Shown: piece by piece, positions 1-64,000 of the stretch | Layout of the letters: each line of letters begins with the position of its first letter | How positions within the stretch are numbered: position 1 is the stretch's first letter | Assembly: GCA_017499595.2 (NCBI GenBank) | Contig: CM038998.1 | Span: forward strand, 930,001 to 994,000 | Reading direction: 5' to 3' | Length of the DNA: 64,000 bases | From: Psilocybe cubensis | Lineage: Eukaryota | The notes under the pieces: model-generated | The model's input: the letters and a program-made list of their open reading frames with translations, nothing else | Database searches by the model: none | Told to the model about the DNA's origin: nothing | Position numbers and translations under genes: made by a program

Positions 1-36
1 AGGTGGATCTTGAAGATATGGTAACTGTAAACTCAC

Positions 37-119
37 GTCTTGCTGTGGTTTCTTGGGGCCCTGTGGATACATTAACATCGCCAGCGTCGAGTATAATATC
101 GATGACATTACCTAGGCAT
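37..119 (-). CDS. RPS9: 40S ribosomal protein uS4 (S9), first two exons; gene continues off the left edge
   Basis: Exon 119-112 (ATGCCTAG), 51-nt GT-AG intron 111-61, exon 60-37, next donor GTGAGT. The spliced product is MPRAPRNHSKT, matching the fungal Rps9 N-terminus (MPRAPRTYSKT). Absent from the ORF track. Confidence 0.85.
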
Positions 120-433
120 TTTGTCTTAAACGAGGTCGACGAGGACGACGAAAAAGATGGTTGGTGAGTCTTGAGGAATGGGCGGTGCAACGGCAAACCA
201 GACTCTGGGCACTGTCCAATCCCGTGGCTTCGCCAAAGAAGAACAAACAAATTAGGCTCTGTGGCACTGCCACAACTGTACAGAACAGGAGCAGCCACTC
301 GGCGTTTGCCGTCGCACACCAAATTGTCATGTCTCGACATCGGATAGGCCAACGACAACGCCCGCTGTGAGTACACCGTCCTGCTGCCCGTACGCCCTAT
401 GGATTCTGATATCCAAATGTTCCAGTCCTCAAG
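120..433. promoter_or_regulatory. Bidirectional promoter shared by RPS9 and RPL21
   Basis: Divergent start codons at 119 (-) and 434 (+), 314 bp apart. Confidence 0.7.
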
Positions 434-1083
434 ATGCCTCACTCCTTCGGTTACCGCGCGCGCACGCGCCACATGTTCAAGCGGGGCTTCAAGGGTGCGC
501 TTTGGTCATATACTGCGTGTGGAGGACAAGGTTCTGATCTTGTTCAATAGAGCATGGCCCCGTGAAACTGTCCACCTTCCTCATCAACTACCACGTTGGA
601 GATATCGTTGATATCAAGGCCAATGCTGCCCAGCAGAAGGGTATGCCCCACAAATACTACCATGGGTATGTGCTTTGATCTTTTTTGAGTAGCCCGCCAT
701 TAAATGCTGTTCAGACGCACTGGAATTGTCTACAATGTTACCCCTTCTGCTGTCGGTGTCATTGTATACAAGGTTGTTGGTAACCGATACATCGAAAAGC
801 GAGTGAACCTCCGTGTTGAGCACGTCCGCCACTCGAAGTGCCGTCAAGAGTTCTTGGATCGTGTCAAGGCCAACCACGATGCTCACGTCATTGCTAAGGA
901 GAAGGGCGGTGAGTTACTCAATCCCTCGTCAATATTTACTTCCGTTTATTCATGCATTTATCGTCTGAAGAACGCATCAACCTCCGCCGTATCCCTGCTC
1001 TCCCCCGGGAAGCTCACACTGTCTCGATCGCTCAAAATGCCCCCCAGACAATTGTTCCCGTGCCTTACGAGACCTACATCTAG
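434..1083 (+). CDS. RPL21: 60S ribosomal protein eL21 (4 exons)
   Basis: Spliced MPHSFGYRARTRHMFK...VGDIVDIKANAAQQKGMPHKYYHG RTGIVYNVT...KRVNLRVEHVRHSKCRQEFL...VPVPYETYI*, stop TAG at 1081-1083. Confidence 0.97.
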
Positions 1084-1782
1084 ATGGATAATTCAATTTC
1101 CTTCTGGTTTATTTGCTCTATCCATCTCGCATGCGACAGTTGTTTGTACATTCGTCCCGCTTACATACTTCGCCTTTTCATGCAACACGCCCAAAAATCA
1201 TGAAATTGATCTAGTATGCGTGAACCCACTATAAGCATTCAAGGCGAACAAAAATTAAAATATCATGTCCCCTATGTTATGTTATACCATTATGTTTCCT
1301 CAGAATGTGGAATGTGTCAACACTGCTATGATGTCGTTTCTCTCTGTGGTCTCGGATTTGCCCTATTCGCTTCTCGGCCGTTAAAATTGAGGTCTCAAGC
1401 CCAGTCTCGTCATTTGCATATTTGTTGTGCCGCCATCAGACCTGATAAGATAGCTTACACGTCTTATCTGTGAGATTCTTGGCTATCGAACGAGTATTGG
1501 AGCGAACCTGGCTTATTTCTTTTAACCTTTGCCTATCACAGTTCACCAGCCTCTCAGTCAGCGGGAATTTTGGTCTTGGACTGCATTAGCTTTGCACAGC
1601 TCGTGAAATTCGTTCGGGTCTTCGAGAGAGACGTCCGAGTCGGCGAAGGATGGTGCATGTGGTGTATAGATTCATTCGTATCTGTGATCGACAGAATGTG
1701 ACGTTGGGGATCCGAGGAAGATAAATAGAGCTCGTCCGAGCATTCAATCCCCCCCTGACCCAGTGAACCCATCCTCAGAACA

Positions 1783-3190
1783 ATGGCCATCGAATTATGC
1801 CCACTCCCCCTACCAGTTTCTGCCGACGCGGCCATGCTTGCTGATTTCGGCCGTGAAGTCAAGGGTGTTAACCCTGCTGAAATGACCCCAGAGCAGTTCA
1901 AAGAGATTGAGGAGGCATTATATAAGGTGTGTTGCGGAACATCGTTATACTATCTGAGTACGGATCTCATTGTTATGTTTAGCACGGTGCTCTCTTGTTT
2001 AGGAACGCAAAGGTTTCTTCAGAGCAGCAGTATAAATTCACAAAGGTATGTCTTTTGTACCAATAAACTCTTGGATACCAGTTTAATGCCACGATTTTTG
2101 AGGCTTTCGACCCCCAATCTGAGAGCTATGGGCACGGAAACAACAAAACAGGGGAAACCAAAAAATCTATTCTCCATCCTGACCTCAAAACGATCCCTTC
2201 CGTTCCACAAGTGCAGCTGATCGGCAATGGAACCGTCTATAACCACGAAGGGCTTGCCGAGGCGAAGCTCAAACACCCCAGCCACACTACTTTCCACAAA
2301 ACCAAAGTCTCCCCCGAAGATGAAGCCAAAGGCCACACGCGCTTCTACCGCTGGCACATTGATGCTGCCTTATACGACCTCAACCCCCCGCGTGTGACGA
2401 CGCTCTATGGCATCACTGTGCCGCAGGGCCCGAAGCAGGTGTGCAGGTATGACGATGGTACGGGGGATGAGCTCGAGGTGCCTTTAGGAACGACCGCATT
2501 CGTTTCGGGGAAGGTGATGTTTGATATTTTGCCGAAGGAGCTAAAGAGCCTGGCTGTACGCGCGAAGGTCAGGTATGCGCCGCACCCCTATGTTTGGATG
2601 GCCCCGGCCAATGCGATGTCAACTGGTCTTGGTATCGAGTCGGAGGGCCTTGAGTTGCCTTTGGAGGAGCTGCCTGAATTCGAGGAATCGAAGATCAAGA
2701 CGCTGCCAATTGTATGTCATACTTATACTCTCGTAGTCATTAAGCTGACCCCCTTTCTCTAGCTTTGGAAGAACCCTGTGACTGGGGATCTCCACTTCCA
2801 AGTACACCCCTGCGGAGTCAAGGAGCTGCTTATCGACCCTCTTCCAGAAGGCGCAAGCCGCGAAGGTGCTTTGTACCCCGACGGCGCGCACCTGACAGAG
2901 CTGAAGGAGGTCCGAGGTCTCCTTTACAAAATGCAACGACCTGCGATCACTCCTTCTGTAAGTTCGCATATTCTCTGCGCTTTTTTGTTCGAAGCTGAAT
3001 TTCGGAGCAGCTGGTGTATCCACACGACTGGCGCGAAGACGACTTTGTGGTCTTCCACAACCGCGGAGTTCTGCACACTGTCGTCGGTGCATTTGCCCCT
3101 GACCAGGTGCGCGCGTTCCACCAGTGCAACCTCGCTGCATCGGATGAGCCCGTGGGCCCTTCAGCCGAAGACGTCAAAACCTATGCTTGA
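1783..3190 (+). CDS. xanA: TauD-family Fe(II)/2-oxoglutarate dioxygenase, XanA (xanthine dioxygenase)-like
   Basis: Multi-exon. Contains RFYRWHIDAALY (HxD), PPRVTTLY, LGTTAFVSG, and a distal FHNRGVLHTVVG motif in the last exon. Stop TGA at 3188-3190. Confidence 0.8.
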
Positions 3191-3361
3191 GTTAAGGCGG
3201 GTAACGGGTATTGTGATATAAATGTAGCATAGTTTGAATGTTCTGGAATTGTATACGTATCTCTTTGTTTTACCTCTGATTGAAACTTTGCACATCTAGG
3301 ACTTTGGAAGAGGATAAATAAATTAATATATCGTTAAGATAGTACGCAGGTACATGATTGT

Positions 3362-4894
3362 TCAGCCAACAATTTCAAGCTGAGGGTTGCGCTCCTTCAG
3401 TCTATGCAAAACAGTTGCAATCAGAGAGGAGATGTGAGGGAGTAAAATTGGGTTGTGGTCATCTGCCGCAGCGAACTCGAGGTCCTCGTCGTCGTCGTCA
3501 TCCTCCATTTTGATCTCTGGGTCGTCATCGTCATCGTCATCCTCCTCCTCGCTCAGCTCATCCGGGTCGAAAGAGTTATCCATGTAGTCCTCATCGTCCT
3601 CGTCGTCATCCTCAAGATCCTCTGCGCTGAGTACCTTGCGCGCGTTTACCTCGGCAATGTCGATGCTGTCTACCGATGTGTCTGCCACGTCGGTCGATAG
3701 GTTGCCTTCGTCTTCCTCAAGTTTGGGAGGGACTGGCACATCGAGGATGCGGGAGCCTATCTCGCTACCCTCAGTGCGGCGCGTGTCGAACGAGTGTGCG
3801 TCAGCGCGGAAAGTGAAGCTCTTGAGGTTGGGAAGCCATTTGCTATCCCTCGCCTTCTTAAGCCAGTCGTCAAGGTCTTCGAGCATAGTGACCGAGCACG
3901 AGCAATGGAAATTGAAGTTCTCCACGGATGAGGGAATGTGATGTACGAGCCCAATGTCCTGGTCTGCCCGCGCAAGGACAAGCGTAAGCTCACGGAGACG
4001 CGTGCACTTGCGAAGCCTTTCCAGGAAGCGCTTGCGCGCCGATTGACCTTTGACGTCGCGCCCATCGGTGCTTTGCAGGTGGAGGACCTCGAGCCGCTTG
4101 GAAAACCCAGTGACCTTCTCGGCCGCGAGCACGAAAGTCGCAAGCGCGTCATTCTCGATGATACGTAGCTTGGTGAGGTTGGGGAATTTGGTGGTCGGAA
4201 CGAGACGGGTAGATTTGCAATGCGCGAGGGTGACGGAGCTGACGGTGGACACGGCTGTGGCCCAGTCCTCTGGGTCCCAGAGTGTTTCGTGGATGTCTTC
4301 TAAGCGAAGACTTTCGAGCTCGGTCCAGGGCTGTTCGAGGCGGTCAAGGGATGCGAGTTCCCCCTTGTCCTCGTCACAAGTGCTGAGAGTGAGATGCTTT
4401 GGAGATAGCCCGCTGAGTGCGAGCCAGTGGTGTCGTTCGGGAGACTTGATGTGGACAGTATCGATACGATCAGAAGAAGGGCGTTGGAGGTCTTCATGGA
4501 CAATCTGCCTGATATAAGCCAGGAGCAAACCGTCCGGACTATTGGGGGAAGGGTAGGCATAGGCAAAACCATCGTCGTCATCTGGGCCATGAGAGCCACC
4601 GGGCTCGCCAATCTGCTTGAACTTCTTGGTGACTTTGGACACGTCGAACTTGCGGTCAACATCCATGAGATTGAGGTCAACTTCTTCCTCTTTTAACGGC
4701 GTCGTGTTTGCGTCGATGGTGGTCGCTGGTTGTGGAGCAATATCGATGCGAACTGCGGAGCAGTCGATGGACAGGATGCGCCGTCCACCAGAGGTGAAGG
4801 CATCAACCTCAACATCCCTGGTTTGAAGTTGTGGTGGGCCTTGCTTCGAGACAGAGATTACAGTTGCGTTGACAAGGGTGCGGGTACCAGACAT
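3362..4894 (-). CDS. Hypothetical protein with degenerate leucine-rich-repeat-like core and very acidic C-terminus
   Basis: Uninterrupted ORF of about 510 codons with LxxLxL-type segments (LESLRLED, FPNLTKLRI, LRELTLVL, LPNLKSFTF) and a D/E tract. The start may be further upstream (ATG 5051 via an intron). Confidence 0.65.
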   Translation of the reverse strand: MSGTRTLVNATVISVSKQGPPQLQTRDVEVDAFTSGGRRILSIDCSAVRIDIAPQPATTIDANTTPLKEEEVDLNLMDVDRKFDVSKVTKKFKQIGEPGGSHGPDDDDGFAYAYPSPNSPDGLLLAYIRQIVHEDLQRPSSDRIDTVHIKSPERHHWLALSGLSPKHLTLSTCDEDKGELASLDRLEQPWTELESLRLEDIHETLWDPEDWATAVSTVSSVTLAHCKSTRLVPTTKFPNLTKLRIIENDALATFVLAAEKVTGFSKRLEVLHLQSTDGRDVKGQSARKRFLERLRKCTRLRELTLVLARADQDIGLVHHIPSSVENFNFHCSCSVTMLEDLDDWLKKARDSKWLPNLKSFTFRADAHSFDTRRTEGSEIGSRILDVPVPPKLEEDEGNLSTDVADTSVDSIDIAEVNARKVLSAEDLEDDDEDDEDYMDNSFDPDELSEEEDDDDDDDPEIKMEDDDDDEDLEFAAADDHNPILLPHISSLIATVLHRLKERNPQLEIVG

Positions 4895-6994
4895 TGAGCA
4901 GAATATCACAATAGTGAGCGCAACAGAGTAGAAGTAGAGTAGGAATGCTCTATGAACCTGTAAAGCAGGCCTTTGTGTAGAGAGAAATAAAAACTCGACT
5001 ACCTTTTTATACGAATTTCAGAAAAAGAGAAGCCATACTGAGCTGCTGCATGTTTGTGAGCTGTAGATGAAAAGCAAGATAGACTGGATTCCGCTCAAAC
5101 AATGAGAAAGTGAAGGGCTGCTGGAGCTCCTTGCACATTTGAGAGAGAATATCTCATCCCGTCAAACATCCAGATTAACCCCATCCGTTTGTGAATTCTG
5201 TGGGCGATAAAGAGGCTTTGGGGTATATGGGGTTAGGCAAGTCATTACTACCATCAGCATTTGCTGATTGAAATGGAAGCAAAGAGGTGGAAACAGGGTG
5301 CAAAAGTAAGAAAAGTGAACGAGACGGTGAGAGGAAGACACATTTGTACTCATGCAATGCCGTAATTTTGCTTGCTTTCGAGGACTTTGGTAAACAAAGA
5401 ATGGCTGTCACACGATGTTTCCGCACTTTTTCATCATACGGCCACCATGGTCTCCTCAAAATTACTCATAGGCGCCTACTTTTTGTACCCTCAAATTATT
5501 TCGAGGCCTTATTAATGATCCGTGTCTTTTGGAATGACTGTCGAATGCTGTCTCTCTGTGTACGTGGCCGCTTTATCTACGGATAAAGACCAGGTATCAA
5601 TACTGCAATCGTATGGAGGTTTCGCCTCTCTGCTCTACATCTCGCGACATCGTCGTCTCAACCCTTTACCCGTCGCTCCCTGGTGCCTGACCATGCTCGG
5701 GAACCTTCTTCGCACCCCAAAACTATATGACTGGCTGGTTCGGGGTTATCGTAATCCAATGTAGAGATTAAGTACGTCAATCCCGGCTCTCGAATTTCTT
5801 TGACCCACCACAGAATCCAAATATTGTTGAATCTTGTATGAATCCCAGTGTGCAACCCTTTACACCTCAATTGGCGCCCACAGGAACTATCACTTATCCT
5901 CGATCCAGAATAACGTCGTTCCGAATATCTGTTCTACTCCGTTGACATTATTAAACAGCGTTCAGGTAATAATTTCCAACGCGTCTGTATTTGTGAAGTT
6001 CGAGGTCTGCTTTTATTGAACATCACTGGCTTCGATGACAAGTACCTTTTCTAAACCTTTGGCTTTGGGTTAAATTGCCTCGAACTTTACCCAAACCGTC
6101 TCTATGCGATCTTCGACGGGATTATTAAGAAGACAGAATTTTCGGAGTCATGTCCCACTTTCTCCCTCAGAAGGCCTTTCAGTGATATCTGATCAGTTTC
6201 ATCGATTCATCGATAAGGTGTGCATTGTGTATATTAAACGACAAAGTGTTGTTCCCAGCTTTCTGTTCACCCACTTGAATTCTTGTCATGATGTCCTTGA
6301 AGTATATTCAAATAATGTCAACACCACAATCACACTCCTTCACATCCCAGTGGCCAGCTAACACAACTCATTCAACAGTTTTTCAGTTAACGGCTTACGG
6401 TCCCAAACAACCAGATTCTGCATCTCGGCCGATAGCATCTATGCGCCAATTAAAAGCTTCGTTATCTCATCTGTTTGTACCCCAACGTATCCCTCACAAG
6501 GTTTCGACAGCTGCTGGCTGATGATTACTCACCACAGTCGCTTATACGATTCCAACAATGAATTCGTTATCCATATCGGTTAATTTTCCCCGCATCTCAG
6601 GTAACGCATGTCTATGGTTGATCCCAGGAATACGCGGTGAGGGTTCATTTATCCCACCTAAACATTTAATAAGGAGGTCCAGTACAAGGTCAGGTTTGTG
6701 CTCAATCCACTACTGGAGAAGTATCTTATCCTATTTGATGACAGAATTCATGAAGCAAATACAGTACGTATTTGGCTAATACCCTTCTTAGCCTCATATA
6801 TGCCCTCAATTGCAACAACGCACGATTGAGAGATTGATTACGAGCCAAAACTTAAAAATCTTCGGGCACGCTACGATCCATTACGTGGAGGTATCATCAC
6901 TTCAACCCTCATGGCCCTATTGAAGACATCAAGAAGGATGAAAATAACTGAAGTCCCGACAACTAACCGGAGATAGGATTACCAGTTTTTTTAG

Positions 6995-9184
6995 TTACTG
7001 ACCAGTCAAAGAACCAACACTTTCCCAGAATCTACACCTTTCCAGCAATGCTTTGGATGATTTAATAGGCCTGACATCAGGTGCACCCGCCTCTGTTTGG
7101 TTGAAAAGCATTTCGTTTGATCCTCCCCACGGGCTCCAAGGAGGTGTGATATCGCTTTCGCGCTTCTTATTTGGATTCAAGGACGTTACGAAGTCGGGGA
7201 AGGTCTGTGTAAATGCTTTGATAAAGTCTGGGTTTGAGAAAGGGAGGTCGCCTCCTGGTGAAACAGATCCTGGGAAATAATAAATCAAATCGGTTCCATG
7301 ATTCCCTGGGGGGATGGCAAATAATCCCTGATGATCATTTATAAGATTTTTGGTGCGCCAAAAAGGTTGTGTATTACCTTGTATCCTTTCCCACCGAACG
7401 AGGTCTGGAGGTAGTATGTAGGGCACACAAATATTGCTAATGGTCGGGATTCATCAACATACTTGCGCACGATAAACATACATTTTCATTCACCTTCTCC
7501 CATAATTGAAATGACCTGGGCAAAATTTGAGCCCAACCCTGCATATTGCATTGCTGCTGCTTGTGCATTCTTCGATTCCAACGTAGGGAATAATTGAGAA
7601 ATGTACTGTGCAACCTGCACAGTATTTTCTGTAGAGGGGTCTATAAAAATCGTCCCTTCGAATGTATTCACAACGGAATAGAGTTGGTCCTTTATATGAA
7701 AACGTCATTAAATAAGTAAACATTTTCAGCGTATCCATAACTCACCCCGTTAACCTTCTTCTGCTTGAGTAGCTGCGTTGGCCTACCCTGTATAAACGTT
7801 CCATCGACGACGGGCACAAACACAAATGTCCCAAAGAAGCCGGCCGTGTTAATTGCCACGTTAGCTGCTTGCAATACATTAACATCTGCGAGACGGAGAC
7901 AGTTCAAGGTGTCGGCCGAGGAGGAACAACTAGAAAAAATATGGTCAGTTGGATTCGGTGATGATAGTTTGTCAACTCGCCCAGCCCGTGTAACGGTTTC
8001 GTTGTATATAGCCTTGCAAAAAAGCTGACGTTAGATAGAAAAGATCTTTGCCAAAAGTTAATTACCTGAGGGATACGATCGTTGTATCTGTACTGCGAAG
8101 GCAGGAACGTGGAACTTGTGATTGCACCTCGGAAGAGTGGTGGGTTCGTCCTTCCTCCGTTGGCTATTACATGTTGTAGGACAGAACCAGCACCGGCAGA
8201 CTGTCCCCATATCGTCACTTTACGAGGATCCCCACCGAATCGTTCGATCTAGAAGTGGGGTTGCAATCAATAAAGGTAGGTTAAAGAGAAAAAGGTAAGT
8301 TTGAAGAGACTAACGTAAGTCTGAACCCATTTTAATGCAAATTGCTGGTCCACTATTGGAGAAGAAGAGGCTTAAAATTTTCTTGGATTGCGATAGGATG
8401 TTACTTACAGAGACCGGCATTCAGAGCTCCCCCCTCTTTAACCTTTTGGCCTGCTAAGAATCCGAATAAACCCAGCCGGTATTGTATTGAGACGAGAATG
8501 ACTGAATCTTGAGATTGGCGCAGTATCGAATCTCCATCGTATTCGCCTCCATATCCCGTTTCTGATATGCTCCCCAGAACATACCCTCCTCTTGAAATGA
8601 AATAGTTTAGGACAAATCACACGGACGAGACACTGAGCTATTTACCCGTGAATCCAAACTACCACTGGAAGTTTTGAGGACTTTTTCACGTTTCCTGGGA
8701 TGTAAACGCTATATCAAATCAATGGTTGTGCATCATTGACGATAGTAGGTCTCTCTCACTTGAGGAAAAGGCAGTCCTCAGATGATGTTGATTCATCTCT
8801 TTTATGAACGTCTTGGGACTTGTCAACACGATAGGGATTGGTTGGGGCAGAGCCATAGGGGGACTGGAGACACATGGGTGGTTGGGCATTGGCTTGTTGG
8901 ATGCCTGGAACCGTTGAGGGCAAGCTAGGCGCATTAAACCGTGCTAGTCCTGCAAGACGATAAGTCGTTGGTATAAGATATATGGCAGGATGTATACCAG
9001 TGGGAGGCGCAGCAAAGCGAATTCCTAAGAAATGAGTTCGAGTCGCATTCGAAACGGCGTCCTCGACGACTAATCCTTGATATTTTGCATATCCGAGGTC
9101 CACTACGGGTCCTGCAGTTCGACCCAGAATTGCTGCTGCTGCGTATTGAAGAAGGGAAAGACATACAATCCCTGATATAACCAT
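6995..9184 (-). CDS. Secreted type-B carboxylesterase/lipase (alpha/beta hydrolase), copy 1
   Basis: Signal-peptide-like start, [28 protein letters not shown], nucleophile elbow WGQSAGAGS, ends [11 protein letters not shown]. Confidence 0.9.
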
Positions 9185-9349
9185 GGTGGTAGGATAGAAC
9201 TTTCAAGCAACGGCGAATGAAATTCAAACAATGTGGACTATAATAAATAGATTCCAAAAAATGGTGGGCTCTGTACAGCCCACATATGGAAGAAAAGCAT
9301 AACGCGTAAGCATTACGTCCCAAAGACTGCACCAGACAGCGCGCCCTTC

Positions 9350-9859
9350 TGACTCAGTCAGGTAATGATGACCAAATTAAAGCTGAAACGGTGAAAATGT
9401 ATGCGGTAGCACTGACTAAAGTAATAATACCGTCAACGGTTGACAGTGACACTCGGTTGACTCAGCAGCTTGCATAATTTGAATTCCATCATCGCGGTTA
9501 TATATTCGAGTTGTTGTCATGCAGGTATTTTTTATGACTTTTCATTGATAGGCAAAAAAGGTTCCAATGTGCTGAGAAATGACTGGCAATGTCCTTTAAT
9601 ATGTATGAGAACAAGTATCTGCAAGAATGTAGTGTGTTAGGCCTCCAAAATGTGGCAGACAGGGGCAACAACACGGTCACGTTCATCGCTCATCAAGCGA
9701 GGCTAATTATAGATGCCATACTAAAAGCTAATCTATGGAACGATGCGTTCCATCCACGATAAAACTGATTTTTACTCAGCTGGTCATATTTGATTGAACA
9801 TTGTACTTCCTGGACTCTCCAAGTTACTGATTTTGCATTTTACTCAAACATATTACTCA
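9350..9859. promoter_or_regulatory. Cluster of six AP-1/Yap-type bZIP sites upstream of esterase copy 1
   Basis: TGACTCA at 9350 and 9458, TGACTAA at 9413, TTACTCA at 9772, 9840 and 9853. Confidence 0.5.
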
Positions 9860-10145
9860 GCACACTGATCTGGCTTCCAGCCCTGGGCCCTACAAGTATA
9901 ATATCTGTCCAACTTAATTGCATGATTCCCGGGCAGTCATAAAAGCACAGAGGCCAGTGCACCCACATAATTGACTGGTACTAGCACTAATCTCATAGTC
10001 CTGACACTTGTGTTGTCATGGATAGGTGTCGTTACATCAAGTCCCGGTAAGTAAAATGAGGCAGGTATTTGATATTGATGTTCGATGTTTGAGTTGCGCG
10101 GGATCTGTGAGAAATTGGGAAAGCCCTAAAGATACAGGATATTTA

Positions 10146-12409
10146 TCATTGGGAGGTTGAGGAACTGAGTTTCTCCCATAAGCTTGAAAGCAATATTAGC
10201 CCAGGGAGAAGTACAGAAAAGGGAGTCGCACCTGCATCGCTCCAGAAGAGAGCTAGATGTCTTGACAGCTCTGACATCAGGGGAGCCATCTTCTGTCTTG
10301 TTGAAATGTATTTCGTTGGACCCAGCCCAAGGATTCCATAATGGCGTGATGTTACTTTCCCACTTTTTGTTGGGGTTGGTATAGATTGCAAAGTTCGTGA
10401 ACGACTCTGCAAATGCCTTTTGAAACTCGGAATTGTTAAATACAGGGCTTACAAATCCCTGGAAAGCGTCCGGGAAGTAGTAATTCACATCTTCTCCGTG
10501 ATTCGCTGGTGGGATGGCAAATTCGGCCTAGGAATAAGTTGAATAGTTTAGCTCATGAGGTTGATAAGCTTTTTAAAGTCAGATAGTCACCTTGTAGCCT
10601 TTACCCCCGAACGCTGACAACAGCCGGTATGTGGGACAAATGAAGATGGCTGTGTACATTAAGTCAGTGTTGTAAATCTAAGGTATGTTTGCCTGACTTA
10701 CATTCGCCTACTATTGAAACAGCCTGAGAAAAATTAGACCCAAGGCCACTGTATTTCGCCTCTAAGGCACTAATTTCTTCGGGGACGAGTGTTGGATAAA
10801 ATTGGGATAGGAATTGACCCACATGCAGCGTATCAGCTGTACTGGGATTGACAAAAATGGTGCCTTCATTGGTATTTGTGACGGCGTAAACAAAATCCTA
10901 TACAAACATAAGTGATAAACCAAAATTTTCACCATAAGGCGCATACTAACCCCGTTCAATTTCTTTTGCTTGAGCAAGTTAGAAGGTAAGTCCTTAATAA
11001 ACTTTCCATCGATCACTGGAACAAACGCATTCGTGCCAAAGAACGCCTTGTCGTTGACTTTGAAGTTAATGGGACCCAAAATTTCAGCATCAATCTGACG
11101 GAGACAATTCAACGTATCGCTTGACGAGTCGCATCTGAAAGACAAATTAGGCAATCATATATGTATACGATGTAATGACCCATTACTTTGTTTCTCTGAC
11201 GACCTCGTCATAAATGGCCTATTCAACATCATGAGACTTGGAATGATAGGCAAAATGAACACAAATATACCTCAGGTATAGGGTCATTGTACCTATATTG
11301 TGGAGGTAGGTAAAGCGACGATGTGATAGCAGCTTTAAAGAGAGGTGGGTTCGTTTTACCGCCGTTTGCTACCACATGCTGAAATACAGAGCCTGCACCA
11401 GCCGATTCCCCCCAAATGGTCACTTTACGAGGGTCTCCACCAAATTTATTGATCTTGAGGAGGGAAATGACGTAATGGCAGTGATTCATTAGCGAAAAGA
11501 GCGTAGAGATCTTAGTGGAACTTACGTGTTTCTGAACCCATTGCAACGCAAACTGTTGATCCACTGTAATATCGCTTTCAATATCATTATAATTACAGAG
11601 AGAAAGAATGCAACTTACAAAGCCCAGCATTCAAGACACCGGCCTCTTTCGCTTTTTGTCCTGACAAAAACCCAAACAAACCCATTCGATATTGAATGCT
11701 GACCACAATTACACCTTCACCTGCCCGTCGAATAACATCTCCACCGTTGTATACATTACCAAGAGTCGAGTTCCAAGAGCCTCCACCCACGTAGCCACCC
11801 CTATAAAGAGAGTGAGAAACAAAGACCTGCTTGCAGTGAAGGACGATTTATACTTACCCATGTATCCATACAATAACTGGTAAGTTCGCTTTCTCTTTCA
11901 GCCCCCCTCCAGGCACAAAGACGCTATAAAAACCCTTCGTCAGGTTACCAGTGAAGCACATGTTTACACCCGGCGTACTTTAGGAACAAACAATCCTCAG
12001 AAATTCTTCCACCCTCCTCTCTGACTTGAAGCAAAGATTGTTCTCCACCGTATGGGTTATTTGCACCGGTACTCAAACTTGCTTGATAACATATGGGGGG
12101 CGGAGAACTCTGCTGTATGCCAGACAACGGGGCAGGTGGTCTAGGTTCTCTAAACCGCGCAGCACCTACAAACGGATAAGTAAGTCGCAACTCAATGACA
12201 GTATTTGAGATTGACCCACCAGTTGGAGGTGCGGCGAATCGAATCCCAAGGAAACGCGTATGCGTCGCGTTAGAGGTCTGATCCTGCACTATTTCGCCTT
12301 GATATTTTGCGTAGCCAAGGTTGACAATTGGAGCAGAAGTGGCAGCATGAGTGGACACGGCTCCGTAAATCAGTAAGAGGGGTGCAATGGCATGCGCATG
12401 GAAAAGCAT
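10146..12409 (-). CDS. Secreted type-B carboxylesterase/lipase, copy 2 (tandem paralog of copy 1)
   Basis: MLFHAHAI signal, [37 protein letters not shown]. Last exon LWEKLSSSTSQ* follows an intron that copy 1 lacks. Confidence 0.9.
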
Positions 12410-13970
12410 CGTGATTGACTGGCTCTGCGAACGATGCAAGAGGCAATCCAGTATTTATATGCCTGTCTTTTATCTGCAATATACGCGATCAGATTGTATG
12501 TTCAGGGCCCCATGAGCATATGCAAGCATTGTTAGATATGAAGGTAAGTGGTGCGTGTGGTTATGCAGAGCAGGGCTACGGCAAAAAAATTGACAAATCT
12601 GATTATTCATTTCCAGTTTGTAGGCAGGTAAAATATTACAAAGCACTCGTTTCTGCTGCCTCTCAGACATGCGCTTAGAAATAATTCCTCGGTGTCGAGT
12701 TCTGCTGATATATGGCGCACCTAGAAATATGGCCGTGAGCCCCGGCCTGTTGGACCACTGAGAAGTTGTAGGAGCAGTACGATGTGTTTACATGCGTTTA
12801 AGCAGAATCAGCGATTTTGCGTGATTATGGCGCTTTTGCCTATAAAAAGAACAGATCATAGTAGCCAAATGTCATTCTAAGCGCTCAGACGTTCGTTTTT
12901 CGAAGTTTTGAGGCATTGAGTGAATGGCGGAATGGTGGAAGGATTCAGGAACGAATTGACCTTTGGGTCATCGATGAAAGTCAGATTCATACTCAGTTGG
13001 CAAATGCCGAGTCACAGCCAACAGCCATCGCAATAAACGGTCCATTCACGCACGCTCATGAACATCAGACTATATCAGCTGTCCATTTGACGTCCAGACT
13101 CACAAATAACCTCATCCTCTGAATTCTGCCATTCCGACTGTGTCGGTTTCAGCATTCAGTGAAAGAAACCTCATCAGGCCCGTCTTGCTACCAATGCAAC
13201 CATCTGGACAGCTCAAATTTCCGAATTCATTACTCTCATTTCTCACAAAGAGAATATCCAGAAGTGTACCTTGCAGGGGAAAGGTAGACCCGGGGCTGCT
13301 GTCACTCTCGGAATTATCGATCTCGAGATGCATTCAGTCATATCAGTCATATCGATTCGGAACATACATTGGTTGGGTACCATAACGCGGCGTTACCCAC
13401 GGACGCAAAGGACCGGAAACAATGAAATTTAAAAATGCAAAATGTTCGCACACACTGCTCGGATGATGATTTGGACTTCATATTTTGGCAGTGTGCGCTG
13501 CATGGGCTGATGTGCCAAGGCACCACATCTGCCCATTCGATTGGCAAGGATCTCGTTGTCTATGTCTACACCCCGCTGTCGAATGCTCTAGACGGCGACA
13601 GGCGATGTGTGTCGAGAATCTACATTATGCTGTTGGGCTACCCCTGATCCTCTCCTGGAGCAGAGGATGTGCACTGGAAAGCCCTGATCGACGTTGGACT
13701 CGTTCTTCAACCACTTTATTTTTACAAAAGCTATATGAGGACGGACCTTCAGTTACGCTGGCGCATTTGAGAGTCATCGACACGTCGCATCAATGGTAAC
13801 TTGATCAATATCTGCCATGACATATCTTGGTATACTCGTGTAATCGGCCTCTGAAAATATGAAAGATCCATTAGCACTCCACGGTCTGACATTGCGAGCG
13901 GGGTTATCAAGTACATATATGTACGCGACGCTCAGAGGGCAATTATCCCATCCCATCTTTCTTTTACACT

Positions 13971-16391
13971 ATGCTGGGACTACTTGCTTTTGTGGCACTT
14001 TCTCTGCAGAGTTTTGCTGGGGCCAGTCTCATTTCTGGCCCGACTGTAAAACTCGACGCTGCGACGGCTATTGGGACGAATGTTGGACCTCTCTCCAAGT
14101 TTCTAGGGATTCCCTATGCAGTACCACCGTCAGTATCCATCCACCTACCTTTGATATTGTAGCTAACATCCGTCAAAACAGTGTACGCTTTCGTCCAGCT
14201 CAAGCTGCACCTCCGTACAGGGGCAACATCGATGCTAGAAAATACGGTGCTCTCTGTCCTCAGCAGAAAATCGACCTACCACAGTCGGGCATCCCGCAGG
14301 TAGACACAATATTGAACACCACTCCTGAACTCCGAAATGCGCCTGGAGTGGAGAGTGAAGATTGTGAGATTTAACTTTCATTGTCGAAGACGCTAGTCGA
14401 CTCATGGCATCTTCAGGTCTCACCCTCAATGTGATTAAACCAGCTGTTAGCCACTCCTCTCGCCCGTTACCGGTCGTCGTTGTAAGTTTTGGTGTTTGAC
14501 ACATGAATCTGAAAGCTAAATTAAAATATTGATGCGTCTAGTGGATTCACGGTGGTACGCCTATTTATTTTTGGGCCAGTAACCAGGAACGACAATGACG
14601 TTACTTTCCCAGGTGCTTATCAGGCCGGAGACACAGCTGGGTAGGTTGTCGTACACAACAATGTCGTAATTTTATTCTAAGGTTCTGGGTCAGGTACGAC
14701 GAAATTGGATCGGACCTTGTGAAGCGCTCGATTGCTCTAGGGAAACCCATTATTTATGTCTCAATGAACTACAGGTCTGTAACACATTTTAACTTGTTGG
14801 AATGGTTGACTAATTGTACATGTACAATAAACAGACTTACAGGTAATCTTTTTGGAAGAATATATTGACCATCGCTGATCAAATTAATAATGCTTAGCTT
14901 ACGGGTTTATGGGAGGTGTGGAAATTTTCCAAGATGGCAGTGGGAACTTGGGTCTTCGTGATCGTAAGTTTTTCATTGACCAGATTTTCGCAATGATAAA
15001 TCTGTTCCTTAACACAGAACGTCTCGCTATCAAGTGGGTCAACAAATACATCCGCTCATTTGGCGGCGATGCATCCAAAGTTACGCTGTACGGCTTGCTA
15101 GCTGAATATCTGTGTATAGCTGGAGACTAATAGTTTCATGTTACAGCTGGGGACAATCTTCAGGCGCCATCTCTATCGGTTTACAGATGATGACCAATGG
15201 AGGCGACAATGAAGGTCTTTTCCGTGGCGGTTTCTTGCAATCCGGATCGCCACTTCCAATTGGGAATATCACAAAAGGAACTGGTCAAGTAAAGTTTTTC
15301 CTTCCAACACACATTCACAACTTTTGACATCGATCTTGCAGGTATACTATGATTTCATTAGCGCGGATACCGGATGCTCTACCTCGAACAACACACTTGA
15401 GTGCTTGCGTAACCTTCCTTTCCCAGTTCTCAAAGCGACCGTGGACAAAACTCCAAGCTTCTTCTCATATCTGGTATGTTTCCTAGCTACAAAATGGCTG
15501 AGTGTGTCACTCACAAGATGTTAGTCGCTTGCCTTGATCTGGCATCCTAGCGTAGACGGCATTTTCCTAAAGGACAATCCCCAGAGCTTGGTGACTCAGG
15601 GAAAATTCGCAAGCATACCAATTGTCTCTGGAACCACCGATGACGAAGGGACCATGTTCGGACTCTCGTCTCTGAATGTTACGTTCGTCCCTTCCTCGTG
15701 TCTTTTTACATGGAGCTATTAATAACTTTCATTGACTTTTCGCCTTCGTACAGCACCGAGGACCAGTTCCGTCAATACATCAGCACCGTTTGGTATCCCC
15801 GCAATCCGGTCTCGGAACTGGACCAATTGTGGACATTCTACCCTGCCGATGTCACCCAAGGCTCTCCGTTCAACACAGGAAACAAAAATGCACTTACTCC
15901 GCAATTCAAGAGAATATCGGCGTTCATTGGTGACTCGGTACAGTCAGGACCAAGACGGACGTTTTTACAGAAGGCTTCGACTAAGAATAAAGTGTGGGCT
16001 TATAGTAAGTTCCCAATATTGACCCCATTTCTTATAATTTCTAACCTGGCTTTACACTTTTAGTTAGCGAAGTAGCGAAGTCTACACCTGGGGTTGGATC
16101 CGTGAGTACAATGTCAATATCCCATTCGCTATTTCGTTAACACAGGAATCAACTTAGTATCATGGATCCGATCTGGTTTCTGGTGCAGCCACCGACTATC
16201 TCATCAACTTTGTAACAGATCTTGATCCAAATACGCACTCAACCCCGCATTGGCCGACGTACGATGCTCATTCACCTCAACTACTCACATTGCCTCAATC
16301 TGGGAAACCGTTTTTGACGCCTGACACTTTCAGACTCGATGCTATAAATTATCTCAATAATCTATCCTTCGCTCATCCATTTGTACTCTAA
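13971..16391 (+). CDS. Secreted carboxylesterase/lipase (fungal lipase/sterol-esterase type), copy 3
   Basis: Signal peptide, PTVKLD, SKFLGIPYAVPP, ESEDC, WIHGG micro-exon, WGQSSGAIS, GTTDDEGT, YHGSDL, ends AHPFVL*. Many short introns. Confidence 0.9.
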
Positions 16392-16825
16392 ATTTTTTTT
16401 TGTTATTTTCATCAACCCTTGTATTGTCATTTTTGTTAAAAATTAAATTGAATCATTTGCTATATTTTCCGTCCTTGTTTACGATCAAACCGCCAAAAGA
16501 ATCTCGTCTAAAACCCACCTTCTTTCTATTTTGAATTTGATGAATAGAGGTTCGCTTTAAGTGGAGCTGAGATCAATCATCAGGCGCGAGCTGGACGCGA
16601 ACAAGACGCGAATCCGATTAGATTAGATCAAATCGCAATCGATTGGCTTGATAAAGATTTCAGGATAGGAGTCTGGGAAGTAAAGGCAAAGGTGCAATCG
16701 CACGACTTTGAGTTTGGGCACAGGCTCAGATCCAACTCGAAAACCAAATTAGAGCTCCTCCTTGGTCTTACATCCTACTTTCACCTACACACCTATCCCC
16801 CCTACCAATTACACTTTCGTTCGCC

Positions 16826-18249
16826 ATGTCTGCGCCCTCGTACTCCCTTTTCTGCATGGGCAACCCGCTGCTCGACATGCAGGTCCGCAACGGCGAACAG
16901 CTCCTCGAGAAATACGGGCTCAAAGCCAACGATGCGATTTTGGCAGACGAGAAACAGTCCGAGATGTTCGTCGCCTCCGTCTCCTCGGGTATCCCTTGTA
17001 CCCTTGTGTGCTGACTGGCTTTTTTCGATCGGGAATAGATACGATGAATTGGTGAAGGAACATCAAGTGACATATGTCGCTGGCGGCGCGGCGCAGAACG
17101 CCGCCCGCGGAGCAGCTGTGCGTACCTCATAAAAAATTGTTGCACACGAATGATCAGCTCATGGGATGAATTTTTTTGATTTTGATTTTGGGATGTAGTA
17201 CATCCTCCCTCCCGGATCCGTTGTGTACACTGGTGCCGTCGGCGACGATGAGCTCGCGGAGCAGCTCAAGGCCGCTAACAAGCGCGAGGGCCTCGACCAG
17301 GTGTACCAGGTCAAGAAGGGCGAGAAGACAGGCGCGTGCGCGGTCGTTATCACCGGCCACCACCGGTATGTTTCTCTCTCTCTCTCTCTCTCTCTCTTCT
17401 TTTTTTTCGTTGTTAAAGAAGTTCGCTGAGACGTGTGTTAAACGCCGTATAGATCCCTCGTCACTACCCTGCGCGTCGCTGAGAAATTCGAAAAGTCGCA
17501 CTTGTCGTCGCCTGAAGTTGCGCCTCTTGTCGAGAACGCCAAGTTCTTCTACATCGAGGGATACTTCCTCACACACGGCGTCGAGTCCGCTCTCGAGCTG
17601 AGCAGCAAAGCCTCCGCCGCAGGCAAGGCAAGTCAAAATAATCGCTCTCCCAAACAACCATCTCTAACCCACAAAAAATCCTAATCTAACCTAAACCTAA
17701 TCACAGACATTCGTCATGAACCTCTCCGCGCCATTCATCGCCCAATTCTTCGGGGAGCAGCTTAACCAAATCCTGCCGCACACCGACATCATAATCGGCA
17801 ACGAAGCCGAAGCCGAAGCATGGGCAACCGCGCACAACTACGCATCCACGACAGACCTCGCATCCATCGCCAAGCAAATCGCGCTGCTCCCCAAATCGAA
17901 CCCGGCGCGCCCGCGCGTCGTCGTCTTCACCCACGGCGCGCAGAGCACGGTGCTGGTGAGCGCGGACAGGCCGGATGAGGCGAGGGTGTTTGATGTGGAT
18001 GTGCTGGCGGATGATAAGATTGTGGATACGAATGGCGCGGGGGATGCGTTTGCGGGTGGGTTCGTTGGTGCGCTTGTGGCGGGCAAGGACCTTGAGGGTG
18101 CGGTGTTGGCTGGCCATGCGCTTGCGCGCCAGTGTGTGCAGCAGGTGAGCTGTTTTTCTTTTTCTTTTTTTTTTTTCTGTTTGGGCTAAGACTGACGTTT
18201 TGTACAGGTTGGACCACAGTACCCCTGGCCAAAAGTCGACATCTTGTAG
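16826..18249 (+). CDS. ADO1: Adenosine kinase (PfkB family)
   Basis: LFCMGNPLLD, YVAGGAAQNAARG, MNLSAPFI, IVDTNGAGDAFAGGF (PfkB signature), ends GPQYPWPKVDIL*. Confidence 0.95.
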
Positions 18250-19126
18250 ATTGTCTTGATTCTTTCTTTCTTTCTTTCTCGTAGACGCGTTTTTCAACAA
18301 ACGAAAAAATAATGCATTCAACATGCATTATATACCCCCCATCCATATCCATGTAACACCCTAGAAAAAAAAGAAAAGAAGTAGAATAATATAGGTCCTC
18401 AAAAACCATAACCATAACCATCTGAATCTCGTTGCCTTGTACCTAACAGGTTCAAGGTCCGAGGTTCAAGCTGGTTCAAGGGTTCAAAACACCGACACCG
18501 ACGTTCGATCATGGAACGTCATCACAGTAAACAATGAAATGAGAAAAAGGAAAAACGCAAGAGCGACGTGGATACGATTATGAACAAGGTGTGTATGTGT
18601 GTGTATGCGTGTGTGGGTGTGTGGGTGTGTGGGTGTGTGCGTAGGTAAGGTAAAAAAATGCATGATGCATGATTGTGCAATGTGTTTGTTGTCGAGGGAG
18701 GAAAGTTAGTGATATGTACCAGATTACAAAAAAAAGAAAAAAAATAGAAAAAAAGAGAGAGAATCGTATATGCATTAGACACAGTGGTAAAAAAAGGGAG
18801 GGAGCCCTTCCACTTATAAACCTGACCTGAGAATTAGAATTAAGAAAAAGAGAAAACAGACAAAGAAAAGAAATTCCGATTGTTACAGATAGCAATACAT
18901 TTCAATGTCCGAACACAAAAGAAAGACCGTGGATGAAGGGGGTTGGGGGTTGGTGTTGTGGTTGTGGTGGGGAAAAAGAAGAAGAAGCTCCTAGTGGCTG
19001 AGGTGGAAGAAAAGAAAACGGAAGATGAAGATGATAAAAAGCGTTTAAGAAAAAACCAAAAAAAACAACGAAAAAATAGGGGTCGCGGAAGTTGAACGAT
19101 GCGTGTGCGTGTGTGTGTGCGTTGTT

Positions 19127-20839
19127 TCATGATGGCGGTGGTGACGCGAGAGATTCCTACATCCATTCAATTCAATTCAGTTACACCAGACAAAGAGAGA
19201 TAAAATAAAATATGTATACCTGAGTCAACAGTTCAGCTACAATCCGTCCAAGAAAAATCATGTCAGTAAAGAATGAAAAATTTAAGGAGACCAAGTAAGC
19301 AAGCAAAGTAAGCCAAAATATAAACAGACCTGGATTCAACATCGGCTCTCCATCTTCAGTCAACATATGCTCCATATGCTCCGGGCGCTCGAGCTCGAGC
19401 GGCGACGACACATAATCACGCAGACTATCCACCACATCCTCCAGCTCCATACTATCAATAGCGGTTCGATCTGACAGATCGTCGGTGTTGTCGTCTTCGT
19501 GCTGGTGCTGGTGTGGATCAGAGTCGCTTTGCTCTCGTTGTCGTTTTCGTTGTCCTTTCTGCTGCTCCCTGTCCCTGTCCCTGTCCCGCTCCCTGTCCCG
19601 CTCCCGTTCGCGTTCGCGCTCGCGCTCCCTCTCCCTCTCGCGCTCCTGCTCTTCCCGCTCTTGCTGATCCTTCGCTTCCGCTTGCATAAGCACCGCTCGC
19701 ACGGCTGCTAGAACCTCTGCCTCCGTAAGCTCTGAATTATCATTCAGATGCGGATCAATAATAGTGCTCGAGCTAGTGCTCGGGGGCGGTGGCTGCTGCT
19801 GCTGCTGCTGCTGGGCCGCGGCCTGGGAAGCAGATGAACCGCGGGACGTAGATGCGCCAGCGGACGAGCTGGCGTCGGCGGCGGCGGTAGGCGGCGGAGG
19901 CCCTTTGAACGCGGGAGGGTCGGCTGGGGGGTATTCGGTCGTATGTGGACGGTAATGCGGGGAGGGGTAGTATACGTGCTGGGGCACGTAGCCTATAGGA
20001 CCCATCGTGGGCGCGAGCGTGCCGTTCGCCCAGCTGTTAGGGTACGTTGTCCATGCAAGCGGCGCGCCCGCTGCGTCGACGCGGGGAGGAGGGGGGACAA
20101 TGGCTGTAGCGCAAGTAGTAGTAGTAGTAGTGGTGGTGGTGGTCAATGCAGATGATAAAAGGATAACAAAGAAAAAAAAACGTACGAGGGAGGATGACGG
20201 TGTGAGAGCGGTAATAGCTGGAGGGCCCGGTGTGCGTCGGGGTGCCCTGGTGCGTCTGCACGGGGATGTTGTTGATTTCGCGCTCTTTGCCCTTTGACGA
20301 GGACGGCGTGCCGCTTCGACTGCGGCCGTTCTCGTCCTCGTCGTTGCCCATCTCGGGGGTCATGATCACTACACCGTCGTGTCTAGGGGTAGTATTAGGA
20401 GGTTAAAGTAGAGAGCAGCAAAGATGGAAACATGCCTAGATTTCTGGTGCCTGCGTAGTGCATCGGCCTAAATCAATGCAGATATAAGCACAACGATATC
20501 CCTGCGAGAAAATGAATGGACAAAGGAAGGCCCAGTTACCCTGGTAAAATTGGCATCGCACTGGGGACATTGACTACCAGAAAGAAAAAAAAAAGACCAA
20601 GGTCAGCAAAGAAGAGCAGGAGAACACGAATGGCGGAGACGGCGCGTTACAGACAAGCTGGGCATGGAGTGCATCTTTGTGGTCCTCTGATGGCGTTTCA
20701 AATCGGCCTCGCGGGCAAACTGCTTGTTGCAGCCGTTGATCTTGCATGGCCAGACGCCTGTGATGTGTCTCTTGCGGGTAGTGTGTTTGCGTGCAGGGTC
20801 TGAGGAGGAGGATTCAGGGCGGTCGTCGGAGGGGGGCAT
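19127..20839 (-). CDS. C2H2 zinc-finger transcription factor with low-complexity C-terminal region
   Basis: WPCKINGCNKQFAREADLKRHQRTTKMH zinc finger, with a second finger split over micro-exons. Poly-Q and ER/DR dipeptide runs. Spliced end MLNPAELLTQESLASPPPS*. Alternative start at 20971. Confidence 0.8.
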
Positions 20840-21102
20840 GCGGGATGATCTGGGCTGGCGCTGGGGAGTTGGGGCGGGGGCTGCGGTGCCGCTGCCGCTG
20901 CCGGGGAAGTAAGGCAGAGGCTTCCAGACACTCACTGCGGGCACGGCGTTGACACCGTCCGCTCTGACCATGGAAAATAAAGATTGATTAATTGGTGCGT
21001 TGGCGGCGCTGCGAGTCGAGGTCAACTGTGTTTGTTTATTTACTTCCAGGGCCTTCTTGATCAATAATGATTACATAGCATAAATCCAAGTTACTACTAC
21101 TA

Positions 21103-24100
21103 CTACAAAGCCCTCGCCTTCTCCAGCAGCCCCTGCACCCGTCGACTTAGCCGCTCGCCCTGCAGCCTCCGCTCCAGCACCTGCTGTCCAGGCATCTGTT
21201 TCCGCGGCAGCCACACCTTGCCCCCCTTTGCCTCTGCCCGCTTCGCATTCAACACAGACAGGTCCACCACCCGCGGCGCAGACGAGTACTCCATCACCTC
21301 GCGGTACAGCCGCTTCGTCTCCGTCGACAGCGAGAGCACCGTCGGCGCAGGTGGGGGATCCTCTGCGTCCGAATCCTCTGTGTCCGAGTTCCCTGATACG
21401 ACCAGCGGCGGCGTGGGCGTGCGTGCGACGGGCCGGGGAAGCGGCGGAAGAGTCTCGATTTCGCGGAGGAGGTCGTGTCCTTTGAGATACGAGTTTTCAG
21501 TTCGGAGGAACCGCACCGTCCCACGCAATGCCTCGATCTATGCGCATATATCAGCTCTGCAATCCCAACACAGACAAGAATACTTACCTGTTCAAGGAGA
21601 TGCGACGTCTCCAAACTACCTTCAACAGGCACATTCTCCGTCTCCACCTGCATCGGCCCAACAGCTAAAATCCCTTATCAATAAAAAAACGCGCATACAA
21701 TCCATTCCAAACACTCACATTGCCTCTCCTGTCCAGCCGTCATCGTCTTCAACTTGGCATTATCCTGCTCCAGCGTGTCCAAGTCCGCCTGCAACTGCTC
21801 CATCGCCTCCTCATACGCCCGCTCCTGCTTCCTCGCCTTCGCAAGCTCATTCTCCAGCTCAACAATCGTGTCCGCCTGCTTCTTCACCGCCTCCAGCCGC
21901 CGCTCCATCAGCTCAATCTTCACCGTCGACTCCTGGATCGTCTGGTCTTTCGTGCGTAGTGTCCGCGCGAGACCTTGTATCTCGTCGTTCAGCGACGACA
22001 CTTTGCGTTCAGCTTCGACATTAACAGCCAGCGCCGCTTTGATCTCCGCCACTCTCGCGACCCACGGTGCAATACCAGTAACTGCGCAATAAATATACCG
22101 TCAACACACATTCATCTGTACAAGGAACACTCGAGACTTACTCTTCAGTACATTCTCAGGCTCAGATACAGGCTGAACGAGCTTGGTGCTCTCCTCAATC
22201 AACAAGCTGATAAAGTCCCCAACCGCCTCCCACGCCGAAGCACCAGGCTTCATCTCCGGCGCAACAGTCGACGTCGCCGACTGCTTGACCACAGCCAAAA
22301 TGGACGTCAACTGGAACGGACACTTGAGCGCGCGGACGTCCTTCAAATGCGGCAGAATTTGTTGGGCAAGCTAACAAATGCCAAGCAGAGTGAGTGAGTG
22401 AGTGAGTGAGTGAGTTGTTCTGAGAATGAAATGAATGAATGTCCATGGGGGGAAAACGCACCGAAATGCCAAAGTTGACCATCTCAGCAACATAATTGCT
22501 CAAAGCCTTCATCTGAGGAATAATATGCGGTTTCACAGCAGCCGAATCCTGCGCCAGATCTTCCAGCCTCTTGATCAACTTCCTATAACACACAAATCAA
22601 AATCGCATATCAGCAAAACCATCTTCGCTTAGATCACATTAACGGCATGGGTTAGTAAACCGTTAATACGTACTTGGACAAAGTCTTTGCACTCTTGCAT
22701 CGGTTGATGAGGACAAGTAGCGGCTCGAACAACTCTTGGTCAATATCGTAACCGCCCATTTCCAGTGTGATATCTGCCACAAAAAAAATAAATTCCAGGT
22801 AAGCTTGACGGTTACAATACATTGCAGCGGAAGAGGAACGCACCGTCTTCTTTGATGACGCTAGCGACAGATGTCCTGGTCAACCCGATCGAAGCAGCGA
22901 ACATATCCAAATCGTGGTCAAACGCCGTAACATATCCCAACTCGCGCTCTGCAAGGTCAGTGTCGAATCCATCAAAGTACGTCTCTGCGAGGTGATCAAA
23001 TTGCGCTTGTATCCTAAATAAACAAATAGAAATGGAATGATCAGCAATGAGGTTCTTATGATGATACCATTTTTTTTTACAAAACAGAAAAGAAACGTAC
23101 TTGACAATATCATTAACACACTCCATATCCCTAAACTCATCGCGCCTCAACAAATCAATATGCATATCGATGCGTTTTTCCAAGGGCGCGATTTCAGGGT
23201 ACAATCTCCCGATATTCAAAAACGTCTCGACGTCGCATCTGCGAAGCACCGCGGCGAAGCGCTTGCATAGCGTCGAAAGTCCTGATATCCTGCCTCTCAT
23301 CTATCATTGAAAGAAAATAAAGAAAAAAGAAAATGCGAATTAAAAAAAAACACGTCGAACGTCAAAGGAGAGGATAAGACCCAAACGCACCTCGCATACT
23401 CCAACGATGGTATCTGTGACATCCCCGTTGAGCGCTTCGGGGAGGTTGTGGATGTGCGCTACGACGTTGTTGATCAGATCGGCTTTGTACCCCATACGGC
23501 GGAAGAACAGGTAGCAGCTCGTAGCGTCGCTGTCGGATTCGACGTATAGTTGCGGTAGGTAGGGCTAGATATAGATAACACATAGACACGGGGGTTTAGC
23601 TTAGCTCAAAAAAACAAAAGAAATAAAAAAGGAGAGAGAGATGGAGAGGGAGAAGGAGAAGGAGAAGGAGGAGAAGACGCACCTGGACGATATTCAACAG
23701 CTCTCTGCACTCCTTGGCCTCTATACTCTTCACCTCGAGATCAATCGTCCGCGCCTGGTTCTTCTGCGCAGACGATTGGAGTTTCAAGTTGAGCGACATG
23801 ATATTAGCCGCCTGCGATGCTGCCGACGCTGACTCTGACTGTGCCGTCTGTGTCTGCGTGCGTAGTTGGTCTAGGTCGCTGTATAATTGAAATAGTATCA
23901 GATATATGTCAATAGTCAATGTGAATTCGGAGGAGAGAAGGGAGGGAGGAGGAGAAGAACGTACGTCTGGAGTTGCATGACGAGATCGCGGAATTGTTGG
24001 ATAGTGCCTTCATAGTCCTGGCAAGTCTCTTCCAAACTATCGATCTTCCGCTGCAGCTCTCGTATCTGAGACTCCTTCGCCTCTAAAATAATAATAATAA

Positions 24101-26097
24101 AACACGATTTGATCAGCAACGCAATTCGCTCTTCTTTTTTTTAGAAAAGTTGTAATTGAACGCGGGACAAACCTAGATCTTCATGCAGCTGTTTCTCAGT
24201 CTCGGTATGGTTCTCTTCAAGCTCATCAGAAAGCTCTTTGAGCGCCTCGAGATCTTCAATGGTAATCCGCATCTCCTCGATTTTCTGCAAAAAAAGTTAT
24301 TATTTAATAACGTAGAACGTGAGTGCGATGTGGATAGAAAGCAAGAATTTACCTCCCCTAGAACAAGATTGCGTTCGGTCAATCTGACGAGCATGTCTTC
24401 GGCGGTGAGCGCGTCGTCCAGTTGGAGTTTGAGATCTTCGATCTGGGTTTCGGCGTTCGCGAGCTTGATCATCGCTTCGTCGTAGGACGCTTCAAGAGGA
24501 ATGGGTGGGTTATTGAAAATGATTTGCCAGAAATAATGTAAACGTACCTTGAAGGTTTTCAGCGTCTGACACGTCTTTCTCCATTTCAGATATCCGGCGT
24601 CGCTGCTCTTGTTCGGATTCTTGGGTCATGTCTCGTAGTCTATCATCATTGATTATGAGTATAAAAGTAAATAAAATATAAATGTGACTAACTTTATAAG
24701 AGCCTCTTTTAGCCGTTCATTCTGCTTCTCAAGCTGAATGTAAGCCATCGAATCTTTCGCAGGCGTATCCCCCGTTTCCGCGCCCTCTGAAAAGTATCCC
24801 TTGAGCATCAACTCAAATTTAAAAAAAGTCCAACACGCATACCTTCTTTCAGCACATCAACCTCAACCTCCAAAATGGCCAGCTTCTCCTTAACATCCTC
24901 CAACTCCGCCTCCGCCAGCTCCGCCCTCTCCTCCGCGACCTCCTTATCCAACATAACCATCTCCAGCTGCTCCTGCGCATCAATCACCCTGCTCTCCGCG
25001 AGCTGCGAGAGCTGCTGGGCGTCAGCGAGCTCGCGCCGCGTGGCGATGAGCTCGCTTTGCAGGGACGTCAGTTTGGCTTGGAGCTTGGGCCGCGCGGCGA
25101 CGAAGGCTTCGGTGTCGGCGAGACGCGTCTCGAGCTCGCGGATGTGCCGGGATTCGTCGGTGCGCTTTGCCTCGAGCACGCGGATTTTGGCGCGTAGTTC
25201 TTGGAGCTCGGTGTCATCGTGAGGTGGGGGCGGCTGTGGGGGAGGGGGAGCCTGAAAATGTGGTTGGGATGTGTGGATAGAATCGGGTAGAGGGAGGGAT
25301 ACTTACGGGTTCGGTTGGGGGTGGTGATGGGGGTGGAGAAGAAGCGAGACGGGAAGGTGGTCTTTGTGCTTGGGATATTGTTTGGAGGGGTGGTTGACTT
25401 AGGGGAGAAGATGTCCGTTTGACGGAGTATGGCTGGGAAGATGCGGAGGGTTTGACTGGTGATGTGGATCCATTGCGCGAGGCAGGGTTGGGAGAAGAAG
25501 GTGGGATGTCCTGCGATGGTGAGTGTCGGGTTATTAGTGACTTGCGGTGCTGAAGAGGCGACGTTAGCGACGAAGTGGATACGGGTGGTGGTCTCGCTGT
25601 AGAGCGAGACAGCGAGGGGGGCACGGCTAATGAGGTTGAAGGCTTTGCTGGACTGGCTGACCGGGTGGAGGCATTGGATGATGGCTGACTTTTGATGTTG
25701 ACAGAGTTGCGACGGAGGAGACTGCTGCTGCTTGGAGTGCGTTGATGGCCCAACCCAGCTGGACGCGCAGTCGACGGGAGTCTCTAGAAACAGGCAAAAT
25801 TCGTATGGTCTCTCTACAAAGTTTGAGATTACGCACTGGAGAGGGCAGGTTGTCGAGCTCTGAGCCGTGTATGCTTCGGATCTGACTTGGTCTCACAAAA
25901 ACACCGTACCCCATTTCGCACTTGAAGTACGCGATTCCCTCCACAGATCCGTCGTTCTTTCCGTTCTTCTCATACAGCTCAATTCCAACCCATTTCCCAG
26001 AGGTCATGAACGACGTTGGTCCTTTGAAACGGACCACACCGCGGCCCTGCGGCACAGTGACGATTGAGCCTATCGGGGGATCCATGACGCCAGACAT
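21103..26097 (-). CDS. DCTN1: Dynactin subunit 1 (p150Glued)
   Basis: N-terminal CAP-Gly domain (GKWVGIELYEKNGKNDGSV...YGVFVRPSQI), S/P-rich linker, coiled coil with LEMVMLDKEVAEERAELAE, and dynactin domain over many exons. Confidence 0.95.
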
Positions 26098-26517
26098 TGT
26101 GGGATTAGGTCGTCCAATCTATCAGGTATTTCGATTCTAGACTTTACAGTCTTGGGTATCTGAAGAAAATTATAGAGAAATGAAAGCCATAGATTATTAA
26201 AAAAACGTTTAGAAAGAGTTGGTTTAAGAGCAAAGTGTGAGGCGTCGCGTCACGCAAACAAACAGCTGATCCACATTCGGCCCTGTCTTCCATAATCGAC
26301 CTTCGATATTTCCTGTCACTGTCCTCTTCGGACTGACTTGAAGTCTTCCTCTATTCCCTCATTCTTCGTCGTTTTATCGGCAGGTTAGTTCGCTCAGTAA
26401 ATCTAGTCATAAAAATAACACTGATATCTGGGTTTTCGACAGTATCACAGCCAATTACGCCCTGTGGCTGGTTGCGAAGATCGAGTTGGATTCGAGGACC
26501 GAGTGCTATCTGGAAAG

Positions 26518-29500
26518 ATGAGTACAAGTCAACAACAACTCCCTCCTCGGAACAATGGGCCCAAGTTCACGACAGGTATGTTCGCGCGAAGCACGTTACA
26601 TTGCATATTTGACCATTGCCGCCCAGGCACCACACGTTGGCCTCGCGTGAATGGCAGCAGCGAGCGAACAGGGAGCTCCGATTCCGACACTGAACGAGAC
26701 TTTCGCTCCGCTTCTCGCTCGGACCCCTCTTCGAGATCGCGCACCCATCATTCGCGAGGTCCGCACGGCCGTCGCAGTCCTGACCATCGAGCACCTGCCT
26801 CTATTGAAACGGCCCCCGACGCCCCAGCTGTCCCATACTGGTCCGGAAAACGTCACCTTACATGTGGAAACCCAACGCCGGGCCCTCCATGGTCGGCCAA
26901 AAATACTCCATGGCGCGGTTCGGCGCCTGGAAAACTGAAAACATCGAACGCGGTGCTAATCATATGTTTGAACATCGGTGTTGACCCGCCTGATATCGTC
27001 AAGACCGACCCATGCGCCATGCTCGAATGCTGGGTCGATCCACACTCAATGCCGGCGAAGAAGGCTCTAGAGGCAATTGGCACCAATTTGCAGCACCAAT
27101 TCGAAGGGCTCAGCACCAAGATTTCGTATAAACCAATACTAGACCCTGAAATCGAAGAGCTCCGAAGATTCTGTATTGCACTGCGAAAGCAGTCGAAAGA
27201 GGATGCCGTTGTATTCTACTATAATGGGCATGGTGTGCCTAAACCAACTTCAAGTGGTGAATTATGGTGCTTCAACAAGGACTATACACAATACATCCCT
27301 ATATCCATTCAGGAAGTACAGAGCTGGATCGGATCTCCAGGCGTGTACATTTGGGATTGTTCAGCTGCTGGGAATCTTTTACACAACTTTAACGTTTTCG
27401 CTGAAAAACGAGACAATGAAATCATCAGTACACATGGCGGCTTCCCGGAAGGTGCTCAACCGATGATGAATTCGTTGCAGCTAGCTGCGTGTGGCGCCAA
27501 CGAGACTCTTCCAACTTGTCCAGAACTCCCAGCCGACGTTTTCACATCCTGTTTAACATCGCCAATCGACATTGCTCTGCGATATTTTATTATGAACCAT
27601 CAACTACCTAACAACATCACTCAAGATATGGTAACCCAACTTCCCGGAGACCTCAAAGACCGACGTACCCCACTCGGGGAATTGAACTGGATTTTCACTG
27701 CAATCACTGATACTATTGCCTGGACAACGTTCTCTCGAGAAACGTTTACAAGACTCTACCGGTGTGATTTGCTCATTGCCTCCATTTTCCGCAACTTTCT
27801 GCTTGCCGAACGTATCATGAAAGACTACCATTGCACACCCCACACATACCCCCCACTTCCAGCCACCAATACCCACCCTTTGTGGGCAACCTGGGATCTT
27901 GCAGTAGACGCTTGCCTGCGGCAGTTACCAGATCTTCTGACAAAACCGGGTATCAGTGCTCTTGCAAGCACTGGTACCGTTCCAGGGCGAATTGGGAAAA
28001 CTTCACGAGACGATCCAGCAGGTACCGTCAAGACGCCCGAAAAGCCATACGTGTATGTGCCCAGTCGTTTCTTCGCCGACCAGTTGACTGCGTTTGAAGT
28101 CTGGATATCCCGGGGAGGGTCCGCTTTGACAAGGCGAGGGCCGTTATCTCTTCCGCAGCTTCCTAGCGACAATCCCAACACACAGAATCAACCAGTTGAT
28201 CATGATCCTATTGCAGACCGGAACCTCGTCCCACGAAAACCTCCCGACCAATTGCCCATCGTATTACAGGTCCTGCTTTCCCAACCACATCGACTACGCG
28301 CACTCATTCTCCTATCACAATTCGTCGATTTGGGTCCATGGGCTGTCCACCTAGTGCTTACAATCGGTATCTTCCCATACATCTCGAAGCTGTTACAAGC
28401 AGCAGGCCAAGACCTCCGGCCCGTCCTCATATTCATATGGGCACGAATCATCGCAGTCGACTCGTCCGTCCAAACAGACCTGTACAACACCCAAGGCTTC
28501 CGCTACTTCTCCAACATCCTAAGCATCCGAAACGAGGACAACCTCCCGAACAGCTCCGAGCACAAGGCGATGTGCTCGTTCATCCTCGCGTCCATCGCTC
28601 GGGACTTCCCACAGGGCCAGATAGCGTGTTTGAACGAGAGGGTGTTTGATAACTGCTACGAGCTGATGGAGGAAAATGATTTTTTGCTGCGTCAGTGGAC
28701 GACGCTGTGTATTGCGCAGTTGTGGGATGGTAATGATGAGATCAAGGTGTGGGGTGTTGATAGGGGCACGCAGGATAAGCTGATCGGATGCCTTTCTGAT
28801 GTCTCGGCGGAGGTCCGCTCAGCTGTGCTCTATGCACTCGGTACATTCCTGGGTGCCAGTGGCTCTGCGGATCCCAACAGGCGGGGCGGCGGGGGCTCGG
28901 GCCCAATGAGCCATCTCGAGGAGTTCGTGCACTTCAAGATGGAAGTGGCCATCGTCACGGGTGCTACGCTCGCCATCAAGGACGATGCGAGCCCCATGTG
29001 CAGGAAAGAGCTGCTTGTGCTGATCAGCTGTTTGGTGAAAGAGTGGAGAGGGTATTTCGTGATTTGCGCGTGGTTGTATTGGGAGGAGGATAGGAAATGG
29101 CGGTTAAATGCCTCGGGCCATCATTCGTTCTTCAATGATGAAGATATCACTAATCAGGCTGTTGCGGATTGGTTGGAAGGATTTGGTGACGATCATAGAG
29201 CCAGAGAAGAGAATCGTGTGGTGTTGTCTTCATTTTTCACTGTTTTCGTGTCACTTCTGGATCTTTCTGTCGATCCGTATGAGGAGGTTGCGACCAATGC
29301 TCAAACGCTTGTCGATTATATCATGGCTTTGCTTCTGGAATCGCCTTTCAGCCGTATGGAGTCTTCGTCACTGAACAGTGCGCCAATGGCAGACTACGAT
29401 AAGCGAGGGTCGCCCAAACCGCACAACCCCCGGACACGGGTATCCTCTCTGCAATCGTCGCCCAATCCTGGTTATCAAGTACCGCCATCTCCTGGCGGCT

Positions 29501-31712
29501 TCGACCGCCCAGGCTTGAACCGTAATGACAGCGTGACGACGACCCTCGTCGGCGGCGTCGCTTCGACCATCAAGCGCACCTCTTCGTTCGCCAATGCCTT
29601 GAAACAATTCGCCGGAGGCATTGCCTTCCCTCATTCAGAAGACGGCCGCTCGTCACCCAGCATCTCGGGCACCCTGCACCACCACCACCACGAAGCCGTC
29701 GACATCTCCCGCCCACCTTCGCCGAACATGAACCTCGCCAAATATACCTCTCCCTATTCACGCCCTCCGTCTTTCAGACAGAGTGCGTCGGACTATGACG
29801 GCTCGCCGACGCGGTCTGCGGAAGAACAGGTGCAGCCTCCTGCGGAATTCCTCGCGTGTGATGTTATGGAGGCACTTATGGAGGAGGATCTTGAGCGCCT
29901 GAGGGCGCGCAGGAGAAGTGCCTATCAAAGAGGGCACGGACGCGGGTCGATACCCAGTCCTAGCAATAGTACATTCTCCATGGATTCGACCAACAGCAGT
30001 GTCATTTTGGGTATTGGCACTGGTGCTGGAATTCACGATTGTCTGCCTTTGAAGAGCACCTTTTTCGATTGGTGTGCGGAATACTTCAAGGAACCGCAAA
30101 TGAGGGTTGGTGTTTTTCCATAGGCTTTTCTATCCTTTTTTCGTTCGTGGCTGATTTGTCATAAATAGCAAACTGAAGCGGATGAACCTGGTAGTACACA
30201 GTATAACTACCAAGTCTGGAGACAGCAGCGCAATGACCAAGTTATCAAGGAAACAGATTCGCAAGCTTCAATGGCCGGTAGGTGTAATCATCCTATTTTT
30301 TTTTCAATTATGTAAATTGATTTTGAATGCGATCAGAGCACCATCGATGGGATCGTTCTGTGGCTTCGATAAACATTTCTGGCCATCCGATGACAATGGC
30401 CTTCCATTCATATGACAAACACCTTGTCATTGCAAACGAACATGACATGATCAGGTAACTCGTATATTTTTTTGCGGTTCAAGAATGTTTTGTGCTTATG
30501 TGATTACAGTGTTTGGGACTGGCACACTCGAAGACGACTTAATTACTTCTGCAACGGCAATCCTCGAGGAACAAGTATTACCGGGCTCCACATCATCAAC
30601 CAAGAGATCGGTGGTATCATTGTAACAGGCTCAGGTACGTGGTAATCGATGTAGTTGACGCTGTCAGCTCAATCTCTCTTTTGTTTTGTAGCGGACGGAA
30701 TTGTTCGTCTGTACCGCAACTATGATCCTACACTGGACCAAGGGCCCCTCCAGATGGTCAGCGCCTTCAGAGGCCTGAATGAGATGATTCAATCGCGACA
30801 AGGAAGTGGGCTTGTCATGGACTGGAAGCAGTCGGGTGGTTTATTGTTGGTTGGAGGCGATTCGAGAGTGATCAAAGTATGGGATGCTTCGACGGAGCAA
30901 CAAGGATTGGTATGTATCTTTTTTTTGTGGATTCTCTAAAGCCTGATCAATATTTCGTCAGGATCTGGACACCAACTCTGAGAGCCCTGTCACATCTATC
31001 GCCCATGATATTGGATCGTCGAAAATGTTTGTGGCAGGCTTCGCCGATGGTGTTGTTAAAGTCTTTGATGGTCGTCTTGAGGAGGAAGATGCTATCGTGC
31101 GCACTTATTCTGACCACACATCCTGGGTCCAGAATGTGCGATGGCATCCCACTCTGAATGGACAGATTCTGTCGGCAGGGTATGCGCATTGCACGTTATT
31201 TATTGTTTGGTGCTGACATGCAATGATCAGGATTGATGGCGAAGTGAAGCTGTTCGATTTGCGTAGTCATGATTATGCGCTCAGAACATGGAATCTCCAT
31301 CCAAATGGTCTTTCTGCTTTCGATGTCCATCCTACTTGTAATGTGTTTGCTGCGTACGTTGTCGTCTACTTTTTGAGTCGTAGCCATTGAACCGAAGAAA
31401 CTGCTTTTACAGGAACTCTACTATTACTCCTGTCCATTGGAAATCGCAGCGCATAGTCGTACAATCAATAAATAAAACATCGCCTCTCTGTACTCTCAAC
31501 GTCGGAACTGGCCTAACAACTCCTCCTGTTCGAGGCCTTCCTTCACCATTCTTCCCGAGAGCCAGTTCTCTTGTATTCCACCCCACGGAAATGTTGTATG
31601 CTACTGGTGGCCCGGATGGTTGTGGTAAGCTTCTACTTATTAATGTCCGGATATTCAGAAACCTCCTCACACGCCTTTTTCAGTGAGAATCCTGGGCTGC
31701 CACTTCGCATAA
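26518..31712 (+). CDS. KOG1: TORC1 subunit Raptor
   Basis: LIICLNIGVDPPDIVK, FYYNGHGVPKPT, LPADVFTSCLTSPI, PPDQLPIVLQVLLSQPHRLRAL, HEAT region, and C-terminal WD40 exons. Ends VRILGCHFA* at 31710-31712. Confidence 0.97.
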
Positions 31713-32491
31713 TCACCAGCAAGTCTCTTGGTGTCTTTTGTCACTTTGACCTTTATATCGTTTGTTGTCTTGTTTCCGAATGCATTCCAGCCTTTCTATA
31801 CAGTTTTGTAATTCTATTCAGCTATCTCGATATCTTGTAATACTTCTTTTTTTTTCCTTTCCTATTCATACATGCGCGGCGTCTCTTTTTCTTTCACTGG
31901 CTTTCTGTATATAGAGAGTTCATTCTTGCACAAGTTGGATACTATACTCCCATAATATGCTATGCTCTTTCTGTTCATCCAATCACTGAACATAATACCA
32001 TTATGTCGCTTTTGTTTTTTTTTCTCTTAAGGGAGATCAAGTCTAGTCAGGACTCAGAATGGTTGGTGGAGGTTCTAGGGATTATGCAACACTCCGACTG
32101 CGTTTGATGATCCTCTCCATCTGAGGATAATCTAGCCCTCCTTCCAATTTTCAGGGGTTTTGGAGGGTTAGGGGATGAGAATGACGAACGCGATGCTGCA
32201 GACGACGACCAGAGCTCGAAGGTGAGATGAAGTTGGTATAGTCAGCCGGCGCGTGCGGCGTCCTAGCCTCTTGCTTGTTTTTATATCATTACTCATCATG
32301 TTGCACACTTTTTTTTTTTTTTTTTTTTTTTTTAATTCCTAGTTTACCAAACACGATATATATATTTGGCACAATAGATACCGGCGAATAACTTCTTGCC
32401 ATAAAAGGGTTTCAGTTTTCCTTTTTTGGTTGAAAAAAAATGTATTGTGTGGAGCAAACAACCGTTATTGGCTGCACCAGTTTATATAAAT

Positions 32492-35119
32492 CTACTCTAC
32501 CCCAGTTTGATCCAACCGCAACCCGTTCACCCGAACGCCTCCTCTAGTCCAGTGCTCGTTCCCTGAAATGAAATCACTCCGTACGACCTTGCCACGTAGT
32601 TTCACACATTTGTTGACCTCGAGCTTCACATAGACACCTTCTACCCTTCCGTCATAAAACATGGACGGCTGCTGAACCATCCGTAAAAGTTGAGACTCGG
32701 TAGGCATTGTCCCTTCGTGTACTATGGGTGCGGTTGCAATGGAGGTCTCTCCTAAAAGGTGTCGTAAAGTGGCAGTATCTGCCCAGGTCTTAGTGCTCCG
32801 GTCAAACAGATCATACGCGATGAAATAGTCTGGGAGAGAGGTGTATGGAATGGAGTGCGTCGCATATACCCACTCTCCGTAGAGAATGTATCGCTCAGGG
32901 AAATAGGGATCGCGGTCCAGGACCCGTCGCAACTCTTGGTCATGCCTCTCCACCCAGAGACCAAGTTTGCGGAACTGTTCATGTGTAGAGGAGTTGACGT
33001 AGTGAGAACGGTTCTGTACGATTATTCGCGATCTATCTGAGGACAGAGAGAAACCCATGTTGGCGCCGTCAATTTTCTCAGTGATGACTGTATGGCCCGC
33101 TGCAGTATTAGTAAAGACAGCGAGGTCGGTATGTACGTCATCTGCGCTTGCTGCTCCTGTGTTGATAAGATGTGGCGTCCGAGGGAACTTGAGGATGGAA
33201 ACCGGGGAGGAAAACCTAAGCACAGCCTCTTCTGCGGCAGCAAACGAGCGAACGGTGATGACAGCCTTGAACCCTTCTTTCAAAGTCGGTTTCATGAATA
33301 TCTTCTGCATCTGGTCCACCGCATTGCGCACACGGCTTCCTGGAGGAAGGGTAGGATGGCCAGCACGCATCTGCGCCCGAGAAGTACACAATTCCTGACT
33401 GTAGTCGAATAAAATACAGACGGGCGACACACACCAATTGGACGCTAGGTCAAGCCATATTTTCCGATCTGCCGCCGAGGTATTGCAACGGTCCAATAGG
33501 ACATGCTTTCCCTTTGGTGACCTCCCTATCTCTGTCTCGCATGCTTCTTTGCTTCTTGAGTCGTCTTGAGATATATGTGTCCATTTCGAAGGGTCTCTTG
33601 AAATCAACGATTTGGAGAACCACGATTTCCCAGAACCAGGAAGCCCAACCAATACGAAAAGGTCATTATCGGCACTCAGCTTTCCTTCAACCTCCATCGG
33701 CGAGGGAGAAGGTTCCGAAGGGATGTCGGGGTACACAGATTGCCGCTTCCATATGGTGCTGCACCACCTTGATACAAATTCCTCTTGCCGCGACGTTTCC
33801 AGACTTCCAGGGCGCAAAGCACGCAGAGAAGATATCGCCTCCGTTGCTGCAAGCTCAGGATGATCTTGATCGTGCCTAGGTTTGTTGAAACCAAATGCTG
33901 CCAGATAGCATGCCGCCACTGTTCCAGCGCGCCCTTTCCCACCGCCACAGTGTACTAGCAAAGGAAGCTTGTCCTGATCATCAAACAGCCGCATAACAAG
34001 ATCCATTTGTTCTATGGAAGGCGGATAATAGTTTGGCACGGGTAAAAACGTGTTGGATATGGATTTGCCTTGGAACCATGCAGGTCTCAATGGCTCTTCT
34101 TCTGTCAGAGTTAAAACGTGCCGGATGCCCAATGGTGCGGAAGCAAGAGCGGTTATATCATCTTCGTTTTTGGGCGTCGACATGATGGCCAAATGATAAG
34201 GAATGAGCCACCGGAAGAATCGAGGCAATCTGTAGAAATGTAGTTTAGCACCCATGTTCTTTGTTGAGGGGATATATAGGGGTTGTCGGGGCTCCAGGAG
34301 GAGTGAAGGGGTATTGCCTTGATCACTGAGTCTTTCCTGCAGGTCCTGTGACCATGGCTTCAACAAGAGGGATGAAATCTCCGAAAGGTTTTCGATCTGC
34401 TCTTTTTCGTGTTCTTGGAAAACAAGACCCCATTCAGTTTCTTTGGAACATTCAGTCAACTTCTTCATGCAATAAGATTGCACCTTTTGGTCTCCGGACC
34501 GTTGATACGCGCATGCATACGAAAGCATAGCAATTTTATGTGATCCGTTCGCAAAGCACGCATCTCCCATTCGAAGGAACCCTTTGTGACTGTTTGGGTC
34601 GGTAAGAATAAGTCTGGAGGAATATTCTGTAGCCTCGTTGTACTGTGCGAACTGTTGTAAGGTGAATATCGTATGGTCCAATGCTTCAACTCCAGAAACT
34701 TCAGGAAGGTCGCGAGATATAAGAGAATTGATGCCTTTATCAACATCATGGATGTCATTCGAGGATAGTGTGATGTGGAAGTGTTTTGGGGGCAGCCCAG
34801 CTTGCTTTCGTAGTTTCTGGCCGGCTGCCCATATTATGACGACCCAATAAATGCCTGCTTGTTCTTTCCCCCCGATGCCCAACGAAAATAACGACTTTGG
34901 GTCCACCTCGGTGGAGGTGATCTTTTGGATTTGTTCTGAGCTGATCATGCGGAGTTCATCCTTCGTGATAACTGTAATGTGGTACAGTTTTTGTGAAGGT
35001 TTTAATGCACCGGAACGAATGAGGTTTGCGAACGATGGGTCGGTATTGACAAAGTTGTCAACTGCTTGTCCTGCAAGAGCTAAGCAACCTCGAAAATTTT
35101 CTAGCTTGATAGTCGCCAT
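32492..35119 (-). CDS. Multi-domain RNA end-healing and sealing enzyme: 2H phosphoesterase + TPR + CX5R phosphatase + P-loop polynucleotide kinase + ATP-dependent RNA ligase
   Basis: Intronless 875 aa. HITV (34970-34981) and HITL (34766-34777); HCGGGKGR (33929-33952); GLPGSGKS (33623-33646) plus LLDRCN; KFPRTPHL, TEKIDGAN, YGEW, FIAYDL, EGVYVK and RGKVVR ligase motifs. Confidence 0.88.
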   Translation of the reverse strand: MATIKLENFRGCLALAGQAVDNFVNTDPSFANLIRSGALKPSQKLYHITVITKDELRMISSEQIQKITSTEVDPKSLFSLGIGGKEQAGIYWVVIIWAAGQKLRKQAGLPPKHFHITLSSNDIHDVDKGINSLISRDLPEVSGVEALDHTIFTLQQFAQYNEATEYSSRLILTDPNSHKGFLRMGDACFANGSHKIAMLSYACAYQRSGDQKVQSYCMKKLTECSKETEWGLVFQEHEKEQIENLSEISSLLLKPWSQDLQERLSDQGNTPSLLLEPRQPLYIPSTKNMGAKLHFYRLPRFFRWLIPYHLAIMSTPKNEDDITALASAPLGIRHVLTLTEEEPLRPAWFQGKSISNTFLPVPNYYPPSIEQMDLVMRLFDDQDKLPLLVHCGGGKGRAGTVAACYLAAFGFNKPRHDQDHPELAATEAISSLRALRPGSLETSRQEEFVSRWCSTIWKRQSVYPDIPSEPSPSPMEVEGKLSADNDLFVLVGLPGSGKSWFSKSLISRDPSKWTHISQDDSRSKEACETEIGRSPKGKHVLLDRCNTSAADRKIWLDLASNWCVSPVCILFDYSQELCTSRAQMRAGHPTLPPGSRVRNAVDQMQKIFMKPTLKEGFKAVITVRSFAAAEEAVLRFSSPVSILKFPRTPHLINTGAASADDVHTDLAVFTNTAAGHTVITEKIDGANMGFSLSSDRSRIIVQNRSHYVNSSTHEQFRKLGLWVERHDQELRRVLDRDPYFPERYILYGEWVYATHSIPYTSLPDYFIAYDLFDRSTKTWADTATLRHLLGETSIATAPIVHEGTMPTESQLLRMVQQPSMFYDGRVEGVYVKLEVNKCVKLRGKVVRSDFISGNEHWTRGGVRVNGLRLDQTGVE

Positions 35120-35540
35120 AAGCTTTATAGATACAGATGATGAGGGAGAAAAGTGTGGGTTATACCTTAATCTCTTTCATTATCTCGCCTTTTATGCCCA
35201 AAGGCTCAGCGCTGACATTACTTCCGAGTTACGCTTCACCGCCTCGGTGAGAACGAGTCATTTCGACTTCTTCAGTGAGTGATAGTAACCTTGACACGTC
35301 CTGGCGTCCAGTATTCAAGAGTTTTGATGCATGATCTTTGATCAAGAAGGTGCTTTGTATAAGTGCACACAATTTCAGACATGGAAGAATAAAAGGCGAA
35401 AAATACCTGGTTACCTGATCATCACTGAGCTTTACGTTCTTGACACTGCCACCTCCCATCTCCGGGCCGCCAACAAACGGCGATGCTGGTGACTTGGACT
35501 CCACGTTGACTCGTTCCTCCTCACCCTCCCCGTCCCGCAC

Positions 35541-36809
35541 ATGGCTCCCATCCCAAAATTCCCAGAAGAAGTTGAATCTCTCATATCCGCTATCGAGAGA
35601 AGATACAAGCACATCGTAGATGTAGAGGTTCCCAACCTGCGACAATGTGTAGGACCTGCATCCGTGCAACAGTCCCTAGCAGAAGACGTGCGAGAGGATA
35701 CCGTGGCATTAACGCGACAGATTGAGGTACGTAGCTCTGTTAAAGTCTCCTGCATATCTCCTTAATCAATGCGCAAGTCTGCAACAGTCGCTTGCACTCA
35801 TGGTTGATGATCAGAAGGGAGCAAAGACGCGGAAAGAGCTAAAGGAAATCGCGGATGATTTTCAAAAGAAACTCGAGAGGTGTGTAACAGCCTGCCTGGT
35901 ATATTTGGTGCTATACCTTATATACATCGTCTACAGTTTACGCAGTGAAAGTCGCGCGGCCCTTCTTGCGTCAAAGAAAGCCATGGACCAGCGTTCGAAA
36001 TCGAATCGAGAAGAATTATTGTCGTTCTCGTCGGCAATGACAGAGAAACAAAATTCGAGCGAGAAGACAACGTAAGGAGGCCTGTCTATTTCTATCAATG
36101 CCAGATTTAATCGCATAAATTCAGCGAGGACGCGCTCATGAAAGCCAACTCTGACGTGACCGATGCACTTCGTCGTACCATCGCCCTCATGCAAACCGAA
36201 CTCGAGCGCTCAGTGCTAACCACTCAAATGCTCGATGAATCTACCCGTACCCTCAACTCAACTTCAACGCAGCACGATACTCTCAATAATCTTATGTACA
36301 CATCTCGCCAACTGGTCACAGCGCTCGAAAAATCCGACTGGCTCGACCGTATCCTCATCCTATCTGGACTCGCATTCTTTGTCCTGGTCGTCCTGTTCAT
36401 CTTGAAACAAAGAATCGTGGATCGTGGAATCAGAATCGCGTTCTGGTGGACAAGATTTATCCCCAGTTTTGGAGACGATGCAGAGCTCCTTCGTGCCGCA
36501 GAAAAAGGCGCTGCGAGCGTGGTGGTAGAGGCGTCATCAAGCATTTCCAGTGTTGCAGCCTCTCTGGCGTCATCAGTGATTCCTGTAGCAAGTTCGATAT
36601 TGGCATCTATGCCCAGTGTCGTCCCGGTGTCACCTGTTCTTTCTGAATCATCGAGTTCCTCGGTCTCCTTGATTTCTCAGGCAGAGCCTACACCTGCAGA
36701 GACACCTGTGGTGGATGAGGCTGAAGTGCCCACGATCGATGTGGAGGCTACTGTCCCGAGTCCTGAGCCAGAAGCGGTACCCGATGCTGCTGTTCATATA
36801 GAACTATGA
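35541..36809 (+). CDS. SEC20: ER SNARE Sec20/BNIP1
   Basis: Spliced coiled-coil N-terminus, SNARE-like DVTDALRRTIALMQTELERS...LDEST, LEKSDWLDRILIL followed by a TM helix, and the HDEL-like C-terminus HIEL*. Confidence 0.9.
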
Positions 36810-37037
36810 CCTTAATACCGGCTTAATTCGATCCTCTTTTTTGCGGTGATAACCTCCAGCGTGACTGGTGCCGGATCTCTTGCCATCTAGCACCCATGCG
36901 AAACAAATAATTCCTTGTCCATAACAATACTGACGGTAAAAATACAAAACAAAGTTATACAGTACTAAAAGGTCCAAAAACTGGCCAGGGAAGCACTACG
37001 GCACTTCCTTTTTTTTCTTTTCCTTTCCGAATTCGTT

Positions 37038-39583
37038 TTACAGCGGATGGCTCAAAGAAAGATTCATCAGGTACTGCATCGGCGCCTCCCTATACGTGTC
37101 CTGCGACAATTCTGGCCTGCCTGTGATAGGGAACGTGTACAATTGGGGCGACTCTGTTGTATATTCTGGCCATGTGAGTCGGGGAGAAGGCCCATTGGGG
37201 TCCAGATTGTTAACGAATCGCACGAGGTAGTCGTCCAGGAGGTTAATTTCAAGGTCAGAGCCGTGGAACTATCGCGCGATGCAAGGCAGGGTCAGACCCT
37301 CTTTTAGATTTTTGGTGATTATGATTGCACTTACCGAACCGAGGACTGGTACAAACTTCAGTCGCCAACTCACTGTCCAGGTTGAAAGGATGTAAGAAAG
37401 CCGGCATAGGGTTTAGTTTCTCTGACTATCACTCACAGTAAGACCAAATCTTCTGCTTCCCGGATATATTTTGCAAGAAGAACCTCCTTGGAGCCTGGAA
37501 GACCACATCGCCCTGGAATGCCGAAATCCTCTTATACTGCGGTGTAATATCATTGAAGTTCGAGGTGTTGAACGGCGACCCTTGGCTGAGTGTTGACGGG
37601 TAATAGTCCCATAGAGGCTCGAGCTCTGATTCGCTTGCTCCGGGGACCCACACGGTGCTGACGTATTCACGGAACTGTTCGTCGGTGCTATGCACATGGA
37701 CAAGTCAAAATGGAAAGGAGAAATTACAAGCAGGATAGAGCTCACGTTACGTTTCTGCTAGACAACGAAAATAAGGTCCCTTCATCATCAACATTTCCTG
37801 GAAGAAAAACGAATGAGGGGCGTTCCCGTGGTGAGGCAGAGATTATCGGAAGTACCGGATACGACAGGGACGTTTACGATTTTGCCCTCCTGTACTAATT
37901 TTTGGGGGTTGTCTTGCAAAAATACACCATCTGCCCTAGGGGACCAAGCCAACACTAAAGCCTATATGCGCACCTTGAGTTCAGCAATCACAACAATCTC
38001 ATAATGGAGATGGAACATACATCATATGAGAAATAATTAGGCGTATCATCAACGGCTGCCTTCAACTGATCCTGTGGAACATTGCGCAAACACGACAAGG
38101 TATTGTCTGAATCTGTGCAGTTCGTCGCATTCACGAGTTGGTCGTAGTATTGCTATGTCATTTTTTTCAGTTGTTAGACTTTAAGCAAAGAACCGAGGCA
38201 ATGCACGTACCTGTCCACCTGTTAAATTACCGACAGGAATCGGTGCACCGGACTGCATAAATGCGCCTCTGAATAGATCAGACGAGTTGCCGCCATATGC
38301 TAGCATTTGCATAGACGCTGAAATAGCACCAGCTGATTGTCCCCATCTGGTGATGGTCGAATGGTCGAATGTAAATGAGCACCCAAGTTGCCATGTAACG
38401 GGAGTAATAATGTATAACTTACAAAGTGACCTTGGATGGGTCGCCTCCGAATACACTGATATATTTTTGCACCCATTGCAATGCGACATATTCTGTGAAA
38501 TCAAATGAGTGATGAACTCGAGGTGTCGTGGGTGAAACCTACGATCGACAAGGCCTGCATTTCCCACACCAGCATCTTGCACTTCTTGGCTGGCAAGGAA
38601 ACCCCAAGCTTCGCAGTGAAGTGTTATTAGAAAGAAAATAATATCATTGATGAACTGCTTTACCTGACACCCTATAGACAAAAAGATCAATGATCTGATG
38701 TACCAACGCTGAAGATTCAATATCTTCACCTATAGTTCATAGCGGCGTAGATTACTGGTTCTCCCAGAACCATGGACCTGTTGACAATCCGTGTGCCTTG
38801 ATCATCGTAACTACAGACATGATTAGAAAATATTGTTATCGAAACTGAAATGATCACTGACCCTCCAGCGCTTCCCCGTTCGAATCCACCTGTTTTCCAT
38901 CGTTAAAATTGCTCAAACGGGTGATAATGGGACCTCACCTCCGAAAATCCACTTGATGAAGCAGATAAGATATAAGAATTGAATTGAAATAAGAAATATC
39001 ATCATCAAACACTCACCACTACCACTGGAAGTTTCGCATCAGCAGAGGCATTCAAGGGCTTGATAACATTAATTGTAAGGCCTATTCAAAGAAAATCAAT
39101 ATCAGATCAGAGGCCTTTAGTGTAGATTTCTTAAAGAGCATGAGTAAACTCACAATCCTCGCTTTCTGGTGTTTCTGTCGAATTCCTGGTGACATTTCTA
39201 TCCGGGTCCTTGATAAATGGTACTGTGAAATTGAAGAATTGGCTGAGCGATATAGGCGACTTGACGGTCTGTTGGGGGCATGTGGGCCCGTAAGATGTCG
39301 CGTTGATAGAGCCGTTGTAGGAAGTCACAGCGCGAGGTAAGTTAAAGCGGAGTTCTCCTACCCTGCACTTACATGTAAACTTTTGTTTAAATCAGTTTGT
39401 GTTGCGGGGAACTTACGGCGGCTCTGCATAGGGAATTCCAAGGAACTTGGACAAAGCACCTTGATTGATTCCGGTTACAGTAGCAGAATCGAGAGTGACG
39501 GTCGGGGAAACGGTAACCTGATCCAAAGGGGAGCAGAACACCGCATAGAACTGAAGAAAAGTGATAGAAAGAAGTAGCCTCAT
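37038..39583 (-). CDS. Secreted carboxylesterase/lipase, copy 4 (closest to copy 3)
   Basis: MRLLLSITFL signal, PTVTLD, SKFLGIPYAEPP, ESEDC, WGQSAGAIS, QGDVVFQAPRR, ends SLSHPL*. Shares the micro-exon layout of copy 3. Confidence 0.9.
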
Positions 39584-40317
39584 CTTAGATTTCGTGGCGT
39601 TGAGAACGAAGAATGAGAAGAGAGACTACCTAGAAAGTTGTTCGTTCAGGATGAAAGTTAAAATGTTTGCTCAGTGCTGCGGAATAGCAACTGGAAACTT
39701 GAAAGCATTGATCATTTCGCAACTAAATAATTTAAGACATTCGATCGATTCATTCGTCGGCCTGAGTATGGACAAGTTGGGCGGGTGATGTGTGCCCAGG
39801 AAGAATATTTGGAGTCGGCAACAACAATTAGTAGCGATCGGTCTTAGACAGTGTTGGAGGGTTCGCTTGGAATGACTGTACGTAGTGCAAGCACAGTGCA
39901 ATTCTGAGTACCGAAAGAAAATGAAACGAACATATTAATCATAAAAATTCATTGTTCGTAAAGATATGCTGACTTTGCACTGACTGCATTCTCCGTCTTA
40001 TGATTTGCGGCACCAAAACAGGTAATCTCAGGACTTATAAGATTCTGTGTAATCTGAAATAGGGGTTTTGAGAAAGAAATGGGGTAGAGGAATAAACAAA
40101 GCTTTCACACACTTTTACCGAAACACCGATGATTTTTCGTGCTGCATTAGAGATAGCGCCTGTGAGGTCAGTTATGTGTCCAACAGATCAACTTCCAAAT
40201 AGGGGCGGCCCGGTTACCAAAAGTAGCCGGACGTTCGGAGTGAACGATGGACTTCAATCGAACAAGTTCTCGTTCATAACTGCAACTAACGATAGCTCAC
40301 CAACCGACTTGCCCGAC

Positions 40318-40936
40318 ATGACAGAATCCAATCTCAAATCCAGGAGACGATCAGACTATGCCTTTTTTCTATCGTACCGTACAAGATGGTTAGTAAACCT
40401 ATAGCAATCAAAGTGCTCGTGCAACTCATTGAACGAGCATATAATGATGATGGTCCGAATTTTCCACTTTGTGTTGACCATATAGGAGTGATAACGACCA
40501 ATACTCACATATTAACAACTCGGTTTACTATCATCTCTTTGACTCCATAGTCAACACGTATCTCATTGAGAAGTGTGGCCTGAATCCAACAGCCTCTCCT
40601 CTGATCGGGCTCGTCATTTCTTCATACTGCAACGTGAGTGATATTTCCTATTGCCACGTTAGAATACAGGTGACACATCCTGTTTAGTTCTTCTCCCCAC
40701 TGTCGTTCCCCCAGGTCCTTGATCTCGGGTTACGCGTTAACAAGTTGGGCAACAGCTCAGTGTCCTACGAAGTTGGAGTATTTGAAGAAGGAAAGGATGC
40801 ACCGGCAGCTGTTGGAGGATACACCCATGTATTTGTCGGAAGTGTTTCTCGAAAGAGCTCGCCAATGGCCGAGGAAACGAAGGATGGTCTGGCAAAGTTA
40901 TTGAAGTCGGTTGACAAGAAAGTAGCCAAGTTGTAA
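40318..40936 (+). CDS. Hotdog-fold thioesterase (4HBT/YbgC-like)
   Basis: Spliced YRTRW SDNDQYSHINNSVYYHLFDS...GLRVNKLGNSSVSYEVGVF...GGYTHVFV. Confidence 0.88.
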
Positions 40937-41238
40937 AAGCCGAGTCAATAAATAACAGTAGCACATAGATGCCCCAGGGAACTCGATGTGTTTATAGCTG
41001 AATGTCGCTCTTATTGCTGTACAATCAAAGAACCATATCAATGTTTAGAGAAGAAAGACAGCAAAGGCGAAGGAGGCTTTTCGATTAATAGACTGGGAGT
41101 GTCCAAATATGGCAAAATGAGTGTCTAATGTTTGCGTTTGTTATGCAAGGTCCAGCTGTACAGTTTATGCCCAGCCACCGAACCGATTTGGCGTGCGTCC
41201 GTCGTCGTGAAGCGCGATCCTCAAGAATCTCCCTCAAA

Positions 41239-42198
41239 ATGTCGTCCGACCTCCAGTGGCTCCTTCTCCGCGTATGTTTATCTTGGAACAGCAATAATGG
41301 TCGAAGCGCTGACATATGGTGTAGAAAAACAGCTCCTTCATCGTGAAGCGAGTTCCTGAGGGACCAGTCTTCTCCAAGGAGCCCGTGCGTTTTGTCCGTT
41401 GAAGTCTTGGTCTGGAGGTGCTGAAATTCGTAGTAGGGAAACCTCCGCAACTTGAACTCCTTCAAGTACTCCGGTCTTGCCAACTCCAAGGTGCGCTTTG
41501 TTAGCCTATGTCAAATCTGATTCGGATTCTCATTTCTTATTTATCTAGACCATTGACGTCAAGGAGCAGGCCGGCAGCATCAAGATTGTTACTCGCAAGG
41601 TCAAAGCCTCCCCTCACGCTGTTGGAAAGGCCTACGCCACCACTTCCATTCGCCCCCGATCAGGAGGACGCCGCGCTCTTGGTGTTGCTTCTGGTATCGC
41701 TAAGCGCGGATACCGCCCTGACCTCCGCACTGTGAGTATCAGATTCATTCATATATCATTTTTGGCCTCTTTTTCTTCTTCATGTACAAAATGTATGTTT
41801 CTTTTATCCAACTCGACGCACTCCCAGTAGAACCCTCTGGACATACTGCAAAGTAAATGAAGGAAGGGTGTGGAAATCTGTGCAAAATCAACCCCATTTA
41901 CTGGAGCCGATCAAACTCCAGTAGATACCTCGCCTTGTCGCTATCGGGCACCGTTCGATGCTCCTCGCGGATGTACCGACTCGTTGGTGATAACATCTTT
42001 TGACTGAACTATGCTTATTTTTGTTTCCCTTTTCAATGCTCTATTTGCATCCTATCTTGCAAAGATCGATATTGACACTTGTCTTGTGCTTAGGCTGCCC
42101 TCGCTCGCGTCTCTGCTCTCATTGCTGCTCAGCGGGAACCCAAGCCTTCACCGGCGAAGAAGGTCAGGGGAAAGAAGGCTGCTACTTTCCTCGGATGA
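41239..42198 (+). CDS. RPL28: 60S ribosomal protein eL28 (L28e), 5 exons
   Basis: MSSDLQWLLLR KNSSFIVKR...FSKEP GNLRNLNSFKYSGLANSK...GYRPDLR AALARVSAL...FLG*. The last intron (41732-42093) is 362 nt, far longer than the gene's other introns. Confidence 0.95.
41818..41998 (+). ncRNA. Candidate intronic box H/ACA snoRNA
   Basis: Hairpin 1: GCAC 41818-21 / GTGC 41880-83 lower stem and ACCCT / AGGGT upper stem. H box AAATCA at 41885-90, 15 nt from the upper stem. Insert hairpin TACTGGAG/CTCCAGTA. Hairpin 2 closes TTGTCGCTA/TGGTGATAA, then ACA at 41993-95 plus 3 nt. Confidence 0.65.
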
Positions 42199-42463
42199 TT
42201 GTATTTGTATCGCTCCCACTTCTACACACTCTGGTTCATGCATATGCAATATACAACCATGCCCCATGCCACTCACTGCTATCCATTAAGTTATTCGAAG
42301 TTTGCTTTGATATGAAATTGTTACATCCTTTGGCTACAAATACATTATACAGAGCACAGGGTTTCGATGAATATGTTACAAGTTAAACCCGCAGCCAGAT
42401 ATTGGTCTTGGATCGCTTCCAACGTTTGCAATAGCAAAGCAAACGAGATTCGTCCTCTCTCCT

Positions 42464-42956
42464 TCAAACACCGAGGGATTTACCTGCAGGCTGGGAGATT
42501 CGCATCCCCATTCCATGACTCTTGCTGATGTTAGCTTCTCGTGTAGGCCGAGTCATTTCGACCTTCCTATGGGCAAGTTCCTGCAACTTCTTCTCGATTT
42601 TCTCTTTCTTTGGAATTTCTTCCTCGTTGTGTTGGTAGTTGTGGTGGAGTGGTGCATCTCCGCCAGTTGGAGGTGCAGGCCTTGGATAATCAGGAGCTGC
42701 TTCATCTACCTTGGAGGTGTCTGTGTTGGTAGTCTCTCTGTATTTCTCTTAGAGTCAAGATCCGCAACATTAGGCAAGCTTTCACGTACACATGCGAATG
42801 TGGCTTGGGCTTCGCGGAGATCGAGAGGCGCCTGCCTCCGACTTTCACTGGATTCAAGTGGGCCCAAGAGTTGTCGTTAGCTAGTCCACACTTGGTGTAG
42901 TTTGGATTGTTCGACTCACTGGCAGGAGCGTGCGAGATGGTAGCGGTCTGTGCCAT
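42464..42956 (-). CDS. DAP1/Dap (death-associated protein 1)-like small protein, 122 aa, 3 exons
   Basis: Exons 42956-42920, 42847-42790 and 42737-42464 (369 nt, in frame). Donors GTGAGT and GTACGT, CAG acceptors. Product MAQTATISHAPAMKVGGRRLSI...LQELAHRKVE...GMRISQPAGKSLGV*. Confidence 0.75.
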
Positions 42957-43579
42957 ATTGGATGAGAGCAATGATAGGATGGTCTTGTTCTCTGGGTACT
43001 AGTAACAGGGCTAAAGCTAGTAAACAAGGTGTAGTTCTGGGGCAAGGTTGTCCGGATCCCACCTCTAGTTGGAGTTCCAGGGGCCAGGCCGTGCGCCAAT
43101 AGTGCTAATTATACTTTCGCACGTGGATCGGAGGTACCCACTCTCGACCTCATGACCTCGGGCGTCGCCAGACGTGTCTAGGTAGCAAGCACAAACAAGG
43201 CTTTGAGACATTTCTGTTTGGAAGATCAATTGCATTGGATAGTTTTGCATTAGCTAGGTAAAACCGTCGAAGTTGAATGGGTCATCGCAGTGATCTGATG
43301 GGAGGGGCCACGGACACCGGCGCTTAGCTTCAGCGCCTAAATAACTTGAATGAAAAAAAGGACAAAACAATCAAAGTACTCCAAAAGAATCAGATTTTTT
43401 TCTTACGTTCGACACAGAGAAGGCTAAGTAACTTACGATCGTCCTGCTATAGCACAATCATGGTTTCAACAACCAAGGCGAGGTTGTGGAAGATAGGTTG
43501 TTTTCAAACTCAAAAGATCATTGGCAAATCACCATTAAACAAAACAATCTAATTATACTAGATACTTCTGGCACAAAGC

Positions 43580-46287
<2,708 letters not shown>

Positions 46288-46728
46288 CACACTGATTCGC
46301 CCCTCTTTTAGCGATTTTTGGCGTTTTATTGAGGATTTGGGAGGGGGACTGAATGAACACTGAAATGTGGGTCTAAATTTTGGTAGCCGTTGAAAGCAAA
46401 CAGACGAAAACAGAGCGATGAGCTCGAACACAGAAAAAAACTAGATTCCTTATGTTCATCGCAAGTTTCAAGGCCTTACTATAATTCTATTTACCTATAG
46501 CAGCTCGTCTAACTGCATGAAATTTATCCGAGTCCAAGTCAAACAGATGAAGGTTTTAACGAGCGCCTTGACTTCTGAGTTGTCATTCACCTAGAATATG
46601 TAATTTCCTAGATTTGAAGGGCTAATCTTGCTGCTTGAATAGCATCCCACTTCTCCTATTTATCCCGATATGACCATGTTTATTTTCCAAGGGATGAGTG
46701 TAATAGTACATGCCATCCTTTCTACCTG

Positions 46729-47915
46729 TTACTTCTTCAGTTTCTCAGTGAGTTCTGGGACAACTTCAAAGAGGTCAGCAACAAGGCCAACATCAGCCAC
46801 CTGGAAGATAGGCGCATCTGGGTCCTATAAAATGGGAGAAGAATGTCAATATCCGAAAACCTGACCACTAAAATTGTCAATAAACAAACCTTGTTAACAG
46901 CCACAATAAGTTTCGAATCTTTCATCCCCGCCAAATGCTGGATAGCACCCGAGATACCAATGGCCATATACAGCTCCGGTGCGACGACCTTACCCGTCTG
47001 ACCAACCTGTAGCGAATTGTCCGCATACCCAGCGTCCACCGCTGCGCGCGACGCACCCACCGCAGCACCAAGCGCGTCCGCTAGCGGGTATAACGTCTTC
47101 TCAAACGTCTCCGCGCTCTTCAACGCGCGCCCACCAGACACAACGCGCGAGGCAACGCCGAGGTCCGGTCTGTCCGATTTGGCGATCGTCGTTTTGACGT
47201 GCACCGTCGTCGGGTTTGCAACCTCCACGGGGTCCACAGCCTTCACCTCTGCAGCATCGGCCTCCGACGCGGGGGCAGGCGCAAAGGCCGTCCCGCGCAC
47301 GGTGAAAAACTTGACGGGGAGCGAGCCAGGCGCGCGCACGGTCGAAACGGCGTTGCCCGCATAGATGGGGCGGGTGAAGGTCGTGCTGCCGGTAGCGGCG
47401 TCGTGCTCGAGCGATGTGACGTCTGAAACGGTCGGGGCATCCAGGCGCGCGGATACCCGCGGGAGGAGAGACTTGGCGGAGGACGACGTCGCGCCTACGA
47501 CGTGCGTGAAGGCATTGTCGGCGAGCAGCTTCTCAAGAAGAGGCGAGAGTGTCTCTGGGAGCGGCTCGGCGTACTGTGGGGAGGATGCGTGCAGCACGGA
47601 TGTCACTCCTTTGAATCTGTCGTTTTTTAGAGCGAAAACAAGAGCCGTGGTTTAGAACATCGGGAGAAACGCAAATGCCGGGATGAACACCCACTTTTTA
47701 GCCTGATCCACGACACCTTGTACATGTTCCGAACTGCCTACGACCAAAGCTGAGACCTTGCCTCCGAGCTGGCCAGCAGCAGTCAACGCCGACAGCGATC
47801 CCGAATCGATAACACCCGCACGATGCTCGAGAAATACGAGTGCATGTGGGGAGGCAGCCGTCGCGTATGATCGAGAGAGCGCACTGCGGCAGATTTTGGA
47901 GCTTGTGCGCAACAT
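46729..47915 (-). CDS. ETFA: Electron transfer flavoprotein alpha subunit, mitochondrial
   Basis: Mitochondrial presequence, [57 protein letters not shown]. Confidence 0.96.
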
Positions 47916-48283
47916 CGGGGAGAGTATTGTGGTATATCTATATTATGCGATCGTTGTACGGCGCCTCGTGGGTATTTGGGTAGCCCTCGTCGTTCGTGGG
48001 CGTAGTCGAATGCTAAGACGGATCCTGGGGTGCAGTGAGCAAACACTTTCCGGATCCGGCTCTGTAAAATCATGTGTCTTTTCGGCGAACTCGCACGATA
48101 TGACGAAATGGTTGTCCACCTGTCCCCTAAATATAACCATCTCATACTTGATCTCAAGCTCGCTTTCCAACGCAAGAAATAATGTTCGGCCAATGATATT
48201 TCACATTTAAGTACTTTTGAATTCTTTATTATATGTTCCTTCCATAACTGGCACGACTTAAGGAAGTAAAATATATGCTCTGT

Positions 48284-49434
48284 TTACGATCCTCCAGTAA
48301 ACTCTCCACCTAGTCAAGAGCCATTAGAAAAGACGAAAGAGGAAAAAGGAAGAATATCCGACTCACTGTTAACATGAATAACTTGGCCAGTTACAATATT
48401 GCTATCACTCGAAGCCAAAAACACGTAAGCCGGTCCAACCTCAGCAGGTTGTCCAGCGCGACCGTGCAGAGGTAGCCCGACACCGAGACCTTCCATATTC
48501 TCAGCAGAGCGTGATCCAGCTTGAAGAGCAGTAATGATAGGGCCGGGAGCCACTCCGTTGACACGAATGCCCTTGGGGGCCAATTGGGTCGCAAGAGCGC
48601 GGGTGAAAGTTACGATGGCACCTTTGGTGGAGCTGTAGTCCACTAAATATGTGATGGTTAGAGGTGGTAATGAAATGAAACGAAGGATCCTACCAAGACC
48701 AGCTGATCCTCTGTAGGCCGTCACTGACGTGGTGTTGATGATAGCAGAACCTCGCTTGAGATGAGGAAGTGAATATTTCGTAACAGCGAACATCTGGAGA
48801 ATGTTGGAGCGGAAAGTGCTCTCAACCTTCTTCAAGTCGATTTCCTCAAAATTCTTGTTCATTCTGATTAGGATAACACAGTTAGTTGCATGAAATAAGA
48901 AGAAATCAATGCACCTACATTTGCTTAGAAGCGTTGTTCACCAATATGTCGAGTTTACCAAACTTCTTCAGGTGGCTGTCGACAAGGTGCTTGCAGTTGC
49001 TCTCTTCCATGAGGTCAACCTCGACAACGTTACAAGCAGCTCCAGAGTCCTCAATCATTTTCTTCGCGTCTTTTGCATCATCTCTTTCTTCAGGAAGATG
49101 GGATATGGTAATTCCAGTGGCGCCTTCGCGAGCGAACATGATGGCAGCAGCACGTCCAATACCGCTGTCTCCTCCAGTCACGATTGCAGTTTTTCCTTTT
49201 AGCCTGCAATGCCAAAATATATCGGTCAAGGAATAGGTGAACAAGATTGACGAGGATCACGCACTTTCCAGAACCTTTATACTCGACAAGGCTGGGCTTT
49301 CCATTGTCGTCCCAGACCTCGAGCTTCGTGTACTCCAAGTGAGGAGACATATCCTTGTCTTGCCCAGGCAAATCCTGCTTCTGTTTCTTTGGGACAGCGA
49401 CGGTATATGCGGTGATGATATCTTCAGCTGACAT
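48284..49434 (-). CDS. Classical short-chain dehydrogenase/reductase (YghA/glucose-dehydrogenase-like)
   Basis: AIVTGGDSGIGRA, ILVNNAS, IINTTS, DYSSTKGAI (YxxxK), GRAGQPAEV. An in-frame upstream ATG lies at 49578. Confidence 0.92.
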
Positions 49435-50023
49435 ATTGTGCGACGGTGATGAGTGAAATAAACGGTTTAGATAAAAAGTAGCTGAAAGTCGGGGTTGAAA
49501 TTTCAAGTTGTGATAGGGTCGATGTTGTCTGAGATAAAGAGACGTAAATGGTCTGAGTCTGATATACGCGGTTTCCATTGGAGAATTGGAGAGTCCAGGT
49601 GTGGCGTTGTATTTGAGCCGTCCATTGGCGCGTCTCCTATGATGTCAGGAATTGCTCAAAAGTTTGGAGTCGCGGTTTTGTCGTGCGGGCCCTGAGACAT
49701 TCACCCAATGCTTGTGTTCGAAATGGTCATTGTTGACGTGAATTGGGCTACATGGCACGGGCGAAGCCCATCATTAGTCGCTCTTCGCGTATGGTTCTGG
49801 TCAAGGTTTGTGAAATCAATTACAAGGCCATGACAGCAGCCACGGCAAATGCCGAATAGCTCTTTCCTTCACCAGCTTTCGACCACTTTTGACAACTGAG
49901 TCAACAATGAGCCCCGGAAGCAAATATCAGGGTCCCACTGCCTTTTTTCAAGCCTTTAGATCGCCCAAATGACTATCTCTTTCCACACTATCACTTCACA
50001 TTCCCCAAGCATGCTAAAGACCA

Positions 50024-52215
50024 ATGAAGGGATATTCGTTTAAAAATGATCCTCCCATACTCGACCCGCCACTGTCCGATGACTCCCCGGGAGGCGCAAT
50101 AGACCCGCAAGATGCAGAACACAACCCCGACCACGAGCTATACTGGGCTTACGGGACACAGGCGGGAGGATGGAAAATACCCTGGCCGAAGTCAATCTTC
50201 AGAGGGCGGTGTCTGAACAGTCTGCCATACAGGTACCTCACATGGTGTTATCAGAAATTTAAGCCTGCGGTGAGTGTTAGTCCGACAGTCGGTATTCCAA
50301 GAACTGGAGGCCTGACTCCCATCTGGCCATTACTAATCTTGAATGTAGAGAGAATTTCAGACGGCATTCGAGCAATAAAACGAAGGCCTTAAAAGCTGCA
50401 TCGACGAAAATTACAAAGATTTCCGTGTCACTTGCGGCAGAAAACACCGCGGCCAGCGTCTGCGCCAGTGCCGCGACAAGCGCTGGTTGACATGGCTCGT
50501 CTCATGGGCCAAACGGACTCCAAAATTCTACATTCTAGTGCGTATCTCCTGTCTTTGCTGACTTTGACCCACCACCTACAGCATTCGCGCTCATGCTACG
50601 ATTCTTCCGACAGCACTAAGTATTCATTTTGGCTGCTGAGACATTCCTCGCAAACCCGGGACATCAGGAGGTGCATCGCGATATCGGCGAGCGTATGAGT
50701 AGCACTGAATACGAAGACGAGATCTGGGAGGCTGAACGTGAATGCGGCGGAATTCTTTGTGGGTATGCCGATCTACTTCTCGATGATGATGACCAAGTGG
50801 ACGAAGATGAAGAGGAAGATTCGGACGATTCGGACGATTCAGAAGATCGCGGACCAATGAACGTGGACCACGAAGTGAATGAGGATGAAGACATGCATGA
50901 AGATGAGGACGACGATGGGTTTATAGTTCCGGACACCTATGTGGAATACGAGGACGATACTGAGAATAGCACCGATTCCGATTCCCCTGCAAATTCTGGT
51001 CCGACTGCAAAGTTCACATCGCCTCGTCAAAAGAAGAAGGGCCGTAGAAAATCTTCCTCCACAGCCTCGCGCAAGAATGATGACGATGACGATGATATAC
51101 GCAACTTCGTAGTCCCGGACACTTACGTGGAGTATGAGGATGGCTTTGAACTGGACAGCGACGCCAATTTCGCTGAGGCAGACGACTCTCCTGCCAAATC
51201 GCATATGAAGCACAAACAATCCTCTCCAAAGCACAGTCGTACGACCAAGACACATTCGACCTCTTCACAGAAGGATGATATACGCAACTTCGTAGTCCCG
51301 GACACCTTCGTCGAGTATGAAGATGGCATCGAGTGTGAAACCGACTCCAGCTCTACCGAGAGCGACGGAACCATCATTCGCACTGCTGCAAAGTCTCATC
51401 ACAGGAAACAAACACATCAGCAAGCAAAAACCTCCCGTAGGGATCATAGGACATCTTCTAAGAAGGGCGACGATGATGATATCAGAAATTTTGTCGTGTC
51501 TGACGATTGTGTGGAATACGAAGACGGCGCCGAACCTCCTGAAAGCGATTCTGAAAGCTCTGATGATGAGTTTACTTGTGGTGCTGCTGCGAAGTCCAAA
51601 CCCAAGTCGCGTACCAAGAGGAGGCGGTCGTCGCAGAAGAAGGGGACACCCCGGACCACAACCATCTCTTCACGCACGCGGTCTAAGACGAAGCCCTATC
51701 CAAAGAAAAAAGGATCTCAGCTGTGTGTTTGTGTTTGACCTGGACTTGCAATTTGCATTGATTTTTGGCCTTTGATTTTAGGAAGAGGAAATATAGAAAT
51801 GACGCCGAATACGACGGTGGAAAGTATGCTCCCGATGATGAAGACGAACTGGTTGAATCTCGTGACGAAGCTCTGGAAACTAGCTTGCCTACAACAGTCA
51901 GCTACACAGAGCTGGACGATGAATCCGAGGACGAAGACGACGATATTCCGTTGACACAACTCGCAGAGAAATCTCTACCGGGACACTCATCCTCTGACTC
52001 GGAGAGCGACGAACCTCCAGCGAAGAAACGAAAAACCAAGAATATCATGTCTCAAGATGACTTCGGAAGGAAGTTTGAAAACCGTGGACTTGGTCCGTAC
52101 CCCTTCAACTTATCATTCACATTCCTTTGTCAATAATAAGCTAATGTGCGGTGCATTAGATGGCCATCCCTTGAAGCGTTTGCGTCATTTGTCGAGGAAT
52201 ATCCATAGTACATAG
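50024..52215 (+). pseudogene. Paralog A of an uncharacterised family (duplicated GK-x-G...LP..YL.W module plus acidic repeat tail), with premature stops
   Basis: Exon 1 YWAYGTQAGGW...FRGRCLNSLPYRYLTW. Exon 2 has in-frame TAA at 50376-78 where the paralogs have Tyr. Exon 3 probably has TAA at 50617-19. 3' end approximate. Confidence 0.65.
50911..51530 (+). repeat. Four coding tandem repeats (about 185-200 nt period) with core DDIRNFVVPDT(Y/F)VEYEDG
   Basis: Cores near 50911, 51091, 51274 and 51475. GATGATATACGCAACTTCGTAGTCCCGGACAC is identical at 51091 and 51274. Confidence 0.85.
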
Positions 52216-55200
52216 TCATTGAAGTTCCAGTATTTTTAAGCCTGTGAGTCTCGCCCTGTCATGTACATATGTTTGCTCGAAATTCCGTAATACTGCGCTG
52301 GAGCATCATTAAAAACTTTTTTTTATGTTGGATCGCAGATATAATACGTCTCTCGTTCGGGCAGTCGAAACGGGATCTAACCGGATTTCATCTTGTTTCA
52401 TGTATCCAAATACCGACTCTCCCTGGTCAGCCTTTGTGCCTTCCTTATCAGGCCAGTCAAGCAGTCGAGTCATTGTACACTTTTGACGAAGAGGCCGCGA
52501 TCTGAAGAAACAAAGAAGCTTCTATTCTACTGAAACCTATGGGAAGGTGATCAAGATGAGAAGGCGGACAGTGACATTGACAACTGATACCCCTGAGTGA
52601 CTGCGACATAACTGGCTTTTTATTAATTTCGCCTCTTATCAAGATTCCTGGCCTCCGAATGGGACCTTGATCACCCATTTATTCCACCTATACAATGGCT
52701 AGAAGGACCTCAACTTGAACCAGGAATTGCAATTTTGGAAGCGGGAAAGTGCACTCCGCGGGATGTTGACTTATAGATGAACGACCAAACGCATCGCTGG
52801 CCATGAGTGCGTAGAGTCGAGTTAAAAAAGTAGAGAATATCGCCGACAGGCTAACACTAGAGTGTCTACATACCAATGTCGACCGACAACTGAGGAACCG
52901 AACGGGTAAAGCTCACTTCGCTTATAGTAAGCGACAACCTACTTTGCTGCTTGACTATCGTCAAACTGCCGAGTTGTTAAGATGAACACATATCTCTGGA
53001 TGCAACAGACCGTGTTCCACGGGCGCCTAACACCTCTGTAACAATAGATCGCGCTTAAGGCCTCATGAAGCTATCCAACATGCCAATCTGTTTCTTGAAT
53101 GCAATTTCAACCATTTTCTCGTCGCTGGTCGATATGTTATATCCTGGACACGGGGTTCACTCGTATCCCAATTTAAACGAGACATGGATCCGAGGAACTG
53201 AGAAGAAAACTGTTCCTATTTTGCATGCGGATCGCGCTTGTACCAACGGAGCTCAAATTCCCCCCCCACCTCCTCCCCTGACTGGCTCAATTTATATTAC
53301 GTGCTTCGCATTGAAATCCCCCCCACCCTGTATCATCTATTTTACTTACAGCGGACTCGCAAGTATCGAACGCACTAACATATCCATGGCACTAGAGCGA
53401 CCTCCAATGAAGATACCTGAGCTCACTGAGGTAGACGCCAAAAAAGCAGAATGTAACCCTTCCCATTCATTTCACTGGGCATACAGAGAGCAGGCAAGAA
53501 GTTGATTGTGGATTGCGGGTATGAACATGAGGTATATGCGATGCATTTATCAGAGAGATGTACCTTGCTATTATTTCTGCAAATTTTGAAAAGACCGAAA
53601 TTGTTATCCTGTTCGTCAAGCTCTATTTTATCCAACCGTTTCCTCGCGTTTTCCGTACCATTAGGGCGTAGGGTCCAGGCTGCGAAAACAAAAAGATATC
53701 TTGCCCAAGAAGATGCTTCTGGAGTATAAAATAAAGATTATCCAGATTCACAAAATCGTTTACATCCACTCAGTTTGAGGAACGTGCCAACCTAGAAGGC
53801 GTCACAGACGCTGGTACATTGAAAGTGATATTGCCCAGTCTTAAGGTGGCGACTGTCTCTAGAAGTGGTTTAAGTTTGTTCAAGAGCTGGTTCAGACGTC
53901 GTTCGGTGCCATCATTCGTAATGGCTGCGAGATCCTGAAGTTGAAGAGGTGTTTCCTCGAGGTGGAGAAGACTATCCTGTGGCCCAGAATAAACGCTGTG
54001 ATGGGTTAGTAAAAGGCGCAAAGGGTTTGTTTTTTCCATAACATGCGTTAACCGGAGAGAGGGAATCGGTAATGTTAGCTTACCGGTCAACCACTTTCGG
54101 AAAGTGTTGGCAAGAGGATCACTTGTCTTGAACCCAATTTGAACCAGTGTTTGTTGAGTGCTTGACTAGTGCTAACGACAAGGACATGATGTTCGGTTGT
54201 GAAAGATACCCAATTTGCATCAGCTTTATTTTCGATCAAGAAAATATTCGTAGACAAAATGAAAATCGTCGAATTTTTGTGGACGTGCATGTGGAATTTG
54301 ACAAGGCGGAATTAGGGCTGATTTCAAGGCACATCAAAGATATGATTCTCGGAGTTTATACTCTTGACCCCTATTTTTCTTTCACAACCTTACCACGCTT
54401 CAAGCTTCAAGTTGCGCAAGGTGGTGGGTTTCCATTAATACCAGACAAACTTCTAGTAGGAGAAATAGTGTCATAAATATAGATTAGTCATACCTGCAGT
54501 TCGGATTGAATTTTAAGACCATTCAGGAAAAATTGTACTGGTTTGAAGGAGTGATTGCCTTATCTCCACCAAAAGTCAACACGAGTTTTAATAATAAAAG
54601 GTCCTCCTGATGCTTTACAAGTTGGACTTGTGGAGCAAAACTCTAGATCCTAGCAACAATGGGAGAAACTTGGGACGAACGATGACAAAGAAGACCAGCC
54701 TTTGAAGAGTGGGCAACAAATACAGTTATTAGTTGAATGTCCCTACTTGAACAGAATGTCAATGGTATATTCATAGAGCCCAGAAGTAATCCTGAAACTG
54801 AAACAGTCTGAAAAAGGTGGATCCTGGAAGGTCAGAAACCCGAAAAAGAGTCTCAGAGAGGACGGGCGCATGGCGATTTCACACAGTGTGCTGTAAATTG
54901 TCGTACTATAGCGACCTTGATAACTATTAAGGACTGCAGAGGTACTATTTATGCATAATGTACTATTTAAGAGACAGAGCGTGATGTGGTCTGTAGTGAT
55001 GAGCTGATAACATCCTAATGTCCTGATGCATATGCTATCAATGATTTGTGGATCCTTTAATAGGGACCCCGGATCGGCGGATCGTAGTTATCCTGAGAGC
55101 TCTGTGTAGCTGTGAATGCCATTAACATCAAATTAACATCGCACGCACCATGGGATATCATGGGAAATAGAGAATACTGTAATATTTGATCAGTCAGTCA

Positions 55201-55579
55201 ACATTTCAATCCTAAAGGCTCAAGCGCTCAAAGTTCAAAGGCTTGCCCAGAAGTCATGTGAGAATGCGGTATTACTGGTCATGAAGGGGAGTGAATACCA
55301 GTGAGATAATGAGGTGAAAGAGGAGGCACACCACCTGATAGTCGGTGAGATGCTATATTTAGCTGAAGATGATCATCATCTACTGAAGCTTGATGCTTTG
55401 ATGCTTGAAGCCTATTCATGGAACAGGGATACAGACAGGTTAGTAAAATATGTAAGAACCTATAATTGTGCATAGCGTAGGACTAGTCCTTGATGTACTT
55501 GCCACACCCACATAAGTATATAACACGCTTTAACAGTAAACTCGTCTTTGTGCTCATTTCATCCCATCCCTCTACAGAC

Positions 55580-57835
55580 ATGGACACTCCCGAGATATCC
55601 TTTCCAGTGAACATTGAACAGCATGTCATTAGCGGAAATCTCAATAGTTCGATGCTGCAGAACTTTTTACTAGGTGAGAATTGTTGAGCTAACCTTTGGA
55701 TGCCATACGCATTGTATACTAACGCATGTTTATATTAGGAATGTACACAATAGTCTATGGTGGAACGGTCTACATCTACCGTACGCGGCCACGCTTGTCC
55801 TTTAATGGACAACCATAATCTACTGAAGCTAACATGATTCTTAGTGTCTAGAAAACCGTCAAACACAAATAATCGCTTGTGTCTGGGTGCCATTTCCGTG
55901 CTGTACCTACTTTCCCTGCTAAACGCCACAGCCTCAGGATGGTACTACATCAACTGGTCGCTTATCGTAAACGGGGACACCCGAGACTCCATGTTCCTGG
56001 CCTCTTTAGGATCCCCGGCTTGGGAGCTCCCGTTCCAGTCTCTGGTAACTGACCTTTCATTAGTCGTGTCTGACGCACTCCTGGTTGGTTGAGATCTTTT
56101 TGAATGTTCGGTGGACGGATTAATTGATCATTGGTTTTCTCGGCCACAGATTTGGAGATGCTTTCATGTCTGGGGTCAATCAATCAAAATCATTACGATC
56201 CCATCTTTGTTTCTGGTAGCAGAGCTCGGTACGAGACTTGAAAAGCTGTTCCATACAGTATACTTGACACATTTCTTGTGAAGGTCTTTCAGTCACCCAT
56301 ATATCATTTAACGGAGTCATAAAAGGCGCCCCCACCGACGCCAATGCAATCCTCATCAACAACATCAGAACTGCCCTCATATTCATCTCACTAGGTACCA
56401 CAGTATCCGTCACATTTCTCATTGGTGAAGAGATTGTAATGTTTTCCGTAGTAAAATCACACACACACACACACACACAGTTGTATATGTCAAAGTTACG
56501 GGAGTATTGATATCACAATTCTAAATAACGTATACAGATATTTAGGGGTTTGATTTGTATAGTAATTCAAGTTGTTTTGAGGGATTTGGTTAGGGTTTTA
56601 AAGATATATTGGATTTCACAAGACTAATTCTGAATCTCGAGTATAAGTGCTCTGGTCTTCCTTTGAACTGGCTGACTTCTCACTTTGCTTGACTTCTGAA
56701 CTTCTGACTCTTACTTAGTTCTGTGACTTCAATGCTATATCTCAAAACTTTATACTAATTCACTCGAAGACTCGTGGGTACGATCCTTCCCCTCAGCTCC
56801 CTCCTCGAGCTGTATTTATAGGTTTTTCACCCCGAACTGCCCGACGTTCTGATTGTACTCGGCTATCGTTTAACCGGCACTATTGGAAATGACTCCGCTG
56901 GGCGCTTATCCGTTACCGCGCTTGGCCTGCCTGCTTGTCTATTCTGTGTACCGTGACCAGGATCCTGCATTCTTGTTTATCAGACTGGTGCCTTGTCTTT
57001 CAGGGGCTGAGTTTTGTTATTATCATGACTTCCATCCACGTTAACTGACTTATCAAGCAGTAAGTTCTATTCTTATAACTGAGGTCGCCTTTCTTGCACT
57101 TGTTTATATGCTTTGTTACCGGCTATCCAGACTGGCCTTTCTCTCCGTTTGCCGTTCACGACACTCTGTGAGATTTCCCTTGCTTTCTGCCTCGTTAAGC
57201 TTGTGCTGTTTTACTTTGTTAAGCCCTATCTCAGTTATTTCATATTTGTCTCTGCTCGTTTTGATTTTACAGTCATATCCGTGTTTCTATGGCTGTCATG
57301 TGTGCACACACATCATTGGTTACAGGATACACACCGCTTCCGGGACCATTTCGGGATCAAAGAGGAGATATAACCACATTGTATCCGTAATTGTCGAGTC
57401 CAACGCAGTGTATTCCCTGGTGCTTCTCGTTGAAGCAATCATCACCGTTGTCCCGGGATTTTCAATTATCGAATCACCCGCTTGGCCGGTGTCAGAGTTT
57501 ATTGACACGATTCTGTTCACGGTAACGGTATGTGTGCCGTTCTTGATTATTGATCACACCACCCACCTATATACCATGCCTTATTTCAGGGATTGATACC
57601 GACAGTCATGATTGCCAGGCTCGCGCTCACCAGCTCCGAAAATAGCGACTCATCCGGAATCATAACTCATGTCTCTGCCCTCGATTTCAGCCCAGATAAA
57701 GGCAGCACCCGAAACGTGGATGCCCTGAGTGCGAGCGGTGAAATTATGAACTCCTCTCACTCTGTGCATGGAAAAAGCCAGCACGAAATTTTAATGATTG
57801 GGTCGGAGAAGAAGCCTGACGACAGTCAGGTTTAA
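55580..57835 (+). pseudogene. Multi-pass membrane protein (agaric-expanded 7TM-like family) interrupted by an 886-bp insertion
   Basis: Spliced ...GMYTIVYGGTVYIY...SDALL IWRCFHVWG...TFLIG // YRIH...VIVESNAVYS...GLIPTVMIARLAL. Read-through into the insert stops at TGA 56508-10. Confidence 0.75.
56427..57312. mobile_element. Non-coding insertion, solo-LTR-like, flanked by an 8-bp target-site duplication
   Basis: TCATTGGT at 56419-26 and 57313-20. Removing the insert and one copy restores FLIGYRIH. TGT...ACA termini at 56435 and 57312, minus-strand TATAAATA at 56813-20, (CA)11 at 56458-79. Confidence 0.75.
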
Positions 57836-58540
57836 GATAGTGGATAATCTTGCATTTATTTGGTGATGTGTCCTTGGAACTTGCACCATGATTCACAATT
57901 ATTTTCCGAATTTGGGGTAGACAAAGCTACATACTGCACCCTTATCTAACTTGCTTTACCGACATCGCTTTTTGTTCCCTACAGTCCTTGTACAGTCGAG
58001 TAAATCATTAGTGTACACTGGTAAAAAAGTTTCGGTTGTACTATATCCGCAATATCAATTCTGTACGTATACTCCTTCTCAACTCCTTGGACTCTACCGG
58101 TCATTGGCATTTCCTCGATTGGTCGAGATCAAACTCCGATCGACCTCCGAACAGCTTTCAACCACTGGCATGTGACATTTGAACATCCCTAAGAAGCTAC
58201 GGTTGGAATAGTTCTAAGGTCAATTTCGAATGGTTTAAGCGCCCATGATCATCGGCGCTTACAATGCTGCAGCGCGAGATCTAACAATTTCGAATGTATC
58301 CTATACTATCCAGAGGAATATTCCGGATACGTCAAGGGATCTAGTATCTAAAGTAGAACAAAGGAAGTCGAAAAGAACGCCACCAAATGGCTGGGCAGCG
58401 GCTTCAAAGTCCATCCCCGGCGGCGGTATTATAAATCATCGATATATGCGGTTAGTCTGAGCTCAGGTGGTACTTCACATATAAAAGGTGGGAGGGCCTC
58501 CTTCAGTTCCATCTCTTCCCACCTACAGATCATATATACA

Positions 58541-60024
58541 ATGATTCAACAGCCTCCTCCAGTACAGCTTCCAACCCTTGATGCACATGATGCAGCAGCA
58601 GCTCAGTCGGACCCAAACCACGCGTATTATTGGGCTTACGGGGACTGGGCTGGTGGATGGACACTCGATTTTGGACACTACAAGGGCATGCCCATGAACG
58701 AACTACCGTATTATGATTATCTTCTTTGGACTGAAGAAAATTGTCATACAGAACGAGTGCGTATCTTCTCACGAGTTATCGTACATTTGTTCTTTCACTG
58801 ATATGAATTTATACAGGTTAGTTTTCAACATGCATTGTATCAGTACACTATGGGACTTCAGGATCAAGTCAACAAGTGCCCTGGCGATTTCATTATTCCC
58901 TTCGAAAGCCAACACTGCGGAAAGTGTATCAAGGATTGTGGAGACGCATTTTTGAGGTTCCTCGTTGCTAAGCGCAAAACACCAGAAGAAGTACAGGTAA
59001 GCACATAGCAATTCTGGCAGCTCATCTCAGTTATTCAAATCAGGTTTCAACTTTCTGATACTCTTTCACGCAGAAATATGAGCTGTTCTACCTGGCTCTC
59101 CAAAATTATTTGAACCAATTGGCAAATCAAACCATTAAAAATCTAGGTGAGTCTTGACTCAGGTATGTATTGGGGAGCCTTATCTCAAGGAGTTAGAGCT
59201 AGAAGATAGATCTGACAGAGAGCATGTAGCCACCAGCAGCTCCCATTCAAACAAACAACTTGGATACATCTCTTCCCAGCCTACACAAGGTTTCTATCAG
59301 TCTTTCTTCTTGATTCTCTTGCTATTCCCCCTGTTTTATGTTAAAGCCTCCCGAGACCGGGATAATGCATGTTGGCTTTTGTAGTATACACACTTTACAA
59401 TTCTCACCAGGGACTTGTTTCATCATTGTCCCTTTCTTTGTGGCACCACCGTGGAATTCTTTCTTCTTTTTAATATAACGACTTATAACCATTTTCAGGA
59501 AGCAGTTCCCGTTTGAACTTTGGCCTTCTTACCCCGAGCAGCAGCCAAACCCAGCAAGATTTGCAACTTTCACCGCGTAAGCAAAATGCGAAAGGATTGC
59601 AATCCCCACGAAACCAAAGGTTGGTGATTTCTAAAAAAAAATAGATGGAAATATTCTTAAATTAACTCTACAGACACAAAGAAAGCGTTCCGTACCGACG
59701 AACCGAGCACAGTATCAGTAGGCATCATCCTCTCAGGGAATTCGAGACGAATTCTTACATTTATTGTCTAGCATCCACGCGACGCAACGATGCATTACCG
59801 CCTTGCTCCCCTCCGCTCACAGGTTACATTCTCACACGTACACTTGCTCATATACTTACCAAACGCATATATTGCCAGATTCTGATGAAGATGAGACGGG
59901 TGGGAGAGAGATCATTGTGATTGATAGCGACTCTGAGGCGGGCAGTAGCACTAGCAAGTCGGAACGGTCATACAAGAGTGCTCGTTCTCGTTTATCCCAT
60001 AGTAAGGCGGCTCTTTGGCATTAG
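58541..60024 (+). CDS. Paralog B of the uncharacterised family; first three exons intact, 3' structure uncertain
   Basis: YWAYGDWAGGWTLDFGHYKGMPMNELPYYDYLLW; exon 2 FQHALYQYTMGL...DFIIPFESQHCGKCIKDC; exon 3 KYELFYLALQNYL. TATAAAA upstream near 58480. Confidence 0.6.
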
Positions 60025-61253
60025 AATGATATGGGGAACTGATACTCCATGCCGTTATGGGAATAGCACCAATGAAGATCTCACGCCGCACCGTTTAAGT
60101 TTATCAGGAATCAGACTACAGCAGGCTGAAGGGTAGTCATCTTCATTCACGCTGCTGCACGCCAGTACGCAACATTTTCTTATCTGTATCTAAAATTAAG
60201 GAAGGACCTCATCATTAAAACGCACATTCAGGGAGCGCTGGAAAGGGATCAGGGGCAATGTGTGTATTCTATTCCTAGACCAAATATCTTGCGATTTGCT
60301 TGGCCTTCGAGGAAGTAAACTGTAATCTGTAATGCTTAAAAGATGGTTTTGTAGAGATCCTATCACTGGAATAAATGATGATAAAGTTTATCAAACCGTC
60401 TAAAAACCACAAATCCCAGTGTCACTGAGCAACAGTGAGCAACACAGGAACGAATCACACAAGATTGCGGACGCGAATCAAATGGCGAGGGAACTTCCGA
60501 CGTGCGGAGATCCAAACAAGGTGCTACGGAGATTCGGTGTTTGTTTCAAAAACAACTGCAACTTTAACCAAGCCACTTTGCAGAGTCGCACCACGGCACT
60601 CGGTCAACTTGCACACTCTTGTGTACTCTATTGGCCCAAATCGTAATGAGCCATGTTTTTGTAATCGAACAACTGGCTCACGGACGTCCTCCTATGGAGT
60701 TACTGGAGTTGACTAAAAAAGAGGCCTAGCGGAAGCGAAATGCAACCCTGGCCATCTTGTGTACTTCTAGGAAGTCAAACTCTCGGAAACTCGGTCAGAA
60801 TCCTTATTCTTCCAGTTACGTTGCAGAAACTTTACCTGCGAAAACGCAAAACGTCGAATTAAACTGGACTAAATTTCAACCAGTGCCAATTTTCATACTG
60901 TAGTATTCTGAATACCCACTCTTCGGGCATTCAAAATATGTTGCGTGTATTTGCTGTAAATGCCACATATCATGCCTTGTAAAACGGGATCGCAGAATAT
61001 TTATTGGGTCGATGGTCATGTTGGAGTCCTGTCCTCACCGAGTGTGAAAATTGTGAGCGCCTATTCGGAGATAAAATTAACAACTCTCGGCCTTCTGATT
61101 ATCAAATGGGACTAACCATTTTGACCCCTGTCTGCTATTGTGCACCCTCTACCCTAAACACTCATAATCAACCTTTCACTAAAATCGCCACCTTCCCTTT
61201 CTTTGCAACTAATTTTCAATCCCTCACACTTCCTAACAAATTTGATGATTGCA

Positions 61254-63199
61254 ATGGGCTGGACACCGCCATCTGGACGTGAACCTGCAGCGCTCGATCC
61301 CGCTTTGATAGACCAAGACGATCCGGAGTACGATTCCAGTTATGAAGCTTTCTATGGAGAACATGCGGGTGGCTGGATATTTACTTTCGGTAAGCATAAA
61401 GGCGAGCGTCCTCAAGTTCTGCTATAACAAACTTAAAAATGCTGTATGTGATGCTCTCCGGTCTTCTCCGTTGCCAACTGAATTGAAAATCGTAGCGAGT
61501 GTACCAAGAGGCGTTCCAGAGATATCGCAATGGTCTGCTGGACATAATACAGGATAAGTACGACGATTTTCGCGTTCCGATGGGAAAGAGGCACCGAAGG
61601 AAACGGCTGCGCGAATGTCGCGATAAGCCATGGATGACATGGCTCATCAGTTGGGCTAATAGGCATGAAGTAGTAAAGGACAAAGTGATGGCTTTAAATT
61701 CTTGATCTGCGACGTCCACTGAATCCTTTGAAGTATGACATTTTCTTACAGGCTCTTCGGAAATATCTAGATAGTCCGCGTCATCAAGGTGTTTACCGGG
61801 ATATAGGGGAGAGATTGCTTCCGGAGGAGTACGAAGGCGACCTGGAAGGTGAGGATGAATATGACAAGGAAGAATACAGCCAGGAAGATATCGATGACGC
61901 GGATGAAAATGGCAATCTAAGAGACTTTGTGGTGGACGACGATGTGGTTGAATACGAGGATGACGCGAACCAACGATCGTGAGTGATGTTCTTTCTGGTT
62001 CAACTCTGAGATTAACGCATCAGATTATCAGTATATTGAACGATACTGAGGATGACGACGCCAATTCAAGGACTTGTAGATCGCACACAAATCAATCCGA
62101 TTCAAATGACGATGATTCTGATTCATGCTCTGACTCTGACTCCGATGATAGCTATAATTCTCTGGTCTCAGATAATGCAGACTATATTGACCACGATCCT
62201 TTCCCTGCAAGTGTGTTCCCTATCATTCCATTTTTTACACTGTGCCGTGACATTTACTTTTATCGCACAGCGCCAAGAAAATGCCCCCCTAGCCCGCCGC
62301 CTGAACGGAACTCATCGGGTACCTTCCAGACCGTGTCTCAAACCCCGCGCAAAAAGAGGATAGTTGAGTCGTTACCCACTCCCACGCGTACACCATGCAC
62401 AAATAAGAAGCATATTACGTCCACGCCGTGTTCTGGGGATCCGTCGCCCAAACTTCAATCTAGAGGATACACCAGGACCCGGTGAGTGTATTTTGCCGCA
62501 TTTTATCACAGATATTTGATATTTAATCCTGTGCAGTGTCCTTATGTCTGACACTGAATCGGACTGCGCCTCGGATGAGGATGAAGAGCCAGCACAATCC
62601 GTTAAAGCAAACGTAGAAAGCGCTCAGATGTTTCAGCCCAAAACATGTATGAACGCAGTTTACCTGCCTCAAAGTATGTCGGCCATTTCACGATCTCCCG
62701 CAGTTTCTCGGTTTTACATGATGAATATATCAGCACCGACCAAACGGGCGACGCAGAAAACATCAGCAACTCTGGCGACGCCTCAAACAGGTGAATATAC
62801 ATTGCATCCGTACCTATTCTTTTCACCTATTCCACCGATCCAGATGTGGTAAGCGACCCGGAAGACGACACGCCCTTACCAGAATTGTATGAGAGATACG
62901 CGTCTGGAAACGGCAGCGACGTTTGGACACCAAAATCCATCAAGCATACTAAAGGCGCATCCCAGAAGGCACTCCAGCCCACTCTTCCTCCGACCCCTGC
63001 ACCTACACCGGCGAGAAAGAAACGTAAAGCTCAGGAGGCAATCGAGTCGGACTCGGAATACGTTGACAGTGGGTTGAAAATTTACACTGACCTGTATCCT
63101 GTCTGATAGTTATTTTTTTTTTCAGGTATCTCGCCTCGAAGGTATGCACAGCGAATGGAATCGCTTCGAACTCGAAACTCTCAGCGTAGAAAAGAGTGA
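61254..63199 (+). pseudogene. Paralog C of the uncharacterised family, frameshifted in exon 1
   Basis: YEAFYGEHAGGWIFTFGKHKGER then a frame jump at 61410 to LKFCYNKLKNA. Exon 2 DFRVPMGKRHRRKRLRECRDKPWMTWL, exon 3 KYDIFLQALRKYL...RDIGERL, then an acidic and S/T/P-rich tail. Confidence 0.65.
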
Positions 63200-64000
63200 T
63201 GTTTTTGTCTAAAATTTTAATCTTCAATTTCTTGGTTCGCAAACCTTTATGTGCACTTACCAAAGGACCTGAGAGGATCTCCCATACCCTCATAGACTAT
63301 CCCTGGTTAGAGATGGTACTTTTGTGACCTTGACTCGCAAGAGAACTCCGGTAAGGCCGTCTATCTAACCGCCTCGATGATGTTCCTGGAAAAGGGAGGA
63401 GACCAACCGAGCTAGGTCATCGCCTGGCATGATCATCAACGCAAGTTTTCTAAATTTATTTCCCATGGCGATTTTCAACTGTCTGTTGCTTAGCCTGCCT
63501 GCCAAACAAATTGATTTAATTTTGTTTTTCTTGTATTCTCATCTGGCTCTAGTCGACGATATAACCTGCCTGTATTGCCTGCTTTCATGCCTCTGAGTAG
63601 AATACCATCGAATGCATTTCTGTACAATTCTTATATGCTTTCCAGTGAGTAGCTGTCGATCATTCAATATGGCGCTGACGTGGTACAGCTTCATCACTGG
63701 TCTGCTGTTGTTGCTATTTTTGATTATCTTCAATTTCAGGATCAAAAAAGGCCATCAGATCAAGCTTCAAGTAGACATATATTGAACTGATAATGCAGGT
63801 CACTTGTTGTTTCATCCTCTTCCAACTCTCAGCTGCTGAGCAGCTGCATCTTCATATTTTTATTGGCCGATGCAGCAAGACGCTACTATGTCGAACACAG
63901 TAGAAGAACTCTTCGAATCTTTAACAGGGGCTCAGAACTCCGGCTACTTGACGATAGGGATGTTTGCTCTCACGGGTAAGCTCTTGATACCTTTCCCTCT

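What the first reader, a model, noticed from the sequence alone, without database searches (positions are those of the whole stretch)
42464..42956. Hidden fungal DAP1/Dap-like gene: candidate ribosome-hibernation factor
Seen: three exons splice in frame to a 122-aa, probably disordered protein that the ORF track misses. It carries HAPAMKVGGRRL, ELAHRK and C-terminal RISQPAGK. Known (recalled from memory): human DAP1 has HPPAVKAGGMRI, VAHQK and HIQQPRK in the same order. Vertebrate Dap/Dap1b insert their C-terminus into the exit tunnel of dormant egg ribosomes, and DAP1 is mTOR-regulated. The first motif only appears after splicing, which argues against chance. Inference: mushrooms may use a Dap-type tunnel plug for spore or starvation dormancy, a system I do not know to be described in fungi.
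Basis: partly seen in the sequence, partly recalled or inferred. Interest (0 to 1): 0.8.

Follow-up and report, generated by a model that had tools for sequence, protein, structure and literature searches.

The report
Mushroom relative of animal DAP protein
A small three-exon Psilocybe gene, spliced as predicted, encodes a disordered protein whose two best-conserved ends match those of the animal DAP/Dap1b proteins that plug dormant ribosomes, so mushrooms may silence ribosomes the same way, but that function is untested.

Summary
On the minus strand, exons 42956-42920, 42847-42790 and 42737-42464 join to 369 nt, giving 122 aa. One contig of run X1 skips exactly the two predicted GT..AG introns, while the DNA runs X3 and X4 are colinear. 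The organism is Psilocybe cubensis. The public model (146 aa, "hypothetical") keeps intron 1 and so destroys the N-terminal motif. The protein belongs to an unnamed family: 137 representatives at E<=1e-3, and every named hit is a basidiomycete. The only invariant columns among 84 members are one Arg in the N motif and the Gln-Pro of the C motif. These lie inside the two motifs that define animal Dap/Dap1b. Pfam DAP is the recurrent hit, in 56 of 84 members, but never reaches its cut-off (best I saw 26.2 against 27 bits). PDB profile hits are Dap1b and Dapl1 plus one spurious chain. HMMER similarity covers only the N-terminal part. The C motif is short, and its tail is 4 residues longer than in vertebrates. 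I put DAP-family homology at about 0.8 and exit-tunnel plugging at about 0.5; the latter is wholly inferred. I found no paper on a fungal Dap.

The parts
42920..42956 (-). Exon 1, coding part: ATG at 42956, 12 codons plus 1 nt (M1-A12 and the first base of M13). The observed transcript reaches at least 42991, with no upstream ATG in 42991-42957.
42848..42919 (-). Intron 1: 72 nt, GTGAGT...GCTAAC...CAG, in frame and stop-free. It is retained in the public 146-aa model.
   Evidence: (joint 42847/42920 in the X1 contig)
42790..42847 (-). Exon 2, 58 nt: rest of M13, then KVGGRRLSISAKPKPHSH and two bases of V32.
42738..42789 (-). Intron 2: 52 nt, GTACGT...ATACAG.
   Evidence: (joint 42737/42790 in the X1 contig)
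42464..42737 (-). Exon 3, coding part: 274 nt including the stop TGA at 42466-42464. The transcript runs on colinear to at least 42200.
42828..42932 (-). N motif H9-R19 (HAPAMKVGGRR), encoded by 42932-42920 plus 42847-42828 and interrupted by intron 1. It is followed by L-S-I-S (an RRxS site). Family counts of 84: A12 82, V15 81, G17 83, R18 82, R19 84, S21 81.
42677..42691 (-). Family-specific central motif DYPRP (residues 48-52). Counts of 84: D 80, Y 81, P 82, R 81, P 82.
42539..42574 (-). AHRK (87-90; weakly conserved) and TRPTR (94-98; P96 in 72 of 84). This block lies partly in the one predicted helix (74-93 of the ortholog).
42464..42502 (-). C-terminal motif RISQPAGK (111-118), tail SLGV and the stop. 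Q114 and P115 are invariant (84 of 84); R111 81, I112 79, K118 66 of 84. Seven residues follow QP.

Best explanation
This is a real, spliced, transcribed Psilocybe cubensis gene for a 122-aa basic, proline-rich, largely disordered protein. It belongs to an unnamed family found across Basidiomycota, which is most likely a divergent branch of the animal DAP/DAPL1 (Dap1b) family. By analogy with zebrafish and Xenopus Dap1b/Dapl1, the likeliest mechanism is as follows. In non-growing states the protein binds the large ribosomal subunit. The C-terminal 35-40 residues thread up the polypeptide exit tunnel. The invariant Gln-Pro then sits at the peptidyl-transferase end, and the N motif (HPPAxKVGGRR) docks at the tunnel exit. 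Elongation is thereby blocked and the ribosome is kept in store. The 7 residues after QP (3 in vertebrates) would reach further past the catalytic centre. The conserved RRxS next to the N motif is a plausible nutrient-kinase switch for release. Shown: gene structure, splicing, family, conservation pattern, and likeness of the N motif to DAP. Inferred: homology of the C motif, all ribosome binding, timing (spores or starvation) and regulation.
For: Splicing and the 122-aa product. Family: 28 relatives from exon 3 alone and 137 representatives at E<=1e-3. Every named hit is a basidiomycete: Agaricomycetes of many orders, Ustilaginomycotina and Wallemia. Link to DAP: PF15228 is listed for 7 of 10 orthologs and 56 of 84 members, best E 1.2e-5, against at most 4 of 84 for any other family. 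Jaminaea P0154 scores 26.2 bits (E 1.6e-5) and P0094 24.4 bits. The A1 profile against 177,635 PDB sequences finds only Dap1b (E 0.12). The A2 profile finds Dap1b (0.019) and Xenopus Dapl1-B (0.043). The Atlas neighbours are DAP-bearing clusters. Same constraint pattern as in animals: the only invariant columns of 84 members are R19, Q114 and P115. They fall in the N motif P-A-V-K-A-G-G-M/K-R and the C motif I-Q/H-Q-P-R-K/R-x. Leesch et al. place that N motif near Rpl31 at the exit, and that C motif in the tunnel with an invariant Gln at the nascent-chain position (passages). The fungal consensus is H-P-P-A-V-K-V-G-G-R-R. The QP motif always sits 5-9 residues from the end: 141 of 153 have 6 or 7. 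That is the pattern expected for a tail measured against a fixed cavity. Same physical class as DAP: 122 aa, pI 9.6, 12 Pro, pLDDT 62.6. Human DAP1 is 102 aa, about 15% Pro and an NMR-proven IDP (passages).
Against: No member I saw reaches Pfam's gathering score of 27 bits, and the closest ortholog P0002 scores only 13 bits. The best stretches of the Pfam and PDB matches lie in the N-terminal part (profile positions 2-49) in most members whose rows I saw, and reach 3-84 of 98 in two. None reaches the C-terminal end. The window's ORF pieces alone gave no Pfam family, and its last 37 aa gave no PDB hit. P0105 alone gave no PDB hit. A spurious PDB chain (5inw_A) scores E 0.027, between the two Dap hits, so those E-values are marginal. 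The Agaricomycete profile found no animal-type sequence among the 69 lowest-ranked of its 137 hits in 1.84 billion representatives, which are the ones I read. The 84 members share the motif by descent, so 56 of 84 is close to one observation, not 56. In the C motif, R-K is replaced by A-G-K and the tail is 4 residues longer. The fungal central motifs (DYPRP, RPTRD) have no counterpart that I could test. There are no data on ribosome association, on expression in spores, or on phosphorylation.
Confidence: 0.5

Rival explanations
1. True DAP homolog, but its conserved job is signalling rather than plugging ribosomes. Like mammalian DAP1, it would be a TOR-pathway phosphoprotein that brakes autophagy or affects growth and cell death when dephosphorylated.
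For: Human DAP1 is reported as an mTOR substrate (S3, S51) whose dephosphorylated form suppresses autophagy (passages citing Koren et al. 2010, which I did not read). The fungal family keeps an RRxS site (S21 in 81 of 84).
Against: The invariant fungal positions lie in the two motifs that contact the ribosome in animals, not at identifiable phospho-sites. The strict distance of QP from the C-terminus is hard to explain by a signalling role. The two roles are not mutually exclusive.
Confidence: 0.2
2. Not a DAP relative. It would be a basidiomycete-specific small disordered protein (for example a hydrophilin-like stress protein or an RNA/nucleolar binder) whose 9-11-residue N motif and I-x-Q-P tail resemble DAP by chance or convergence.
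For: All scores are sub-threshold and are driven by one short motif. A spurious PDB hit has a similar E-value. The profile did not reach animals. DYPRP, the family's third strongly conserved block, has no DAP counterpart that I tested.
Against: Two separate terminal motifs occur in the same order and at the same ends. They are also the most conserved parts in both lineages. I estimate, without a computed test, that I-x-Q-P within the last dozen residues arises by chance at about 1e-3 for this composition. The Atlas neighbours agree independently. If the likeness were convergent, it would still point to the same binding sites.
Confidence: 0.15
3. Not a functional protein-coding gene: transcribed noise, or a long 3' UTR or antisense transcript of the neighbouring eL28 gene.
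For: The X1 contig runs on from this gene into the convergent eL28 gene, so its depth cannot be assigned to either. RNA support comes from one contig.
Against: Two canonical introns are removed in frame. Full-length orthologs exist in dozens of genera. Of 5 coding differences between strains, 4 are synonymous.
Confidence: 0.02

Closest known systems
Vertebrate Dap1b/Dapl1 and Dap (Leesch et al., bioRxiv 10.1101/2021.11.03.467131, passages seen; PDB 7oya, 7oyc, 7oyd)
   Same: Both are small, basic, proline-rich and unstructured. The N motif is near-identical: zebrafish shows GHPPAVKAGGKR in the, 34 alignments, and the fungal consensus is HPPAVKVGGRR. Both have an I-x-Q-P motif at the extreme C-terminus with invariant Gln-Pro. 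In both lineages the two motifs are the most conserved parts.
   Different: The fungal proteins fall below Pfam's cut-off. Seven residues (range 5-9) follow QP, not 3. A-G-K replaces R-K. Fungal-only blocks DYPRP and RPTRD are present, and RRxS follows the N motif. Ribosome binding is shown for the animal proteins only.
Human DAP1 (Pfam PF15228; Wiedemann et al. 2020, PMC7973646, passages seen)
   Same: Similar length class (102 against 122 aa), high proline content and intrinsic disorder. Regulation by nutrient signalling is plausible.
   Different: The mTOR sites S3 and S51 could not be mapped onto the fungal protein. The autophagy role is untested in fungi.
SNOR of Schizosaccharomyces pombe (Nature 2026, PMC13345908, passages seen)
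   Same: A fungal factor of dormant 80S ribosomes that puts a C-terminal tail into the exit tunnel and touches hypusinated eIF5A. It is the known fungal analogue in function.
   Different: [quoted passage not shown] It shares no sequence with this family, which is all tail.
ESM Atlas Mucoromycota cluster (234 members, about 125 aa, PF15228 on 18%)
   Same: It is the nearest cluster outside the family by language-model features (0.89 for P0002, 0.85 for P0154). Its proteins have the same length.
   Different: No sequences could be retrieved, so the relation is a lead only.

Membership tests
DAP/DAPL1 (Pfam PF15228) | Whole-protein score at or above Pfam's gathering cut-off (27 bits) | tested here: not met
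   Best score I saw is 26.2 bits (P0154). The best E among 84 members is 1.2e-5. The closest ortholog P0002 scores 13 bits. The window's ORF pieces gave nothing. The spliced window protein itself could not be sent to the tool because it is a joined sequence.
DAP/DAPL1 (Pfam PF15228) | N-terminal motif P-A-V-K-A-G-G-M/K-R (Leesch et al.) | tested here: met
   The window has P-A-M-K-V-G-G-R-R at residues 11-19. The family consensus is P-A-V-K-V-G-G-R-R with R19 in 84 of 84. HMMER aligns it to Dap1b and Dapl1-B.
DAP/DAPL1 (Pfam PF15228) | C-terminal motif I-Q/H-Q-P-R-K/R-x ending the protein, with invariant Gln | tested here: inconclusive
   I-S-Q-P-A-G-K is present, with Q and P in 84 of 84 and I in 79 of 84. 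But 7 rather than 3 residues follow QP, and R-K is not adjacent. HMMER gives no match for this end alone.
DAP/DAPL1 (Pfam PF15228) | Small (about 100-115 aa), basic, proline-rich, intrinsically disordered | tested here: met
   122 aa, pI 9.6, 12 Pro, GRAVY -0.99. AF2 gives pLDDT 62.6, pTM 0.20 and one helix. The Atlas model has pLDDT 0.59.
DAP/DAPL1 (Pfam PF15228) | C-terminus inserted in the 60S exit tunnel; inhibits translation | not testable with these tools
   Needs ribosome biochemistry or cryo-EM.
DAP/DAPL1 (Pfam PF15228) | TOR-dependent phosphorylation (human S3, S51) | not tested
   The sites could not be aligned. Only a conserved RRxS is seen (S21 in 81 of 84).
Unnamed basidiomycete 'DYPRP' family (alignment A2) | Full-length match to the family profile with N motif, DYPRP and C-terminal RIxQP | tested here: met
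   The spliced window protein scores 140.7 bits against the A2 HMM, versus 129.5 for the public intron-retaining model. All three motifs are present.

The most novel reading that the evidence does not exclude
The Dap-type exit-tunnel plug is not an animal invention but an ancestral opisthokont ribosome-hibernation device. Basidiomycota (and perhaps Mucoromycota) would have kept it, and the model yeasts would have lost it or diverged beyond recognition, which would explain why it was missed. The mushroom version would carry a longer tail that reaches past the peptidyl-transferase centre, and an RRxS switch that lets PKA- or Sch9-type nutrient kinases release stored ribosomes at spore germination.
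Probability: 0.35. Interest if true: 0.8.

Novelty: new variant of a known kind. Interest (0 to 1): 0.62.

Why it matters
Dap1b/Dapl1 is described as conserved "across animals". A 2024 review says it is unclear how widely each hibernation-factor family extends. A 2026 minireview on fungal dormancy does not mention ribosomes, hibernation or translation at all. If confirmed, a basidiomycete branch would move the origin of the tunnel plug back to the common ancestor of fungi and animals. It would also give a candidate mechanism for translational silence in basidiospores. The family occurs in transformable species such as Schizophyllum commune, which could serve for functional tests. In practical terms, it shows that a quarter of public gene models of this family lack the N motif (61 of 248). 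At least in P. cubensis the cause is a tiny first exon and an in-frame intron, so automated annotation hides the family's diagnostic feature.

Tried and rejected
1. Pfam scan of the two raw ORF pieces of the window: 0 families at E<=10.
2. The last 37 aa of the window protein against PDB sequences: 0 hits. P0105 alone: 0 hits.
3. Search of the window's own genome for PF15228: no genome is held.
4. A profile-profile test against animal or Mucoromycota DAP sequences could not be done, because none could be fetched. One search listed only the best 120 of 163, all Agaricomycetes. The most divergent member, P0161, led only to Wallemia.
5. A fourth exon from the GTAAAT at 42483: rejected, because the X1 contig is colinear over 42200-42737.
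6. Expression level: the X1 contig depth (963) cannot be used. The contig also covers the convergent eL28 gene, and contig depth ranks nothing.
7. Sequencing-run listing: no RNA holder is listed on record. X1 and X2 are guesses.
8. Structure-based search was not run, because the model is disordered.
9. Complex prediction was not used: no partner protein was in hand, and the interface lies inside rRNA.
10. Literature searches with no result on a fungal Dap:
- 'PF15228': 0 papers.
- DAP1 + fungi + hibernation: 0 papers.
- Dap1b + fungi: 6 papers, none of the 3 whose Dap1b passages I read describing a fungal homolog.
- Hibernation factor + spores + fungal + cryo-EM + exit tunnel: 4 papers. I saw the search listing for all 4 and read Dap1b passages of two; nothing I saw described this family.
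- Six ortholog locus tags: 0 papers.
- A loose six-term search whose top 10 all lacked the DAP term.
- The Nature version of Leesch et al. is not held.
- Supplements are closed, so ortholog IDs in supplementary expression or proteome tables could not be seen.
11. Earlier-findings look-ups returned nothing.

Full report
THE GENE. The finding lies on the minus strand. Reading 43200-42300 in reverse complement shows an ATG at 42956. After 37 nt comes a GTGAGT donor, then a CTAAC branch site and a CAG acceptor 72 nt on. A 58-nt second exon ends at a GTACGT donor, and an ACAG acceptor follows 52 nt later. The third exon runs to TGA at 42466-42464. A script that joined 42956-42920, 42847-42790 and 42737-42464 gave 369 nt and 122 codons. 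No single ORF holds this protein: the six-frame list shows two overlapping pieces of 98 and 94 aa.

SPLICING IS OBSERVED. Of five public runs that hold the stretch, four were laid on 42200-43200.
- One 999-nt contig of run X1 skips exactly 42738-42789 and 42848-42919, with ends CT..AC on the + strand, i.e. GT..AG on the gene's strand.
- The same contig reaches 42991 upstream. It is colinear from 42737 down to 42200 and beyond, so the GTAAAT inside the last codons is not used and there is no fourth exon.
- Runs X3 and X4 carry the unspliced genomic form.
- X2 covers only part of exon 3.
This is one contig of one run, and X1's RNA label is the tool's guess; the spliced form itself is the evidence for RNA. 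The contig continues into the convergent eL28 gene, so its depth says nothing about expression. There is no ATG between 42991 and 42957. Of the five coding differences between the contig and the window, four are synonymous and one is Y66H in a variable stretch.

ORGANISM AND PUBLIC ANNOTATION. Exon 3 alone found 28 proteins.
- The best is a 100% match to 'hypothetical protein JR316_0000273 [Psilocybe cubensis]', 146 aa.
- That model equals the spliced protein except that intron 1 is read through: 24 extra residues, and M13 replaced. The gene is therefore annotated, but with its N motif broken.
- Against an HMM of 84 family members, the spliced form scores 140.7 bits and the public model 129.5.

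THE FAMILY. A profile of 22 orthologs (A1) found 137 representatives at E<=1e-3 among 1.84 billion proteins; 90 are at <=1e-10. Every hit that carries an organism name is a basidiomycete:
- Agaricales, Boletales, Polyporales, Russulales, Auriculariales, Sebacinales and Cantharellales;
- Ustilaginomycotina (Jaminaea, Sympodiomycopsis, Exobasidium, Pseudozyma flocculosa, Violaceomyces);
- Wallemia.
All are called hypothetical, and the precomputed Pfam column is empty for all 28 and for all 120 listed rows. I saw no ascomycete, but I could not search eukaryotic genomes, so absence is not shown.

In an alignment of 84 full-length members (A2), the only invariant columns are R19, Q114 and P115. The conserved blocks are:
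- H-P-P-A-V-K-V-G-G-R-R-L-S;
- D-Y-P-R-P;
- a looser K-x-E-x-T-R-P-T-R-D;
- R-I-x-Q-P-A-G-K.
The QP pair always lies 5-9 residues from the end (7 in 98, 6 in 43, of 153). Of 248 fetched proteins with the C motif, 61 lack the N-motif core. These are truncated or mis-spliced models like the P. cubensis one.

IS IT A DAP? Evidence for:
- Pfam DAP (PF15228) was listed for 7 of 10 orthologs (E 0.0011-0.2) and for 56 of 84 members at E<=1, best 1.2e-5. No other family was matched by more than 4.
- Jaminaea rosea P0154 reaches 26.2 bits and P0094 24.4, against a cut-off of 27.
- The A1 profile's only PDB hit among 177,635 sequences is zebrafish Dap1b (E 0.12).
- The broader A2 profile finds Dap1b (0.019) and Xenopus Dapl1-B (0.043). 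P0154 alone also finds only Dap1b (0.42).
- The ESM Atlas puts a Mucoromycota cluster with PF15228 on 18% of its members (0.89 and 0.85) and chordate DAP1 (0.82 and 0.81) next after the family's own cluster.

Evidence against:
- Nothing I saw passes Pfam's threshold.
- The matches cover the N-terminal part only: profile positions 2-49 as a rule, and 3-84 of 98 in two members.
- A spurious chain (5inw_A, E 0.027) sits between the two Dap hits.
- The fungal profile did not bring up animal proteins at E<=1e-3.
- The 84 members inherit the motif together, so the count of 56 is not 56 independent trials.
- The C-terminal end alone gives no HMMER signal.

THE DECIDING ARGUMENT. Pattern, not score, tips the balance. 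Leesch et al. (preprint, passages read) state that all Dap1b/Dapl1/Dap proteins share two motifs.
- P-A-V-K-A-G-G-M/K-R at the N-terminus crosslinks near Rpl31 at the tunnel exit.
- I-Q/H-Q-P-R-K/R-x at the C-terminus lies in the exit tunnel. Its invariant Gln takes the place of the last residue of a nascent chain and hydrogen-bonds to the hypusine of eIF5a.
The three invariant fungal columns fall on the invariant Arg of the first motif and the Gln-Pro of the second. The motifs are in the same order, at the same two ends, in a protein of the same size and physical kind. The window protein has pI 9.6, 12 Pro and no W/F/C, and AF2 gives pLDDT 62.6 with one helix at 74-93. Human DAP1 is 102 aa, about 15% Pro and an NMR-proven IDP. 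I put homology at about 0.8. I could not run a profile-profile test because no animal or Mucoromycota DAP sequence could be fetched.

HOW IT PROBABLY WORKS (INFERRED). Selection has held fixed exactly the residues that touch the ribosome in animals. The tunnel and the catalytic centre are among the most conserved structures known, and zebrafish Dap1b binds rabbit ribosomes. The simplest reading is therefore a ribosome-bound silencer:
- the tail lies in the tunnel;
- Gln-Pro sits at the peptidyl-transferase end;
- the N motif sits at the exit.

Differences from the animal proteins:
- Seven residues follow QP, against three in zebrafish (Gln105 of 109) and Xenopus (Gln109 of 113). The fungal tail would therefore reach about four residues further into the tRNA cleft.
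- A-G-K replaces R-K.
- DYPRP and RPTRD are fungal-only blocks.
- RRxS follows the N motif (S21 in 81 of 84). It fits the consensus of basophilic nutrient kinases by my own knowledge and was not tested.

I give the plug mechanism about 0.5. The main rival is a DAP1-like signalling or autophagy role, which could also coexist with plugging. The roles in spores and starvation are speculation; no stage-specific data were available.

CONTEXT. The gene lies tail-to-tail with a ribosomal protein eL28 gene that ends at 42198. It lies downstream of a two-domain AAA ATPase gene at about 43580-46222 on the minus strand. I did not test whether this neighbourhood is conserved.

NOVELTY. In the held library I found no paper describing a fungal Dap homolog.
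- The SNOR papers treat Dap1b as a vertebrate oocyte factor.
- A 2024 review leaves the range of each hibernation family open.
- A 2026 fungal dormancy minireview mentions neither ribosomes nor translation.
- One NMR paper calls DAP1 'highly conserved in most eukaryotes' without fungal data in the passages I saw.
- The Atlas suggests Pfam already tags some Mucoromycota proteins as DAP.
- The Nature version of Leesch et al. and all supplements were not available.
I class the finding as a new variant of a known kind: a divergent, unannotated basidiomycete branch with an extended tail. It is moderately to highly interesting, and it rests on sequence inference only.

Noticed in passing
window 42848-42919 (minus strand): The public P. 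cubensis model (P0001, 146 aa) reads through the 72-nt in-frame, stop-free intron 1, adding 24 residues and destroying the N motif. The X1 contig shows that the intron is removed.
   Followed up: yes
family proteins fetched: 61 of 248 proteins with the C-terminal motif lack the N-motif core. Examples such as P0005 and P0021 show odd N-termini. The short 5' exons seem to be mis-called often in this family.
   Followed up: partly
window 41549-42198 (+ strand): A convergent ribosomal protein eL28 gene lies here: Pfam Ribosomal_L28e, E 1.1e-4 on one exon piece, with the last exon ending at 42198. The X1 contig runs through both genes, so their 3' ends overlap or abut.
   Followed up: partly
window 43580-46222 (minus strand): A multi-exon gene for an ATPase with two AAA domains and AAA lid domains lies upstream of the DAP-like gene. 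It has a Ser/Thr/Pro-rich basic N-terminus. I did not determine which AAA subfamily it belongs to.
   Followed up: partly
window 42478-42483 (minus strand): A good-looking GTAAAT donor lies inside the last codons (G117-K118). It is not used in the X1 contig.
   Followed up: yes
window 42828-42836 region; residues 18-23: R-R-L-S-I-S follows the N motif (S21 in 81 of 84 members). It looks like a basophilic-kinase site that the zebrafish Dap1b alignment lacks, whereas Xenopus Dapl1-B shows M-R-V-S.
   Followed up: no
PDB chain 5inw_A: The family profile hits a 'putative angiotensinogen' chain through a D-Y-P-E-P stretch in a low-complexity region, at E 0.027. I take this as spurious. It marks how weak the PDB E-values are.
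   Followed up: no
P0094, P0134, P0143, P0146: A sub-group that includes a Coprinopsis sp. protein lacks DYPRP, or (P0143, P0146) the N-terminal part altogether, but keeps the C motif; P0094 and P0134 also keep the N motif. P0094 scores second best against Pfam DAP (24.4 bits).
   Followed up: no
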